From assembly GCA_017462795.1 (NCBI GenBank), contig JAFTQL010000015.1, forward strand, positions 7,825-71,824: a DNA stretch of 64,000 bases, read 5' to 3'. Source of the stretch: Clostridia bacterium. GTDB lineage: Bacteria > Bacillota > Clostridia > Oscillospirales > CAG-272. Position 1 is the first letter of the stretch; each line of letters begins with the position of its first letter. Below, one piece after another: positions 1 through 64,000 of this stretch. The notes beneath the pieces are model-generated. The model did no database searches. It was not told the origin of the DNA and saw only the letters and a list, made by a program, of their open reading frames with translations. Position numbers and translations under genes: made by a program.

Positions 1-353
1 CTCGCTGTGCCCTCGTCAAAATCGGAGTAGAACTCGGAGAAATATTCCATCAGCTCGTCAACGCGCATCCATGAATTGAAATATGTGCGCTCGGGCAGAT
101 AAGATATAAGCGCGTTTGTAGCCTCGCTTCTCGGCTGTCCGCAGATGTATATCTCGCCGCTGTCGGGTACGAGTATACCGCTGACCAGCTTCATGAGTGT
201 GGATTTTCCGCATCCGTTGGGACCGAGCAGACCGACTATCTTTCCGCTTGGAAGATTGAAGTTGAAGGAGCGAAGTACAGGTGTGTCGCTCTTATAGCTC
301 TTACACAGGTTTACGCAGGTAAGAACGGGGGTATTCGGAACGGTGTTGTTCAT
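1..353 (-). CDS. ABC transporter ATP-binding protein (5' part; truncated by window edge)
   Basis: ATG at 353-351 overlaps the GntR stop (TGATG). Reads MNNTVPNTPVLTCVNLCKSY...GLLGPNGCGKSTLMK (Walker A). Confidence 0.85.
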   Translation of the reverse strand, partial: MNNTVPNTPVLTCVNLCKSYKSDTPVLRSFNFNLPSGKIVGLLGPNGCGKSTLMKLVSGILVPDSGEIYICGQPRSEATNALISYLPERTYFNSWMRVDELMEYFSEFYSDFDEGTA

Positions 354-715
354 CAGTTTTTATCCTCCTCTGTAATATATTTGACGAGCTCTTCTGTGGT
401 TATACCCAGCGCGCGTGTCTCCTCTAAGATATTGCGGACGGTATCTCTCATCATGCGTTCTTTTGCTGATCTGAGTATGGCTGTGTCGGATGTGACAAAT
501 CTGCCAACGGTGCCGTGGGAGTGAAGAATGCCTTCCTCCTCGAGATGGGCAAGCGCCTTTTGCATGGTGTTGGGATTTACCGCCGCCTCGGAGGCGAGCT
601 GACGCACCGAGGGAAACTGCTCGTGAGGGGCGTATTTACCGCTGAGTATCTCACCGCGCAGTCTGTTTGCTATCTGCAGGAACACGGCTTCTTTCTGATT
701 GAAATTCCACGCCAT
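353..715 (-). CDS. GntR family (YtrA subfamily) transcriptional regulator
   Basis: wHTH motif PSVRQLASEAAVNPNTMQKALAHLEEEG; 120 aa; SD AAAGGAGG upstream; followed by an ABC ATPase. Confidence 0.92.
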   Translation of the reverse strand: MAWNFNQKEAVFLQIANRLRGEILSGKYAPHEQFPSVRQLASEAAVNPNTMQKALAHLEEEGILHSHGTVGRFVTSDTAILRSAKERMMRDTVRNILEETRALGITTEELVKYITEEDKN

Positions 716-733
716 GTGGGAAAACCTCCTTTC

Positions 734-782
734 TGTACTATTGTACTAATACAATAATACACTATTGGGAGCGGTTTGTCAA
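734..782 (-). promoter_or_regulatory. sigma-A promoter with overlapping YtrA-type operator sites
   Basis: Minus strand TTGACA (782-777), 17 nt, TATTAT (759-754). Two overlapping TGTACTA-N6-TAATACA sites at 734-753 and 742-761. Confidence 0.7.
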
Positions 783-944
783 TAGCTTTTTGTTATTTTT
801 TTACCTTTTTTATGTCAATTTTTAAATATTACTTGAAAAATGCGGGGAAATAGATTATAATTTAATAAAAAAGTCCTTTATGAACACCGGTGAAAGTGTT
901 TGGGACGCTTTTGGAAAAGATGATTATAAAACGGAGAAAACGAT

Positions 945-1664
945 ATGATATTTAAAGAGAAATTCACCACGCGGTGGCACGATACCGACGCATACCGGAG
1001 GGTGCGCGCCACTCAGATGCTGGTCTATATGCAGGAGGTCTCAAACCATCACATGGAGAGCTGCGGTATGTCGCTCGACCGACTCAGAGACAGCATGGGA
1101 CTCGCCTTTATACTCAGCAAAATAAGAATGAGGATGTACCGCCCTCTTTATGCCTTTGAGGATATCGAGGTGCAGACATGGACCTGCGAGGGGCGTGGCT
1201 ATGCGATCTCCCGTTTTTACAGAATCATGCGCGGAGATGAGATCATTGCCGATGCCGACACCACATGGGCGCTTGTAAGCCTTACGGACAGATCTCTTGT
1301 CCGTCAGGAGGATTTTCACGTTTATGATTTTGAAAATGAGCCTACCGTTGCTATTGATGTACCCGCGCGTCTGAGATTTCCCAAGGATGTCCCGCTTGAA
1401 AGCGTAGGACAGCGCCGCATAGTATATTCCGATCTTGACTACAATATGCACATGAACAACACAAAATATCCCGACATGCTCTGCGACTTTATGCCGTCCG
1501 ACGAGGTGGAGCGCATCAGGGGGATATATCTGTCGTATGTCCACGAGGCGGCGTTTGGAGACACGCTTGACGTGCGCAGCGCAATATGCGACGGTATCCG
1601 TTACTTCCGCACCGTAGGATCGGAGGGCAACACCTGCCTTGAGGCGGCGATAATACTTGAATGA
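945..1664 (+). CDS. acyl-ACP thioesterase (double hot-dog fold)
   Basis: YSDLDYNMHMNNTKY catalytic motif; RPLYAFEDIEVQTW; 239 aa; GGAG SD. Confidence 0.88.
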   Translation: MIFKEKFTTRWHDTDAYRRVRATQMLVYMQEVSNHHMESCGMSLDRLRDSMGLAFILSKIRMRMYRPLYAFEDIEVQTWTCEGRGYAISRFYRIMRGDEIIADADTTWALVSLTDRSLVRQEDFHVYDFENEPTVAIDVPARLRFPKDVPLESVGQRRIVYSDLDYNMHMNNTKYPDMLCDFMPSDEVERIRGIYLSYVHEAAFGDTLDVRSAICDGIRYFRTVGSEGNTCLEAAIILE

Positions 1665-1701
1665 CGGATATTCAATGAGATCAAGGAGATAAAGGATAAA
1701 A

Positions 1702-2688
1702 ATGATAAAGCTTTTGACACCCGGAAACGGAGAAAATGTCATACTTCTCAAGGAGAGACACCGTGAGTACATAGCCGAGCCTGTCAACGATCCCGATATC
1801 AAGGTGGACTGGCTCGATCTGAAGGCAACGGGAACGGACATGTCATTTCCCGATCCTGTGCTGTTCAGCTTTGAGCCTGCCATTGACGGCGAGATAACAG
1901 TCATCCGCAAGGGCGGGGAGACACGTGTTATAAAGGCAAAGGCGGGGCGCGCGGAGATAACCAATTTCTATATTGACGCGGACTATGAGTGGTATGTCAA
2001 GGCGGGATGGATGACGTCCGAAAAATTTTGCTTTCATACCGACGCGCAGGCGCCAAGAATGCTTTATGTGGACGGTATATCCAATGTCCGCGATATAGGC
2101 GGCTTCCGCACGCTTGATGGCAGGAGAGTAAAGCAGGGACTGCTTTACAGAACCTCAGAGATGGACAGCCATGTAGCCATAACCGAGCAGGGAAAGAGTA
2201 CGCTTATGGATGAGCTGGGCATACGCTTGGACGTTGATATCAGAGGAATAAACAACGAGCCGAGATGCCCTGTGCTGGACGAGAGCCGTGTGAGATGGCT
2301 GAACTATCCCTTGGCGGCATATGCGGAAATATTCACGGACGAGCAGAAGGAGCTTTACAGGCAGACCTTTGAGCTTGCGGCGCGGAGAGATTCTTATCCT
2401 CTCATGCTTCACTGCTGGGGCGGTATTGACCGAACCGGCACATGGCTTTACATCCTTGGCGGACTGCTTGGGGTGAGTGAGGACGACCTGGGTCTTGACT
2501 ATGAGATGTCATCCTTCTCCCGTTGGAACAGGCGTTCACGCAGATCCGCTCAGTTTACCGAATTTCTTACGGAGCTTCACAGATACGGCGAAGGTCTTTA
2601 CAGCGCGTGCGTAGGCTTTCTTGCCGACTGCGGTGTGAGCTCGTATACTATGAGCAGGATACGCGACATTCTTTTGGAGGAGATATGA
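1702..2688 (+). CDS. tyrosine/lipid phosphatase (IphP/MptpB-like) with N-terminal extension
   Basis: NVRDIGG, LYRTS, DIR, P-loop HCWGGIDRTG, DYEMS motifs. Confidence 0.85.
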   Translation: MIKLLTPGNGENVILLKERHREYIAEPVNDPDIKVDWLDLKATGTDMSFPDPVLFSFEPAIDGEITVIRKGGETRVIKAKAGRAEITNFYIDADYEWYVKAGWMTSEKFCFHTDAQAPRMLYVDGISNVRDIGGFRTLDGRRVKQGLLYRTSEMDSHVAITEQGKSTLMDELGIRLDVDIRGINNEPRCPVLDESRVRWLNYPLAAYAEIFTDEQKELYRQTFELAARRDSYPLMLHCWGGIDRTGTWLYILGGLLGVSEDDLGLDYEMSSFSRWNRRSRRSAQFTEFLTELHRYGEGLYSACVGFLADCGVSSYTMSRIRDILLEEI

Positions 2689-3431
2689 TCATGGAGACGG
2701 TTATGGAAATGAAGGAAAGTCTGTGGAACGGATACATCAGGCTTGATTTTATGTTTGAGGACAGACGCGCGTTGGTTGTCTGCCCCAAGACGCCCACAGA
2801 GGACAAAAGGTGGCTTTTCAAAACGGAATATTTCGGAGCTTTTCCCGCCTTTGAGCTTGCGATGCTGGAGAGGGGATATTATGTGGCGCATGTGAATAAC
2901 GTGACCCGTTGGTGTCTGCCCGAGGACACGGACGTTAAGGCGAGGTTTTGCGATTTTCTTATTGCACGGATGGGGCTTAACAAAAGGTGTGTTCCCGTGG
3001 GCATGAGCTGCGGCGGCATGCAGGCGGTCTACTTCGGGGCTAAATACCCTCAGTATGTGGCGGCTCTTTACCTTGACGCGCCCGTTCTCAATCTGCTCAG
3101 TTGTCCTTGCGGCGTTGGGGCGGCTACCCGTGATCTGTATGCGGAATTTGTAAGAGCGACGGGAATGACGGTCTCCGATCTGATCAATTACCGCAATCAT
3201 CCCATAGATCATGCGGGAGAGCTGATAGATGCGGGAATACCCGTATTCCTTGTTTGCGGAGACAGCGATACAGTTGTGCCATATGTTGAGAACGGCAAAG
3301 AGCTTGCGCGCATCTACCGCGAGCGCGGCGGCGTTATCGAGGAGATAATAAAGCCCGGGTGTGATCACCATCCTCACGGCTTGGAGGACAATACCCCAAT
3401 TCGTCTGTTTGTGGAAAAGTATTACGAATAG
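2685..3431 (+). CDS. alpha/beta hydrolase
   Basis: Nucleophile elbow GMSCGG, acid GDSDTVVP, His in HHPHG. ATG at 2685 overlaps the upstream TGA and has a GGAGG SD, so the ORF-track start at 2523 is too long. Confidence 0.82.
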   Translation: MIMETVMEMKESLWNGYIRLDFMFEDRRALVVCPKTPTEDKRWLFKTEYFGAFPAFELAMLERGYYVAHVNNVTRWCLPEDTDVKARFCDFLIARMGLNKRCVPVGMSCGGMQAVYFGAKYPQYVAALYLDAPVLNLLSCPCGVGAATRDLYAEFVRATGMTVSDLINYRNHPIDHAGELIDAGIPVFLVCGDSDTVVPYVENGKELARIYRERGGVIEEIIKPGCDHHPHGLEDNTPIRLFVEKYYE

Positions 3432-3496
3432 AAAAGAAAGAGACGGGGTTCGGTGGGAAGGTTATCACTAAATATCATTAACATCATTAAGGATCA

Positions 3497-3541
3497 AAAA
3501 AGCGCTTATGACACTTTAGCTGGAGTGTCATAAGCGCTTTG
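3497..3541. terminator. intrinsic terminator between convergent genes
   Basis: AAAAAGCGCTTATGACACT...AGTGTCATAAGCGCTTT inverted repeat. Confidence 0.75.
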
Positions 3542-3545
3542 AGTA

Positions 3546-4259
3546 TTATTTGCATATTCCTATTAAGGACTTTACCGCCTCGCCTGCGGCTATGAGACCT
3601 GCGACGGAAGGGACGAAGGCTATGCTTGCGGGGATGGGCTTGCCGCGTTCGGAGCACTGCGGCAGGACGGGGGAGATGGGCGGCTCGGGAGACCACACTA
3701 CCTTCATGTGCGTGATACCGCGGGCTTTGAGCTCCCGCCGCATGACCCGCGCAAGGGGACAGCCCTCGGTCTTTGACAGGTCGGAGACTCTCAGGGCGGT
3801 GGGGTCGAGCTTGTTACCAGTTCCCATGGAGCTTATCATGGGAATGTTCATTTTCGCGCACCGCACCGCTATCTCTATTTTTGCGCTCACGGTGTCTATG
3901 GCGTCTATAACGTAGTCGTAAGACGAAAAATCAAAGGTATCGGCGTTCTCGGGCAGAAAGAACTCCATCCGCTCAGTGATCTCAATGTCGGGATTTATGT
4001 CCTTGAGGCGGTCGGCGACAACGCTGACCTTGGGTCTGCCCACAGTGCTTGTAAGGGCGCAGAGCTGGCGGTTTATGTTGCTTTCCGCCACGGTGTCACT
4101 GTCGATAAGCTCTATTTTTCCTATACCGCATCTCGCCAGAGCCTCCGCCACGTAGCTGCCGACCCCGCCCACGCCGAACAGGGCGACCTTTTTGGTTGCC
4201 AGCGTTGCTGTAGCCTCTTCGCCGAGAAGCATGCTCTGTCTTTCAAATCTTTTGCTCAT
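3546..4259 (-). CDS. tcdA: tRNA threonylcarbamoyladenosine dehydratase (ThiF/E1-like)
   Basis: GVGGVGSY, SNINRQL, DAID, SSMGTGNKLDPT, CPLARVMRRELK motifs. Confidence 0.88.
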   Translation of the reverse strand: MSKRFERQSMLLGEEATATLATKKVALFGVGGVGSYVAEALARCGIGKIELIDSDTVAESNINRQLCALTSTVGRPKVSVVADRLKDINPDIEITERMEFFLPENADTFDFSSYDYVIDAIDTVSAKIEIAVRCAKMNIPMISSMGTGNKLDPTALRVSDLSKTEGCPLARVMRRELKARGITHMKVVWSPEPPISPVLPQCSERGKPIPASIAFVPSVAGLIAAGEAVKSLIGICK

Positions 4260-4516
4260 TTATACGTTCCTCTTATAATAATATTTTTTTCGGTTACAAT
4301 AATATTGTAAAATATTTGAACGCATATGTCAAGGGGATTTTGAAAACTGATATTTTTATTTATGCTAAGATATCGGTTTGCATTTTTCGGCAATACGGTA
4401 AATTGAGCTAACTGTATTGACAAAATTTGCAGTATATGATATAATTTGTATATGTATGGCTATTTGCAGCTTTAATGTTTTCAGACTTATTTGATTTTCA
4501 GAAAGGAAACCCGATA

Positions 4517-5860
4517 ATGGAAAAGATCAATGTCACGGTTAATGAAAGAGAAGAGAGAGAAGACATACTCCGCCGTGTAAAGGAATACTGTGAGAAATAC
4601 CACACAAAGCCCGCGTATAAGGAGGGCGACAGAATACCCTACGCATCCCGTGTTTACGACAGCGACGAGATGTGCAATCTTGTTGACAGTTCCCTTGAGT
4701 TCTGGCTTACGTCGGGCAGATATACAGATGAATTTGAGAAGAAGTTTGCGGAGTATCTGGGAGTGAGACATTGCAGTCTCGTAAACTCGGGCTCTTCCGC
4801 TAATCTGCTTGCTTTTATGACCCTCACCTCTCCCTTGCTCGGAGACAGAGCCGTAAGAAGAGGAGACGAGATCATAACTGTGGCGGCGGGCTTCCCCACA
4901 ACGGTAACACCCTATCTGCAGTTCGGCGCTGTTCCCGTATTTGTTGACATCACCATTCCTCAGTATAACATAGACGTTACAAAGCTGGAGGAGGCGCTCT
5001 CGGACAAGACACGTGCCGTTATGATAGCGCACACCCTCGGCAATCCCTTTGATCTTGCGGCTGTCAAGACCTTCTGTGACAAGCACGGGCTGTGGCTGGT
5101 GGAGGACAACTGCGACGCGCTTGGATCTGAGTACACCATCGACGGTGTTAAGAGAAAGACAGGAACTGTGGGCGACATAGGCACAAGCAGCTTCTATCCT
5201 CCTCATCACATAACCATGGGTGAGGGCGGTGCGGTATATACCGACGATCCTCTGCTTGCCAAGATAATCCGCTCCATGCGCGATTGGGGACGCGACTGCG
5301 TATGTCCCGCGGGCGTTGACAACTTCTGCCGTCACCGCTTTGACCGTCAGTACGGTGAGCTTCCCATGGGCTACGACCACAAGTATGTATATTCTCATTT
5401 CGGCTACAACCTCAAGGCTACGGACATGCAGGCGGCTGTAGGCTGTGCTCAGCTCAAGAAATTCCCGAGCTTCGTGGAGCGCCGCCGCCACAACTTTGCC
5501 CGCCTCAAGGCGGCTCTTGCTCCCGTTGCCGACAAGCTCATACTTCCCGAGGCTTGTGAGAATTCCGACCCCTCATGGTTTGGATTCCTCATTACCTGTC
5601 AGGGTGTTGACAGAGAGAAGGTAGTGCCTTATATCGAGTCAAGAGGCGTTCAGACAAGAATGCTGTTTGCGGGCAATCTCACAAAGCACCCCTGCTTTGA
5701 CGAGTTGCGCGCGTCGGGCGAGGGCTACAGGATAGTGGGTACGCTTGAAAATACCGACAGGGTAATGACCGACACCTTCTGGGTAGGTGTATACCCCGGA
5801 ATGACCGATGAGATGATCGATTACATGGCAAAGACCATTATCGAGGCGGTAAACTCTTAA
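4517..5860 (+). CDS. rfbH: CDP-4-keto-6-deoxy-D-glucose 3-dehydrase (RfbH/DdhC, E1)
   Basis: VNSGSSANLLA, EDNCDALGS, SSFYPPHHITMGEGG (His in place of the PLP Lys), RDWGRDCVC, GYDHKYVYSHFGYNLK. SD AAAGGA before ATG 4517. Confidence 0.9.
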   Translation: MEKINVTVNEREEREDILRRVKEYCEKYHTKPAYKEGDRIPYASRVYDSDEMCNLVDSSLEFWLTSGRYTDEFEKKFAEYLGVRHCSLVNSGSSANLLAFMTLTSPLLGDRAVRRGDEIITVAAGFPTTVTPYLQFGAVPVFVDITIPQYNIDVTKLEEALSDKTRAVMIAHTLGNPFDLAAVKTFCDKHGLWLVEDNCDALGSEYTIDGVKRKTGTVGDIGTSSFYPPHHITMGEGGAVYTDDPLLAKIIRSMRDWGRDCVCPAGVDNFCRHRFDRQYGELPMGYDHKYVYSHFGYNLKATDMQAAVGCAQLKKFPSFVERRRHNFARLKAALAPVADKLILPEACENSDPSWFGFLITCQGVDREKVVPYIESRGVQTRMLFAGNLTKHPCFDELRASGEGYRIVGTLENTDRVMTDTFWVGVYPGMTDEMIDYMAKTIIEAVNS

Positions 5861-5893
5861 TTACGGAAACTTACGGAAAAAGGAAATACTGAT

Positions 5894-7714
5894 ATGAAGA
5901 TTCGTCTTGCCGATTATGTAGCGGACTTTCTCGTGGAGAACGGTATAACCGATTGCTTTACGGTCACGGGCGGAGGCGCTATGCACCTCAACGACGCTCT
6001 CGGACACAAGGAAGGGCTGAGATGCCTTTATAACCACCACGAGCAGGCATGCGCTATTGCCGCAGAGGCGTACGCGCGTATAAACAACAGGATCGCGGCT
6101 GTTTGCGTTACCACGGGTCCCGGCGGAACAAACGCCATCACGGGCGTTATCGGAGGCTGGTTGGATTCCGTTCCCATGCTGATAATCTCGGGTCAGGTGC
6201 GCTATGACACCTCAAAGAGGGGAATGGGACTTGACATCAGAGCGGGGGGAGATCAGGAATTTGACATCACCCGCGCTGTTGAGTGTATGACCAAATACTG
6301 TGAGATGATAGAAGACCCACGGCGTATAAGATACGCTCTTGAAAAGTCTCTTTATCTCGCCAAGACCGGCAGACCCGGTCCATGCTGGATAGATATTCCC
6401 GTAAACTTCCAAGGCTGTATTATTGACACCGACGAGCTTGTGGCGTTTGACCCCGAGGCGGAGAAAAACGACGGGGCTCCCAAGGTGGATGGTGATGTCA
6501 TCGATGCTGTTATCGAGAAGATAAAGAGCGCGGAGCGTCCCGTGCTGTACGCGGGCAACGGCGTTCGTCTTGCGGGCGGCTTTGATATTTTTGAGAAGAT
6601 AGTTCCCATGCTCAACATTCCTGTTGTCACGGGATGGGATAATATTGACATGATGGCTGACGCTGATCCCCTTTATGTGGGTCGCGGAGGCATTATGGGC
6701 GACCGTCCCGGCAACTTTGCCGTGCAGAATGCCGATCTTGTGCTGGCTGTGGGAAACAGGCTGTCCATCCGTCAGGTTGGGTACAACTGGCAGACATGGG
6801 CGAGAGAGGCGTTTGTAATTATGGTGGACGTGGATGCGGAGGAGCTGAAAAAGCCCACTCTGCACGTTGAGATGCCCATCCATGCGGACGCAAGGGATTT
6901 TCTATGCGCACTTGCGGCAAAGCTACCCGCGGAGGGCACTCTGTATCATGAGAACGGCTGGCAACAGACCTGCCGTGACTGGAAGAGGGATTATCCCGTT
7001 GTTCTTCCCAAGCACCTTGAATGGGAGGGGTTTACCAATCCTTACGCCTTTATAAAGAAGCTGTCATCAAGACTTCCCGAGGGCTACACCACCGTTGTCG
7101 GCAATGGCACGGCATGTGTTGTGGGAAGCCATGGATATGAGATAAAGAAGGGTCAGAGATTTATAATAAACTCTGCTGTTGCGTCTATGGGATACGATCT
7201 CCCCGCGGCAGTGGGTGCTTGCGTGGCTCTCGGACGGCAGGAGATAGTCTGCGTTTCGGGCGACGGAAGTATACAGATGAATCTGCAGGAGCTTCAGACC
7301 ATTCTTACAAATAAATTACCTATCAAGATATTTGTTATAAACAACGACGGATATCATTCCATCCGTCAGACGCAGACCAACCTTTTCGGAACACACACCA
7401 AGGTGGGAATCGGTCCTGAGAGCGGAGACCTTTCCTTCCCGTCGCTTGAGAGGCTGGCGTGGGCTTACGGTTATCCTTACGCGGCTTGCCGTACAAACGG
7501 CGAAATAGACGGTGTGCTTGAGGCGGCGTTTGGAACAGAGGGCGCGTTTATCGCCGAGATATTTGTTGACCCTGTTCAGTTCTTTGAGCCCAAGAGCGCG
7601 ACAAAGAGGCTTGCGGACGGAACGCTGGTAAGTCCTCCTCTTGAGGATCTGGCGCCCTTCCTCGACAGGGAAGAGCTGAAGAGCATTATGAAGATACCAA
7701 TGCTTGATGAGTAA
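5894..7714 (+). CDS. thiamine pyrophosphate-binding protein (acetolactate synthase-like, YerE-like)
   Basis: TGGGAMHLND, HHEQACAIAAEAY, TTGPGGTN, ThDP motif GDGSIQMN...NNDGY; directly downstream of rfbH. Confidence 0.88.
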   Translation: MKIRLADYVADFLVENGITDCFTVTGGGAMHLNDALGHKEGLRCLYNHHEQACAIAAEAYARINNRIAAVCVTTGPGGTNAITGVIGGWLDSVPMLIISGQVRYDTSKRGMGLDIRAGGDQEFDITRAVECMTKYCEMIEDPRRIRYALEKSLYLAKTGRPGPCWIDIPVNFQGCIIDTDELVAFDPEAEKNDGAPKVDGDVIDAVIEKIKSAERPVLYAGNGVRLAGGFDIFEKIVPMLNIPVVTGWDNIDMMADADPLYVGRGGIMGDRPGNFAVQNADLVLAVGNRLSIRQVGYNWQTWAREAFVIMVDVDAEELKKPTLHVEMPIHADARDFLCALAAKLPAEGTLYHENGWQQTCRDWKRDYPVVLPKHLEWEGFTNPYAFIKKLSSRLPEGYTTVVGNGTACVVGSHGYEIKKGQRFIINSAVASMGYDLPAAVGACVALGRQEIVCVSGDGSIQMNLQELQTILTNKLPIKIFVINNDGYHSIRQTQTNLFGTHTKVGIGPESGDLSFPSLERLAWAYGYPYAACRTNGEIDGVLEAAFGTEGAFIAEIFVDPVQFFEPKSATKRLADGTLVSPPLEDLAPFLDREELKSIMKIPMLDE

Positions 7715-7847
7715 TGAGGTGTAATTCGGGAGACAATATTTTGCTCGGAAATGCAATGTATTATGCATATATTTGCAATTCCATTGTAAATATAAAAGGA
7801 GTATAATAAAACCGTAATTTTTATATTTTATATAAGGAGAAAAAGTT

Positions 7848-8453
7848 ATGAACATCACAGAGAAGATCAGGGAGCTTAAGGTAGTTCCCGTTGTGGTCAT
7901 CAAGGACATTGCCGATGCCGAGCCTACTCTCAACGCGCTTTGCGAGGGCGGACTTCCCGTGGCTGAGATCACCTTCCGTACCGCTTGCGCCGCCGACGCT
8001 ATCAAGCTCGGTTGCGAGAAATTCCCCGATATGCTTATCGGAGCGGGAACGGTTATCAACGCTGAGCAGTGCAACAAGGCTATTGATTGCGGAGCAAAAT
8101 TTATTGTCGGACCGGGCTTTGCCGCTGAGGTGGCAGAGGTTTGTCGTGAGAGAGGCGTTCTCTATCTCCCCGGTTGCGTAACACCCACAGAGATCATTAC
8201 AGCTATTTCCTACGGACTTGAGATAGTCAAGTTCTTCCCCTGCTCAAATTATGGCGGACTTGGTACTCTCAAGGCGCTGAGCGCGGCTTTCCCACAGATG
8301 AAGTTTATGCCCACCGGCGGTATCTCCGAGGACAATGTTCTCGAATATCTTGCCTTTGACAAGATCGTTGCCTGTGGCGGTAGCTGGATGATGAAGGGAA
8401 CACCCGACGAGATCAAGGAAAAGACCGCCAGAGCAGTAGCTTTGGTTAAATAA
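7848..8453 (+). CDS. eda: 2-dehydro-3-deoxy-phosphogluconate (KDPG)/KHG aldolase
   Basis: AEITFRT, IGAGTV, PGCVTPTEI, VKFFP, FMPTGGI, ACGGSW motifs. Confidence 0.92.
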   Translation: MNITEKIRELKVVPVVVIKDIADAEPTLNALCEGGLPVAEITFRTACAADAIKLGCEKFPDMLIGAGTVINAEQCNKAIDCGAKFIVGPGFAAEVAEVCRERGVLYLPGCVTPTEIITAISYGLEIVKFFPCSNYGGLGTLKALSAAFPQMKFMPTGGISEDNVLEYLAFDKIVACGGSWMMKGTPDEIKEKTARAVALVK

Positions 8454-8489
8454 CTTACTTTTTCCCTTAAAAAAGAAAAAGTAAGCAAA
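8454..8489. repeat. REP-like palindrome family C (CTTACTTTTTC...GAAAAAGTAAGCAAA)
   Basis: Immediately follows the eda stop; same arms as the 9606-9650 copy after kdgK. Confidence 0.7.
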
Positions 8490-8513
8490 GAGACAAATTA
8501 CATTTTATTATTA

Positions 8514-8572
8514 TTTTAAAGTTCTTTGAAAGGAGTCTGAGGAAAAGCTTTCTTTCAAGAAAGTTTTTCTCG
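8514..8572 (+). repeat. REP-like element family B (TTTAAAGTT..GAA.GGAGTCTGAGGAAA..hairpin)
   Basis: Similar head plus hairpin at 12108-12160, 42802-42852 (reverse orientation) and 43061-43121. Confidence 0.65.
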
Positions 8573-8585
8573 GTAAAAAACAAAA

Positions 8586-9605
8586 ATGAAAACAGTATGT
8601 TTCGGTGAGCTGATGCTCAGACTTGCGCCCAACGGTTATTATAGATTTTTCCAGAACGATCAGATGCAGGCTACGTTTGGCGGCGGTGAGGCGAATGTTG
8701 CCGTGTCGCTTGCAAACTACGGCTTTGACAGTACATATGTAACAAAGCTTCCCAAGCACGCTATCGGACAGGCGGCAGTTGATTCGCTCCGCTACTTTGG
8801 CGTTGACACGTCAAAGATCGTTCGCGGCGGCGACAGAGTTGGTATCTATTTCCTTGAAAAGGGAGCGTCACAGAGAGGCTCTGTATGTATTTATGACCGC
8901 GCTCATTCCTCCATTGCCGAGGCAGCTCCCGAGGATTTCGATTGGGACGCTATTTTTGAGGGAGCTGACTGGTTCCACTTTACAGGTATTACTCCCGCGC
9001 TGGGCGGAAACATGGTTGAGATATGCAAACAGGCATGTATTGCCGCTAAGAAGCATGGTGTAAAGGTATCCTGCGACCTCAACTACCGCGGTAAGCTGTG
9101 GACAAGAGAGCAGGCGAGAGCGGCAATGACAGAGCTTTGCCAGTATGTTGATGTTTGCATCTCCAATGAGGAGGACGCAAAGGATGTATTCGGTATTGAG
9201 GCTGAGGGCAGTGACATTTACGGCGGCAAGCTCAATCGCGAGGGCTACAAGTCGGTTGCAAAGCAGCTTGCTGACAAGTTCGGCTTTGAAAAGGTTGCTA
9301 TCACGCTCCGCACATCCATTTCCGCAAACGACAACGATTGGGCGGGAATGCTTTATGACGGCGAGAACTACTGCTTCTCCAAGTCCTATCACCTTCACAG
9401 TGTTGACCGCGTAGGCGGCGGCGACAGCTTTGGCGGCGGTTTGATCTATGCGTTGCTTAGCGGCAAGACCACACAGCAGGCAATTGAATTTGCTGTAGCG
9501 GCATCCGCGCTCAAGCACACTGTAGAGGGAGACTACAACCGTGTATCCGTCTCCGAGGTTGAAAAGCTCGCAGGCGGCGACGGCTCGGGACGCGTACAAA
9601 GATAA
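8586..9605 (+). CDS. kdgK: 2-keto-3-deoxygluconate kinase (PfkB sugar kinase)
   Basis: FGELMLRL, GGGEANVA, DLNYRGKLW, DRVGGGDSFGGG motifs; follows eda. Confidence 0.88.
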   Translation: MKTVCFGELMLRLAPNGYYRFFQNDQMQATFGGGEANVAVSLANYGFDSTYVTKLPKHAIGQAAVDSLRYFGVDTSKIVRGGDRVGIYFLEKGASQRGSVCIYDRAHSSIAEAAPEDFDWDAIFEGADWFHFTGITPALGGNMVEICKQACIAAKKHGVKVSCDLNYRGKLWTREQARAAMTELCQYVDVCISNEEDAKDVFGIEAEGSDIYGGKLNREGYKSVAKQLADKFGFEKVAITLRTSISANDNDWAGMLYDGENYCFSKSYHLHSVDRVGGGDSFGGGLIYALLSGKTTQQAIEFAVAASALKHTVEGDYNRVSVSEVEKLAGGDGSGRVQR

Positions 9606-9820
9606 CTTACTTTTTCTTTCGCGAAAGAAAAAGTAAGCAAAAAGAAAGCAAAAATACTACGTACTGAGGAAAAGTCTTAATCAGATCATCCCTTAAAGTT
9701 AACTCGAAAGAAAAAGTAAGCAAAAAGAAAGCAAAGATACTACGTACTGAGGAAAAGTCTGAATCAGATCATCCCTTAAGGTTAACTCGAAAGAAAAGCA
9801 AAGAGAAAACAAAGATACTT
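9606..9820. repeat. perfect 32-bp palindrome followed by an 83-bp tandem repeat (2 full copies plus a partial third)
   Basis: CTTACTTTTTCTTTCGCGAAAGAAAAAGTAAG at 9606-9637. Units start CGAAAGAAAA at 9622, 9705 and 9788; the two full copies are near-identical. Confidence 0.9.
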
Positions 9821-9843
9821 AATTTTATTCAGAGGTACATTTT

Positions 9844-11937
9844 ATGACCAAGAAGATTCCCGAAATATTCGGCTGTATGGTTTTCAGCGACGAGGTAATG
9901 CGTGAAAGGCTTCCCAAGGAGGTCTACAAATCCCTTACCAAAACTATCGCCACAGGCAGGACTATCGACGCATCCATAGCGGACGTTGTCGCTAACGCAA
10001 TGAAAGACTGGGCGATAGAGAAGGGAGCGACTCACTATACCCACTGGTTCCAGCCACTCACAGGTGTTACCGCGGAGAAGCACGATAGCTTTATCTCTCC
10101 CGTGGGCAACTGCAAGGTGGTTATGGAGTTCTCGGGAAAAGAGCTGATCAAGGGTGAGTCCGACGCTTCCTCATTCCCCTCGGGCGGTCTTCGCGCCACC
10201 TTTGAGGCGAGAGGATACACCGCGTGGGATCCCGCGTCCTATGCTTTTGTCAAGGACGGAACGCTGTACATACCCACCGCGTTCTGCTCCTACACGGGCG
10301 AGGCGCTTGATACAAAGACCCCCTTGCTCCGTTCCATGGACGCCATCAATGCTCAGGGCTTGAGAATACTTCGCCTCTTCGGCGACAGCAATTCCAAGAG
10401 GCTGAACATCACCGTGGGTGCTGAGCAGGAGTATTTTATCGTCGATAAGGAAAACTACGACAAGCGCAAGGATCTTATTTATACGGGCAGAACTCTGTTC
10501 GGCGCTCCCGCACCCAAGGGACAGGAGCTTGAGGATCACTATTTCGGTCCTCTCAAGACCCGTATCAGCGCGTATATGGCTGATCTTGACGAGGCGCTGT
10601 GGAAGCTTGGCATCAATTCCAAGACAAAGCACAATGAGGCAGCCCCCGCTCAGCATGAGCTTGCGCCTATTTACGAGACCACCAATATGGCTGTTGATCA
10701 CAATCTTCTCACCATGGAGTACATGAAGAAGATAGCGGAGAAGCACGGACTTGTCTGCCTGCTTCACGAAAAGCCTTACGAGGGTGTCAACGGCTCGGGT
10801 AAGCACAACAACTGGTCTATCTGTACTGACACGGGCAAGAATCTGCTTGACCCCGGCAAAACTCCCGCGGAGAACGCAAAGTTCCTGCTCATTCTCGCCG
10901 CTATAGTCAAGGCGGTTGACGATTATCAGGATCTTATGAGAATATCCATTGCTTACGCGGGTAACGACCACCGTCTCGGAGCGGATGAAGCGCCTCCCGC
11001 CATCGTGTCCATTTTTGTGGGCGAGGAGCTGGAGCAGATAATCAAGTCTATCGTAGACGGCACGTCCTACAAGGGCGCAAAGGCGGGTATCATGGATCTG
11101 GGTGTTCCCACCGTGCCTACCTTCCGCAAGGACACCACCGACAGAAACAGGACATCTCCCTTTGCCTTTACGGGCAACAAGTTTGAGTTCCGTATGCTCG
11201 GTTCTTCTCAGAATATCGCTATGCCAAACATCGTTCTCAACACGGCGGTAGCGGAGAGCTTCAAGCAATTTGCGGATGTTCTTGAGGTGGCTGAGGACTT
11301 TGACGCGGCTGTCAGCAGGCTGACAAAGGAGACCTTTGCGGCACACATGCGTATTCTCTTTGACGGAGACGGATATTCCGAGGAGTGGGAAAAGGAAGCC
11401 GCCGCGCGCGGACTGCTCAATCTCAAGACTTCTGTTGAGGCTTACAAGTATTTCAATCTTCCCAAAAACGTAAAGCTGTTTATTGATCACGGCGTTATGA
11501 GTGAGGTGGAGATCAACTCACGCGAGGAGATATATTTCGAGAATTACTCAAAGATAGTCAATATCGAGGCGCTTACCATGATAGAAATGGCGAGCCGCGA
11601 CATTATTCCCGCGGTAAACGCCTATGTTGCCGAGGTTTCCGATCAGGCATCGGCAAAGCTTGCGGTAATGCCCGATATCGATGTGTCTGTTGAAAAGAGC
11701 ATTATCTCTGAGCTTTCCGACCTCAACGCCAAAGCATACAAGGCAATGCTCGCGCTCAAGACCGCAGAATCCGACGCGGCAAAGATAGCGGATGCTGTTG
11801 CCCGTGCCGAGGCATATTGTGACAAGGTCATTCCCGCTATGAACCTTCTCCGTTCTTATGTAGACGCCATGGAGCCCATTACGGCATCCGATTTCTGGCC
11901 TCTGCCTACCTACGGTGATCTTATGTTCAGGGTTTAA
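9844..11937 (+). CDS. glnA: glutamine synthetase type III
   Basis: HYTHWFQPLTG, AEKHDSF, DASSFPSGGLRATFEARGY, NGSGKHNNWS, DRNRTSPFAFTGNKFEFR; 697 aa. Confidence 0.95.
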   Translation: MTKKIPEIFGCMVFSDEVMRERLPKEVYKSLTKTIATGRTIDASIADVVANAMKDWAIEKGATHYTHWFQPLTGVTAEKHDSFISPVGNCKVVMEFSGKELIKGESDASSFPSGGLRATFEARGYTAWDPASYAFVKDGTLYIPTAFCSYTGEALDTKTPLLRSMDAINAQGLRILRLFGDSNSKRLNITVGAEQEYFIVDKENYDKRKDLIYTGRTLFGAPAPKGQELEDHYFGPLKTRISAYMADLDEALWKLGINSKTKHNEAAPAQHELAPIYETTNMAVDHNLLTMEYMKKIAEKHGLVCLLHEKPYEGVNGSGKHNNWSICTDTGKNLLDPGKTPAENAKFLLILAAIVKAVDDYQDLMRISIAYAGNDHRLGADEAPPAIVSIFVGEELEQIIKSIVDGTSYKGAKAGIMDLGVPTVPTFRKDTTDRNRTSPFAFTGNKFEFRMLGSSQNIAMPNIVLNTAVAESFKQFADVLEVAEDFDAAVSRLTKETFAAHMRILFDGDGYSEEWEKEAAARGLLNLKTSVEAYKYFNLPKNVKLFIDHGVMSEVEINSREEIYFENYSKIVNIEALTMIEMASRDIIPAVNAYVAEVSDQASAKLAVMPDIDVSVEKSIISELSDLNAKAYKAMLALKTAESDAAKIADAVARAEAYCDKVIPAMNLLRSYVDAMEPITASDFWPLPTYGDLMFRV

Positions 11938-11961
11938 GCCTTGGTATTGACCTTAATAATC

Positions 11962-11997
11962 AAAAAAGATGCTTCTTTGAGGAGCATCTTTTTTTTA
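11962..11997 (+). terminator. intrinsic terminator of glnA
   Basis: AAAAAAGATGCTTC-TTT-GAGGAGCATCTTTTTTTT. Confidence 0.8.
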
Positions 11998-12000
11998 TAT

Positions 12001-12160
12001 AAAAATAAAACTCGCTAAGCGTGCAGCAGCGCGTGCGAGTTTTTTCCTTATGACATACAGATGATCACTCATCCACAAAACAATATTTTCTCGATCGATC
12101 CCAACTCTTTAAAGTTCTTGAAGAGGTTTGGAGAAACTTCTTTCAAGAAGTTTCTCCAAA
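12001..12160. repeat. composite intergenic repeat, copy 1 (hairpin A + ATGATCACTCATCCACAAAA + family B hairpin)
   Basis: Homologous to 42931-43121. Confidence 0.75.
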
Positions 12161-12247
12161 AATCGCATCCCGCACTCCCGCATCATATTTTGTATAACAA
12201 AAAGAGCAACGCGTCACTTGCGTTGCTCTTAAAAGCATATTCACTTA

Positions 12248-12658
12248 TCACCAGCTGACGGTAATGTCGGTGAGTCTTCCGCATATGTAATCCTGAACCA
12301 CACCCGTGTAGCTGCCGTCGTACTTGCCCTCAACTGTCATGGTAACATCGGCGTTGGGCATTTCCTGTCCCTCGGGCCACTCAAGGACCATCAGTCTTGT
12401 ACAGCAAGCTGTGGCGTCGTTATATACGCAGTATATGTCCGCGCCGTCCTCGCTCATGGCGACAAAGCCTTGCATCTTGACTGTCTTGTCCGCAAAAAGG
12501 TCGGGGAAAGCGCTCATATTACTGAGCTGTGTCTGGATCATGGTGGCGCTCATGGACGTAAGATCGATGTAATTCTCATCCTTCGGTTCGTCCTCTCCGC
12601 AGGAAACAAAGCAAGCAAGGCACAAAAGCGCCAACATAAGGCAAATAATTTTTTTCAT
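12248..12658 (-). CDS. lipoprotein with Cys-Cys motif (accessory gene of the metal ABC operon)
   Basis: Signal peptide ending FVSC; CVYNDATACCT motif; start overlaps the permease stop. Confidence 0.7.
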   Translation of the reverse strand: MKKIICLMLALLCLACFVSCGEDEPKDENYIDLTSMSATMIQTQLSNMSAFPDLFADKTVKMQGFVAMSEDGADIYCVYNDATACCTRLMVLEWPEGQEMPNADVTMTVEGKYDGSYTGVVQDYICGRLTDITVSW

Positions 12659-13497
12659 TTTCTGACTCCTCCTAAAATTGCGCCCGCAAGTGAAAATCCC
12701 GCAAAGGCAACTATATCAACAGCAACGATGGTAGGTCCGACAGGCGTTCCCAGAATGGAAATGAGTATTCCCAAGGCGGAACAGCAAACGGACAGCACCG
12801 CCGCGCATATTGTGACCGACTTAAAGCTCTTGAACACACGCATTGCCGACAGCGCGGGGAAAATTACAAGCGCGGATATCAGCAAGGAGCCCACAAGATT
12901 CATGGCAAGAACGATTATAACGGCAATGACGATAGCGATAAGCAGATTGTAAAGACCTGCCTTCATGCCCGTTGCCTTGGAAAAGCTTTCGTCAAAGGTA
13001 ACGCAGAATATCTTATTGTAAAACAGCAGGAACACCGCCACCACAACGATGGACAGTATGACGCACATCCATACGTCAAATGCGGTAAGCGTCAGTATGG
13101 ACGTAGCTCCAAACAGAGTAGCGCACACGTCACCCGACAGGTTATTGGACTTAGAGAACACGCTCATCAAAAGATATCCGAGAGCCAACGCACCCACCGA
13201 TATCATCGCCACGGACGCGTCTCCGTTTATCTTTGCGTTCTGTCCCGTCCGCAAAAGAAGCACAGCGCAGATTATGGTAATGGGCATTACCAGCGCCATC
13301 TCGTTTGTCAGTCCCACAACGCCCGCCACAGCCATAGCCCCGAAAGCCACGTGGGAAAGTCCGTCACCGATAAAGGAAAATCTTTTAAGCACCAGCGTAA
13401 CACCGAGAAGCGAGGAGCAAAGCGCGATAAGCACTCCTGTTATCATGGCGTACCGGACGAATGAATACTCAAAATATCCGAAAAGCTCGTTAAGCAT
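12655..13497 (-). CDS. Zn/Mn ABC transporter permease (ZnuB/ABC-3 family)
   Basis: SFIGDGLSHVAFG, VGSLLISALVIFPALSA motifs; probable start MLNELFGY. Confidence 0.9.
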   Translation of the reverse strand: MLNELFGYFEYSFVRYAMITGVLIALCSSLLGVTLVLKRFSFIGDGLSHVAFGAMAVAGVVGLTNEMALVMPITIICAVLLLRTGQNAKINGDASVAMISVGALALGYLLMSVFSKSNNLSGDVCATLFGATSILTLTAFDVWMCVILSIVVVAVFLLFYNKIFCVTFDESFSKATGMKAGLYNLLIAIVIAVIIVLAMNLVGSLLISALVIFPALSAMRVFKSFKSVTICAAVLSVCCSALGILISILGTPVGPTIVAVDIVAFAGFSLAGAILGGVRK

Positions 13498-14218
13498 TGC
13501 CATCTCCCCCTTCCTGCGCGTTCTCCACAGCGTCAAACATTCTTCCAATGTCGCTCTGCGCGTATTCATGTCTTGTGCCGAAGAACACCGTCTTGCCTAT
13601 ATGGAGTATGTGCGTGGCGTATTTCATTGCCGCCGCTATATCGTGGGATATCATGATAACTGTAATGCCGTCCTTGCGGTTAAGCTCGGAGATCAGATTG
13701 TACATGTCCACTGTCACCTTGGGATCAAGTCCGGAAACAGGCTCGTCAAGGAGCAACAGCTTTCTTGTCGCGCACAGGGCGCGGGCAAGCAGAACTCTCT
13801 GCTGCTGACCGCCCGAAAGCTCACGGTAGCATCGCTTTTCAAGAGAGGTGATGTTCATCCTCTCCATAGCCGACGCGGCAAGCTTCTTTTCCTCCTTATT
13901 GTAAAAGGGGCGCAGACCGCATCTTGCCTGACAGCCGGAAAGCACTATCTCACGCACGGAGGCGGGGAAATCCTTTTGTACCACTGTCTGCTGGGGCAGA
14001 TAACCTATCTCATTTCTGTTGAGCCCATCGCCTGTGGTTATCTTGCCCTTCATAGGCGCGTGCAGTCCGAGCACTGTTTTCATAAGCGTTGATTTTCCCG
14101 ATCCGTTCTCGCCGACGATGCACAGGTAATTACCTTCATTGACCGAAAAATTCAGATCGGAGAGTATTTCTTTTCCATCATATCCGAGGGACACACCCTC
14201 ACAGCTGAGTAATGACAC
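13490..14218 (-). CDS. Zn/Mn ABC transporter ATP-binding protein (ZnuC-like)
   Basis: GENGSGKST, GYLPQQ, DFPASVRE, LSGGQQQR, LLLLDEP, ISHD. Confidence 0.92.
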   Translation of the reverse strand: MSLLSCEGVSLGYDGKEILSDLNFSVNEGNYLCIVGENGSGKSTLMKTVLGLHAPMKGKITTGDGLNRNEIGYLPQQTVVQKDFPASVREIVLSGCQARCGLRPFYNKEEKKLAASAMERMNITSLEKRCYRELSGGQQQRVLLARALCATRKLLLLDEPVSGLDPKVTVDMYNLISELNRKDGITVIMISHDIAAAMKYATHILHIGKTVFFGTRHEYAQSDIGRMFDAVENAQEGGDGNA

Positions 14219-14229
14219 GGAATACCTCC

Positions 14230-15204
14230 TTAATTCAAGGCTTCCGTAAAGGAAGCGAGATTGCTCTCCATAACGGAGAGGTAGTCAACACCGTCAGCCA
14301 CGTCCGCCGCAGTGACCGCCTGAAGAGAGTTTACGGACACGATCTTAGCGTTCTTGGCGGTTGTCGCGCCTATAACGGTATTGGTAAAGTCCATGAGCTC
14401 AGAGCCGTCGATGTTCATGACATAACCAAGGGACAGCTCGTCTATCTTGTTTGCAAGACCTGCTATGACCTCGGGAGTGGCGGCAGTCTCGGTGGAGCAG
14501 CCGTCAAATGCGGCGTAATACTCAATGCCGTAGTCATGGCAAAGGTAAATAAAGGGAAATCTGTCGGTAAAGACCACTGTCTTGTTCTTGGCGTTCTCCA
14601 CAGCCTCGCTGTATCTCGCGTCAAGGCTGTTGAGTTTTTCGGTGTAGGCGGTGAGATTTTGAGAATATGTATCCTTGTTCGCCTCGTCCGCTCTTGAAAG
14701 ACCGTCGGCAATTATCCTGCAAGCTTCCGCGGCGTTTCTCAGCGACAGCCATATATGCTCGTCAAGCTCATGCTCATGGTCGTGACCGTGGTCGCTCTCT
14801 TCTCCAGCTTCTTCTTCGTGATGGCTGATGGCAGCCTCAAGCATTTCCTCCATCTCATCCATGAGATTGATGACTATCCTGCTCTCGTTGGTGGAATTTT
14901 TCAGCACGTCCTCCACCCAGGAGTCGGACTCGCCGCCAACGTAAATAAACAGGTCGCAAGCGCCTATCTTTATAATATCATCGGTTGTGGGCTGATAGTT
15001 GTGCAGATCCACTCCGTCGTCAAGAAGCATGGTAAGCTCGGCGTCCTCCGCCTTATCGCCCAACAGCTCCTCTACCCAGTCGTACACGGGAAATACCGTG
15101 GTCACAATGCTGATGCCGTCCTTTTTTCCGTCATCATTGCCGCAACCCGCGAGTATGCCCGTGAGCATTACAAGCGCGATGATCGCGCATATTATTTTCT
15201 TCAT
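14230..15204 (-). CDS. Zn/Mn ABC transporter substrate-binding lipoprotein (ZnuA/AdcA-like)
   Basis: Lipobox LAGC; DLHNYQPT; His/Glu-rich loop HHEEEAGEESDHGHDHEHE; DEHIWLS. Confidence 0.92.
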   Translation of the reverse strand: MKKIICAIIALVMLTGILAGCGNDDGKKDGISIVTTVFPVYDWVEELLGDKAEDAELTMLLDDGVDLHNYQPTTDDIIKIGACDLFIYVGGESDSWVEDVLKNSTNESRIVINLMDEMEEMLEAAISHHEEEAGEESDHGHDHEHELDEHIWLSLRNAAEACRIIADGLSRADEANKDTYSQNLTAYTEKLNSLDARYSEAVENAKNKTVVFTDRFPFIYLCHDYGIEYYAAFDGCSTETAATPEVIAGLANKIDELSLGYVMNIDGSELMDFTNTVIGATTAKNAKIVSVNSLQAVTAADVADGVDYLSVMESNLASFTEALN

Positions 15205-15211
15205 AAATAAA

Positions 15212-15308
15212 AAACCTCCAAATCAAATAAGAACTTTTTTGCATGCCGATCGAACCCTGCCGAAGCAGGGTAAAAAAACGCCTGAGTCCTTATTTAATTC
15301 AGAAGCTT
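15212..15308 (-). promoter_or_regulatory. Shine-Dalgarno-sequestering mRNA helix between the leader ORF and the substrate-binding-protein gene
   Basis: On the mRNA, AAGCUUCUGAAUUAAAUAAGGACU (15308-15285) pairs at all 24 positions (6 G-U) with AGUUCUUAUUUGAUUUGGAGGUUU (15235-15212). Internal C(UUCG)G hairpin at 15271-15254. Confidence 0.7.
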
Positions 15309-15584
15309 GACCTTCATCATAACGGGAGTATGGCACACGGCACCATGATATTTGGATACAAACACATGGACAACAAGGCATGAAACCATCGCGCAGATGC
15401 CGCAAAGCGTAAGCGTCACGCTCTGTAACAGCTTTTCGTTCACTCCGAACTGACAGCAAATGCCGCAACTACCGTCAACGCAGTCGTGATGCAGCACACC
15501 CACTCCGCAAACAGACACGAAAAGTATGACAAAACAGACTGCCACCGCAGCCATTGTAACAGCTATTGTAGTCCGCTTAGCCAT
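15294..15584 (-). CDS. small Cys/His-rich membrane protein; putative leader peptide of the metal ABC operon
   Basis: GGGAGG SD; hydrophobic segment, HHDCVDGSCGICC, second hydrophobic segment, C-terminal TPVMMKVKLLN; first ORF after the promoter. Confidence 0.7.
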   Translation of the reverse strand: MAKRTTIAVTMAAVAVCFVILFVSVCGVGVLHHDCVDGSCGICCQFGVNEKLLQSVTLTLCGICAMVSCLVVHVFVSKYHGAVCHTPVMMKVKLLN

Positions 15585-15619
15585 ATCCGACCTCCCAAAT
15601 ACATTTTAAACCATTGTAT

Positions 15620-15648
15620 AGTATAACATACACGATTTGTTTTGTCAA
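15620..15648 (-). promoter_or_regulatory. sigma-A promoter of the leader/metal ABC operon
   Basis: TTGACA (15648-15643), 17 nt, TGn-TATACT (15625-15620). Confidence 0.7.
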
Positions 15649-15682
15649 GTGGGAAAATCAAATTACTCATTACTCCGAATTT

Positions 15683-16690
15683 TCATGTTTTCGATCGCTT
15701 GACGGTGTGTGGCGGACGGATGCCGTTGTGTATGTATTCGTAGCTTTCCAGCAGAAGCTCTCTGGCTATTATCCTGCGCAGATCTCCCGTAGGTCCTGCC
15801 ATGTGGGGCATGAGGATTACGTTGGGCAACGAGAACATCGCAAGGTCCTCTTCCACGCAAAACGCTTCCGACAGCGGTTCACGCTCAAAAACATCCAGAA
15901 CAGCGCCGAACCTGCCTACGGAAAGCGCGTTTATAAGCGCGCTCTGCCTGATGATACCTCCGCGCGAGGTGTTGACAAGCAACGCGCCGTCACGTATAAG
16001 ACACAACTGCTCGTGATCGATCATATACCCGTCCTGTTCTGAGACAGGTGTCTGCACACAGATAATGTCACAGTCGCGGAAAATATTGTTCATGGGTATC
16101 TGGGTCATTCTGAGTCGTGCGCACTCGCGATTGGGGATAACGCGGTCGTCGCTGATGTAGAGCTCCACGCCGAAAACGGTCAGATACTTCGCCAGCGCGG
16201 CGGAGATATCGTTGTAGTTGACGATACCGACCTTCTTTCCCACAAGTCCGCGGTTTGTGTCCCAGGCGTGCTTCCATTCGCGGTTGTATTTGAGGCGGTA
16301 GCTGTATTCGGGGATGTTGCGGAGAGCCGACAGTATATACGCCACCACGCCCTCCGCCACCGAGGCGGAGTAATATGCCTGTCCCGATATCACCTTTATT
16401 CCCGCCCGCCATGCCTCACGGCTCATAAAGGGTTGCGGTGTTCCTCCGAGGTGTGTAAGCAACCGCAGTGTGGGTGCCGTCTCAAGCATTTCGGTGTCAA
16501 GCATGGGAGCACCCCAGCAGGTCACATACGCCTGACATCCCGCCATCAGCTCCGCCGCCTCGGAAGAGGTCATGTTTCTCGCGTAAGGATTATAGACCAC
16601 CTCGCCAAGGCTTTCGGCAAGGCGGATATTTTCACTTGTAAAAAAGGAATCAAAGGTCCTTCCTCGGGGACAGGATATAAGTATCTTCAT
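15683..16690 (-). CDS. D-2-hydroxyacid dehydrogenase family protein (degenerate Rossmann motif)
   Basis: SVAEGVVAYIL, LVNTSRGGII, VLDVFEREP, MPHMAGPT; start MKILISC after GGAGG. Confidence 0.82.
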   Translation of the reverse strand: MKILISCPRGRTFDSFFTSENIRLAESLGEVVYNPYARNMTSSEAAELMAGCQAYVTCWGAPMLDTEMLETAPTLRLLTHLGGTPQPFMSREAWRAGIKVISGQAYYSASVAEGVVAYILSALRNIPEYSYRLKYNREWKHAWDTNRGLVGKKVGIVNYNDISAALAKYLTVFGVELYISDDRVIPNRECARLRMTQIPMNNIFRDCDIICVQTPVSEQDGYMIDHEQLCLIRDGALLVNTSRGGIIRQSALINALSVGRFGAVLDVFEREPLSEAFCVEEDLAMFSLPNVILMPHMAGPTGDLRRIIARELLLESYEYIHNGIRPPHTVKRSKT

Positions 16691-16782
16691 TTTATTTCCT
16701 CCGTTTCCTTTATTATACAACCAAAAAATTAAGAAAGAATGAAATTCGGACAGATACCCATATTGAAAATTTTATTTAGCTA

Positions 16783-16844
16783 TTGACAAACAACCGTATT
16801 AGTGATATAATACAGTTGAACTGTATTAATTGTGTAATACGGTT
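16783..16844 (+). promoter_or_regulatory. sigma-A promoter with two tandem YtrA-type operators
   Basis: TTGACA 16783-16788, 17 nt, TATAAT 16806-16811. AACCGTATTA-N6-TAATACAGTT (16792-16817) and AACTGTATTA-N6-TAATACGGTT (16819-16844). Confidence 0.8.
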
Positions 16845-16876
16845 TGAAGAAAAAGGGATGGGAGGCTTTTTGCATT

Positions 16877-17251
16877 ATGATAAATTTTGACGCTTTGATA
16901 ATTGAAGACGGTATCCCTATTTATTTGCAGATCGTGAGGCATATCAAGCGCGGTATCGTGTCGGGGGTGGTAAAGGATCGCGACGAGCTTCCGTCAAGGC
17001 GGGTGCTGTCGGCTTTTCTTGGGGTAAATCCCAACACCATACAAAAGGCATACCGCATTCTGGAGGATGAGGCGCTGATAGAGTCTCATTCGGGCGCAAA
17101 GAGCTATATGAGCCTTGACGGGGCGAGGATAGCGGCGGTGCGCGACGAGCTTGTGGAGGCGGATGCCAAAAGCTCTGTGGAGGCGCTCAAGCAGATGGGC
17201 GTTACCAAGGAGCAGGCGATCGCTTTGATAGAAAAATATTGGGAGGAGTGA
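16877..17251 (+). CDS. GntR family (YtrA subfamily) transcriptional regulator
   Basis: PIYLQIV, LPSRRVLSAFLGVNPNTIQKAYRILEDE; GGGAGG SD. Confidence 0.92.
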   Translation: MINFDALIIEDGIPIYLQIVRHIKRGIVSGVVKDRDELPSRRVLSAFLGVNPNTIQKAYRILEDEALIESHSGAKSYMSLDGARIAAVRDELVEADAKSSVEALKQMGVTKEQAIALIEKYWEE

Positions 17252-17257
17252 ACTGAT

Positions 17258-18007
17258 ATGAAAAAATTTTTATCCGCTCTCGCTGTATTCGGGCTTATAG
17301 CGCGGACATCCATGCGCAAGGTGTTTGGCATATTCGCGCTTCTCGTCGTCTCTCAGGTCGCGCTGTTCGGACGCGCCATGGAAAGGGAGCACGGGCTGAG
17401 AGGAGCGGACGCGAGACTTGAGAATGTGCTTGAGAATTGCGGAATGGGATGGGTACTGCTTGACGCCTTTGTTCTTATAACTGTGTGTCTGTCCCTTACC
17501 TTTACCGAACGCGGAGCCGTTACGGGTTACACGCTGAGAAGACTGTCGGTGGGGGAAAAGCAGGTGTTCTTTATGCAGGCGGTGTACAACTGCTGTATAT
17601 ATGTGGCGCTTCTGTGCCTGCAGATTGCCTTGGGCTATGGGCTTTGCAGGTGGTTTCTTGAGGTCAGCCCATCGGACTATGTCAGCGGACAGTCGGTGTT
17701 TATAGCCTTCTGGCGGGTGGAGCTTTTGCACAGCGTTCTTCCGCTTAACGAGGCGGCGCTTTGGATAAGAAACGGAATGATCGCGGTGTCGCTGGGGCTG
17801 GGGACGGCTTGCGTGTCCTTTAAGCAGAGGCGGAGAAAGCCCGCGCTTTCGGCGGTGTTCCTCACGGTGTGGACGGCGGCGCTGTTTGTGAGGGACATAG
17901 GAGACACCTTCACGGCGGTGCTGACTATGCTTGTCTGCGCAGGTGTGGCGGCTCTGTCGCTTTACGCAGTGTTCAAGAAGGAGACGGTGACTTATGAGGA
18001 TATTTGA
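17258..18007 (+). CDS. multi-pass membrane protein (probable ABC-2-type permease)
   Basis: About 6 hydrophobic segments; GYTLRRLSV loop; in an operon with GntR and an ABC ATPase. Confidence 0.65.
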   Translation: MKKFLSALAVFGLIARTSMRKVFGIFALLVVSQVALFGRAMEREHGLRGADARLENVLENCGMGWVLLDAFVLITVCLSLTFTERGAVTGYTLRRLSVGEKQVFFMQAVYNCCIYVALLCLQIALGYGLCRWFLEVSPSDYVSGQSVFIAFWRVELLHSVLPLNEAALWIRNGMIAVSLGLGTACVSFKQRRRKPALSAVFLTVWTAALFVRDIGDTFTAVLTMLVCAGVAALSLYAVFKKETVTYEDI

Positions 18008-18503
18008 CAGACTTGAGGCGCTGACTCCTCCCGGGATATCGCCGAGGCGGCTGTTGGGCATGCTTGCTGCGGGAGCGGCACTGTCGGTCGTGAGGAGCTT
18101 TGAGTTTCTCATAAAGCTTTACGACGCTTTGCGGACGGTCTTTGATTACCATCCGCAGACGGGAGAGCCGATCATCATTGAGGGAAGGCGGATGCCAATG
18201 TTCTGGGCGCTGGCGGAGCAGAGCTTTATCGGCTTTGCCATAGCGGCGGCGGTGGCGCTTGCCTTTATTGGGTACTACTACGCGTCCTACCGAATGGGGA
18301 GCAGGAGCATCTATCTTATGCGGCGTCTGCCTCATCCGTGGGAGATGCACAAGCGAGCGCTGACGCTCCCCGTTATGGGAGCTTTGGCAATGCTTTTGCT
18401 GGGCGCTCTGACGGTGCTTGTCTATCTTGGTATTTATATGCTCGTAACGCCCGAGGCGGTATTGACTGCGGGAGCTATGGAGCAGTTGAAGGAGATTGTG
18501 TAA
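17994..18503 (+). CDS. membrane protein (probable ABC permease partner)
   Basis: 3 hydrophobic segments; SIYLMRRLP motif; overlaps neighbouring genes. Confidence 0.65.
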   Translation: MRIFDRLEALTPPGISPRRLLGMLAAGAALSVVRSFEFLIKLYDALRTVFDYHPQTGEPIIIEGRRMPMFWALAEQSFIGFAIAAAVALAFIGYYYASYRMGSRSIYLMRRLPHPWEMHKRALTLPVMGALAMLLLGALTVLVYLGIYMLVTPEAVLTAGAMEQLKEIV

Positions 18504-19243
18504 TGCTGAAGATCGAAAATCTTAATAAAATATATTTATGTAAAAAGGCGCTTTCTGATGTTAATTTGACATTTACGAGAGGGGAGATAGTGGGACTTTT
18601 CGGTGAGAACGGAGCCGGAAAGACTACGCTTATGAAGTGCATATTGGGGCTTCACGGATATACGGGGCAGATAACGCTTGACGGCGAGCCCATAACGAGA
18701 AAGAATATAGATAGGATATCCTTTGCCACAAGCGAGCATTCGTTTTTCCCCAATCTCACTCCGTGGGATCACAGGTGCTTTTACAAGGAGCATTTTCCGC
18801 ACTTTTCTGACAAGAGGTTTGAGGGGCTGATGAGGTTTTTCGGATTGCCAATGCGCTTTAAGCCGCTCCGCTCATTTTCAACGGGACAGAAGAATCAGTT
18901 TGAGGTGATACTTGCCCTTTGTCAGGGAGCGGATTACATTCTGATGGATGAGCCTTTTGCGGGAAATGATCTTTTTAACCGTGAGGATTTTTACAAGGTC
19001 CTGCTCGGTATACTTGAACCCGGGGAGACGGTGATACTGTCCACACATCTTATAGAGGAGGTGTCGGGCTTTATTGGGAGAGCGGTGATGATACACGAGG
19101 GTAAGATAGTTGGCGATGTTACGGCGGATGAGCTTGATGAGTCGGGAAAGTCTCTTGTTGCTTATGTTAAGGAGACCTATGGCTATCGCTCCGACAGGGT
19201 GAGCAGGGCGCTTGACGACATCGTGGGGGAGGATGGAGAATGA
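18503..19243 (+). CDS. ABC transporter ATP-binding protein
   Basis: GENGAGKTT, FSTGQKNQ, ILMDEPF, LSTH; ATG overlaps the upstream TAA. Confidence 0.9.
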   Translation: MLKIENLNKIYLCKKALSDVNLTFTRGEIVGLFGENGAGKTTLMKCILGLHGYTGQITLDGEPITRKNIDRISFATSEHSFFPNLTPWDHRCFYKEHFPHFSDKRFEGLMRFFGLPMRFKPLRSFSTGQKNQFEVILALCQGADYILMDEPFAGNDLFNREDFYKVLLGILEPGETVILSTHLIEEVSGFIGRAVMIHEGKIVGDVTADELDESGKSLVAYVKETYGYRSDRVSRALDDIVGEDGE

Positions 19244-20628
19244 AAAGATATATAGCTGTCTTTCTGGCTGTCCTTATCTCGGCGGTGGCGTGTCTGTGTG
19301 TTATCAGCGGAGATATCAGTGACGAAAAAGACAAAATAGAAATAACCGAGCGGACACTGTACGGCGACAGAGCCTTTGCCCTCGGAGCGGTGGTAGACGT
19401 GGCGACAAGATATGGCTACCATCTGTTCTGGAACACCCGCTACACTGTCGGAGAGACGGGAGTGAGTGAGACTGAATTTGATTTCTACGCGTCGGATAAA
19501 CGTGAGAACTCCGCTCCCGCTTACGGCGGTGTGTATATGTACACTGATCTGAATTTCTCCACCAATCTTGATACACCTACCGAACAGCTCAGCGGACTTT
19601 CAAAGGCTTACAGGGAGATATATGACGAGTGTCCCGAGGGGCAGTCGGTGACAAGGACTGTGTACCTGAAGGATTATTACGACTTCTATCCCCTCAATAT
19701 ACGCTTTGATCTTCCCGATATCTCGTGGACCAGCATTACGCACAGTGGGGATCAGCTTTACGTCAAGCAGAGATTTGAGGAATTTTTCAGTATTCCCGTG
19801 TCTGCGGATGACACTACTGTGCTTACCGTTGCCAGACAGCAATGGGGAAATGTGAGCGCCACCAGCGGACATAACGGCAGTAACTACGGAGTTGGAGCGA
19901 CAAGCGCCTATGCGGACGGAAGATGCTTTTTTGCTATAAACATCCGCGACTCTCTTGGCAACGCCGTGGATACGAGCCATATCCCGGGCGGTTACGGTAT
20001 TTATGCCTTTGATTTCGACCGCGGAATAGGCATGGAGGACACGGGCATTGACGCGGACTCCCTTTCCATGGTGTACTCACTTGACACCTCTGTGGCGGTG
20101 GATCGCATGTGGATGAGCGATGACGGTGAGCGTCTGCTCATACTTGCGACGGAGAAGGGAGACATTGTTTTTATCGCGGTCGATGTTGCCACCATGGAGA
20201 CCGTTTCAAGGCTCACTCTGGGTGCAAAGGATTATATGTACGCCTTTGAGCTTGATTGCGGAGTTGTGGTGAAATTTGAAAATCGTGTTGTGCTGATATG
20301 TGCCGATAATCAAGGGGAATACAGCATAAAGATAGATGCTGCTGATCTTGTGTCGTATGACGAAAATTACAATAATATACACTCGTCGGCATCCATGGAC
20401 TATGACGGCGAGAGGCTTGTGATAATGGACGCGTTGGGAGACCCTTTGCGGGGAGCGGACTACAAATGCAGCTTTTATATAGCCGTTTACGGCTGTGATG
20501 GACTGCTTTATTACGGAGAATATGAGCACAGTCTTGACAGGCACACGGGCGGAAGTTATGGTACTTCTTGTGTGCCAAATGATACCGAGGCGTTTAAGGT
20601 CAGCTGGAATCCGGGAGGTGCGGAATGA
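19240..20628 (+). CDS. exported or membrane-anchored hypothetical protein
   Basis: N-terminal hydrophobic signal; 462 aa, Tyr/Asp-rich; ATGA overlap with the ATPase gene. Confidence 0.7.
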   Translation: MKRYIAVFLAVLISAVACLCVISGDISDEKDKIEITERTLYGDRAFALGAVVDVATRYGYHLFWNTRYTVGETGVSETEFDFYASDKRENSAPAYGGVYMYTDLNFSTNLDTPTEQLSGLSKAYREIYDECPEGQSVTRTVYLKDYYDFYPLNIRFDLPDISWTSITHSGDQLYVKQRFEEFFSIPVSADDTTVLTVARQQWGNVSATSGHNGSNYGVGATSAYADGRCFFAINIRDSLGNAVDTSHIPGGYGIYAFDFDRGIGMEDTGIDADSLSMVYSLDTSVAVDRMWMSDDGERLLILATEKGDIVFIAVDVATMETVSRLTLGAKDYMYAFELDCGVVVKFENRVVLICADNQGEYSIKIDAADLVSYDENYNNIHSSASMDYDGERLVIMDALGDPLRGADYKCSFYIAVYGCDGLLYYGEYEHSLDRHTGGSYGTSCVPNDTEAFKVSWNPGGAE

Positions 20629-21074
20629 AAATGAAGAGAATGGTATGCGCGTTGCTGTGTGCAGCTCTTTCAGTTTGCCTTTTCGGGTGCGGGAAAAAGG
20701 CGGAGGTTCCCATTGAGGAGTATGTGTGGGCGCTGGAGAGCGCGCTGCAGCACTCACTCGACGGTCGGGTCATTGCCTGCTCGGAGGGATACGCTGAGGG
20801 GATAGACGACGAGGGAGTGCAGATACTCAGCTGTATAATGACGGCTTCGGACGGCAAATATTCCATTGTGGATAAGACGGATGATCTATCCTTTGCGGGG
20901 GAGTACGAGTTGTATGAGGCCGTGAAGGATTCAGCATCATATCATCTCACCACCAACAACGGTCACGGCGTAGCGATAACAGGAAAGGTCACATATGCCG
21001 ACGGTTCTCAGGCGAGGACGCTTATAGTTCGGTTTGGTGACTATACGCTGAATTTCTTTGAATTGTTGGCATAA
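20625..21074 (+). CDS. hypothetical lipoprotein
   Basis: Signal peptide with LFGC lipobox; GGAGGT SD; ATGA overlap. Confidence 0.7.
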   Translation: MKMKRMVCALLCAALSVCLFGCGKKAEVPIEEYVWALESALQHSLDGRVIACSEGYAEGIDDEGVQILSCIMTASDGKYSIVDKTDDLSFAGEYELYEAVKDSASYHLTTNNGHGVAITGKVTYADGSQARTLIVRFGDYTLNFFELLA

Positions 21075-21122
21075 TGCCTATTGGACGGAGACAATATTTG
21101 TGAAATATGTCATATTAGCTTT

Positions 21123-21163
21123 GCGGTGAAACTATTGAAAAAATCACCGCGCGGTGATATAAT
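21123..21163 (+). promoter_or_regulatory. sigma-A promoter with a perfect 16-bp operator palindrome in the spacer
   Basis: TTGAAA 21135-21140, 17 nt, TATAAT 21158-21163; ATCACCGCGCGGTGAT at 21143-21158; extra half-site GCGGTGA at 21123-21129. Confidence 0.75.
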
Positions 21164-21198
21164 TATGGAGTGTTACATTTACAACAGGAGACAGTCAT

Positions 21199-22383
21199 AT
21201 GTCGAAAAAGGATAAAAAAACGAAAAAGGGCTTTGGACAATATTTTTCTTTGGTCGTTTATCTGCTGACGGGAGCGGCTATCGGGTTTTATACCTCCTCT
21301 GTTATGAACTCTCCCGCAGGGGAGTCTATGGGGGTTGGGCAGAGGCTGCTTTGGTATGCCTCGCTTATCCTCTGTCTGTATGTCTGCATCTTTTTGCAGA
21401 TCATCGTCCACGAGGGCGGCCACCTGATCTTCGGTCTTGCGAGCGGATACAGGTTTTGCTCCTTCCGTGTCGCCTCCTTCATGCTCACAAGAGCTGAGGG
21501 CAAAGTGAAGCTGCGGCGACTCTCCCTTGCGGGGACGGGCGGGCAGTGCCTTATGTCGCCACCCGATATGAGGGACGGCAGGATACCTTATGTGCTCTAT
21601 AACCTCGGCGGCGTGCTTATGAACACGGTGTTCTCCGCCGCGGCAATGCTTTTGTTCTTGCTTTTGCCTCGCGTTCCGGTGCTGTCCACGGGGCTTGTGA
21701 TGTTCTCGCTTATGGGAGTGGCTATGGCGCTTACCAACGGCATACCGCTCCGCATGGGGGCTGTGGACAATGACGGATACAACGCCATGTCCCTCGGTAA
21801 GGACGAGGCGGCGCTGAGGGCTTTCTGGATGCAGCTAAGGGTGAGCGAGCAGAACTCACACGGTGTTCGCCTCAAGGATATGCCGCCCGAGTGGTTCACG
21901 CTTCCCACCATGGAGCAGATGCGCGGTAACAGCATGATAGCCACTGTCGGTGTGTTTGCCTGCAACCGTCTTATGGATGAGGGAAGGTATGCCGAGGCGG
22001 ACGCGCTGATGGCGGATATGATAGGTGGCGGAGCGGCAATGGTGGGCATACATAAAAGCCTGCTTATCTGCGACCGCATATGGTGCGAGCTTATGGGAGA
22101 GTGCAGGGTGCTCGCTGTGTCCGACATGCTTACAAAGGAGCAGCAGAATCTGATGAAGGCGATGAAAAAATTCCCCACGGTCATACGCACACGGTACGTC
22201 ATGGCTCTTCTTATGGAGGGCGACGCGGAGCGGGCAGAGAGCGAGGCGAAGCAATTTGAGGTCATGGCGCGCAGCTACCCCTATCCCTCTGACATAGAGA
22301 GCGAACGGGAGCTTATGAGAAGGGCAAGAGAGAGATACGCGGAGAAAATGGGAAATACCCACGGAGGAAGTGAGTCATTATGA
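21199..22383 (+). CDS. M50 family (site-2) membrane metallopeptidase
   Basis: HEGGH in a transmembrane context, NLGGVLMN, DNDG third ligand; helical C-terminal domain. Confidence 0.85.
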   Translation: MSKKDKKTKKGFGQYFSLVVYLLTGAAIGFYTSSVMNSPAGESMGVGQRLLWYASLILCLYVCIFLQIIVHEGGHLIFGLASGYRFCSFRVASFMLTRAEGKVKLRRLSLAGTGGQCLMSPPDMRDGRIPYVLYNLGGVLMNTVFSAAAMLLFLLLPRVPVLSTGLVMFSLMGVAMALTNGIPLRMGAVDNDGYNAMSLGKDEAALRAFWMQLRVSEQNSHGVRLKDMPPEWFTLPTMEQMRGNSMIATVGVFACNRLMDEGRYAEADALMADMIGGGAAMVGIHKSLLICDRIWCELMGECRVLAVSDMLTKEQQNLMKAMKKFPTVIRTRYVMALLMEGDAERAESEAKQFEVMARSYPYPSDIESERELMRRARERYAEKMGNTHGGSESL

Positions 22384-23270
22384 GACTTGAACTGAGAAAT
22401 ATAGAAAAGAGCTTTGGTGAGAAGCGTGTGCTTTCGGGTGTGTCGCTGACTGCCGAGGGCGGAAAGGCGTTTGGCCTTCTCGGACGTAACGGCGCGGGCA
22501 AGACCACGTCCATACGCATATTGATGAATGTTTTTCCAGCTGACAGCGGTGAGGTGCTTTTTGACGGAGCGCCAATTGACTACAAAAGGGTGCGCTTCGG
22601 CTACCTTCCCGAGGAGCGGGGGCTTTATCCGAAAAAGAAGATAATCGATCAGCTTGTGTATTTTGCCGAGCTGAAGGGCATGAGCCGCTCCGCGGCGGTG
22701 AAGTCGGTGGACTACTGGCTGTCGCGCCTTGGCATGGCAGAGTACAGGGGCAAGCGGCTTGACACGCTGTCAAAGGGAAATCAGCAAAAGATACAGCTGA
22801 TAACAGCTCTTGCCCACGACCCGCAGATAATCATACTTGATGAGCCCTTCTCCGGACTCGACCCCGTAAACGCCATGCTGCTCAAGGACGTGGTGAAGGA
22901 GGAGATAGCCAAGGGAAAGATAGTGCTGTTTTCCAGCCACCAGATGAATTACATTGAGGAGTTTTGCGACAGCATTGCCATACTGAACGGCGGCGGTGTG
23001 GCTCTTGCGGGCGAGCTTCACGATATAAAGCGAAACTACCCCCGCAACAGGCTTGTGGTGCGCTCGGAGTCGGCAGAGGCTATTGCCGCGCGGCTCGGCG
23101 AGGCATGCGCGCCTTTTGAGGACGGCGGGCTTATTGTCACTCTGCCGTCTCCCGAGGAGAAGGGAAGGGTGATGCGGGAGCTGACAGAGAACTATGACAT
23201 TGACGAGATAAAGGTCTTTGAACCGTCGTTGAACGACATTTTCGTTGAGTACGCGGGCGGCGGAATGTGA
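22380..23270 (+). CDS. ABC transporter ATP-binding protein (YhaQ/NatA-like)
   Basis: GRNGAGKTT, GYLPEERGLY, LSKGNQQK, LDEPFSGLDPVN, EPSLNDIF. Confidence 0.9.
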   Translation: MRLELRNIEKSFGEKRVLSGVSLTAEGGKAFGLLGRNGAGKTTSIRILMNVFPADSGEVLFDGAPIDYKRVRFGYLPEERGLYPKKKIIDQLVYFAELKGMSRSAAVKSVDYWLSRLGMAEYRGKRLDTLSKGNQQKIQLITALAHDPQIIILDEPFSGLDPVNAMLLKDVVKEEIAKGKIVLFSSHQMNYIEEFCDSIAILNGGGVALAGELHDIKRNYPRNRLVVRSESAEAIAARLGEACAPFEDGGLIVTLPSPEEKGRVMRELTENYDIDEIKVFEPSLNDIFVEYAGGGM

Positions 23271-23280
23271 GGTGCGCGAT

Positions 23281-24528
23281 ATGAAGCAATTCGGAAAAAT
23301 ACTTAAATTTGAATTGAAAAATTATATGAGCAACAAGGTGTTTGTGGGTGTCACGCTGTTTCTTGTGATAGCCATTGCCGTTGTCATGTTCTTTCCCCGA
23401 GTTATGGGCGCGTTTGAGGGGGATGATGTCGGCGGGGACGGTGCGGATGATGTACGCAGCTCTGTTATGCTGGTGTATTCCCCCGACACGGAGACGGGCG
23501 AGGCTGTGAAGACGGCGTTCCTTGCGGCATTCCCCGGGCATGACGTCCGCCTGTGTGAGAGCGAGGAGGCGCTACGCGGCAGCGTTGAGGCTGGGGAGAG
23601 CGAATGCGGCTTTGCCTTTGAGAGCCTTGTATCCTATACCTACTATGTGGGAAATCTTTCTATGTACGATACTAACACCGCCGTTGCCGACTCGGTTCTG
23701 ACGGACATGTATCGGACAGTCGCCATGGTGGGCGGCGGGATCTCGGCGGAGCAGGCGGCAGAGATAATGTCTGTGACCGTCAGCCACAGCACGCAGAGTC
23801 TCGGAAAGGATCAGATGCAGAATTTCTTCTACACCTACATCATGATCTTCGCGCTGTACATGGTCATTCTGCTTTACGGTCAGATGGTGGCGACCAACGT
23901 GGCGACAGAGAAGAGCTCGCGGGCTATGGAGGTGCTCATCACCAGCGCCGATCCTGTGAGCATGATGTTCGGAAAGGTGATCGCGTCCTGCCTTGCGGGG
24001 CTTATACAGCTTGTGGCGGTGTTCGGCTCTGCCCTGCTTTGCTTCAATCTCAACAGCTCCTATTGGGGTGAGGACGGTATAATGGCGTCAATATTCGACA
24101 TGCCTGTGGATCTCTTCCTTTACATGCTGGTGTTCTTCATCCTCGGATTTTTCATCTACGCCTTTATGTTCGGCGCGGTTGGCTCGACAGCCTCAAAGCT
24201 TGAGGACATCAATACCTCCGTAATGCCAATCACGCTGCTTTTCGTGATAGCGTTCGTGGTGGTGATGATGTCCATGTCTACGGGAGATGTTGACAGCATA
24301 CTTATGAAGGTGTGCTCCTACATTCCCTTTACCTCACCCATGGCGATGTTTACAAGGATAGCCATGAGCACGGTATCCCCCGTGGAGATAGCGATATCCG
24401 TGGGAGTGCTCGGGGTGTCGGTGATATTCGTGGGTGTATTCGCGGCTAAGATATACCGCGTGGGTGTGTTACTTTACGGCACAAAGCCGAGGCTCGGAGA
24501 TATATTGAAGGCTATAAGAAAGGCATGA
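23281..24528 (+). CDS. ABC transporter permease (YhaP/NatB-like)
   Basis: VATEKSSRAMEVL, MFGKVIA, IPFTSPMAMFTRI, KIYRVGVLLYG; GAGGTG SD before ATG 23281. Confidence 0.88.
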   Translation: MKQFGKILKFELKNYMSNKVFVGVTLFLVIAIAVVMFFPRVMGAFEGDDVGGDGADDVRSSVMLVYSPDTETGEAVKTAFLAAFPGHDVRLCESEEALRGSVEAGESECGFAFESLVSYTYYVGNLSMYDTNTAVADSVLTDMYRTVAMVGGGISAEQAAEIMSVTVSHSTQSLGKDQMQNFFYTYIMIFALYMVILLYGQMVATNVATEKSSRAMEVLITSADPVSMMFGKVIASCLAGLIQLVAVFGSALLCFNLNSSYWGEDGIMASIFDMPVDLFLYMLVFFILGFFIYAFMFGAVGSTASKLEDINTSVMPITLLFVIAFVVVMMSMSTGDVDSILMKVCSYIPFTSPMAMFTRIAMSTVSPVEIAISVGVLGVSVIFVGVFAAKIYRVGVLLYGTKPRLGDILKAIRKA

Positions 24529-24537
24529 GGCGGCAAT

Positions 24538-25011
24538 ATGAGACTTTACATCAAGCAAAGAGTTTTTACGTGGGGAGACAAATTCCACGTTTACAATGAG
24601 AACGGAAACGAGAAATATTATGTTGAGGGGGAGGTGTTCTCCTTTGGCAAGAAGCTGCATCTTTACGACATGTTCGGAAATGAGAGGGCGTTTATACATC
24701 AGAAGCCCTTTGCGTTTATGCCGAGGTATGTTATAAATTGCGGCGGCGAGGACGTTGCCGAGGTGGTCAAGCATTTTACCTTTTTCCATCAGGAATACAG
24801 TATTGAGGGGCTTGGCTGGACGGTTGAGGGGGACTTTTTCTCCCATGAGTTTTCGGTGTATTGCGATGGGTATGAGATAGCGAGCGTACACAAGGAATGG
24901 TTTACCTTCGGAGACGCTTACGCCATTGATATCGACATAAGTGTTGACGAGATCACCGCCCTTGCGGTGGTGCTGATAATCGACGCGGTGATAGAACAAA
25001 GCAGTAATTGA
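24538..25011 (+). CDS. LURP-one/Tubby C-terminal-like (scramblase) family protein
   Basis: LYIKQRVFTWGDKFHVY...VEGEVFSFGKKL...KEWFTFGDAYAIDI pattern. Confidence 0.8.
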   Translation: MRLYIKQRVFTWGDKFHVYNENGNEKYYVEGEVFSFGKKLHLYDMFGNERAFIHQKPFAFMPRYVINCGGEDVAEVVKHFTFFHQEYSIEGLGWTVEGDFFSHEFSVYCDGYEIASVHKEWFTFGDAYAIDIDISVDEITALAVVLIIDAVIEQSSN

Positions 25012-25242
25012 GTTTAGAATTTACAGCTTAGAGTTATGAATGGGCTTCGCCCATGTTATGGTGGCGGGGGCTTCTCTTTGAGTGGAGTTTAAGGGGATAT
25101 TGTATCTTAAATTCAATATGTCTGACAAATTTTTCTCAGATATGTAACCTTTACCGTCAAAAATCCGTGTATTAATAAAAAGGGTTATTTTTACATAAAA
25201 CAAAATCAACAACCAATCAAAAAACAAAGAAAGGAAAGAAAC

Positions 25243-27504
25243 ATGGCGCTACTTACACTTAAGGACATCGGAAAAATTTATGTTTCCGAGGGTAATGTCG
25301 CCGTTGGTATCAGAGGGGTGAATCTGTCCTTCGACCGCGGCGAATTTGTGGCAGTGACGGGTAAATCCGGCTCGGGTAAATCCACACTGCTCAATGTCAT
25401 CAGCGGTATGGACTCATATGAAGAGGGCGAGATGTATGTTGAGGGGCAGACCACCTCTCACTACCTCCAGCCCGAATGGGAGGAGTACAGACAGAAATAC
25501 ATCTCCTTTATCTTTCAGGATTACAACATAATCGAGAGCTTCACTGTTTTACAGAACGTGGAGCTGGCGCTTATGCACATCGAGGACAAAAAGGAGAGGC
25601 GGGAGCGCGCTCTGGAGCTGCTTCGCCGCGTTGGTCTGTCCTCTCACATAAAGCAGAAGGGAAGCAAGCTGTCGGGCGGTCAGAAGCAGAGGACGGTAAT
25701 TGCCCGCGCTCTCGCCAAGGACAGTCCCATAATCCTTGCCGACGAGCCCACGGGTAACCTTGATTCTGCCACATCCGCCGAGATAATCGAGCTTCTCAGG
25801 GAGGTATCCCGCGACAAGCTGCTTATTGTTGTCACCCACAACTTCGAGCAGGTGGAGAAGTGCGCCACAAGACATATACGTATATTTGACGGCGCGGTGG
25901 AGTCCGACCATGTTCTCAGCCGTCCCGAGACTGATGTCGAGCCGGTGGCGGCGGTGCGTCAAAGAAAGGAGCTGCCCGCAAAGAAGGCTGTCAGAAACGG
26001 TCTGACTCTCGGACGCACCATATTTACCGCAAAGCCAAAGCTGTCCTTCTTCCTTTGCATGCTTATGATAATAGGTACGTTGGGAGTCTTTCTTGTCACC
26101 TCGCTTCTCGGTGAGGCGGCACAGATGTTTGAGGACAACACAATGTTCACCCACATAGACGGGCGAGTGGTGGTCACCAACGGAAACGGAGAGGTTATCT
26201 CCCGTGAGCAACTTGACGAGATAGCCCGTAAGTACGGAGCCGAGGCGCAGCTTGCCCACGACGTACTTCTTGACATGGAGACCCATATAAATCTCGTTGA
26301 GTCCGAGGAATACAACCTGTGGTATGTAAACGCCCGCAACACCTACGGCGAGGATTTTGGAGACGACATCATAGGCAGGTATCCCGAGAAAGCGAACGAG
26401 GTGTTCCTGTATGTTCCCATTTCTTACAAGAATGTGTTTGGTGACGGCACGAGCGGCGGAGTGGAGTGCGCCACCATAAACTGGAATCACACCTTTGAGC
26501 TGGAGGTGGTCGGAGTCAAGTATTACTACGACAACAACATTCCCGCAAAGTGTCTGTTTACGGAGGAGGGCTTCCGCACAGCCACGGCGGTTTATTATCT
26601 GCAGAGCTATGATGTCAACATCCGCGTTGAGGTAATGGACGACAAGGGCGCTCAGGTGTATTCCATCGACTACTACAGCTTCTACCCATCCTTTGACCTT
26701 GAGGGCGGGGACGTGTATATATACGACTCCGAGTATTACAGATATCTCAAAACCTGGGGAGAGGATAATCTGAGCACCACCGTAAGCTTTACCTCCAGCT
26801 ACTACAACTATAACTACTATTATTATCAGTCCTCCGATACCTATGTTTTCAGCAGAATATTTGACGACGAGGATATCGTAAAGTCCGCTCCCGACGGTAC
26901 TTACAGTAACTATGAGCTTCTCATAAGCACCGACACGCTGTGCGAGATGGCGGAGGAGGTGCTGAGTGAGTCCTACTCTCAGGCGTCGCTGTTCTTTGCG
27001 AATGACAAGGAGGCTAGAGAGGCGGCTCGAGTCATGCGTGACGATGGCTATATCGCAGTTTCCTCTGACACCACCTATGTGCCCGACGCCTCCACCACCA
27101 TAATGAACCTTTTGCTGTACATTATGATGGCGTTTGTATGGCTGATGGCAATACTCTTCCTCGCCTTCTTTATCAACCTCTGCTCAAGCAGAGCGCTCAG
27201 CGCCTTCAAGAGCGACATGGCAATCATGCGCTCCATGGGTATCGGCGTGCGCGTGATACAGGTGAGCATGTATGTGCGTATGCTCATAGCCCTTATCCCC
27301 GCTTACATCACTGTGATAGCCGCGGCGCTCATTATCTTCCTCAACCCAACGCTCAACGGTTATTTTGTCTTCCTGTACCCGTGGCAGTACGCGCTTATAT
27401 TTGTGGGAATGCTCATCCTCACCGCGCGTATCACCTACAAGCAGGTGCGCAAGCTCTTCCGTGAGAGTGTCAAGAAATCCCTGAAAGGAGGCAACGCCGA
27501 ATGA
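25243..27504 (+). CDS. MacB/FtsX-like ABC ATPase-permease fusion
   Basis: GKSGSGKST, FIFQDYN, LSGGQKQR, LADEPTGNLD, VTHN; 1 TM, large extracytoplasmic domain, 3 TM with AIMRSMG. Confidence 0.88.
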   Translation: MALLTLKDIGKIYVSEGNVAVGIRGVNLSFDRGEFVAVTGKSGSGKSTLLNVISGMDSYEEGEMYVEGQTTSHYLQPEWEEYRQKYISFIFQDYNIIESFTVLQNVELALMHIEDKKERRERALELLRRVGLSSHIKQKGSKLSGGQKQRTVIARALAKDSPIILADEPTGNLDSATSAEIIELLREVSRDKLLIVVTHNFEQVEKCATRHIRIFDGAVESDHVLSRPETDVEPVAAVRQRKELPAKKAVRNGLTLGRTIFTAKPKLSFFLCMLMIIGTLGVFLVTSLLGEAAQMFEDNTMFTHIDGRVVVTNGNGEVISREQLDEIARKYGAEAQLAHDVLLDMETHINLVESEEYNLWYVNARNTYGEDFGDDIIGRYPEKANEVFLYVPISYKNVFGDGTSGGVECATINWNHTFELEVVGVKYYYDNNIPAKCLFTEEGFRTATAVYYLQSYDVNIRVEVMDDKGAQVYSIDYYSFYPSFDLEGGDVYIYDSEYYRYLKTWGEDNLSTTVSFTSSYYNYNYYYYQSSDTYVFSRIFDDEDIVKSAPDGTYSNYELLISTDTLCEMAEEVLSESYSQASLFFANDKEAREAARVMRDDGYIAVSSDTTYVPDASTTIMNLLLYIMMAFVWLMAILFLAFFINLCSSRALSAFKSDMAIMRSMGIGVRVIQVSMYVRMLIALIPAYITVIAAALIIFLNPTLNGYFVFLYPWQYALIFVGMLILTARITYKQVRKLFRESVKKSLKGGNAE

Positions 27505-30500
27505 TAGGAATAAGATCCCTTAATAAGTATTTCAACAAGGGAAAGCAGAACGAGATACATGTTATCAACGATGTAAGTCTTGAGCTTCCCGACAGAGGTA
27601 TGGTGGCTATATTCGGTAAGAGCGGATGCGGAAAGACCACACTTCTCAATGTCATCGGCGGTCTTGACAGCTTTGGAAGCGGAAGCCTTACCATAGAGGG
27701 AAAGGATATCAGAAGCGACACCGACCGTATACGCAACAAGTATATAGGATATATTTTCCAGAACTATAACCTCAACAAGTCCGAGTCCTGCTTTGACAAC
27801 GTGGCTGACGCTCTCCGCCTTTGCGGTATGACCGACGAGGCGCAGATAGAGGAGAGAGTCATGGCGGCGCTTGCCAACGTGGACATGGACAAATACCGCA
27901 ACCGTACTCCCGATACGCTATCAGGCGGTCAGCAGCAGAGAATAGCTATTGCCCGCGCCATAGTCAAAAATCCCCGCATAATCCTTGCCGATGAGCCAAC
28001 GGGAAACCTCGACGAGGCGAATACGGTAATGATAATGGATCTGCTCCGTCAGATAGCCAAGGATCACCTTGTCCTGCTTGTCACCCACGAGGCAAACCTT
28101 GTGGACTTCTACTGCGACACGGTAGTAGAGCTGAGCGACGGACGTGTGGTGAGCATCAAGCAGAATGCCGCCACGGGCGGATACGCGGCGAGAGACAAGA
28201 ACCACATCTACCTCGGTGAGCTGGAAAAATCGGGACTTTCGGGTCCTTCCGCCGAGATAGAATACTACGGAGACACCCCCGAGGAGCCTGTAAGACTGAA
28301 GATAATCAACAACGGCGGCAAGCTTTATGTTCAGATAAACACCAAGGGCGTGCAGGTGCTGGACGAATTCAGCGAGATCAAGCTCAAGGAGGGCGTTTAC
28401 GAGAGTCGCGCCGATAAGAACTCGGTCAGCGAGGGCATTGACATGTCAAAGCTACCGCCCGTGGAGGGCAGCCGCTTCGGTCATCTGTTCTCCCTCGGCT
28501 CGTCCGTAAAGAGCGGGTACGTTTCCAATTTCAAAAACCGCAAGAAGGGCAAGAAGGTACTGCGCGGCTGTATGTGCCTGTTCGCCGCCGTGGTGGTGTT
28601 TATGAGCGCCGTTTTCGGTACGGTGTTCTCCGACCTTATCAATGCGGGAAAATCCTATAACCATAATGTTTTCTATGTCTATACTCCCGACGGTGAGGTG
28701 TCCGCCAAGCTCAATGCGGCGGTTGGCTCTGCCGACAGCGGTATCGACTACGTAAGACTGATGTACGACATTCCCTACGGTGACTCAAACGTCAAGTTCT
28801 ACACAGGATTTTTTGAGACCTTTGAGTCGGCTTACTATGACGAGAGCTTCAGGACCAACGCTGTCTATCTTGACATGTCCCTTGGTGAGAAGCTACCTCT
28901 TGTGGCGGGCAAAAACGAGGGTCTTGCCACCGAGGAGATACTTGTGACCACGGCTGTCGCCGACGAGCTTCTTGAGCTTTCCTCGCTGGGATATATCACC
29001 GAGTACAAGAACCTTATCGGTCTTATAACAAACTCGCTGTATATAAACGGCATGAATCTGCGTATAGCGGGAGTTGTGGAGTCGGACGAGAGCGCTATCT
29101 ATCTGACCGAGCTTGCCATGGCTAAGTACGTGGTGAGAAACTCGAACAACAAGGTCTATCTCGGCTCGGATATCAGTCTTGATATACCCAAGGGCGAGAC
29201 TGTGCTTGCTATCAGAAGCGAGAGAGCTGACGGCGTTGCCTACCCCAAGGTTGGCGAGACAGTGATCATAGAGGGCAGGGAGCTGAAGGTTGCAAAAACG
29301 GTTACCTATCACTCAAGCTATGAGGATTGGCTTGTGTCCCAAGGGATTAAAAAGGATGACGCCTATGTGTATTTCCTCGACGTTGTCGCCTCCGAGAACC
29401 CCTCGCTTTCCAAGGACTCCGATGAATTCGCTAATGCGGTCGATGACGCTCTCGAAAACAGATATTATGAGTTTTACGACTATTATTATGCGGATATAGT
29501 AAAATACTTTGAGGAGCTGTATATGTTTGATCCCGACAACACGGATCTGAGAATAATGTTCGAGCATGGTGGAGAAGAGATGAAGTACATGTATATGCCC
29601 GAGGATTATTACAAGGCGGTGAAGTATAAGGAGCAGAACGGAAGATATCCCACGCAGTCGGAGCTGGAGCGGGCGTATAACTCTTTGCCCGATCTCAAGG
29701 ATACCGTGAACAGATACTACGACATGTACAACGATAAGTATTATTACGGCTCGAATATGTATATAGATCTCAACGCCTATTTTGTAAGCGATGAGGACTA
29801 TATCGGCTTCTCCAAGCAGACAGGCGAGACGCACGACAGCGCGAAAAACTATTATTATACCGACGTTTACTATCCCGAAAAGGGCGATATCATTATAGAA
29901 GGGGTCATTCCCGCCTCTGTGGATATAATGATGGATTACGCCTATCCGGGCTCGTTCAAGTACACGGTCATCCATTCCACTGACCCCGAGAAGACCGAGG
30001 CGTATCTCTTGGGCGAGTTCTCGGAGCTTGAAACTCCCTATCCCGATATGAAGGCGGTGCTGACACCCGACGGTATATTTAAGCAGACGGTGCAGGAGAA
30101 CAGCCTGGAGATAATAGCGGGTATTATAACGCTGGCGGTTATACTTGCCATAATGAGCGTTTGCATGTACTTCATCATGCGCTCGTCCCTTATGAACAGA
30201 ATAAAGGAGATAGGTATCTACAGAGCCATAGGCGTGTCAAAGAAGAATCTTGTATTCAAGTTCTTTATTGAGGCGGTGGTGCTTACCACGCTGACGGTGT
30301 TCATAGGCTATCTGGCAGTAAGCGCGTTCCTGTTTATCTGCCTTGGTGCGTCGCCCCTTGTGTCGGTGGTGCTGTATTATCCCCTGTGGATGGCGGGAGC
30401 TATCCTTGTGATACTTTACGCCCTGTCCCTCTTCTGCGGAACACTGCCCATAATGTCGCTCCTCAGAAAGACCCCCAGCGCGATAATTGCCAAGTACGAT

Positions 30501-30506
30501 ATATAG
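27501..30506 (+). CDS. MacB/FtsX-like ABC ATPase-permease fusion
   Basis: GKSGCGKTT, LSGGQQQR, LADEPTGNLD; FtsX motif RIKEIGIYRAIG; ATGA overlap with the previous gene. Confidence 0.88.
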   Translation: MIGIRSLNKYFNKGKQNEIHVINDVSLELPDRGMVAIFGKSGCGKTTLLNVIGGLDSFGSGSLTIEGKDIRSDTDRIRNKYIGYIFQNYNLNKSESCFDNVADALRLCGMTDEAQIEERVMAALANVDMDKYRNRTPDTLSGGQQQRIAIARAIVKNPRIILADEPTGNLDEANTVMIMDLLRQIAKDHLVLLVTHEANLVDFYCDTVVELSDGRVVSIKQNAATGGYAARDKNHIYLGELEKSGLSGPSAEIEYYGDTPEEPVRLKIINNGGKLYVQINTKGVQVLDEFSEIKLKEGVYESRADKNSVSEGIDMSKLPPVEGSRFGHLFSLGSSVKSGYVSNFKNRKKGKKVLRGCMCLFAAVVVFMSAVFGTVFSDLINAGKSYNHNVFYVYTPDGEVSAKLNAAVGSADSGIDYVRLMYDIPYGDSNVKFYTGFFETFESAYYDESFRTNAVYLDMSLGEKLPLVAGKNEGLATEEILVTTAVADELLELSSLGYITEYKNLIGLITNSLYINGMNLRIAGVVESDESAIYLTELAMAKYVVRNSNNKVYLGSDISLDIPKGETVLAIRSERADGVAYPKVGETVIIEGRELKVAKTVTYHSSYEDWLVSQGIKKDDAYVYFLDVVASENPSLSKDSDEFANAVDDALENRYYEFYDYYYADIVKYFEELYMFDPDNTDLRIMFEHGGEEMKYMYMPEDYYKAVKYKEQNGRYPTQSELERAYNSLPDLKDTVNRYYDMYNDKYYYGSNMYIDLNAYFVSDEDYIGFSKQTGETHDSAKNYYYTDVYYPEKGDIIIEGVIPASVDIMMDYAYPGSFKYTVIHSTDPEKTEAYLLGEFSELETPYPDMKAVLTPDGIFKQTVQENSLEIIAGIITLAVILAIMSVCMYFIMRSSLMNRIKEIGIYRAIGVSKKNLVFKFFIEAVVLTTLTVFIGYLAVSAFLFICLGASPLVSVVLYYPLWMAGAILVILYALSLFCGTLPIMSLLRKTPSAIIAKYDI

Positions 30507-30570
30507 TATAGCAGAACAGTAATTCAAAAAAACTGCTTTGCCGTATAGGTCAGGCAGACACGAAAACAAT

Positions 30571-30621
30571 AAAAAAGCTGAGACAATTGCTTTATGATAA
30601 AGCTTTTGGCTCAGCTTTTTT
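30571..30621. terminator. intrinsic terminator
   Basis: AAAAAAGCTGAG...CTCAGCTTTTTT. Confidence 0.7.
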
Positions 30622-30734
30622 GTTTGTATTATGAATCTCAGATACGGTCGGAGGATGATATCCTCATCTTGTATACGCAGAAAGCCTCAACATCACTCCC
30701 CACTTACACTGTCAATGTCGCAATATGTGAAAAC

Positions 30735-30766
30735 AAAAAAGGCTATGCTTTTCGCGATAGCCTTTT
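30735..30766 (-). terminator. intrinsic terminator of asnA
   Basis: CAAAAAAGGCTAT...ATAGCCTTTT. Confidence 0.7.
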
Positions 30767-30786
30767 GATGTGTTATTGCTTTTGGA

Positions 30787-31794
30787 TCAAAGCAACGGTA
30801 TTCCGTTTTCCTCGCAGATGCGGACGGTCTCCGCGTCCCAGATGCTGGACTGTACCTCGCCGATGTGGGCACAACCCATCATGAGCATGCAAAGCCTGGA
30901 CTGACCTATGCCGCCGCCGATGGTGAGAGGCAACTCGTCGTTAAGAAGCATTTTGTGGAAGGGAAGCGAGCGGCGGCTGTCACAGCCCGCAAGCGTGAGC
31001 TGACGGTCAAGAGACTCAGCGTCAACACGGATTCCCATGGAGGATATCTCAACGCCTCTGCCGAGAACATCGTTCCAGAAGAATATGTCGCCGTTGAGCT
31101 GCCAGTCGTCATAGTCGGGCGCTCTGCCGTCGTGGGGCTTGCCCGAGCGGAGCTTGCCGCCTATCTGCATGATAAACGCTGTTTTATGCTCCTTTACGTA
31201 TGCGCTCTCCCGCTCAGAGCCCGTCATGTCGGGGTACATGTCCTCAAGCTCCTGTGTGGTGACAAAGGACACCTCTCTGCACAGCTCGGTCTTGAGTTGG
31301 GGGAAACGTACATGGAGACGGTCGTTCGTGTTGCAGATGGCGTTTACGATAGACGTTACTATCAGCTTGAGATATTCGGTATTCCTTGTCTCCTTGGTGA
31401 TGATCTTCTCCCAGTCCCACTGATCGACGTAAATGGAGTGGAGATTGTCAAGAGATTCGTCACGGCGGATAGCGTTCATGTCGGTATACAGACCGTTGCC
31501 CACGGAGAAGTTATAGCGCTTGAGAGCCAGTCTTTTCCATTTTGCCAGAGAGTGAACCACCTGAGCGTCCACACCGATGGCGGGTACGTCAAAGGAAACG
31601 GGGCGCTCATAGCCGTTGAGGTTGTCGTTAAGTCCCGACTCCTCGGTTACAAACAGCGGAGCGGACACGCGCTTGAGGTTCAGCGCCTCGGCAAACTCCT
31701 CCTGAAATGTGCGCTTGATATAAGCGATGGCTTTTTGTGTGTTGTATTCGTCCAGAGGCGGACGGTAGTCTTTGGGGATGAATATCTTGTTCAT
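30787..31794 (-). CDS. asnA: aspartate-ammonia ligase
   Basis: [53 protein letters not shown]. Confidence 0.95.
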
Positions 31795-31940
31795 TATATA
31801 TTTTCCTTCCTTGTTGAAGTGTAGTTGACTATCACCTATTAATTATATAATAAAATCCCTTTAAAATCAATACTTTTTCCGAAATTAGTGAAAAATATCG
31901 CCCAATTTGATGCTCTGTGTTCTTTCGTTAAGATCGCGCG

Positions 31941-31988
31941 TAAAAAAGCACATGGCATCCCGTAGATGTGGCGGGAGTGCCATGTGCT
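31941..31988 (-). terminator. intrinsic terminator of asnS
   Basis: AAAAAAGCACATGGCA...TGCCATGTGCT. Confidence 0.7.
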
Positions 31989-32008
31989 ATTATTTTATTT
32001 CGGAGAGA

Positions 32009-33403
32009 TCAATACTCCGCGTTGCCTACTGTTCTGGGGTAGGGGAGAACGTCGCGGATATTGGAGATGCCTGTGAGGTACATGATGATACGCTCAAAGC
32101 CCAGTCCGTAGCCTGCGTGCTTTGTGCCGCCGAAGCGACGGAGGTTGAGATACCACCAATAGTCCTCTTCGTTAAGACCACATTCAGCCATTCTTGCGGT
32201 GAGAACGTCGATACGCTCCTCACGCTGTGAGCCGCCGATGATCTCGCCCACACCGGGAACAAGCAGATCCATTGCGGCAACGGTCTTTCCGTCGTCGTTC
32301 AGTCTCATATAGAACGCCTTGATCTCCTTGGGGTAGTCGATAACGAATACGGGACACTTGAAGATCTGCTCTGTCAGATAGCGCTCATGCTCCGTCTGCA
32401 GGTCAATACCCCATTCAACGGGGTACTTGAAGTCAGCGCCGCTCTTCTTGAGAAGCTCGACAGCCTCGGTATATGTGACCTTCTTGTACTCGCTGTTGGC
32501 AAGTGTCGTAAGTCTGTCAAGCAGACCCTTTTCAACAAACTTGTTGAAGAACTCCACTTCCTGAGGGCAATTTTCAAGAATGTGGCGGATGATATACTGT
32601 ATCATATCCCAAGCCAGCTGCATGTTGTCGTCAAGGTCCGCAAAGGCGATCTCGGGCTCTATCATCCAGAACTCAGCCGCGTGCCTTGCGGTGTTGGAGT
32701 TCTCGGCGCGGAAGGTAGGACCAAAGGTGTATATCTTACCGTAAGCCAAGGCATAAGTCTCGCCCTCAAGCTGACCTGATACCGTAAGGTTTGCGGATTT
32801 TCCGAAGAAGTCCTGAGAGAAATCTATCTTACCGTCCTCGGTTCTGGGGGGATTTTCCATGTCAAGCGTGGTTACCCTGAACATCTCTCCCGCTCCCTCG
32901 CAGTCGGAGGCGGTGATGATGGGGGTGTGGACATAAACAAAGCCGCGGTCATGGAAGAACTTGTGAATGGCGTAAGCCGCCTCGCTTCTCACTCTGAACG
33001 CCGCGGAGAACAGATTTGTTCTGGGGCGCAGATACGCCTGCTCGCGCAGGAATTCCACGGTATGTCTCTTGGGCTGAAGGGGATAGTCGGGAGTGGAAGT
33101 GCCCTCGACGGCGATCTCGGTCGCCTTGATCTCAAAGGGCTGCTTCATACCGGGAGTAAGCTCCACAATGCCCTTTACCACCAGCGCCGCGCCGATGTTC
33201 TGATGGGCGATCTCATCGTAATTATTTATTTTTTCGCGTTCAAAAACCACCTGAACGCTCTTGTGACAGCTACCGTCATTAAGGTCGATAAAGCCAAATG
33301 CCTTGCTGTCACGCAGGTTGCGTACCCAACCGCCGATAACAACAGCCTTTCCTCCGAATTCCTCGGGATTCTCATAAATAGAGCGTACAAAATCTCTTTT
33401 CAT
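32009..33403 (-). CDS. asnS: asparagine--tRNA ligase
   Basis: [62 protein letters not shown]. Confidence 0.96.
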
Positions 33404-33572
33404 AGCATTTCACCGTCCGTATTATATAATATAACAATTTATTATATCACCATATCCCCGTTTTGTCAATCATTTTTCGGAAAAAAGCACTCCGCATTTT
33501 GCATTTATATTGACAATCCACTTGATCTGTGATACAATAATAAGGATATGTTTTAAAGAGAGAAGGTATAGA

Positions 33573-35315
33573 ATGTTTAAAAGGTTTATCGCGTACTACA
33601 AGCCGCACAAGGTGGTGTTCGGGCTGGACATGCTTGCGTCATTGGTGGTGTCGCTGGTGGGTATCGTGTACCCCATAGTCACCCGCGAGATGCTCAACGA
33701 CCTCATCCCTAACAGAAACTACCGCATGGTGGTCATATTCGGTCTTACGCTTCTGGGGCTTTATTTTGTCAGGATGCTGCTCAATTATTTCATCCAGTAT
33801 TACGGTCACGTTATGGGCGTGCGTATGCAGGCGCAGATGCGGTCGGACATGTTCAGGCATCTGGAGAAGCTTCCGTATAAATTCTACGACAACAACGAGA
33901 CGGGAAAGATAATGTCCCGTATGACAACGGATCTGTGGGAGATAAGCGAGCTTGCCCACCACGGACCCGAGAATCTGCTGATATCCTGTATTTCGGTGGT
34001 GGTGTCCTTTATCTATCTTTACAGCATAAATCCCTGGCTTACGCTGATAATCTTCGCCTGTGTTCCGTTTCTGCTCCTTATCGCGCTGGCGCTCCGCAAA
34101 AAGATGAGAAACGCCTTTATGGAGAGCAGAAAGTCCATTGCCGTTATCAACTCTTCACTTGAGAGCAGTATCTCGGGTATCCGTGTCACAAAGGCGTTTG
34201 ACAACGCTGATAAGGAGGAGGAGAAGTTTGAGGACGGAAACCGCCAATTCACCATGGCGCGTGACGATGCCTACAAGGCTATGGGACGCTTCCATTCGGG
34301 AACGGCGTTCATAACCGATATATTCAATGTTGTGGTTCTTATCGCAGGCGGATTTTTTCTTTACAACGGTCAGATACAGTTCGGAGACTACTCGGCGTTC
34401 ATTGTGTCGGTGAACCTGTTCATCAACCCAGTCATGACGCTGATAAACTTCATGGAGCAATATCAGAATGGCGTTACGGGCTTTGAGAGATTTCTTGAGA
34501 TCATGGACGAGAAGCCGGAGGAGGACGCGCCCGGGGCGACGGATATCGAGAGTGTTGAGGGACACCTTGAGTTTTGCAATGTCGTATGCTCCTATGACGG
34601 ACATAAGGACGTTCTTCGCGGCATTGACCTGCGCATTCCAAAGGGAAAGAAATTTGCCCTTGTGGGACCCTCGGGCGGCGGAAAGACAACCATATGCCAC
34701 CTTATCCCCCATTTTTACGATATAGAGTCGGGAGAGATACTCATCGACGGCAGAAAGATAGACTCTATCACAAAAAGCTCGCTCCGCAGGAATATCGGTA
34801 TAGTTCAACAGGATATTTATCTGTTCAATGCCAGCATCAAGGACAATATCCTCTATGGCAGACTTGACGCCACCGACGAAGAGGTGATAGAGGCGGCAAA
34901 GAGAGCCAATATCCACGACTATATCATGACCCTTGAGGAGGGTTACGATACGCAGATAGGCGAGCGAGGCGTGAGACTTTCGGGCGGACAGAAGCAAAGG
35001 CTTTCCATAGCCCGCGTATTCCTCAAAAATCCCCCCATACTCATACTCGACGAGGCAACAAGCGCACTTGACAATACCACGGAGATACTCATCCAGAAGG
35101 CGCTGGACGAGCTGTGCGTCGGCAGGACTACACTTGTGGTGGCGCACCGACTTTCCACCATCAAGAACGCCGACGAGATAGCTGTGGTAAGCGGTGGAAG
35201 GATAATAGAGCAGGGTAGCCACGATGAGCTTATAGCGGCAAACGGCGAATACTCCAAGCTCTATCAGCTCCAGTTCCGCACCGATGTCGACGCGCCAACT
35301 GTGGAGATAGGATAA
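33573..35315 (+). CDS. ABC exporter ATP-binding/permease protein (YwjA-like)
   Basis: ELAHHGPE; 6 TM followed by NBD GPSGGGKTT, LSGGQKQR, LDEATSALD, AHRLST. Confidence 0.92.
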   Translation: MFKRFIAYYKPHKVVFGLDMLASLVVSLVGIVYPIVTREMLNDLIPNRNYRMVVIFGLTLLGLYFVRMLLNYFIQYYGHVMGVRMQAQMRSDMFRHLEKLPYKFYDNNETGKIMSRMTTDLWEISELAHHGPENLLISCISVVVSFIYLYSINPWLTLIIFACVPFLLLIALALRKKMRNAFMESRKSIAVINSSLESSISGIRVTKAFDNADKEEEKFEDGNRQFTMARDDAYKAMGRFHSGTAFITDIFNVVVLIAGGFFLYNGQIQFGDYSAFIVSVNLFINPVMTLINFMEQYQNGVTGFERFLEIMDEKPEEDAPGATDIESVEGHLEFCNVVCSYDGHKDVLRGIDLRIPKGKKFALVGPSGGGKTTICHLIPHFYDIESGEILIDGRKIDSITKSSLRRNIGIVQQDIYLFNASIKDNILYGRLDATDEEVIEAAKRANIHDYIMTLEEGYDTQIGERGVRLSGGQKQRLSIARVFLKNPPILILDEATSALDNTTEILIQKALDELCVGRTTLVVAHRLSTIKNADEIAVVSGGRIIEQGSHDELIAANGEYSKLYQLQFRTDVDAPTVEIG

Positions 35316-35431
35316 GCAACCGGTGATGAATTGCCCTGTGGGCATGATGGGTTACCGTCAATTCATTCTCATCATAATTATTGCATGTCAAACAACACAT
35401 AAAAATTATTCATATTCATAATCCAACTATC

Positions 35432-36370
35432 ATGAAAAACAAAAAGCTATCAGTAATATACATTCTTCTTGCGGGGGCGCTTTGGGGTAGCTCCTGCCTG
35501 TTTGTGGGCAAGCTTACCGATATGGGATTTTCGCCGCTTCAGTGTACCACCATACGAATGGTGGTGGCGGCGCTCATCCTCAATGTCGCTCTTGTGGTGA
35601 AGGGCGTGAAAAATTATAGGATCAGCGCGGCGTCCCTTGGACTGTGTGCTCTGTCTGGTATCTGCTCGGTGCTCGCCATGTGTATCTTTTATTACTACTC
35701 CATGACCTCCACCTCGGCGACAGTCAGCGCTATTTTGCTGTATACCGCCCCGGTATTCGTCATGATAATGTCGGTGATCTTTTTCAAGGAGAAGATGACA
35801 GGCAAGAAGATAGCGGCGTTTGCCGTTGCCATTGTCGGCTGCGCACTGGTCTCGGGTATTGCCACGGGCGCGGCGGCTGACGCAAAGGGAATAGTGTTCG
35901 GTGTACTCTCGGGTCTGGCTTACTCTCTCTACGGCATTTTCACCACCTTTTATATGCGCAGGAATACCGAGCGGCTTACCTTTTCAGCGCTCAATTTCGC
36001 CTTTGCGGCGATGGGCGCGCTGATGTTGTCAAACCCTGCGGAGATAGTGAGGATCACCGCGCGGACAGACAATATACCGCTTACAGTGGGCTTTTTCCTT
36101 CTCTTCGGTCTTTGCACGGCGGCTCTGCCTTACGTGTTCTACACCGCGGGGCTCTCGGGTGTCCGTCCCGACGTGGCGTCCATACTCGCGTTCAGTGAGC
36201 CGCTGACGGCGGCTCTGTTCGGTATTACCGTCCTGGGACAGCCTTTTGACGTAACTCAGGGGATCGGCATTGCCCTGGTCACCGCGGCGATAGTAATGCT
36301 GAATATTTCTTTCGGCAAAAGAAAAAACAAAAAGGATAAAAAGAATAAAATTGATATAAACGTAACGTGA
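35432..36370 (+). CDS. DMT/EamA family transporter
   Basis: LAGALWG, LLYTAPVFV, FFKEK, ASILAFSEPLTA; about 10 TM. Confidence 0.88.
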   Translation: MKNKKLSVIYILLAGALWGSSCLFVGKLTDMGFSPLQCTTIRMVVAALILNVALVVKGVKNYRISAASLGLCALSGICSVLAMCIFYYYSMTSTSATVSAILLYTAPVFVMIMSVIFFKEKMTGKKIAAFAVAIVGCALVSGIATGAAADAKGIVFGVLSGLAYSLYGIFTTFYMRRNTERLTFSALNFAFAAMGALMLSNPAEIVRITARTDNIPLTVGFFLLFGLCTAALPYVFYTAGLSGVRPDVASILAFSEPLTAALFGITVLGQPFDVTQGIGIALVTAAIVMLNISFGKRKNKKDKKNKIDINVT

Positions 36371-36494
36371 ATGGTATTAAATATTTACAAAAAATCCATT
36401 GTATTTTTTGCGCAAATGCGATATCATTAATTAATGTAATGATATATGGCATATATACCTATAATAAATTTTAACGGGAACAGGCAGAATATTC

Positions 36495-37367
36495 ATGTTT
36501 GGATATGTAAAGGTCAACAGTGCGGAGCTGAAGGTAAAGGAATATGAGATGTACCGCGGGGCGTACTGCGGGCTTTGCCGCTCCATGGGCAAGTGCACGG
36601 GGCAATGCTCGCGTATGACGCTGAGCTATGATTTTGCCTTTCTGGCGGCTCTGCGTTTGTGTCTTGAGAATACAGAGATCAGCTTTTCGCAACGGCGTTG
36701 CTTTGTTCACCCACTGAAAAAACGGAGCGTTATGGACGCGAATCCCGTCCTTGACTATTGTGCCCACAGCGCCGCCATACTCAATTATCACAAAATAAAG
36801 GACGACCTTGCCGATGAGCGCGGACTCAAAAGGCTGCGCGCCCGTCTGGTCTATCCCTTTGTGGCTCACGCGAGAAAAAAAGCCCTCACAGCGGGGCTTG
36901 GCGAGCTTGACGGGGCGGTTTCGGGACTGCTCGCGCTCCTTGCCGACACCGAGGCGCAGGGACTTTCAAGCGTGGACACTCCCGCCGCCATCTTTGGCGA
37001 TATACTTTCGGAGATAGTGTCCTTCGGGCTTGACGGCTCTCGGCGGCTTATCGCGGTGGAGATAGGACGCGCGGTGGGAAGATGGATATACACAGTGGAC
37101 GCCCTTGATGATATGTCCGAGGATGAGAAAAAGGGAAGGTATAACCCCATACTTTTGCTGTACGACGGACGGAGACCGAAGGACGGAGAGCTGTCTCTTA
37201 TATCCGACGCGCTCAAGGCGGCTCTTGTTTCGGCAGAGTCGGCAATGGATCTCATGGACACCGACAGAGCGGCATTCAGGAATATAGTCGAAAATATTCT
37301 GTTTCTCGGAATGCCCGACACCGCCGAGAGGATAATCGGCAGGGAACGGGATAAATCAGAGACCTGA
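36495..37367 (+). CDS. DUF5685 family protein
   Basis: MFGYV..ELKVKEYEMYRGAYCGLC, RMTLSYDFAFL, CFVHP, DALDD..ED..KGRYNP. Confidence 0.8.
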   Translation: MFGYVKVNSAELKVKEYEMYRGAYCGLCRSMGKCTGQCSRMTLSYDFAFLAALRLCLENTEISFSQRRCFVHPLKKRSVMDANPVLDYCAHSAAILNYHKIKDDLADERGLKRLRARLVYPFVAHARKKALTAGLGELDGAVSGLLALLADTEAQGLSSVDTPAAIFGDILSEIVSFGLDGSRRLIAVEIGRAVGRWIYTVDALDDMSEDEKKGRYNPILLLYDGRRPKDGELSLISDALKAALVSAESAMDLMDTDRAAFRNIVENILFLGMPDTAERIIGRERDKSET

Positions 37368-37421
37368 ATCAATGAAAGTTAATATAAAGTAAAACAAAGA
37401 TCGAAAGGAATTTAAAGGAAG

Positions 37422-38075
37422 ATGACTGATCCTTACAAGGTTCTTGGGGTGTCCCCCAACGCATCGGACGATGAGATAAAAAAGGCATACCGTGATCTTG
37501 CCAGAAAGTATCATCCCGACAAGTACCGCGACAGCGACCTTGCAGACCTCGCCAGCGAGAAGATGAAGGAGGTCAACGCCGCATATGAGGAGATAAAGAA
37601 GATGCGCGAGGCGGGTACAGGCACAAGCTCGGGCAGAAGCGGCTACAGCGGCGGATATCGAACCAACTACGGTGGCAGCTATGCGGGCAATACCTCCTCC
37701 ACGGGAGACGCGCGCTATACCGAAATACGCCGTCATATAAACGCGGGTAATGTTGCCGTTGCCGAACGCATGCTTTACGAGGTTGCCGAGAATCAGCGAA
37801 ACGCAGAGTGGAACTTCCTCATGGGATGTGTTATGGTAAAGAAGGGTAATTTTGTTGATGCCCAGAGATATTTTGATATAGCCTGCTCCATGGACCCTTA
37901 CAACAACGAATATCGCGCGGCTCAGAGCCAGCTGAGAAACCGCGCTCAGGGCTACGGTGGAGGATACCGTACCACAAACAGCGGCGGATGCTCGGGCTGT
38001 GACATCTGCTCGGGACTTCTGTGCGCAGACTGCTGTTGTGAGTGCTGTGGCGGAGATCTTATAAGCTGTTGCTGA
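37422..38075 (+). CDS. J-domain protein with TPR-like region and Cys-rich C-terminus
   Basis: DPYKVLGV...KYHPD...EVNAAYE; Gly/Tyr linker; tail [28 protein letters not shown]. Confidence 0.88.
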
Positions 38076-38091
38076 CATGCTGTGAAAGAAG

Positions 38092-38625
38092 GTGCGGACT
38101 ATAAAGAACCAAAAAAACAAGACCAAACAGATAACCGTGTGCGCTATGCTGTCAGCTCTCGGAGTTGTACTGCTTTACGTGGGAGCGTTTATTGAGGTGG
38201 TGGATATCTCCATGGCGGTGATAGCGTCACTGCTGTGCGTGGTCGCGGTCATAGAATACGGCAAGGGCGCGCCGTGGACAGTGTTCGCGGTGACGGCGAT
38301 ACTGTCGCTTCTGCTCCTGCCAAATAAATCCCCCGCGCTTATGTATACGCTTTTCTTTGGCTATTATCCCATACTTAAGGAGCGCTTTGAGCGCTTGAAA
38401 AAGGGAATATCGTGGCTGTGCAAGGAGCTGGTGTTCAATGTCGCCCTCGTTCTTATTTTTGCCGCTTCAAAATACCTGCTCGCTGAGTCCGCCGACTTTC
38501 AAATCGGATTATATATTATCGGAGCAGTTCTTGCGGAAGCCCTCTTCATCCTCTACGACATCGCCCTTACAAGACTCATATCATTCTATATCTATAAATT
38601 ACGCAACAGATTAGGATTCAAGTGA
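38092..38625 (+). CDS. multi-pass membrane protein
   Basis: About 5-6 hydrophobic segments; FFGYYPILK motif; GTG start after AGAAG. Confidence 0.7.
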   Translation: MRTIKNQKNKTKQITVCAMLSALGVVLLYVGAFIEVVDISMAVIASLLCVVAVIEYGKGAPWTVFAVTAILSLLLLPNKSPALMYTLFFGYYPILKERFERLKKGISWLCKELVFNVALVLIFAASKYLLAESADFQIGLYIIGAVLAEALFILYDIALTRLISFYIYKLRNRLGFK

Positions 38626-38680
38626 TAACGCGCTCATTCAAATGACCGCCAAAAAGCTGTAAATTGTAAGCTCTGAACTC

Positions 38681-38715
38681 AAAAAAACCGTGCCTTTCGC
38701 AGGCACGGTTTTTTT
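38681..38715. terminator. bidirectional intrinsic terminator
   Basis: AAAAAAACCGTGCCT-TTCGC-AGGCACGGTTTTTTT between convergent genes. Confidence 0.85.
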
Positions 38716-38726
38716 GATAAGATCTA

Positions 38727-39455
38727 TTAGCCGGGAAGATCGCTTCCGCTGTTGTTTCCGGGGATACCGTCAAGGTAGGGCTTGGTTGCGCTTGTTACGG
38801 CAAGGTAGTATTTAGCGCCGTTGTATTCAACATAATACCATGTTCCCGATTCACTCTGCTTGAGAGCCTTTATGGGATTAACATCTGTGTTTACCTTCTT
38901 TACGGGAGTAACATGTACCTCACTGTCAAAGGAAGGATAGTCGCGGAGATTTACCTGATAAGGATCTTCGTCGGACGTGTGAGACCTGACCGTTATGGTA
39001 AGAGCCTCGGCAAGATCGCTGAACTTGGTGTCACCGATATTGGTGGATATGTAAGCGGCATCGGCATAGTACTCTCCGCCGTTGTAGCTGAGCTTGTACC
39101 AATCGGGATCGCCGTTCTTGTCCTTCTTTACCGCTACCGCGTTGAGAGCCTCACTCTGGCTTACGGGAGTCTTTGTTCCCGTGGTAGAGCCCTTGCGGAT
39201 GTTCATGTCAACGATGGGGTACACTGTGTAGGAGATTGTTTCCCATTCCTCAACGGGAACAGAGGTCGTTCCGGATCCGGAATTATCTCCGCCGGAGGTA
39301 CTGTTATCTGTTTGTGAGTTGGGGGGAACTACAAGATCGCCGTCATCATCTTCTGTATTATCAGTATTATTACTGTTGTTATTATTGTTACATGTCATAA
39401 GAGCAAAGGACAGGATAGTCATAAGAGCGAGAAAGAGTGCGAGCGTTTTTTTCAT
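38727..39455 (-). CDS. lipoprotein with two SH3b-like repeats
   Basis: Signal peptide ending LMTC; Asn/Asp/Ser linker; repeats MNIRKG..WYKLSYNGGEYY and VNLRDYPS..WYYVEYNGAKYY. Confidence 0.7.
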   Translation of the reverse strand: MKKTLALFLALMTILSFALMTCNNNNNSNNTDNTEDDDGDLVVPPNSQTDNSTSGGDNSGSGTTSVPVEEWETISYTVYPIVDMNIRKGSTTGTKTPVSQSEALNAVAVKKDKNGDPDWYKLSYNGGEYYADAAYISTNIGDTKFSDLAEALTITVRSHTSDEDPYQVNLRDYPSFDSEVHVTPVKKVNTDVNPIKALKQSESGTWYYVEYNGAKYYLAVTSATKPYLDGIPGNNSGSDLPG

Positions 39456-39596
39456 TTTTTATCTCCTTTTTTTATAAAATATTTTCCTTTTTATGTCAAA
39501 AAATCCCTGAAGAGGGATCTTTTAATTTTCGATAACCTATAGTATATTTATTATATCATAACAGTATAACCTATGTCAAGCAAAAAAATAAAGTTT

Positions 39597-40373
39597 TTAT
39601 AAATTTTTTTTCGACCTTATGAGTCCTTTTACAGCTTCTATGGCTGTGGCAATGGCGCGCTCGGTGTCGTGCACCTCGTCGCCGTCGGTGTCAAGACCAG
39701 CGTCGTATCTTTCCTGATTCCATACGCACATGAATACCGCTCCGCAGTCAAGTCCCAAAGCCGCTCCCACGGTGAATAGCGTTGCCGCCTCCATCTCGCT
39801 GGCAAGCACGCCGAGGCGCTTCCACGCCGTCCATTTTTCCTGTAGTGCAGCGGCTGTGGGCATACGGGCGGGGGAGTGCTGACCGTAAAACGAGTCCTTA
39901 CTCTGGACAATGCCCGCGCGGTAGGGAAGCTCAAGACTTTTTGCCGCGCTTATGAGAGAAAAGAGTACGTCCGCGCTTGCTACTGCGGGGAACTCAGGGG
40001 GCGCGTATTCGTGAGACGTTCCGTCCTGTCTCACCGCTCCCGTTGCGACTATAACATCGCCCGCACACACGTCAAGGGAGATGCCTCCGCACGTGCCGAC
40101 CCGTATCATGGTGTCCGCGCCGCAAGTCGCCAGCTCCTCCACCGCAATTGCGGTGGAGGGACCGCCGATACCCGTGGAGCAAACGGTGACCGTCTCTCCG
40201 AGGAGCGTGCCGTTCCAGATATTGTATTCGCGGTTGGTGCTTACGTGATACGCGTTCTCAAGATGTTGCGCGATCTTCTCGCACCTTCCGGGGTCACCGG
40301 GGAGAATGCAGTATTTGCCTATCTCTCCGTGTCCGACTCCGATATGATATTGCTTTTGCTTGTTATCCAGCAT
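39597..40373 (-). CDS. udp: uridine phosphorylase
   Basis: LPGDPGR, STGIGGPS, RVGTCG, SKDSFYGQH, SEMEAA. Confidence 0.9.
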   Translation of the reverse strand: MLDNKQKQYHIGVGHGEIGKYCILPGDPGRCEKIAQHLENAYHVSTNREYNIWNGTLLGETVTVCSTGIGGPSTAIAVEELATCGADTMIRVGTCGGISLDVCAGDVIVATGAVRQDGTSHEYAPPEFPAVASADVLFSLISAAKSLELPYRAGIVQSKDSFYGQHSPARMPTAAALQEKWTAWKRLGVLASEMEAATLFTVGAALGLDCGAVFMCVWNQERYDAGLDTDGDEVHDTERAIATAIEAVKGLIRSKKNL

Positions 40374-40402
40374 GGCGAGCTCCTTTTTTAGATAATAGTA
40401 TA

Positions 40403-41272
40403 TTAACCGAATATCATCTCATATGATATCTTCTTTGCTCTTCCGGGGAGAATGTGGAACATGTCGCTCTTTTTGTTCATGTCGTCTGTCACGCCGTCAA
40501 AGGAGGGCAGACCGCACCAGGGCTCTATGCAGACGTAGGGTGCTGTCGTGCGGGGCTTGTGCCATACTCCGAGGTAGGGCATGTCGGCATATTTTAATGT
40601 CACGCTTCTCTCGGACTTACCGCTCTTGAGTGTAACGGCGGGAGCTATCCTGTCCATAAATATGGCGTCAATGTCAAAAAGACTGTGGCGCAGAGGGAGC
40701 TTATTGCCGTCCTCAAGGTCGATGGCTCTCTTCTTTCCTGTGTTGAAGCAGGTGTCCGAGAACATCAGCTCATCGGGGGTGCAGTCCTCGCAGAACTCAA
40801 GATAGTAGTCCTCAAAATTACCGCCGTCAAGAGGCACGTTGAAGCCCGGGTGAGCGCCAAAGGTTGCGGGAAGCAGCTTGTCTCCCGTGTTTTTTATTTC
40901 AATGTGAGAGCTTACCTTGTCGCCCTCCAGCCTGTAAGCCACGGTCAGGTTGAAGGCAAAGGGGTACATGGCAAGCGTGGTCTCGTTCTCGCAAAGTCCG
41001 AATACTATCTCCGTGTCGTTGGCGCTGATTACCTCAAGCTCGGAGTTTCTCGCAAATCCGTGGAGATTCATCTCGTATTCCTTGCCCTCGCAGGTGTACT
41101 TGCCGCCGAAAAGTCTGCCGCAGATGGGGAAGAGGATGGGGGTGCGTCCCGTCCAGTATTCGGGATCGCCCTGCCAGATATACTCGCAGTTGCCTCTCTT
41201 TACCGACATTATCTGCGCTCCGAAGGAGTCTATCTCAACAGTAAGGATATTGTTTTTCAGTGTGTAGATCAT
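40403..41272 (-). CDS. aldose 1-epimerase family protein (LacX-like)
   Basis: EYIWQGDPEYW..RTPILFP, HGFARN, GAHPGFN, VCIEPW. Confidence 0.88.
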   Translation of the reverse strand: MIYTLKNNILTVEIDSFGAQIMSVKRGNCEYIWQGDPEYWTGRTPILFPICGRLFGGKYTCEGKEYEMNLHGFARNSELEVISANDTEIVFGLCENETTLAMYPFAFNLTVAYRLEGDKVSSHIEIKNTGDKLLPATFGAHPGFNVPLDGGNFEDYYLEFCEDCTPDELMFSDTCFNTGKKRAIDLEDGNKLPLRHSLFDIDAIFMDRIAPAVTLKSGKSERSVTLKYADMPYLGVWHKPRTTAPYVCIEPWCGLPSFDGVTDDMNKKSDMFHILPGRAKKISYEMIFG

Positions 41273-41413
41273 TTTTTATTTTTCTCCGTTTCATGTATTT
41301 GTATCCGCTGATAATATTATATCAAGATAAAGAGTTATTTTCAAGACATATTCGGAATTTTTTTGTAAATAATATCATCAGTGATACAATTTATTATGCT
41401 GATCGGAGGGAAT

Positions 41414-42412
41414 ATGCAAAAAAGAATAGTAAAGCTTAAAAATGCCTGTATAGCCTCTGCGGCGTCCGCGGTGGGAAGGCACGAGGCGTTGGGACCCATG
41501 GGAGACCGATTTGACTACAAGGATACCACAGATAGGTTCGGGGCGGACACATGGGAGCAGGCGGAGAGCGCCATGCAGAAAAGGGCATTTGAGACGCTGA
41601 TGAAAAAGAGCGGACTTGATGTGGGCGACTTCGGCGCTATGTTTGCGGGAGACCTGCAAAATCAGTGTGTGGGATCGTCCTACGGCCTTGTGGAGTTTGA
41701 CGTGCCGTATTTCGGTCTGTACGGCGCGTGCTCCACCGCCGCTGAGGGGCTGATGCTTGCCGCCATGTGCGTGGCGGCAGGGCATTACGACCGCGTTGCC
41801 GCCGTGACATCCTCCCATTATCTTGCGGCGGAGAGGCAGTACCGTTCCCCCATAGAATACGGCGCGCAGCGCTCTCCCACGGCGCAGTGGACGGTAACAG
41901 GCGCGGCGGCGTTCAGCGTGGAGCCACGCGGGCTTGCCGAGATCACCGAGGCTATGCCGGGCATAGTTGTTGAAAAGGGAATAACCGATGCGTCCAATAT
42001 GGGAGCGGCGATGGCACCCGCCGTTGTGGACACGCTGGTGAATTATTTCAGGGAGAGCGGATGCTCACCGGAGGATATCGGACAGATAGTCACGGGAGAT
42101 CTGGGCTTTGAGGGCGGCTCTATACTTTGCGAGATGATGCTTGCCGAGGGATTTGACATACGAAAGAACTACAACGACTGCGGAATGCTGATATACGACA
42201 GGGAGCGTCAGGACAAGCACGCGGGCGGCTCGGGCTGCGGATGCTCGGCGGTGGTGCTTGCGTCCTATTACCTTGAAAAGCTGAGGATGGGAGAGCTGAA
42301 AAGCATGCTCTTTGTGGGTACGGGAGCAATGATGAGCCCGTCCAGCATACAGCAGGGACTTGCCATACCCGCGGTGGCGCACCTTTTGAAGATAGAGAGC
42401 AGGGAGGCTTGA
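41414..42412 (+). CDS. spoVAD: stage V sporulation protein AD
   Basis: AGDLQNQC, GLYGACST, AERQYRSPIEYG, QWTVTGA, DASNMGAAMAPA, AGGSGCGCSA. Confidence 0.93.
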   Translation: MQKRIVKLKNACIASAASAVGRHEALGPMGDRFDYKDTTDRFGADTWEQAESAMQKRAFETLMKKSGLDVGDFGAMFAGDLQNQCVGSSYGLVEFDVPYFGLYGACSTAAEGLMLAAMCVAAGHYDRVAAVTSSHYLAAERQYRSPIEYGAQRSPTAQWTVTGAAAFSVEPRGLAEITEAMPGIVVEKGITDASNMGAAMAPAVVDTLVNYFRESGCSPEDIGQIVTGDLGFEGGSILCEMMLAEGFDIRKNYNDCGMLIYDRERQDKHAGGSGCGCSAVVLASYYLEKLRMGELKSMLFVGTGAMMSPSSIQQGLAIPAVAHLLKIESREA

Positions 42413-42414
42413 AT

Positions 42415-42780
42415 ATGGATATCGTACTTGATTATGTGTGGGCGTTTGTTATCGGCGGGGCTTTTTGCGTTATCGCCCAGATACTTCTGGATAAAACGTC
42501 GCTCACCCCCGCCAGGATACTTGTAGGCTACGTGGTGGCGGGTGTTATACTCGGCGCTGTGGGGCTCTATGAGCCTCTGATGGAATTCGCGGGGGCGGGA
42601 GCGTCCACCCCCCTTACGGGCTTTGGCTACGTCATCGCCCACGGAGTTAAGACAGCGGTGGAGGAGAAGGGCTTTCTCGGCGTACTCTCGGGCGGGCTTG
42701 CCGCCGCATCGGCTGTTATCTCCGCTGTCCTCGCCATGGCATTCGTCGCCGCGCTCGTGACCAAGAGCAAGCAGAAGTGA
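42415..42780 (+). CDS. spoVAE: stage V sporulation protein AE (SpoVAC/AEb family)
   Basis: AFVIGGAFCVIAQILLD, LTPARILV, YEPLMEFAGAGASTPLTGFG. Confidence 0.88.
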   Translation: MDIVLDYVWAFVIGGAFCVIAQILLDKTSLTPARILVGYVVAGVILGAVGLYEPLMEFAGAGASTPLTGFGYVIAHGVKTAVEEKGFLGVLSGGLAAASAVISAVLAMAFVAALVTKSKQK

Positions 42781-42801
42781 GTTGGGTTATGTTGAGCTTT
42801 T

Positions 42802-42852
42802 CTTGAGGAAGCCTATTGAGAGAGGCTTCCTCAAGCTCCTCGGAAACTAAAA
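42802..42852 (-). repeat. REP-like family B element (reverse orientation)
   Basis: Reverse complement reads AGTTTCCGAGGAGCTTGAGGAAGCCT...AGGCTTCCTCAAG. Confidence 0.6.
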
Positions 42853-42930
42853 AATGAACATATTTTGTATCCACATATAACACAACAGCACAATACAGAT
42901 GTAAAATAAATGTATAATACAAAACAGGAA

Positions 42931-43121
42931 AAAAATAAAACTCGCTGAGTGCGCGGCGGCACATGCGAGTTTTTTCTTATTTCTCAGGATTTATAAATGA
43001 TCACTTATCCACAAAAGAATATTGACCGATCCGATAATTTATTTTCAGCTTCTCTGAGGCGAGTCTGAAATGAGTCTGAAATGAGTCTGAGGGAAACTTC
43101 CCTGAAGAAAGCTTCCCTCAA
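42931..43121. repeat. composite intergenic repeat, copy 2 (hairpin A + ATGATCACTTATCCACAAAA + family B hairpin with 11-bp tandem head)
   Basis: Homologous to 12001-12160; GAGTCTGAAAT tandem at 43061, 43072 and 43083 (partial). Confidence 0.75.
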
Positions 43122-43130
43122 CGCGTCCTC

Positions 43131-43781
43131 TTAAGCCTCGTTTGAGGTCTCGAGGAATATAACTATTTTTCTGTTGTTCTCGGAGCCGATGGAATTGGTG
43201 GAGACACCATCGATATTCTGTATCTCAGAGTGGATTATGCGTCTCTCATAGGGGTTCATGGGCTCAAGCATAACGCTCTTCTTGTACTTCTGCACCTTAG
43301 CCGCCATTCTTCTTGCGAGGGCGCGGAGCGTTTCCTCACGCTTGGCGCGGTAGCCCTCAACGTCAACGGTGATCTTGACATAAGGATCCTTCTTTCCGTC
43401 AACGCGCTTGTTGGCGGCGAGGTTTGCGAGGTACTGGAGGGAGTCGAGAGTGTCGCCATGGTGACCGATAAGGATAGCGGCGGACTCTCCGTTTACGGAA
43501 ATTCTCTTTTCTCCGTTGTCGCCGTCGGTCATGGATACCTCGGCTGTAATGCTCATGTCGGCAAGCAGCTTCTCTATGAATTCAAGGGCTCTTGCCTCAC
43601 CGCCCTCGGTGTAGGTCGCGGAGATCTTAGCGTTCTGCGCGCCGATACCGAACAGACCCTTCTTGGGCTCTTCAAGCACGGTGTATTCTATTTTGTCTGC
43701 ACCGGGAGCGCCAAGCTCTTTTACAGCGAGAGCAACGGCTTCCTCGATGGTCTTAGCTGATGTGATAACTTCTTTTTTCAC
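43131..43781 (-). CDS. jag: Jag/EloR (KhpB) RNA-binding protein
   Basis: Jag_N AKTIEEAV..KKGLFGIG; KH LIGHHGDTLDSLQYL; R3H MNPYERRIIH. Confidence 0.93.
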   Translation of the reverse strand: MKKEVITSAKTIEEAVALAVKELGAPGADKIEYTVLEEPKKGLFGIGAQNAKISATYTEGGEARALEFIEKLLADMSITAEVSMTDGDNGEKRISVNGESAAILIGHHGDTLDSLQYLANLAANKRVDGKKDPYVKITVDVEGYRAKREETLRALARRMAAKVQKYKKSVMLEPMNPYERRIIHSEIQNIDGVSTNSIGSENNRKIVIFLETSNEA

Positions 43782-43784
43782 TTT

Positions 43785-45044
43785 TTATTCTCCGTCTGTG
43801 TTATTATTATTGTCGGTATTTGCCTCTGCTGCTGTGTCTGCGGTGTCCTTGGTCTCTGTGGCTTTGGCAGTATCTGTCTGCTTTTCGGTCTTCTTTGCCT
43901 GCTTTTCCTTGTTCTGCTCGTCTCTGTCGTCCTTCTTTACCGAAGCCGTGCCGAGAACGCCCTTTCTGGAGCTTGCAGCCTTCTTTGCGGCATCCTCCGC
44001 TGCCTGAGCCTCAAGAGCCTCACGGCGGCGTCTGCCTGCCTCTGCGGTGTCCTCAAAGTCCTCGTCGTCGATATGGTGGAGAGAACGAACAACTCTGCCC
44101 GATTTATTCTTGGGAGCTTTTTCAGCCTTGACGTTGTATTCCTTTTCAGCCGCCTTGAAGTCCTCCTCTGTAAACTTGGGGGCGGGCATAGCATAGCGTA
44201 GAGATACCTGCTTTACAACGCCCAGCAAGCTCTTGAAGATCCAGTAAACACCGATAGCAGCGGGGACGTTGAACGCGATGAATACACTGAACAGCGGCAT
44301 CATCCAGTCCATCATCTGGTTGGAGCAGCCTGTTGCCTTGTCCACAGCCTCGGGCTGATAGGTCATTCTTCTTGTCATCTTCATGCTGAAGAAATAAGAA
44401 AGGAAGGTCAGCACGGGAACAAGCAGCAGCCAGTTGAATTCCGTCAGTCTGGGGAACGCGCCGAGGTCGATAGCGCCGCCGAATATTTCAAGGTTGGGAA
44501 GGTTGTTGAATACCTCCTCCGTCATACCCTCCACATTCCTGACGCTTTCGTAGCCCATGGATTTGATCTGGCTGAGGAAACGGATGCTCTGAGACGCCTG
44601 ATAGGTCTCTCCCGTTACGCCGCTTGCCAGCCTTGCGAGCTGATCGATAGCGGAGTCGGACAGCTGAGTGATATACTTCAGGGGGTGCATTACGATATTG
44701 TACAGCGCGATGATGATAGGGAACTGGATAAGAGTGGGGAGACAACCGCCCATGGGGTTGAAGCCTTCCTTCTGATAGAGCTCCTGTATCTCCTGCTGCA
44801 TCTTCTGCTTTGTAACGTTATCGTCACGCCCTGCGTACTTTTTGCGGATAGCCATTTCCTTGGGGCGGAGCTTTGCCTGCTTATTTGAATTTTTCTGTTG
44901 CTTTATACCGAAGGGGAGCAGGAGTATCTCAACGATCAGGGCGAATATGAGAAGCGTAAACATATAGTTGTTGTTTACGAGATCGTTGCAGAATCTGATC
45001 ACCCAGCTCATCGGTATATTGATAATATCCCAAAGTGAACTCAT
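43785..45044 (-). CDS. yidC: membrane protein insertase YidC/Oxa1 with long charged C-terminal tail
   Basis: LLPFGIKQQK, ELYQKEGFNPMGGCLPTLIQFPIIIALY, PAAIGVYW. Confidence 0.93.
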   Translation of the reverse strand: MSSLWDIINIPMSWVIRFCNDLVNNNYMFTLLIFALIVEILLLPFGIKQQKNSNKQAKLRPKEMAIRKKYAGRDDNVTKQKMQQEIQELYQKEGFNPMGGCLPTLIQFPIIIALYNIVMHPLKYITQLSDSAIDQLARLASGVTGETYQASQSIRFLSQIKSMGYESVRNVEGMTEEVFNNLPNLEIFGGAIDLGAFPRLTEFNWLLLVPVLTFLSYFFSMKMTRRMTYQPEAVDKATGCSNQMMDWMMPLFSVFIAFNVPAAIGVYWIFKSLLGVVKQVSLRYAMPAPKFTEEDFKAAEKEYNVKAEKAPKNKSGRVVRSLHHIDDEDFEDTAEAGRRRREALEAQAAEDAAKKAASSRKGVLGTASVKKDDRDEQNKEKQAKKTEKQTDTAKATETKDTADTAAEANTDNNNNTDGE

Positions 45045-45125
45045 GTGAATAATAGTTTCCGCGGTTGGGTCCTCGCGGAAAATCCTCTCTTTTGTTTTTG
45101 TTTTTAACTGTTTTTCTGGGGTCGG

Positions 45126-45455
45126 TTACCGACCTTCTGCGGTATCGTCATCGTCACGGGCCGCAGCCCCGTTTTTGGAATTGTATTCTTTCACGTTCTC
45201 CATGTCGTATTTCGGTATTTTCTTGTGCTTGCCCCATTTTCTCTCGGGCACGGGATCGTAACCGCCCACCGAGAAGGGATTACAGCGCAGAATGCGCCAC
45301 ACAGTCAGACCGAATCCGACAAAAAAGCCTCGTTTCATAAATGCCTCAAGGGCATAGGCAGAGCATGTAGGAGAGAACCTGCATGTCGGAGTTCGTTTCA
45401 GCGGTGATAAGAATTTCCTGTAAAAGCGGATCAGCCAAGCGCAAACATACTTCAT
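45126..45455 (-). CDS. yidD: membrane protein insertion efficiency factor YidD
   Basis: [37 protein letters not shown]. Confidence 0.93.
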
Positions 45456-45477
45456 AATAATATTGCTCTTTTGATTT

Positions 45478-45864
45478 TTATTTGTTGTCCGTGTTGCGGG
45501 ACAAAAGTCCCAGCTCTGCGAACGCCGTTCTCAGCTCCTCTGCCACCTCGCCGCTTTTGGCGGAAAGAATGGATGTGCGGGGGCTGATAACAATAAGATT
45601 TCCCGTCCTCAGCTCCTGCTTTACGGAGTCATAGGCGGCGCGGACTACTCTTTTTGCCCGATTGCGCTGTACGGCACCGCCGAGCTTTTTGGAGACAGAC
45701 AGACCCAGCCTGTTGACAAAGAGCTTTTGCGGGTGAGCTTTTTTCAGCTTTTCCGCGGCGAGGTCACGCAGAACGTACACCGCCGTATATCTGCCCACAC
45801 TTCGCTTGCCCTTCCGAAAGGCCTTGTTGTAAAGATGGTGTTCTCTTATTGCAATGTTTTTCAT
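45478..45864 (-). CDS. rnpA: ribonuclease P protein component
   Basis: [21 protein letters not shown] (RNR motif); position between rpmH and yidD. Confidence 0.92.
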
Positions 45865-45984
45865 TATACCTACCTGTTTGCTTTCCCGATTTTATGCGGC
45901 GCCTGTGCAAAATGAGCGCCTATACCAAAAACCCCGATGAACACAAGGTCATCGGCGGTTTTATGTTGTTGATTTTCAGGAAAA

Positions 45985-46119
45985 TCAATAGGTCAGTCTT
46001 TTTCTGCCTTTTGCGCGTCTTCTCTTCAGGACATTTCTGCCGTCAGCGGTTGCCATTCTCTTTCTGAAACCATGCTCTTTCTTTCTCTGACGCTTTTTGG
46101 GTTGATAAGTTCTAAGCAT
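45985..46119 (-). CDS. rpmH: 50S ribosomal protein L34 (not in the ORF track)
   Basis: Hand translation [44 protein letters not shown] (44 aa); AGGAGGT SD. Confidence 0.96.
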
Positions 46120-46309
46120 TTCATGCACCTCCTTAATTTTGTTTGTATCCCGGATCACGAGATATCCGGAATATTATCCGGAAGCGTGTTGCTTTACAGC
46201 CAAATTACGCTTTATACAATGACATCTTATATTAAACCACATTTTGCTTCATTTGTCAAGAGATTTTTTTCATTTTTTCGGAATTTCTCAAAAAAATTTT
46301 CAAGACATA

Positions 46310-46338
46310 TTGTAATATGAGCAATTTTGTGATATAAT
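46310..46338 (+). promoter_or_regulatory. sigma-A promoter of the putative toxin mRNA
   Basis: TTGTAA 46310-46315, 17 nt, TGn-TATAAT 46333-46338. Confidence 0.7.
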
Positions 46339-46429
46339 CTACTTTGTAGGGTGAGCCCCAATTAGGTGGCGGTTGTTTCTCCAAGCGGAGAACATTTTCA
46401 CTCCTTTCGGCAAACGAAGGGAAGTGTCA

Positions 46430-46543
46430 ATGTACCTTACATATACAGAGCTTTCTGGCTTTTTTATGTTTATTGTAGTTCTTGTTGAACTTGTATATAA
46501 TATCACGCGAAAAAATAACCGCCTTCTCTCGCTAAAAAGTTAG
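46430..46543 (+). CDS. putative type I (holin-like) membrane toxin peptide, 37 aa (not in the ORF track)
   Basis: MYLTYTELSGFFMFIVVLVELVYNITRKNNRLLSLKS: one TM plus basic tail. SD is inside the hairpin CACTCCTTTCG/CGAAGGGAAGTG. Confidence 0.7.
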   Translation: MYLTYTELSGFFMFIVVLVELVYNITRKNNRLLSLKS

Positions 46544-46600
46544 GCGGTTATTTTCTGATCACTGACATGAGACGACCGTCGTCGGGTGTCTCACCTTGTA
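46510..46600 (-). ncRNA. putative antisense antitoxin RNA (about 90 nt)
   Basis: Minus-strand TTGACA (46634-46629), 17 nt, TATAAC (46611-46606); ends at the hairpin AAAATAACCGCCT/AGGCGGTTATTTT. Confidence 0.6.
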
Positions 46601-46713
46601 TTCTTGTTATAAACGATTTTTGCCTCTTTGTCAATAGGTTTGCATAAAAATATTTTAGTGCTTTGTTACTCCTTATATAATACATAGATTTTCAGTAAAA
46701 AGGGGGGGATGTA

Positions 46714-47745
46714 TTGGATATCATCAAGGAAGATGCGTTCCGAAAGCTGATGAAAAAGGGACTTTCGGGCGGATACCTTTTCTTCGGGGACGAGGACTAT
46801 ATGAAGGCGTATTCAGTGAATGCCGCAAGGCAGTCGGTGTGCGCTGACCAGACTTTTGCGCTCTTCAACGATATGCGCATCGATGTAATGGATTACAGCG
46901 CGGGCGCTCTGCTTGACGCGCTTATGCCTCTGCCGATGATGAGCGACTCAAAGATAGTTACCGTCAACGGACTGAACGTAAACGCGCTCAGACCCAAGGA
47001 GCTTGACGACCTCTGCGAGGTGCTGGAGGCGCTTGCGGAGTACGACTATAACGTGCTTATTATTTCCGTCCCCGCCACGCAGATAGAAGAGGGAAATCTG
47101 CCAAAATACCCATCCGCCATACTCAAAAGGCTGGGTGAATATATCACCCCCGTCCATTTTGAAACGGTGGCGGGCGCAAGGCTTGTGTCATGGGTGGGTA
47201 AGCATTTCGGGCATAACGGAGTAAATGCCGCGCCCGATGTCTGCGCTTTCCTCATAGACTATGCGGGCAAGTCCATGTACACGCTGTCAAACGAGACTGA
47301 GAAGCTGGCTTACTATGTGTTGCAGAACGGCAGAGATACCGTCACTAAGGAGGACGTGTTTAATGTTTCCATAGCGGAGATATCCACTGACGCGTTCACA
47401 CTCGCAAATGCCATTCTTGACGGCAGGAGCGAGGACGCAATGAACGCCCTTGGGGTGATGAAATTCAGGAGGGTAGAGCCGGTCATACTTCTCTCCGAGG
47501 TATCAAGAGTTATATGCGATCTGATGTCGGTCAAGTCACTTGCCGAGGCGGGCTGTTCTGTCCCCGAGATAGCGTCGATACTCAAAATGAATGAATATAA
47601 AACAAGGATCTATGCCCAAGGCGCGGCACAAAAGTCCGTCGCCAAGCTCAAGGTAGCCGTCAACCTCTGCGCGGAGGCCGACATAGCCCTTAAGCTCTCA
47701 CCGCAAGGCTATATCGCCATAGAAAAGCTGATATGCAGCTTGTGA
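46714..47745 (+). CDS. holA: DNA polymerase III delta subunit
   Basis: YLFFGDEDYMK, LPMMSDSKIV, LSNETEKL, FTLANAI; 343 aa; TTG start after a G-rich SD. Confidence 0.85.
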   Translation: MDIIKEDAFRKLMKKGLSGGYLFFGDEDYMKAYSVNAARQSVCADQTFALFNDMRIDVMDYSAGALLDALMPLPMMSDSKIVTVNGLNVNALRPKELDDLCEVLEALAEYDYNVLIISVPATQIEEGNLPKYPSAILKRLGEYITPVHFETVAGARLVSWVGKHFGHNGVNAAPDVCAFLIDYAGKSMYTLSNETEKLAYYVLQNGRDTVTKEDVFNVSIAEISTDAFTLANAILDGRSEDAMNALGVMKFRRVEPVILLSEVSRVICDLMSVKSLAEAGCSVPEIASILKMNEYKTRIYAQGAAQKSVAKLKVAVNLCAEADIALKLSPQGYIAIEKLICSL

Positions 47746-47939
47746 TGGGGTAAAGAATATTGTTTTGTGAGTAAGTGATTATCTGTATTTCATAAGGAAG
47801 AAACCCGGTGGCCGCGTGCCTTGCGGGTTTCATTTAACTTATAGGTTACTTTATTTTAAAATCGACGTAAACCCCTTGATTTTGCGGAGAATTTGTGGTA
47901 CAATAATAAAGTGCGCGGCGCAGACTTGGAGAAAGGAGA

Positions 47940-48425
47940 GTGATTTCCGTGGCGGAAAAGAAAACGGGTACAAAGATCATCGCCCAGAATAAGAAGGCGT
48001 ATCATGAATATTTCGTTGACGATAAGTACGAGGCGGGTATCGCGCTCTTCGGAACTGAGGTCAAAAGCATTCGCGCGGGTGCTGTCAATCTCAAGGATTC
48101 GTATTGCTCCTTTAAGAACGGAGAGCTTTATGTGCTGGGTATGCACGTAAGTCCTTATGAGAAGGGAAATATCTTCAACCGCGAGCCGCTCAGAGAGCGC
48201 AAGCTGCTGATGCACAGAAGAGAGCTTAATAAGCTGTTCGGTCTGGTATCGCAAAAGGGACTGACGCTTGTGCCGCTGTCACTGTACTTTTCGGGAAAGA
48301 ATGTTAAGGCGGAGGTCGGACTTTGTCGAGGCAAAAAGCTTTATGATAAGCGCGACGTTGCGGCGGAGAAGCAGGCATCAAGGGAAATGGACAGACGCAT
48401 CAAGGATCAGTCGAGATATGATTGA
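47940..48425 (+). CDS. smpB: SsrA-binding protein
   Basis: [42 protein letters not shown]; start may be GTG at 47940 or 47949. Confidence 0.96.
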
Positions 48426-48475
48426 TCTCTCAATACCTTTTCATTTTTCACTATTACTTCTTACTTTAATTACAT

Positions 48476-48845
48476 GGGCCCGTAAAGGTTTCGACGGGGA
48501 TTTTGAGGTATAATAAGCGGGTAGAGCCGGGCAATCTCTATAAAGGCCCAAACTTAAATATAAACGCTAACGATAGAAACGTTGCAATGGCTGCCTGATG
48601 GCAGTGCCGCGGCATAACGCCGCCCGTTCCTCCGAGGAGTATCGCGACCTCGGACTGAGCGTCATTTAAGCGGTGAACGTGCGTCGGTGTTTCGCCATTG
48701 AGCCGACCACGCAGAAAATGGCTACCCAAGGAAGTGGCTTGTCCGCTGACTGCTCCCAAGGGGAAATATAATCAACGGAATGCACCCGGAGAAAGTTATA
48801 TCAAGAGGTTTTCGGACAGGGGTTCGACTCCCCTCGGGTCCACCA
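48476..48845 (+). ncRNA. ssrA: tmRNA
   Basis: 5' GGGCCCGTAAAGGTTTCGACGGG; 3' GGGGTTCGACTCCCCTCGGGTCCACCA; G3-U acceptor pair; tag ORF 48566-48598 encodes ANDRNVAMAA; directly follows smpB. Confidence 0.96.
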
Positions 48846-48890
48846 AAAAAGCTATGGAGCGAAAAAATTTCGCTCCATAGCTTTTTTATT
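48845..48890 (+). terminator. ssrA terminator
   Basis: AAAAAAGCTATGGAGCGAAA...TTTCGCTCCATAGCTTTTTT. Confidence 0.85.
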
Positions 48891-49188
48891 GGACCCATAC
48901 AAATGGGAGTCGAACGCAGCGAACAAAACAACCCGGTGAGTTGTTTTGGAGCGGTGACCGAAGAATTTTGCGAAGTATAACAAAAGAGAAAACCAGAAAT
49001 ACTTCGCAAAATTCAAGAACGACTCCCCTCGGGAAATGCGGATGAAGGAGAACACGCCGTGTTCTCCCTATGGCTTTTTTGTAAATCAAATGGAGGGAGT
49101 CGAACGGGGGCGCAATGAATGACAGTCCGGGGGACTGTCAGAACGCACTCTGACCGAGCCCGCAGGCGAGACCGACTCCCCTCGGGTC
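48891..49188. repeat. two palindromic units bounded by inverted and direct copies of the tmRNA 3' end
   Basis: GGGAGTCGAAC at 48905 and 49095; CGACTCCCCTCGGG at 49020 and CGACTCCCCTCGGGTC at 49173. Confidence 0.8.
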
Positions 49189-49238
49189 TTCTATAAAAAA
49201 TCAGTATAATGCAGTAAAACTTTTATAATATGTCAATT

Positions 49239-50810
49239 TCAAAGGTAGTGAATCGTTGCTGAAGACGGAACACTGGCAGTATAAGCAAATTTATTCCATT
49301 CGGCTTCTGTTCCATGGTAATAAATATCTGTAAGAGATCTGCAACTTTTGAAGGTATATCCTCCAAAAGATGTTATGCTGTGAGGTATGGTAACTGTTCG
49401 AAGATCCCTACAATTACAAAAAGCATATTGTCCTACTATTCTTATACTATCCGAAAATACAACACTTGTAATTCCAGAACATCCGTAAAATGCGTAAGCA
49501 CTTACAGATGTATTATTAGGGATGATCAACTCCGTTATAAGTTCTCCGTTTAAATACAGATATCCCATATTACTAAGTGGGTTGCAAGAATGTGTTGCAA
49601 ATTTTATCTCACACCAAGCGGCTAAATCGGAGATATTTACTTCCATAAGGTTGGAACACCCGCTAAAGACATTGCCGCCCCTAATTTCTGTTATTGTTGA
49701 TGGTATTGTAATGCTTACCAGATCGGAATAATAAAAAGCTGATGCGCCAATGTATGTAACTCCTTCGGGAATTATGATGCTTGTAATATCTTCCCAATCA
49801 AATGCCTTCGCTCCTATTCCTACTACATCCTCGCCACTTGGCGAAATTGCGGGAATAATGATATTTTTGTCTTTGCAAGTTCCAATATCGGAAACATAGC
49901 ATGTTCCGTCTCCATTGGACACATATACCAATCCTTCGCTGATCCTTTGTTTACCGCATCTTATGCAAACATCATTTGCATAACGGTGTCCGAGTTTTGG
50001 CTTTTCGACATATGAGGAATATCCGCACCTCGAGCATGTCTCATAAGAATCCCAACCGTTGTCTGTGCATGTGGGCTCCTGGGCGCTGTGTGTGCGTGTG
50101 TCATGACCCAAATTCGGAATCTCGGTATATGTGGAATATTCACATCTTGTGCATGCTTCGTAAGAATACCATCCCACTGTTGTACAGGAGGGATCTTTTT
50201 TATTATATTTTGTCGTGTCGTGTCCAAGCGACGGTATAGACAGCTCTTTCTGATTGCTGTAGGCTTGACCGTCATGGATTATTGTGGCTGTATACAGTAT
50301 TTTTCCGCTTTTGGTACAGGTCGCGGAAGTTACGGTTTTTTCGGATATGCTTGCTGTGACCTGTGTTGTGTGTGTACCGTCATTCTTACATGTAAGTGTA
50401 GCTTTGGCGGCTGTGTATCCACTCCAATCCCACACTATATTTTCACCATCGTAATCATGACCGATTTGATCGATGGATTCTTGCTCAACAATAATAAGAC
50501 CGCAGGCGGAGCAATGCTTTCCCAATGTCAGACCTGACTGAGTGCAGGTGGGAGATACTTCTTTATCTTCCACTTCGGTGTGCCCTATGGGTTCTATGGT
50601 GCGTATTTCCTCATCTTCACAGTCGTTACATACGCGTATTTTTGTTCCGCTTGCTGTGCAGGTTGGAGCATTGACTGTCCAATCGCCGTAATCATGTTCC
50701 TCGCAGACTGCGTCATCCGAAGGAGATGTGGCTTCTTGTTTACAGGCAATAAAAAGGATCGACAATACGACAAGCAGTATTGTCATAATTGTAAGAGAGA
50801 GTTTTTTCAT
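49239..50810 (-). CDS. surface lipoprotein with Cys/His repeats and BspA-type leucine-rich repeats
   Basis: Signal peptide ending FIAC; repeats GH..PTCT.G...C..C; LRR units ITSIIIPEGVTYIGASAF, VTIPHSITSFGGYTFKSC. Visibly AT-richer than neighbours; GGAGG SD at MKKLSL. Confidence 0.85.
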   Translation of the reverse strand: MKKLSLTIMTILLVVLSILFIACKQEATSPSDDAVCEEHDYGDWTVNAPTCTASGTKIRVCNDCEDEEIRTIEPIGHTEVEDKEVSPTCTQSGLTLGKHCSACGLIIVEQESIDQIGHDYDGENIVWDWSGYTAAKATLTCKNDGTHTTQVTASISEKTVTSATCTKSGKILYTATIIHDGQAYSNQKELSIPSLGHDTTKYNKKDPSCTTVGWYSYEACTRCEYSTYTEIPNLGHDTRTHSAQEPTCTDNGWDSYETCSRCGYSSYVEKPKLGHRYANDVCIRCGKQRISEGLVYVSNGDGTCYVSDIGTCKDKNIIIPAISPSGEDVVGIGAKAFDWEDITSIIIPEGVTYIGASAFYYSDLVSITIPSTITEIRGGNVFSGCSNLMEVNISDLAAWCEIKFATHSCNPLSNMGYLYLNGELITELIIPNNTSVSAYAFYGCSGITSVVFSDSIRIVGQYAFCNCRDLRTVTIPHSITSFGGYTFKSCRSLTDIYYHGTEAEWNKFAYTASVPSSATIHYL

Positions 50811-50821
50811 GTTTTTCCTCC

Positions 50822-51074
50822 AAAAAATAAAAAGTGCGCCGACATGAAGCCTGCGCACAAAAACACAAACTCCAGTCGTCGCCAAACAAACTATATACAG
50901 ATCAGGTATATAAATACTATCGCTGTACGGAATTTGTATTTTATCAAATTCAACAACGATAGCATACTCAAAAAAGAGTACAATTATCCCAATAATAAAG
51001 AAAAAATACCCTTATATCTGTATATTTAGTTTGTTTGGCATCCTTATTTTAGCACAAAGCAGAGGAAAAGTCAA
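50822..51074 (-). promoter_or_regulatory. promoter plus about 230-nt structured 5' leader ending in a terminator-like hairpin
   Basis: TTGACT (51074-51069), 17 nt, TAAAAT (51051-51046); long stem 51039-51016/50902-50881; inner stem; GTGCGC/GCGCAC plus U tract before the SD. Confidence 0.65.
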
Positions 51075-51121
51075 TACTAATCCGGGAAAAAATTGAAAAT
51101 GGGGAAATATGTTCAAAAAAT

Positions 51122-51180
51122 AAAAACAGGCAAGGTGTTCAAACATTACCGCACAGCGGTATTGACACCTTGTCTGTTTT
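51122..51180 (-). terminator. intrinsic terminator after the AEC transporter gene
   Basis: AAAAACAGGCAAGGTGT...ACACCTTGTCTGTTTT. Confidence 0.7.
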
Positions 51181-51197
51181 ATCTGTAAATAAATATA

Positions 51198-52151
51198 TTA
51201 CAACTCAATTATCTTCTGCGCCACCCAGATAACACAGGGCATGGTGGCGATGGAGAGGAGAGACGATGTTCCCACGCCCTGGGCGGAGAAGCCGGGGGAG
51301 ATGTCGTAAAGCTCTGCGAGCATTGATACCGAGGTTGCCGAGGGCATTGAGGTAAGGGCAGTGGCGAAGAGTATCCACATATCGCTAAAGCCCATAAGCT
51401 TCATGAGAACGCAGACAAGCAGGGGGATAATTATCAGCTTGAAGGCGCACAGATAATAGACCTTTCCCGAGCCGAATATCATCTTCATGCTTCTGCCCGC
51501 CAGCAACGCGCCGATGATAAGCATGGACACGGGGGTGCAGAGAGAGGCGATATAGGACAGTGAGGAGAGGGCGAATGTGGGAAGCTTGAAGGAGGGGATA
51601 AGGGCAGGGAGCAGGAAGATCGCCCAGCCGATAACGCTGGGGACAGTTCCCTTGTTTATCAGCGCCTTTTTCCACGTCAGCCTGATGTCATCGCGCTTAC
51701 GTCCGAGGATAGCAATGCCCAGCGTCCACATCAGGATATTGAAGCTTGCCACGATAAACGATGCCATGAACGCTCCTATGTCACCGAAGAGCGACTCCAT
51801 GATGGGTATTCCGATAAATCCCGTATTGCCGAATATCATCGAGAATTCTATTATCTTCCTCTCGTCAAGGTTCTTTATTTTAATACAGGCGATGTACGCC
51901 ACAAGTCCCATAAACAGGTGGACGATAAATCCAAGCGCGAGAGTTTTTAAACCCAGCGCCAGATTCTCCGCCGAATACTGCATTTTAACAAGAGAGGAGA
52001 TTATAAGCGCGGGCTGCGCTATGCTGATTATAAGTCCCGACAGCTTTTTTGAGGCAACGCTGTCGATAATGCCTATCTTTCCGGCGATATATCCAACGAT
52101 AAGCATGATGAAAAGAGTGGCTATTGTATTGAGAAGTGCTGTGAAATCCAT
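51198..52151 (-). CDS. AEC (auxin efflux carrier) family transporter
   Basis: AQPALII, FGNTGFIGIP, TPVSMLIIG, MPSATSV; about 10 TM. Confidence 0.88.
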   Translation of the reverse strand: MDFTALLNTIATLFIMLIVGYIAGKIGIIDSVASKKLSGLIISIAQPALIISSLVKMQYSAENLALGLKTLALGFIVHLFMGLVAYIACIKIKNLDERKIIEFSMIFGNTGFIGIPIMESLFGDIGAFMASFIVASFNILMWTLGIAILGRKRDDIRLTWKKALINKGTVPSVIGWAIFLLPALIPSFKLPTFALSSLSYIASLCTPVSMLIIGALLAGRSMKMIFGSGKVYYLCAFKLIIIPLLVCVLMKLMGFSDMWILFATALTSMPSATSVSMLAELYDISPGFSAQGVGTSSLLSIATMPCVIWVAQKIIEL

Positions 52152-52168
52152 GTTATTAATATTCCTTG

Positions 52169-52738
52169 TCAGTTGATAGTATCGAGCTTTGCCTTGATCG
52201 CCTTCATGTCCGCGAGCATTTCCTCTTTTCTGCGGGGATCGCGGAGCAGAAGGGCGGGATGGTAGACCGCGGTGATGAGGAAATTGCCCTTTTCAAACCA
52301 CTGTCCGTGCTCCTTGGTTATCCTGAAGTCGGGCTTTATCAGCCTCATTGCGGAGATCCTTCCGAGGCATACTATCACCTTTGGCTTGATCAGTCTTACC
52401 TGTCTGCGCAGAAATTCGATGCAGGCGTCCTCCTCCGCGGGAAGGGGATCGCGGTTCTTTGGCGGACGGCATTTGAGAATGTTGGCGATATATACATTTT
52501 CTCTGGGGATGTCCACGGCGAACAGATATTGGTCAAGCAGCTTTCCCGCTCTGCCCACAAAGGGGATACCCGTCTTATCCTCGTTATCTCCTGGGGCTTC
52601 GCCCACAAAAAGGACATCTGCCTCGGTGTTTCCCGTGCCGAAAACGCAATTTGTTCTGGTCTTGCACAGCTCGCAGGCGGTGCATGCTTCGCAGTCCGCT
52701 CTCAGCTTTTCCCATGAATCGTTGCTTATGTTGCTCAT
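52169..52738 (-). CDS. uracil-DNA glycosylase family 4 (Fe-S)
   Basis: CTACELC, VGEAPG, PFVGRAG, NILKCRPPKNRDP, YHPALLLR. Confidence 0.92.
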   Translation of the reverse strand: MSNISNDSWEKLRADCEACTACELCKTRTNCVFGTGNTEADVLFVGEAPGDNEDKTGIPFVGRAGKLLDQYLFAVDIPRENVYIANILKCRPPKNRDPLPAEEDACIEFLRRQVRLIKPKVIVCLGRISAMRLIKPDFRITKEHGQWFEKGNFLITAVYHPALLLRDPRRKEEMLADMKAIKAKLDTIN

Positions 52739-52759
52739 ATTTTCACTTCCTGTAATGTT

Positions 52760-54040
52760 TTATATTGTTATTTTCCTGCATTCAAGATAATATCTCTTAT
52801 CCTCGGCGTGACCCATGGAGAAGGTCTTGCGGGGGAGCGCGCCGTCAAAGATGACTGTCCTGAAAAGCTCTGACTTGCTCATGCCCGAGAAGGTAAAGCC
52901 GATAGCGCCCACCTTGGCGGAAAGAGCCCTGATGGAGCTATCTCCGTGGATATAGTCCACCTCGGCGGCGGGGTGTGTCTTGATATAACCGTCAATAAAG
53001 TCCTGAAGCGTGCCCACTGTAAGCTGGCGGACGGGGTGAGGAACGGTTATCTCTCCTGTTCTGTCTTTGATGATATAGGTCATTTTCTGCTCGCCGGCGC
53101 GTCCGTCAAGAGCGGACAGATAGCTGTTGAGGCTCGCCAGAACGTCCTCCGGATCAACGCCGAACATTACTCTGTATATAGGCTCAAACTTCAGCGCGCT
53201 GTCATGTATATTGACTATCTCGGCAAGAGCAAAGCGGGCGGGATGGGTAGCGGCGGCATCAGCTCCTATAGCCGCTTTGATCTCATCATAAGCCGCCTTG
53301 GCGCTGGCAAGGGAATGGTTTCCGTCCCCCACCGCGAAGAGAAGGGGAGCGAGAGCGCTGTCGCCGTAACGCGCCTTCATCTGCTCGGGAGTGATGAGAG
53401 TGTCAAGGGCGGAGGAGAGCTTGTTTTGCTCATCCTTTGAGAGAAATCTTCCATTGATGTGACCGCCGCCCATCATAAGCTCGGTGTTATAAGCGGCTTC
53501 TCCGTGGCATCCGTTCGCAAGAGGCTCAATGACGGTCTTTTCGGGGTCGTCGATGAGAAGCATGACGTGGGGCAGCTCAATGTCCGCTCCCCGTCTGATA
53601 GCAACGCGGGGAGGTATCCTCTCCACCACCGTTGCCTCTGTGGCGCGTATCAGAGAGCCCGCGCCCCTGGTGTAGTCATATGACTCGAGATCCACAGCCA
53701 TAACAACGCCTCTGCGGACACTGCCGTCGGACTGAGTGCGCTCGACGTATATCATGGAATCCCTGTGGCAAACGAGGATGTCGCGCAGATACTGCTTCAT
53801 GGTGGCATTTATTTCCGGGATGCGCTTTTCCGACTCGGAAAGATATACCTCGGGAAGTATCATGCGGAGAGTGGAAGGCGCGTCTCCTACCTGCGCCTCA
53901 ACACCCTGCCAGTATTCGGGTTCGCTGGTGAACTGATCGCAAGCCACAACAGCCCATTTGCCCGCGTCGGTCTTTGTAAAATCGGGCAGAAGAATATCCG
54001 CCGATGAGTAGCATTTTTGCATGGAATAGAGTCCTTTCAA
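52760..54040 (-). CDS. DUF1015 family protein
   Basis: WAVVACDQFTSEPEYW, RATEAT, AVGDGNHSLA, LPRKTFSMG..KRYYLECR; start may be at 54022. Confidence 0.85.
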   Translation of the reverse strand: MKGLYSMQKCYSSADILLPDFTKTDAGKWAVVACDQFTSEPEYWQGVEAQVGDAPSTLRMILPEVYLSESEKRIPEINATMKQYLRDILVCHRDSMIYVERTQSDGSVRRGVVMAVDLESYDYTRGAGSLIRATEATVVERIPPRVAIRRGADIELPHVMLLIDDPEKTVIEPLANGCHGEAAYNTELMMGGGHINGRFLSKDEQNKLSSALDTLITPEQMKARYGDSALAPLLFAVGDGNHSLASAKAAYDEIKAAIGADAAATHPARFALAEIVNIHDSALKFEPIYRVMFGVDPEDVLASLNSYLSALDGRAGEQKMTYIIKDRTGEITVPHPVRQLTVGTLQDFIDGYIKTHPAAEVDYIHGDSSIRALSAKVGAIGFTFSGMSKSELFRTVIFDGALPRKTFSMGHAEDKRYYLECRKITI

Positions 54041-54104
54041 TTTCTGTTTTAAATATATTTTTATTCTTTTTATTCTGAGCCCGGAGAATATCCGGTTTTT
54101 TGTT

Positions 54105-54923
54105 TTAAGGTCTTATCTTCTCGAAGATCGCGAACAGACCCAGTCTGTGGCAGAGCTTGTACTGATCCTCCGATCGCACCGTCCACACAAAGCCGCGGCA
54201 GCCGAAGACCGAGGCGCACAGGCGGAAGGACGGATTTTTCATATGGCCTCCGCCGACCGAGATGAAATCGGGGCGGGAGAGTATGTTTAGAAGCAGATTG
54301 GAGAGCATAAAGCGAACAAGAAAATTGTGCTTTGAGCTGTTGCTTTTTTTCATTTTTGATACAAGCTGACCTCTTGCGAAGCGGGGGCGGTAGCTCTTGA
54401 ACCACGACAGCGCAAGTGGGCTGAAGGACTGTACGGCAAACGCGCCCGAATAGGTATCCATTCTTTCCGCTACCTTACGGCAGAGAGCCTCTTCCTTGCC
54501 CTCTCCCTTGATCTCGATCAGCAGAGGCACTTTTCCGTCCACAAGCGCAAGCACCTCGTCAAGTGTAGGTACGGTCATGCCGCTGTCAAGCAGTCTGCAG
54601 GTCTTCAACTCAGCACAGCTAAGATCGCCAAGCTTTTTGTCAATACCGCACATGCGTTTCAGCGTGGCATCGTGAAATACCATTATCTCACCGTCCGATG
54701 ACAGTCTTACGTCCAGCTCTATGCCGTAGCCGTGCTTTACCGCCAAGGCGAAGGCGGCAAGTGAATTTTCGGGGTTGGCGGTGTCCCAAAGACCCCGATG
54801 AGCGTAATCTGTGGTGAGCAGGTCCATGTCCGCTCTGTCCGTCACACGGGGCATCATCAGAAAAATGTACGTCACCGCCGCTATCACAGCCAGAAGGACG
54901 GCAACAGTTATTCCAATAAGCAT
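54105..54923 (-). CDS. glycerophosphodiester phosphodiesterase with N-terminal TM
   Basis: YAHRGL, PENSLAAF, IELDV, VFHDATL, LIEIK, VQSF, VWTV. Confidence 0.9.
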   Translation of the reverse strand: MLIGITVAVLLAVIAAVTYIFLMMPRVTDRADMDLLTTDYAHRGLWDTANPENSLAAFALAVKHGYGIELDVRLSSDGEIMVFHDATLKRMCGIDKKLGDLSCAELKTCRLLDSGMTVPTLDEVLALVDGKVPLLIEIKGEGKEEALCRKVAERMDTYSGAFAVQSFSPLALSWFKSYRPRFARGQLVSKMKKSNSSKHNFLVRFMLSNLLLNILSRPDFISVGGGHMKNPSFRLCASVFGCRGFVWTVRSEDQYKLCHRLGLFAIFEKIRP

Positions 54924-54924
54924 A

Positions 54925-55482
54925 TCAACCTCTTTTGCCGATGGCGAGCGCGGCTCTGATGACTGCCGACTGCGTCTTGCCGTCGTGAATCTCTCCGCGC
55001 ATTATCATGTCCACAAGATCGTCCACGGGGATCTTTACTATCTCAATAAACTCGTCCTCGTCAAAATCGGTGTCTCCGAACTCAAGACCCTCCGCAAGAT
55101 ACATGTGGATGCACTCGTCAAGTATGGCGGGGGAGGAATAGTATTTGCCCATGTAGGTAAGGCTTTTGCAGGTAGCTCCCGTCTCCTCTCTCAGCTCTCT
55201 GAGAGCCGCCTCGCGGGGGTCCTCGTCCTTTGCGTCAAGCTTGCCCGCGGGTATCTCAAGCATTACCTCGCCCACGGCGTAGCGGTACTGCTTTACGCAT
55301 ATTATCTCACCCTCGTCGGTGACGGGAACAACGCAGACCGCGCCTATATGGCGGCAGAACTCGCGGAACGCCTCTCTGCCGTCGGGAAGATATATCTCAT
55401 CACGGTAAAGGTGAAGCACCTTGCCGTCAAAAATAAGCTGTGAGGATTTTTCTTTTTCTTCAAATCTTGAAATATCGTTCAT
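54925..55482 (-). CDS. NUDIX hydrolase (ADP-ribose pyrophosphatase, NudF-like)
   Basis: QYRY, EIPAGKLD..AALRELREETG Nudix box, DEDEFIE, IHDGKT; start MNDISRF. Confidence 0.9.
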   Translation of the reverse strand: MNDISRFEEKEKSSQLIFDGKVLHLYRDEIYLPDGREAFREFCRHIGAVCVVPVTDEGEIICVKQYRYAVGEVMLEIPAGKLDAKDEDPREAALRELREETGATCKSLTYMGKYYSSPAILDECIHMYLAEGLEFGDTDFDEDEFIEIVKIPVDDLVDMIMRGEIHDGKTQSAVIRAALAIGKRG

Positions 55483-55662
55483 ATGCCGTCTCCCATAAAT
55501 ATTATAATATATAATTATACAACAATATTTGCTCAAAATCAATAGCTGTATTTCAATTTTAACTTGATTTTAACTTGATTTCCGTTCGATTATATGTTAA
55601 AATATATCCGATAAATGCAATTGTTATATAATTACTATATTTGAAAGGCAGATATGTAGCTT

Positions 55663-56103
55663 ATGAAGCATGTTGATATCTACACGGACGGAGCTTGCCG
55701 CGGGAATCCCGGAAGGGGTGGATGGGGCGCTATACTCGTTTTCGGCGGTAAGGAAAAGGAGATGTCGGGGGGAGAGCCCATGACCACCAACAACCGCATG
55801 GAGCTGATGGCGGCTATCCGCGCCCTTGAAGCGCTCAAGGAGCCCTGCGAGGTCACACTGACCTCCGATTCCAAGTACCTCACCGACGCAATTAATAAAA
55901 ATTGGCTGGAATCGTGGAAAAAACGCGGCTGGAAAAAGGCGGACAGATCTCCCGTCCTTAATCCCGAGCTGTGGCAGAAAATAGATGAGCTTATCCATAT
56001 CCATAAAGTCACCTTCGTCTGGGTACACGGTCACGCAGGTCACCCCTACAACGAACGCTGTGACGTACTGGCGACTACCTTCGCGGATTCGCTGGGGAGT
56101 TAG
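55663..56103 (+). CDS. rnhA: ribonuclease HI
   Basis: [41 protein letters not shown]. Confidence 0.95.
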
Positions 56104-56167
56104 CTTGTTGGAAAAAATACATTCGCCCCTGTCTTGTTTCATCATTACCGCATTACCGCAAATTATA

Positions 56168-57163
56168 TCACAAAATTAACATTCCCAGCAAAAAGCATAT
56201 TATCGCGCGGGCGGTGTGAGATAGGAAGTAGGGCTTGAAGGATACCGGAGCGGAGCAGATGGCGATGGTCTGGAAGTGGACGGATATGCCCGACCAACCA
56301 ACGGCGAGGGCGCATAGCGGGAGAGTGAGGTTGGAGGAAATAAAAGAGATCGAGGAGATGGCGGAGAGACCCGAGGTCAGCTCAAAGAAGGCGAACAGCA
56401 GCGCGTGAACGGACCGGGGGACGGTAACAAACGACAGCGCGGACTCGAGAGTTCCGAGAAAAGCGGAGAAGAATACCACAAAGGCGCATACGTTCAGCAT
56501 ACCCACCGCCGCTTCGGAGACAGCGCGGGTAAACACCTTGGCAAGAGGCAGAGAGCTTTGAGCTGTATTTGTGACGGGCGGCTCGCGGTTACTTTGCGGG
56601 ATGGGAGCGATGAGCTTCAGGATGATACCGAGTATGAGGGCGGAGGCTATGGAGATAAGGTAGAGACCGAGACCCGAGGTGCGCGAGCCCAGCATAGTAC
56701 CGCCCACGGTGGCGATGAGAAAAGCGGGACTGGGAGTACCGCATATGCACAAAAGACGGGAGTATTCGGCGTGGCTTATCCTTGACGATGCGTAAAGCTC
56801 GCAAGCGCATTTAGCGCCCACGGGAAAGCCGCACGCCCAGCCGAGGATAACAGCCACCGACCCCTCGCCGCCAATGCCGAACAGTGCGCGGAAGGGCTTG
56901 CCGAATACACACGCGGCAGCGTTGCCAAGCCCGCTTGCTACTATAAGCGAGGACACCGCCATAAAGGGAAAAAGAGAGGGGATCAGCTTTCCCGCGCACA
57001 GCGCAAGCCCCTCTGTCACCCACACGGCGGCGGCATCGGCGTTTTTGAAAAACAGTATCATAATAAAAAGACTCATGTAGCAAAAGACAAGCCGTCGGTT
57101 GCGTGCATGCGTCTTTTTTTGTATTTGGGGCTTTGGTTGCGCGTAGGCGATCTTATTTGTCAT
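56168..57163 (-). CDS. ylbJ: sporulation integral membrane protein YlbJ-like
   Basis: LIPSLFPF, GWACGFPVGA, PSPAFLI, CAFVVFFS, FELTSG, GWSGISVHFQ. Confidence 0.8.
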   Translation of the reverse strand: MTNKIAYAQPKPQIQKKTHARNRRLVFCYMSLFIMILFFKNADAAAVWVTEGLALCAGKLIPSLFPFMAVSSLIVASGLGNAAACVFGKPFRALFGIGGEGSVAVILGWACGFPVGAKCACELYASSRISHAEYSRLLCICGTPSPAFLIATVGGTMLGSRTSGLGLYLISIASALILGIILKLIAPIPQSNREPPVTNTAQSSLPLAKVFTRAVSEAAVGMLNVCAFVVFFSAFLGTLESALSFVTVPRSVHALLFAFFELTSGLSAISSISFISSNLTLPLCALAVGWSGISVHFQTIAICSAPVSFKPYFLSHTARAIICFLLGMLIL

Positions 57164-57188
57164 GTGGCAGTCTCCGCAAGCATAAATT
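57159..57188 (+). promoter_or_regulatory. possible sigma-E promoter for yqfC-yqfD
   Basis: GTCATGTG, 14 nt, CATAAATT resembles the sigma-E consensus; yqfCD is sigma-E controlled in Bacillus subtilis. Confidence 0.4.
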
Positions 57189-57274
57189 GTAATACAGGTG
57201 CAAATTATTTTTCTCGGTAAATTTTACTGCCGGATACGGAAAAATATGCGAACATTCAATGATCTGTATGCGAG

Positions 57275-57580
57275 GTGCTTATGTCAGAAAACAAAAGATC
57301 GGAAAAGGCGTCCCTCAGGGAGAGGCTGTGCCACACGCTGGATATACAGCCCGACATATTCCCGGGAGGTACGCTTGTGGAGATACGTGGCAGAAATTCA
57401 GTCACGGTGAAGGGCGGCGGGCGTATCACGGTGTATACCGACAGCGAGGTGCGCCTGCTCACCCGCAACGGCTCTGTCTGTATACGTGGCTCAAGACTGT
57501 GCTGCTCCGCCTATTGCAAGGGCGCTACGTCCGTTGACGGCTGTATATGCTCGGTGAGCTTTGAGGAGGCTGAAGAATGA
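57275..57580 (+). CDS. yqfC: YabP/YqfC family sporulation protein
   Basis: Small beta-rich protein (VEIRGRNSVTV..ITVYTDSEVRL..IRGSRL) overlapping the yqfD start; start may be at 57281. Confidence 0.7.
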   Translation: MLMSENKRSEKASLRERLCHTLDIQPDIFPGGTLVEIRGRNSVTVKGGGRITVYTDSEVRLLTRNGSVCIRGSRLCCSAYCKGATSVDGCICSVSFEEAEE

Positions 57581-58782
57581 TGCGTCCTCTTTTGTTTATC
57601 GTCGGCTATCATATCCTGTCCGTCCCCGCCGACAGGAGCGCTGATTTTGTCAATATGTGCTCCGCCGCGCAGATAGTCTATCACAGCGCGGGAGCGGGAA
57701 GGAGAGAGACGGAGGACGGACAGGAGGAGCGCAGATACTTCCGTCTCCGCCCCTCAGCCGCAAGACGGGCGGCGAGGATATGCAAAAGATACAGTATAGA
57801 TGTAAGGACAGAGAGCCGCCACGGTCTGCCCGAGCTTGCCCATGCTGTCTGCCGCCGACCTGGGATAATGCTTGGAATGGTCTTTTTTGCCGTCACGGTA
57901 TTTCTGTCGGGCAACGTCATCTGGGATATACGCGTTGAGGGAAACACACATGTCAGCGAGGATACGGTGGAGAGACTGCTTGCCGAAAGCGGTATATCCG
58001 TGGGAAGCGTCAAGAGCCGACTGGATATCGACAGCATAGAAAACCATGTTCTTATACTCACCGATGAGATATCGTGGATAAGCGTCAATGTCACGGGGAC
58101 GGTGGCGGATGTGGAGATAAGAGAGGCTGTAGCGCCTCCCGAGGAGCAGGACTATACCTCCTCCAATCTTGTGGCGGCACGCAACGGAACAGTGGTGCGG
58201 TTTGAGGAGGTGAGAGGAAATATCTCTGTGGAGCTTGGCGAGGCGGTATCCGAGGGGCAGCTTCTTGTGGGTGGAGTATACGGCTCGGATACCGAGGGAA
58301 CTCGTTTTGTCCGCTCCTCGGGACAGGTAATTGCCCTGTGCGAGAGGGAGTACAGAATAGAGATCCCGCTCAAATATGAGAAAAAAGTGTATACGGGAGA
58401 GCAAAAAATAAAAAAATCGCTTATTTTCTTTGAAAAAGAAGTAAAATTTTTTGGAAACAGTGGAAATTCATATACAAGTTGTGATACAATAGATACAGTA
58501 GAATATTTTGACCCATTCGGACTCGGAAAATTGCCTTTCGGTGTCCGTACCCTGAGAAGCTCGGAATACGTTACCGAGGAGGCAACGCTTACGGAGGAGC
58601 AGGCGAGGGAGCAGGCGTATTTTATACTGTGGCAGACCTTTGCCGAGGATGCCCCCGACGCTGTTGTCGCATCCAAGCATCTGTCGGGGCGCATTGAGGG
58701 CGATGTGTACATTCTTGAGGGAACGGTGGAGAGCCTTGAGAACATAGCTGTGGAGCAGGAGATAGAGGTCAGGATACAATAA
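57577..58782 (+). CDS. yqfD: sporulation protein YqfD (stage IV)
   Basis: TM then IWDIRVEGN, ISWISVNVTGT, NLVAARNG, EGQLLVGG; upstream of phoH. Confidence 0.85.
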   Translation: MMRPLLFIVGYHILSVPADRSADFVNMCSAAQIVYHSAGAGRRETEDGQEERRYFRLRPSAARRAARICKRYSIDVRTESRHGLPELAHAVCRRPGIMLGMVFFAVTVFLSGNVIWDIRVEGNTHVSEDTVERLLAESGISVGSVKSRLDIDSIENHVLILTDEISWISVNVTGTVADVEIREAVAPPEEQDYTSSNLVAARNGTVVRFEEVRGNISVELGEAVSEGQLLVGGVYGSDTEGTRFVRSSGQVIALCEREYRIEIPLKYEKKVYTGEQKIKKSLIFFEKEVKFFGNSGNSYTSCDTIDTVEYFDPFGLGKLPFGVRTLRSSEYVTEEATLTEEQAREQAYFILWQTFAEDAPDAVVASKHLSGRIEGDVYILEGTVESLENIAVEQEIEVRIQ

Positions 58783-58809
58783 CGGGAGAAGATAGGAATA
58801 CAGGAAAAT

Positions 58810-59850
58810 ATGGAAAAACACACAAGGACAGTAAGTATTGAAAGCTCGGAGATAACGGCGAGGCTGTTTGGCAGCTTTGATATCAACGTGCGTATGATCG
58901 AAAAAAGCTTTGACGTGAAGATACACAACCGCGCGGGAGAGGACGGTGACGCGGTGGTCATCAGCGGCGATAGCAGGGACGGCGTGAACATGGCGGCGGA
59001 TGCGGTGAAGTATCTCAAGGACATGGCGAGATACAACGAGACGCTTACCGAGCAGCAGGTGGGCTATGTGATGGAAATGATCAAGGACGGTAACCGTGAG
59101 GAGCTTGCCGACCTTGAGGGCGGCTGTATCTGCATAACCACACGCGGCAAGCCCATAAAGGCAAAGACCGTGGGACAGAAGAGATACGTTGAGTCCATAG
59201 AGAAGAACACTGTGGTGTTCGGTATCGGACCCGCGGGAACGGGAAAGACCTTTCTCGCGGTGGCAATGGCGGTCAAGGCGCTGAGAGAAAAGCAAGTGGC
59301 AAGGATAATCCTCACCCGTCCCGCCATCGAGGCGGGGGAGAAGCTGGGCTTTTTGCCGGGCGACCTGCAAAGCAAGATAGACCCATATCTGCGCCCGCTG
59401 TATGACGCGATGTTTGAGATGATGGGAGCGGAGAACTACCAGCGTCAGCTTGAAAAGGGAGCTATAGAGATCGCTCCTCTGGCGTACATGAGAGGACGCA
59501 CGCTGGACGACAGCTTTATAATACTTGATGAGGCGCAGAACGCAACTCCCGAGCAGATGAAGATGTTCCTCACACGTCTGGGCTTTAACTCCAAGGCGGT
59601 CATCACGGGCGACCTGACCCAGACCGACCTGCCCTACGGACAGAAGAGCGGGCTTGCGGTGGCGGTAAAAATACTTGAAGAGGTAGAGGATATCCATGTT
59701 CACGCCTTTACGGATAAGGACGTTGTGAGACACAAGCTTGTACAGCGTATAATCAGAGCTTACGAGAAGTACGAGAAGGCAAGCGCGGAGCAACGGGCTC
59801 AGCAAAGAGGACAAAGAAAACCCACGGGACAGAAGCAAGGAGACAGATAA
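58810..59850 (+). CDS. phoH: PhoH family ATPase
   Basis: GPAGTGKTFLA, RPAIEAGEKLGFLPGD, APLAYMRGRT, LDEAQN, DVVRH. Confidence 0.94.
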   Translation: MEKHTRTVSIESSEITARLFGSFDINVRMIEKSFDVKIHNRAGEDGDAVVISGDSRDGVNMAADAVKYLKDMARYNETLTEQQVGYVMEMIKDGNREELADLEGGCICITTRGKPIKAKTVGQKRYVESIEKNTVVFGIGPAGTGKTFLAVAMAVKALREKQVARIILTRPAIEAGEKLGFLPGDLQSKIDPYLRPLYDAMFEMMGAENYQRQLEKGAIEIAPLAYMRGRTLDDSFIILDEAQNATPEQMKMFLTRLGFNSKAVITGDLTQTDLPYGQKSGLAVAVKILEEVEDIHVHAFTDKDVVRHKLVQRIIRAYEKYEKASAEQRAQQRGQRKPTGQKQGDR

Positions 59851-59851
59851 G

Positions 59852-60334
59852 ATGAAAACAAAGACAATGATATATTTTATGAATAACACGGACACCGCGG
59901 TAAGCTATGCTCTCAAAATGCTTGTGCGCAGAGCGGTCACGGCTACGCTTGAGTATGAGGGCTTTCACAACGACTGCCAGGTGTCGGTGACCTTTACCGA
60001 TAACGAGGGGATAAGGAAGATAAACTCCGAGTTCAGAGGTATTGACAAGGAGACCGACGTGCTGTCCTTTCCGCTTACCGATTTTGAGGGCGGAGAAGAG
60101 CCGCCCACGGACGAGCCCCAGATAGCTCTCGGAGATATCGTCATATCCCTTGAAAGGGCAAAGACACAGGCTGAGGAATTCGGTCATTCCTTTGAGAGAG
60201 AGGCGGCATTCCTTTGCGTGCACTCCATGCTCCATCTGCTGGGCTACGACCACGTGAACAGCGAGGAAGAGGATGCCGAGATGAGACGCAGACAGAGAGA
60301 AGTACTTGAGAGAATGGGACTTGGAATCAACTGA
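59852..60334 (+). CDS. ybeY: rRNA maturation RNase YbeY
   Basis: TDVLSFP, LGDIVIS, HSMLHLLGYDH. Confidence 0.95.
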   Translation: MKTKTMIYFMNNTDTAVSYALKMLVRRAVTATLEYEGFHNDCQVSVTFTDNEGIRKINSEFRGIDKETDVLSFPLTDFEGGEEPPTDEPQIALGDIVISLERAKTQAEEFGHSFEREAAFLCVHSMLHLLGYDHVNSEEEDAEMRRRQREVLERMGLGIN

Positions 60335-60340
60335 GGGAGA

Positions 60341-61237
60341 GTGATGGATATGAAAAAGACAGGATTTATAGCAATAGTAGGACGCCCCAATGTGGGTAAA
60401 TCAACACTTATGAACTCTATTCTCGGAGAAAAGGTGGCTATAGTGTCAAATAAGCCACAGACTACGAGAAACAGAATAACGGGAATACACACAAGGGGCG
60501 ATGAGCAGTTTGTGTTCCTTGACACACCCGGTATGCACAGCCCCAAGAACAGCCTTGGCGAGTATATGGTAAAGGCGGCGGACAGCACCATGAGAGACGC
60601 GGACGCGGTGGTGCTTGTGGTGGACACGGGCAAGGATATTACCGCGGTTGAGGAGAATGTTATCGCGTATCTGAAAAAGAGCGGTATTCCCTCGGTGCTG
60701 GCACTGAACAAGATAGACATGTACAACAGGGAGCAGATAGCCGAAACTATCGCCAAATACGCGGACAAGCACAGCTTTGACGCCTTCGTGCCGATAAGCG
60801 CGAGAAGCGGAAAGAACGTGGACGAGCTGCTTGACGAGTGCGCAAAGTTCCTTGCGGAGTCGCAGTGGTTTTTCCCCGAGGATATGGTGACTGACCAGCC
60901 CGAGAGACAGATAGCGGCGGAGATAATCAGGGAGAAGATATTGAGAACTCTTAACAAGGAGATACCCCACGGTACGGCGGTGGTAATTGAGGAATTCAAG
61001 GACGAGAGAACGCTTATCAGCATAAGAGCGGAGATCTTCTGCGAGAAGGCATCTCACAAGGGGATCATTGTGGGAAAGAACGGCGCGTCCCTGAAGCTTA
61101 TCGGAACTTATGCGAGAGAGGATCTCGAGAAGCTGTTTGGAACGAAGGTATATTTGAATCTTTGGGTAAAGGTAAAGGAGAATTGGCGTGAGAGCGCGAG
61201 AACCGTTGGCAACTTCGGCTATCGCAATGAGGAATAA
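60341..61237 (+). CDS. era: GTPase Era
   Basis: GRPNVGKST, QTTR, DTPG, NKID, KH domain IVGKNG. Confidence 0.96.
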   Translation: MMDMKKTGFIAIVGRPNVGKSTLMNSILGEKVAIVSNKPQTTRNRITGIHTRGDEQFVFLDTPGMHSPKNSLGEYMVKAADSTMRDADAVVLVVDTGKDITAVEENVIAYLKKSGIPSVLALNKIDMYNREQIAETIAKYADKHSFDAFVPISARSGKNVDELLDECAKFLAESQWFFPEDMVTDQPERQIAAEIIREKILRTLNKEIPHGTAVVIEEFKDERTLISIRAEIFCEKASHKGIIVGKNGASLKLIGTYAREDLEKLFGTKVYLNLWVKVKENWRESARTVGNFGYRNEE

Positions 61238-61259
61238 TGAACTTACTTTATATCAGATT

Positions 61260-61285
61260 GTCGGGATCGGCGTCGATCCCGACAG
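61260..61285. other. strong hairpin without U tract between era and recO
   Basis: TGTCGGGATCG-GCGT-CGATCCCGACA. Confidence 0.6.
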
Positions 61286-61365
61286 ATGATAATTTAAAAC
61301 CGGATAAAATTGATTGTATCATTATATCTTATATGTCTTGAAAAAACAGAACCGGAGGTGAAGAT

Positions 61366-62163
61366 ATGCGAGCGACATGCGACGGTCTTGTCATACGTGA
61401 GGCGGCTTACGGCGAGAACGACAGATTGATCACCGTGCTTACGGCGGAGCAGGGGAAAATGCTCTTTACCGCAAAGGGCGCTCGCTCTCTGCGGTCAAAA
61501 ACCATGTCCGTCTGCCGTCTCTTTACCTATGCCAACTTTGAATATTACGAGAAAAACGGCAGAAGATGGCTGTCGGGCGGATCGGTCAATGACAGCTTTT
61601 TTGGTCTTACCGAGAATATGGAGGGCTTTGCCTTGGCGTCATATATCGTTCAGCTTGCCGCTGAGATCACAGGCGAGGATGTCCCTTGCCCCGAGGTCAT
61701 GCGCATGACCCTCAATACCCTTTACGCAATTGAGAAAAGGCTCAAGCCCTACGGTCAGCTTAAAAGCGCTTACGAGATCTTTGCCGCCAATATTTCGGGA
61801 TTCTCTCCCGAGCTTTGCGGTTGCTCTGAATGCGGCTGTGAGCAGAGCGACAGGGGCTGGTGGCTTGACGTTATGAATGGTCATCTGGTGTGCGCCGCCT
61901 GCTTCTCCGAGTCGGGACGGAGCGCGTCTCAGCTCCCCACCACCGATTCTCTCATGACCGCCAACATATTTCTGCCTCTCGACGGCTCTGCCCTCGCCGC
62001 GTGGCGGTATGTGTCCTCAGCGCCTCTCAAGCGAATATTCGCTTTCGGTGTCTCCGACGGCGACAGCATGAGAGCGCTTGAGCGGAGCGCCGAGACTTAC
62101 ATCACAAACCATCTTGAAAGAAGCTTTGACACCTTAGACTTTTATCACACGGTAAAGGAGTGA
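61366..62163 (+). CDS. recO: DNA repair protein RecO
   Basis: YGENDRLITVLT..GK...AKGAR; zinc finger CSECG..LVCAAC; follows era. Confidence 0.9.
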   Translation: MRATCDGLVIREAAYGENDRLITVLTAEQGKMLFTAKGARSLRSKTMSVCRLFTYANFEYYEKNGRRWLSGGSVNDSFFGLTENMEGFALASYIVQLAAEITGEDVPCPEVMRMTLNTLYAIEKRLKPYGQLKSAYEIFAANISGFSPELCGCSECGCEQSDRGWWLDVMNGHLVCAACFSESGRSASQLPTTDSLMTANIFLPLDGSALAAWRYVSSAPLKRIFAFGVSDGDSMRALERSAETYITNHLERSFDTLDFYHTVKE

Positions 62164-62168
62164 TAAGC

Positions 62169-64000
62169 ATGAATATAAAAGAAAAAACACTTACAACACT
62201 TGAATTTGATAAAATAAGACTTATGCTTGCCGACTGCTGTCCTACATCGGGAGCGGCGGCAATGGCAATGAGCCTCTGTCCCACCGACCGTATAGACATG
62301 GCAAGGCAAAGACAGACACGCACCACCGACGCAAAGCGGCTGTCCGATGCCAAGGGAATGCCCTCCTTCGGCAGTGTTACCGACGTGTCGGATATATGTG
62401 AGAGAGCCACCAAGGGCGCGGTGCTGACTCCGAGAGAGCTGCTTGATACGGCGGCGCTGTTGCGCTCATCAAGACAGCTCCTTGACTACATCAGGGCAAA
62501 CCGACTGTTTTCCACCGTGCTTGACGAGGTGTTTGAGCGGCTGTTGCCCAACAGGCAGCTTGAGGACAGAATAAGCCGCTCCATCGTCTCCGAGGAGCTT
62601 ATCGCCGACGAGGCAAGCCCCGCCCTTGCGGATGTAAGGCGCAAGATAAGGGTGGCAAACCTCAAGGTGAGAGAAGCGCTCGCCAAATACACCGGCGGAA
62701 GCTATTCAAAATATCTGCAGGAAAATATAGTCACACAGAGAAACGGACGTTACGTTATTCCCGTAAAGGCGGAGCACCGTAATGACGTTAAGGGACTGAT
62801 ACACGACACATCATCCTCGGGAGCGACTATATTCGTTGAGCCCATGGCGGTGGTGGATGCCAACAACGAGCTTACCATGCTTGAATCCCGTGAGGCACAC
62901 GAGATAGAAAAGGTGCTGTCCGAGCTTTCGGGAGAGGTAGCGGGAATTTCGCCCTCGCTTCTGCTTAACTACAGAAATATCACCGAGCTTGGCTTTGTTT
63001 TCGGTTGCGCCGAGCTTTCCCGCCGCATGGATGCCTGCGAGCCTATGCTTACGGAGGAGAGAAGGTGCGCGCTTATCAGGGCGCGCCATCCTCTCATAGA
63101 TAAAAAGGCGGTAGTACCCATCAGCCTTACCATAGGCGAGGATTTTGACACGCTCATTATCACGGGACCCAATACGGGCGGTAAGACGGTAACGCTCAAG
63201 ACCCTCGGTCTGTTTGCCGCCATGGCGCAGTCGGGACTGCATGTTCCTTGCGAGGAAGGAAGCGGACTGTGTATCTTTGAGAAGATACTTGTGGATCTCG
63301 GAGACGAGCAGAGCATAGAGCAATCGCTGTCCACATTCTCATCTCATATGGTCACCATCGTTTCCATTGTCAAGGAGAGAAATAACAGATCGCTTGTCCT
63401 TTTCGACGAGCTTGGAGCGGGCACCGACCCCGTTGAGGGAGCGGCGCTGGCGGTGGCTGTTATCGAGGACATGAGATCGGCGGGAGCAATGTGCCTCGCC
63501 ACAACTCACTATACAGAGCTTAAAACATATGCTCTCGATACCCCCGGTGTCACCAACGCGTCCTGTGAGTTTGACGTGGAGACACTCCGTCCCACCTACA
63601 AGCTGATCATCGGCACTCCGGGTAAGTCAAACGCTTTCGCTATTTCCGAAAAGCTGGGACTTCCTCGCTCTCTTGTGGAGCGTGCGGGCGAGCTTGTGGG
63701 AAGCGAGAACAAAAAGCTGGAGAATATACTTGGCGACCTTGAGGCAATGCGTATCCAAACCGAGAAGCAGCTTGACGAGGCAAGGCGCATGAAGGAGGAA
63801 TATGAGGCGTTCAAAAAGCAAGCCGAGGCTGACATCGGAAAGAGACTTGCCGACGCGGACAAGACGCTGGAGAATGCCAGAAGCAAGGCGCAGAACATGG
63901 TGGACAGCGCAAAGATATCCAGCGACTTTATCATGGAGCAGATGGACAAGCTTAAAAAGCAGAAGGATTCCGAAAGGCTTGGAGACGAGCTTGCCAAGGC
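62169..64000 (+). CDS. mutS2: endonuclease MutS2 (truncated by window edge; not in the ORF track)
   Basis: MNIKEKTLTTLEFDKI; RYVIPVKAE, HDTSSSGATIFVEP, RARHPLI, ITGPNTGGKT, DEQSIEQSLSTFSSHM, DELGAGTDPVEGAALA. Confidence 0.93.
   Translation, partial: MNIKEKTLTTLEFDKIRLMLADCCPTSGAAAMAMSLCPTDRIDMARQRQTRTTDAKRLSDAKGMPSFGSVTDVSDICERATKGAVLTPRELLDTAALLRSSRQLLDYIRANRLFSTVLDEVFERLLPNRQLEDRISRSIVSEELIADEASPALADVRRKIRVANLKVREALAKYTGGSYSKYLQENIVTQRNGRYVIPVKAEHRNDVKGLIHDTSSSGATIFVEPMAVVDANNELTMLESREAHEIEKVLSELSGEVAGISPSLLLNYRNITELGFVFGCAELSRRMDACEPMLTEERRCALIRARHPLIDKKAVVPISLTIGEDFDTLIITGPNTGGKTVTLKTLGLFAAMAQSGLHVPCEEGSGLCIFEKILVDLGDEQSIEQSLSTFSSHMVTIVSIVKERNNRSLVLFDELGAGTDPVEGAALAVAVIEDMRSAGAMCLATTHYTELKTYALDTPGVTNASCEFDVETLRPTYKLIIGTPGKSNAFAISEKLGLPRSLVERAGELVGSENKKLENILGDLEAMRIQTEKQLDEARRMKEEYEAFKKQAEADIGKRLADADKTLENARSKAQNMVDSAKISSDFIMEQMDKLKKQKDSERLGDELAK

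Follow-up and report, generated by a model that had tools for sequence, protein, structure and literature searches.

A leader ORF at the head of a zinc-importer operon

The window, as we refer to the whole stretch of 64,000 nucleotides analysed here, contains on its reverse (−) strand an operon for a zinc importer, the first cistron of which is an open reading frame (ORF) for 96 aa with an ATG start (15584..15294). This leader ORF is preceded by the Shine-Dalgarno (SD) sequence GGGAGG (15596-15591), read from the sequence, and by a sigma-70-type promoter-like site, TTGACA-17-TATACT with a TG before the -10 element (15648-15620; 11/12 matches). It is followed, on the same strand, by genes for a ZnuA-like lipoprotein of metal-binding cluster A-I with an acidic/His-rich loop (14230..15204; PF01297, 2.5e-62), a ZnuC-like ABC ATPase (13490..14218; PF00005, 1.6e-29), a ZnuB-like ABC-3 permease (12655..13569; PF00950, 9e-44), which likely starts at the ATG at 13497, overlapping the ATPase stop, and a 136-aa lipoprotein that recurs in related operons (12248..12658). 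An intrinsic-terminator-like site (12230-12202) marks the operon end. For the ZnuA-like protein, the closest NCBIfam models are AdcA and AztC, both under cut-off. The subsequent operon genes abut or overlap, whereas the leader and znuA are separated by a structured gap of 89 nt.

The leader peptide consists of a hydrophobic segment, the loop H32-H33-D-C35-V-D-G-S-C40-G-I-C43-C44, a second hydrophobic segment and the terminal sequence TPVMMKVKLLN-stop, that is, an N-in transmembrane segment (TM1), an H/C loop, TM2 and a conserved C-terminal tail. The alignment of 81 sequences delineates a candidate metal-binding motif, H33-D-C35-x4-C40-x2-C43, encoded at 15456..15488 (− strand), and the tail T86-P-V-M-M-K-V-K-L-L-N96, encoded at 15297..15329 (− strand), conforms to the family motif [TS][PL][VI]x[LM]K[VI][KR][LM]x[ND]. 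The AF2 model of the leader comprises helices at residues 2-27 and 41-82 followed by a coil tail (83-96), with a mean pLDDT of 78.7 and a tail pLDDT of ~65. Because the helical hairpin is predicted with confidence, the peptide looks like a stable small membrane protein.

The end of the leader is complementary to the translation initiation region of znuA. The last four sense codons, the stop codon (15296-15294) and the 9 nt beyond (AAG CUU CUG AAU UAA + 9 nt; 15308-15285, − strand) form the 5′ arm, or anti-SD, which by hand count pairs at 24/24 positions, 6 of them G-U, with the 3′ arm (15235-15212, − strand), which includes the znuA SD GGAGG (15219-15215) located 10 nt ahead of the znuA ATG (15204). 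The MFE fold of 15320-15195 (− strand) contains exactly this 24-bp helix and reaches -43.6 kcal/mol, where shuffled sequences average -25.2 (z -5.39) and 0/200 fold as well; the complementary strand of the region reaches only -20.3 kcal/mol (z -1.67), and 12/200 shuffles are as good. Inside the helix loop lies the hairpin ACCCUGC-UUCG-GCAGGGU (15271-15254, − strand). As predicted by these folds, the leader end in the window overlaps an RNA structure that hides the downstream SD, a feature also of regulatory arrest peptides at their stall site. The first-pass annotation of the window had described the first ORF of the operon with two hydrophobic segments and the TPVMMKVKLLN tail, the complete pairing between the leader end and the znuA SD, with G-U pairs that work on the mRNA strand only, and the C(UUCG)G hairpin in the loop, and each of these elements was recovered, the pairing being reproduced by the MFE fold and its strand preference by the two z values. 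It had also noted that no full Zur-like palindrome is seen at the promoter, and, in agreement, a search for inverted repeats (seed 6, length >=7, within 30 nt) returned none in 15585-15700, a result compatible with a non-palindromic or weak operator.

Spread and conservation of the leader family

A word-indexed homologue search with the single protein returned only the query itself; relatives were recovered by six-frame genome searches, exhaustive phmmer and profiles. Relatives of the leader are encoded in 35 of the 301 genomes of the same taxonomic family; exhaustive phmmer contributed 25 representatives, and genome contigs 60 loci. The profile search gathered 149 proteins; among these, all 120 that were listed are free of Pfam domains and, where named by the source, are called ‘hypothetical protein’. 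The family has no Pfam or NCBIfam match, with no curated cut-off reached, and a profile search of PDB sequences gave only chance-level matches (E 0.58 or worse). The 94 ORF matches correspond to 89 loci with a full-length match ending in a stop codon, of which 87 have a callable downstream gene; collapsing near-identical spacers left a non-redundant set of 79 loci. Counts over these loci overstate their independence because the loci are related. The reference list for alignment A4 excludes L001, L025 (contains N) and L101 (doubtful start), and a further subset was dropped when A4 was built. The 89 full-length loci are mostly from Bacillota, with some from Spirochaetota, Fibrobacter, Synergistales and Coriobacteriales, several of these cross-phylum records being metagenome bins.

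The members share a common plan, with an N-in TM1, an H-x-C-x4-C-x2-C loop, TM2 and a terminal [TS][PL][VI]xLK[VI][KR]Lx[ND]-stop. Across 81 sequences, C35, C40 and C43 are invariant and H33 is conserved in at least 90%. Only the loop motif and the last 11 residues stand out as conserved, whereas the TM sequences vary freely and the position of the stop is fixed: the distance from the last Cys of the CxxC to the C-terminus is 53-56 residues in 94 of the 100 sequences, with a poorly conserved intervening sequence. The tail contains at most one Pro and no RAPP, its second motif position being P in 44 and L in 35 of the 79 loci. The first-pass annotation had proposed that HxCxxxxCxxC and TPVxxKV[KR]L would be conserved, and both proved to be conserved in the family; its suggestion of a Firmicute analogue with a different C-terminal motif is borne out with respect to the tail, which differs from RAPP, but not with respect to the host range, which extends beyond Firmicutes. 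We also considered the tail as a module common to other protein families and dropped this idea: in the 301 genomes, the DNA pattern that encodes the tail was located 11 times, in 10 genomes and always in members of the leader family, whereas a reversed control pattern gave 0 matches.

Sequence comparison indicates that the leader family is not a member of DUF2946 (PF11162), the family of the copper-responsive leaders CruR and CutF. The window protein has no match to this model at E up to 0.1, seven typical members have none at E up to 1, and the 25 families to which 81 members give the most matches at E up to 10 do not include DUF2946. Reciprocally, the DUF2946 model hits nothing at E up to 0.01 in five genomes that encode members of the leader family. 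In an embedding search, the nearest annotated clusters do carry DUF2946, with a score of 0.86, under the 0.9 bar, but the HMM tests gave this link no support.

The gene directly after the leader encodes, in the 87 loci, a ZnuA-like protein in 71 cases, as the first-pass annotation had led us to expect, and a MacB-type ATPase accompanied by an FtsX/MacB_PCD permease in 14, with two cases unclear. A MacB-like permease is part of the architecture described for the Zrg zinc importer (PMC9820375). Accordingly, 85 of the 87 leaders head a metal-homeostasis operon, with a ZnuA-like or a MacB/Zrg-like ABC system directly downstream. Furthermore, at least 19 of the 79 loci have a same-strand Fur-family gene, likely Zur, that ends no more than 250 nt upstream, according to a jackhmmer scan that may undercount, so that any control by the leader would be a second layer rather than a replacement for Zur. 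In the source genome of the window, one Fur-family gene is found elsewhere.

Pairing and coding constraints at the leader-importer junction

The spacers between leader and importer measure 50-170 nt across loci and are structured, often with a terminator-like element. Because the position of the long helix shifts between loci, we judged it by folds of individual loci and by cognate versus non-cognate duplexes rather than by column covariation; two loci with long spacers were skipped in the helix folding. In the MFE folds, 52 of the 79 loci have the SD partner between -21 and +15 nt relative to the leader stop, namely, in the last six codons plus the stop in 34 of these and in the region 0 to +15 nt past the stop in 18. 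Another 25 loci lack stop-proximal SD pairing: fewer than three SD bases are paired in 13, and the SD is paired elsewhere in 12. Duplexes between tail and SD average -14.6 kcal/mol for cognate combinations versus -9.5 for non-cognate ones and -9.2 for a control ORF segment; none of 10000 permutations reaches the cognate mean, and the cognate partner ranks within the top 10% for 39 of the 79 loci. Conservation of the stop/SD helix in homologous loci, on which the first-pass annotation had staked its proposal, is therefore observed in the majority of loci.

Codon usage separates two constraints on the tail. At positions -11 to -4, the amino acid is kept whereas the synonymous codons are free: Lys is encoded by AAA in 35 cases and AAG in 34, Val by four codons (24/20/13/13) and Thr by all four ACN codons. 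By contrast, the last three codons lean to the anti-SD, with CTT in 35/64 Leu, TCG in 23/33 Ser, AAT in 38/41 Asn and GAT in 25/25 Asp codons, so that peptide and RNA constraints both act on the tail. The tail is still conserved where the anti-SD follows the stop, for instance, in L077, L078 and L087. The C-terminal residues are thus conserved as peptide and not as RNA alone, as is expected of an arrest peptide. An SD-like pause site within the tail (AAGG in L-K-V) was considered and dropped, the Lys codon being AAA as often as AAG.

In about one-third of the loci, a branched terminator-like element lies between the leader and the importer. It consists of a conserved three-way junction and a U-run, and 7 of its 15 predicted pairs show compensatory changes; MAFFT combined with RNAalifold on whole spacers captured only its base stem, and a trimmed alignment was needed for the rest. 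The stem begins 7-16 nt past the stop, so that a ribosome halted there would reach no further than its edge. In the window, the UUCG hairpin occupies the position that the branched element has in other loci, and there is neither a branched element nor a U-run. In the window segment 11900-17000, no Rfam 15 model matches the spacer at E up to 1, and in 20 related loci the models yield a tRNA and two sub-threshold chance matches, all in L021 and none in a spacer.

Candidate functions of the leader

We consider a cis-acting leader to be the best explanation of these observations. Its simplest part, translation-dependent unmasking of the SD, is well supported and in our judgement probable: a ribosome at the leader stop would unwind the 5′ arm and expose the SD, such that translation of znuA would depend on that of the leader. 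The full model, a leader in which a ribosome pause and metal sensing together gate the zinc importer, has somewhat less than an even chance, the stalling and the metal response being the parts that we infer. Under this model, the conserved tail in the exit tunnel would slow termination and thereby set the duration of SD exposure, while TM1 and the H/C loop, by then outside the ribosome, would bind Zn(II); Zn(II)-driven folding or insertion would pull on the chain and relieve the pause. The SD would consequently be re-closed under zinc sufficiency and open under zinc scarcity. The leader peptide may also be functional as a mature protein.

Several points weigh against this interpretation. The tail lacks any Pro-rich or RAPP-like element and, to our knowledge, is unlike the arrest motifs described so far. 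Not every locus has the helix, and the neighbouring Fur-family regulator could be enough for zinc control. The role of the terminator-like element present in about a third of the loci does not follow from the pause model. Finally, the leader is confidently modelled as a helical hairpin, whereas CruR is reported to be poorly structured (PMC9426467).

The first-pass annotation had likened the layout to leader control of a sequestered SD, as in CutF and MifM, with metal-dependent relief of arrest as in CruR, and these parallels stand. In MifM-yidC2 and SecM-secA, an N-terminal membrane or secretion segment is combined with a C-terminal element at the ORF end, the downstream SD is held in a hairpin overlapping the final ribosome position, and force on the nascent chain is the proposed release signal. 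The leader family has a comparable N-terminal segment, C-terminal element and hairpin-held SD, and release by pulling is likewise proposed for it; however, it precedes metal importers rather than Sec or YidC genes, carries a metal-binding motif and has no sequence relation to these peptides, and its arrest is putative.

CruR and CutF illustrate that arrest can be linked to metal through a nascent peptide with a CxxC (PMC9426467; 10.1101/2025.02.05.636593). CruR (Bp2923, a DUF2946 protein of Bordetella pertussis) is similarly encoded by the first ORF of a metal-importer operon and has a nascent CxxC, a conserved C-terminal motif at a conserved distance from it and a long structured spacer, and the proposed logic is the same, arrest being ON and relief of arrest by the metal OFF (PMC9426467). 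It differs from the leader family in responding to copper rather than standing in a zinc context (ZnuABC, Zrg-like systems and the Fur-family neighbour), in its RAPP motif as opposed to the [TS][PL][VI]xLKVKLx[ND]-stop tail, and in relying on Rho-dependent termination as opposed to a sequestered SD joined in many leader loci by the intrinsic-terminator-like element (PMC9426467); furthermore, the leader family peptide has two TM helices, and arrest is putative in its case. CutF of Rhodobacter capsulatus shares with the leader family membrane targeting, with the metal sensed outside the cytoplasm, and a stem-loop that shields the next ribosome-binding site and, in CutF, reportedly opens once the ribosome has stalled at the C-terminus (10.1101/2025.02.05.636593). 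However, its stall motif is Pro-rich and involves EF-P, whereas the leader family tail has a single Pro or none; copper induces the CutF stall and switches on a detoxifying enzyme, whereas the leader family heads importers; and CutF, unlike the leader family, is a DUF2946 member (10.1101/2025.02.05.636593).

The strongest competitor of the cis-acting leader, which we regard as a realistic though rather doubtful alternative, holds that the 96-aa protein serves zinc ABC importers as a small membrane subunit or a metallochaperone. Its outward H/C loop would capture or pass Zn, the helix would provide plain coupling that fixes the order and ratio of synthesis, and the strand-like tail, in which V/L alternate with K/S, would bind a partner, for instance, the ABC ATPase shared by the two transporter types. 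Transporters with a small subunit encoded by the first cistron are known, KdpF being an example of such a subunit, and stop/SD helices are a known means of plain translational coupling, in which the terminating ribosome unwinds the helix and exposes the next SD; such junctions are usually short. The confident AF2 hairpin, the fixed length and motif spacing, as in structured small proteins, the invariant Cys3His site and the constant company of transporter genes all fit a subunit, as do weak sub-threshold matches to CbtB (PF09489) in 14 of the 81 members (best E 0.0066) and one weak match to CbiN (TIGR01165; E 0.18), although CbtB scores of 11-15 bits compare to a cut-off of 27 and neither model, nor any other curated family cut-off, is reached. 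Thus, the leader resembles plainly coupled genes and small membrane proteins such as KdpF, CbiN and CbtB in that unwinding would expose the SD and that the gene accompanies a metal transporter. It departs from them in its spacer of 50-170 nt, which is structured and often terminator-bearing, whereas true subunit genes of the same operon abut, and in its pattern of conservation, the last 11 residues being the best conserved after the Cys motif, with a fixed stop and free TM sequences. Moreover, one and the same tail would have to serve two unrelated permease architectures, ABC-3 and MacB/FtsX. A complex prediction for ZnuB, ZnuC and the leader, each supplied as an alignment and run without controls, scored 0.00 against a mark of 0.32 and speaks neither for nor against binding.

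Regulation by RNA alone, with the spacer acting as a ligand- or protein-binding switch or an attenuator, built from the long helix and often the branched terminator, and with conservation of the ORF tail as a by-product, appears improbable. The bias of the last three codons towards the anti-SD, the three-way junction and U-run with their compensatory changes, and the lack of any Rfam family matching the spacer element are consistent with it. However, the helix does not extend to tail positions -11 to -4, which keep the amino acid at free synonymous sites, protein-level conservation is also seen in the N-terminal 85 residues, with the Cys3His motif and its spacing, and the window itself is devoid of the branched element and U-run. 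That the helix is an incidental feature, or matters solely for the stability or processing of the mRNA, with the ORF and znuA expressed independently under Fur-family (likely Zur) control alone, is more improbable still: the upstream or distant Fur-family genes and the 25 loci without stop-proximal pairing would accord with it, but the shuffled sequences never match the window fold, the permutations never match the cognate duplexes, and the SD finds its partner beside the stop in 52 of the 79 loci despite their differing sequences.

Returning to the cis-acting leader, its most specific version would make the family the first zinc-sensing nascent-peptide switch, combining arrest at termination, release by zinc, independence from DUF2946 and horizontal spread with the importer, a combination that we consider unlikely as a whole, if worth stating. 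In such a switch, the [TS][PL][VI]xLKVKLx[ND] tail would arrest the ribosome at termination, at which point the Cys3His knuckle, 55 residues back, would be just out of the ribosome, having followed TM1 outward. Folding or insertion of this knuckle, driven by Zn(II), would pull the chain and free the ribosome, and the anti-SD helix would re-close, so that sufficient external zinc would turn the import genes off, an effect to which the branched intrinsic terminator would add in many loci. Horizontal transfer, together with the importer, apparently carried the family into gut and rumen anaerobes that belong to several phyla. In the literature searched, which covered main texts, we found neither a zinc-responsive leader or arrest peptide nor the leader family described.

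Should the switch prove true, another peptide family, of separate origin but with the same design and tied to zinc importers, would imply that metal sensing by nascent chains is a general, convergent solution, zinc homeostasis would have an input beyond Zur, plausibly one reading extracytoplasmic zinc, and the tail would represent a new arrest motif acting at termination. On a conservative reading, the leader defines a widespread family of the ZnuABC-type operons of anaerobes, one that the sources label ‘hypothetical’ and for which neither Pfam nor NCBIfam has a model. The locus is present in isolates, namely, Eubacterium callanderi FD (L087), Butyrivibrio proteoclasticus P6B7 (L062), Anaerofustis butyriciformans (L080), Owariibacterium komagatae (L077) and Brachyspira catarrhinii (L057).

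A putative leader family at the head of zinc-importer operons

The operon of the window opens with a 96-aa ORF (15584-15294, minus strand; stop codon 15296-15294), which starts with ATG, carries GGGAGG 7 nt upstream and comprises, in order, MAKRTT, a first hydrophobic stretch, HHDCVDGSCGICC, a second hydrophobic stretch and TPVMMKVKLLN-stop. It is followed on the same strand by a ZnuA-like gene (start 15204, Shine-Dalgarno (SD) sequence GGAGG at 15219-15215; PF01297, 2.5e-62), genes for an ABC ATPase, an ABC-3 permease and a 136-aa lipoprotein (12248-12658), with junctions that abut or overlap, and a terminator-like site (12230-12202). The operon has a promoter of its own, a strong promoter-like site (TTGACA-17-TATACT with TG, 15648-15620, minus strand), downstream of a 2-hydroxyacid dehydrogenase gene that lies directly upstream of the leader (15683-16720, minus strand). 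The first-pass annotation of the ORF, the helix and the operon was borne out in full, each element lying where it had been placed, and its remark that no full Zur-like palindrome was seen at the promoter agrees with our search for an inverted repeat around the promoter-like site, which found none. In the promoters of six related loci (L016, L019, L020, L027, L052 and L084), a TTGACAAA(C/T)CGAAAA-like sequence was seen by eye just 3' of the -35 hexamer.

The window protein matched nothing in Pfam and NCBIfam, and a word-indexed search returned only the query itself. A six-frame search of related genomes gave weak matches, and the corresponding ORFs have the same Cys motif and tail, ending in RTPVFLKVCLLN in locus L002 and in ETPIGLKVKLSN in locus L004. 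A profile of three sequences found matches in 35 of the 301 genomes of the window organism's taxonomic family; exhaustive phmmer yielded 25 representatives (E <= 1e-3), nearly all of 95-103 aa; a scan of species-representative genomes gave 60 loci; and a profile of 81 members matched 149 proteins. Among the 120 of these 149 matches listed, there is no precomputed Pfam domain, and the name is 'hypothetical protein' wherever the source gives one. Judging by record titles, the carriers are in most cases Clostridia, with others in Fibrobacter, Treponema, Brachyspira and one bin each of Spirochaetales, Synergistales, Erysipelotrichaceae and Coriobacteriales, a cross-phylum placement to be taken with caution because most are metagenome bins. 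Isolates include Brachyspira catarrhinii Z12, Butyrivibrio proteoclasticus P6B7, Eubacterium callanderi FD, Anaerofustis butyriciformans and Owariibacterium komagatae, the latter from a genus of Oscillospiraceae.

The homologues sought upstream of znuA-like genes were indeed there. Downstream genes were typed in 87 loci by local phmmer against the Pfam-typed proteins of the window. Immediately behind the small ORF, 71 loci have a ZnuA-like gene and 14 have a gene for a MacB-type ATPase and then one for an FtsX/MacB_PCD permease; in the other two, the gene is unclear. Most often, the genes run small ORF, ZnuA, ZnuC, ZnuB, lipoprotein. A relative of the lipoprotein, which in the window has weak, sub-threshold matches to DUF1980_C (E 0.018) and TIGR03943 (E 0.0033), was recognised after ZnuB or directly after ZnuA in 23 of the 87 loci, many of which end short of that position; it is a conserved, uncharacterised member of these zinc operons. 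The extracytoplasmic domain of the MacB_PCD/FtsX permeases encoded downstream of the leader in those 14 loci contains long stretches rich in His and Glu (L002:2459-3265, L004:2460-3257, L099:7980-9236), and the Zrg zinc importer of Vibrio is described as having a MacB-like permease architecture (PMC9820375). The MacB-type systems may be Zrg-like zinc importers of Bacillota. In L099, the permease is followed by an unassigned 318-aa gene.

At least 19 of the 79 non-redundant loci have a Fur-family gene (one example confirmed as PF01475, 1.6e-15) in front of the small ORF and in the same orientation, with 3-40 nt between the two, so that the fur-like gene comes first, then the leader and znuACB (among them L017, L019, L025, L031, L045-L049, L065, L068, L071-L073, L082, L083, L090 and L100). 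In the window genome (55% complete), the only Fur-family gene found is on another contig. The window ZnuB and ZnuC are 66-78% identical to those of many of the loci L046-L100 (alignments A5 and A6), with ZnuB identities of 70% for the Brachyspira isolate and 68-69% for Treponema bins, and the leaders are only 16-39% identical, which suggests that the whole operon has spread horizontally among gut and rumen anaerobes and that the leader evolves rapidly outside its two motifs.

Two constraints on the leader peptide

Both motifs singled out by the first-pass annotation proved to be conserved. In the alignment of 81 sequences, C35, C40 and C43 of the HxCxxxxCxxC motif never vary, and H33 is conserved in at least 90% (loop consensus E-A-x-H-D-C-x-G-E-D-C-P-x-C), and both hydrophobic segments vary freely in sequence. 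All 89 full-length matches end directly after the tail [TS][PL][VI]x[LM]K[VI][KR][LM]x[ND]. In 94 of 100 sequences, the last Cys of CxxC lies 53-56 residues from the C-terminus, the distance being 55 in 57 of them; length on the N-terminal side is more variable (39 to 56). A DNA pattern encoding the tail occurred at 11 places in 10 of the 301 genomes, all 11 in family members, and its reversed control at none in the same genomes. One of the 11 is L107:1177-1533, a 118-aa variant located upstream of a MacB-type ATPase gene, in which the Cys-rich loop is enlarged and holds about nine Cys, whereas the tail, TPVCLKVKLSN, is standard.

Charge is basic at the N-terminus, acidic in the loop and basic again behind the second hydrophobic stretch (TM2), a pattern that, by the positive-inside rule, would suit an N-in/C-in hairpin whose metal motif faces outward. 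AF2 run on the 81-sequence alignment predicted helices at 2-27 and 41-82, a loop at 28-40 and a coil tail at 83-96 (mean pLDDT 78.7; about 65 in the tail). This confident helical hairpin, together with weak CbtB-like matches and precedents for small subunits such as KdpF and CbiN, speaks for the main rival to a regulatory leader, namely, that the ORF product is a true small subunit or metallochaperone and that translational coupling is of the ordinary kind. We consider this reading doubtful, given that the spacer is long, structured and often terminator-bearing and that one tail is used with two different permease types. The subunit and leader readings are nevertheless compatible rather than exclusive; an early conjecture about CutF itself, as recounted in the CruR paper, was that it served as a copper chaperone (PMC9426467).

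Codon usage in the 79 non-redundant loci separates two constraints on the tail. At positions -11 to -4, the amino acid is kept and synonymous use is unconstrained (Lys AAA 35, AAG 34; Val GTC 24, GTG 20, GTA 13, GTT 13; all four ACN codons for Thr), whereas usage in the final three codons leans towards CUU-UCG-[AG]AU (CTT in 35 of 64 Leu, TCG in 23 of 33 Ser, AAT in 38 of 41 Asn and GAT in 25 of 25 Asp), which, with UAA or UGA, is the complement of ..UCCGGAGG-type SD regions. The tail is thus selected as peptide and its end additionally as RNA. A switch consisting of RNA only is improbable in light of this synonymous variation and of the protein-level conservation in the remainder of the leader.

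Pairing of the leader end with the importer SD

In the window, the segment 15308-15285, made up of the last four sense codons of the leader, its stop and a further 9 nt, pairs with 15235-15212, which contains the znuA GGAGG, at 24 of 24 positions, six of them G-U. The minimum free energy (MFE) structure of 15320-15195 predicted by RNAfold contains this helix, enclosing an ACCCUGC-UUCG-GCAGGGU hairpin, at -43.6 kcal/mol compared to -25.2 +/- 3.4 for shuffled sequences (z -5.39; none of 200 as low). The complementary strand reaches only -20.3 kcal/mol (z -1.67), and the structure is therefore a property of the mRNA, as had been claimed.

The helix recurs across the family. In L002 and L004, the L-x-N-stop codons pair with the SD of the next gene despite differing sequences, and at least three SD bases are paired in 73 of 87 loci, all structures being thermodynamic predictions and gene starts being set by a simple SD rule that may misplace a few spacers. 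The partner of the SD core in MFE folds of the 79 non-redundant loci lies in the last six codons or stop in 34, at 0 to +15 nt after the stop in 18 (e.g., L053, L077, L078, L087 and L095), slightly further upstream within the ORF in eight, elsewhere in the spacer in three and downstream of the SD in one; fewer than three bases are paired in 13, and two long-spacer loci were skipped, all these counts overstating independence as the loci are related. With the same reservation, duplexes of the tail region with its own SD region average -14.6 kcal/mol versus -9.5 with SD regions of other loci and -9.2 for another segment of the same ORF, with none of 10000 permutations reaching the cognate mean; the cognate SD ranks first among 79 partners for 14 loci and within the top tenth for 39. 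Complementarity is locus-specific, in effect the covariation that the first-pass annotation had proposed to look for. The anti-SD shifts between codons and 3' flank, yet stays beside the stop, which would be hard to account for other than by selection for proximity to the terminating ribosome. That the helix is incidental is very improbable, considering the shuffles, the cognate preference and the stop-adjacent partners.

About a third of the loci (28 of 87 by a strict pattern; 32 of 79 by a looser one, a few of its matches being false) carry a branched structure within the loop of the long helix, between leader stop and importer SD (L013:1414-1487, minus strand; L017:1813-1888; L026:1415-1485, minus strand; L049:7309-7381; about 25 further loci). 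Its stem begins 7-16 nt after the leader stop; a base stem (ACAAGGG../..CCCUUGU) bears two upper hairpins (GUCUGCC..GGCAGGC and CGGC..GCCG) and is followed by U5-7 and, often, GCGCC. RNAalifold predicted 15 pairs, seven with compensatory changes, in a trimmed alignment of 23 loci, and no Rfam family matches. In its modelled fold, the element resembles an intrinsic terminator built around a three-way junction. The window has no more than a remnant of it (15254-15271, minus strand), in which the UUCG hairpin is present but base stem and U-run are missing, and the SD helix is hence the only visible device there. In the 445-nt spacer of L014, about 350 nt of very GC-rich inserted sequence separates the terminator-like element from the SD; the spacers of L034 and L035 have two copies of a GCUUAAUGACGAAAG box, the second overlapping the SD.

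Known systems and a possible mechanism

Functionally, the nearest systems are the DUF2946 copper leaders CruR and CutF, and MifM/SecM. The proposed analogy to CutF and CruR holds for the CxxC motif, conserved spacing and operon position, but not for the DUF2946 HMM, which the family does not match, or the RAPP/Pro-rich C-terminal motif, which it lacks. The reported hallmarks of CruR are two motifs with conserved and functionally important spacing (PMC9426467), and a peptide-level conserved end with fixed motif spacing is likewise seen in the zinc-operon leader. An embedding search placed DUF2946 clusters as the nearest annotated neighbours (0.86, below the threshold of the method), which we treat as a lead only. 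A literature search of limited coverage found no zinc-responsive leader peptide and no account of this family, which we rate as apparently new in its independence, tail motif, metal context and combination with an intrinsic-terminator-like element.

A ribosome with a stop codon in the A site covers roughly 9-12 nt further on, so that one at the leader stop would keep the whole 5' arm single-stranded. The znuA SD would be free only meanwhile, and importer translation would therefore depend on leader translation in cis. Such translation-dependent SD unmasking is highly probable. The full model, with pause and metal, falls just short of probable: the tail would set a termination-stage pause, at a point when TM1 and the loop have left the ribosome but TM2 remains in or at the tunnel, and the H/C loop would modulate it. 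We favour a pause at this stage because plain coupling leaves both the tail conservation and the fixed 55-residue ruler unexplained. Zinc-driven folding of a small domain is reported, from experiments on a zinc finger and SecM, to put force on an arrested chain; folding of the loop could likewise offer a physical route to pause release. With zinc present, release would close the SD and turn the importer off, a logic that would fit an uptake system and mirror that of CruR.
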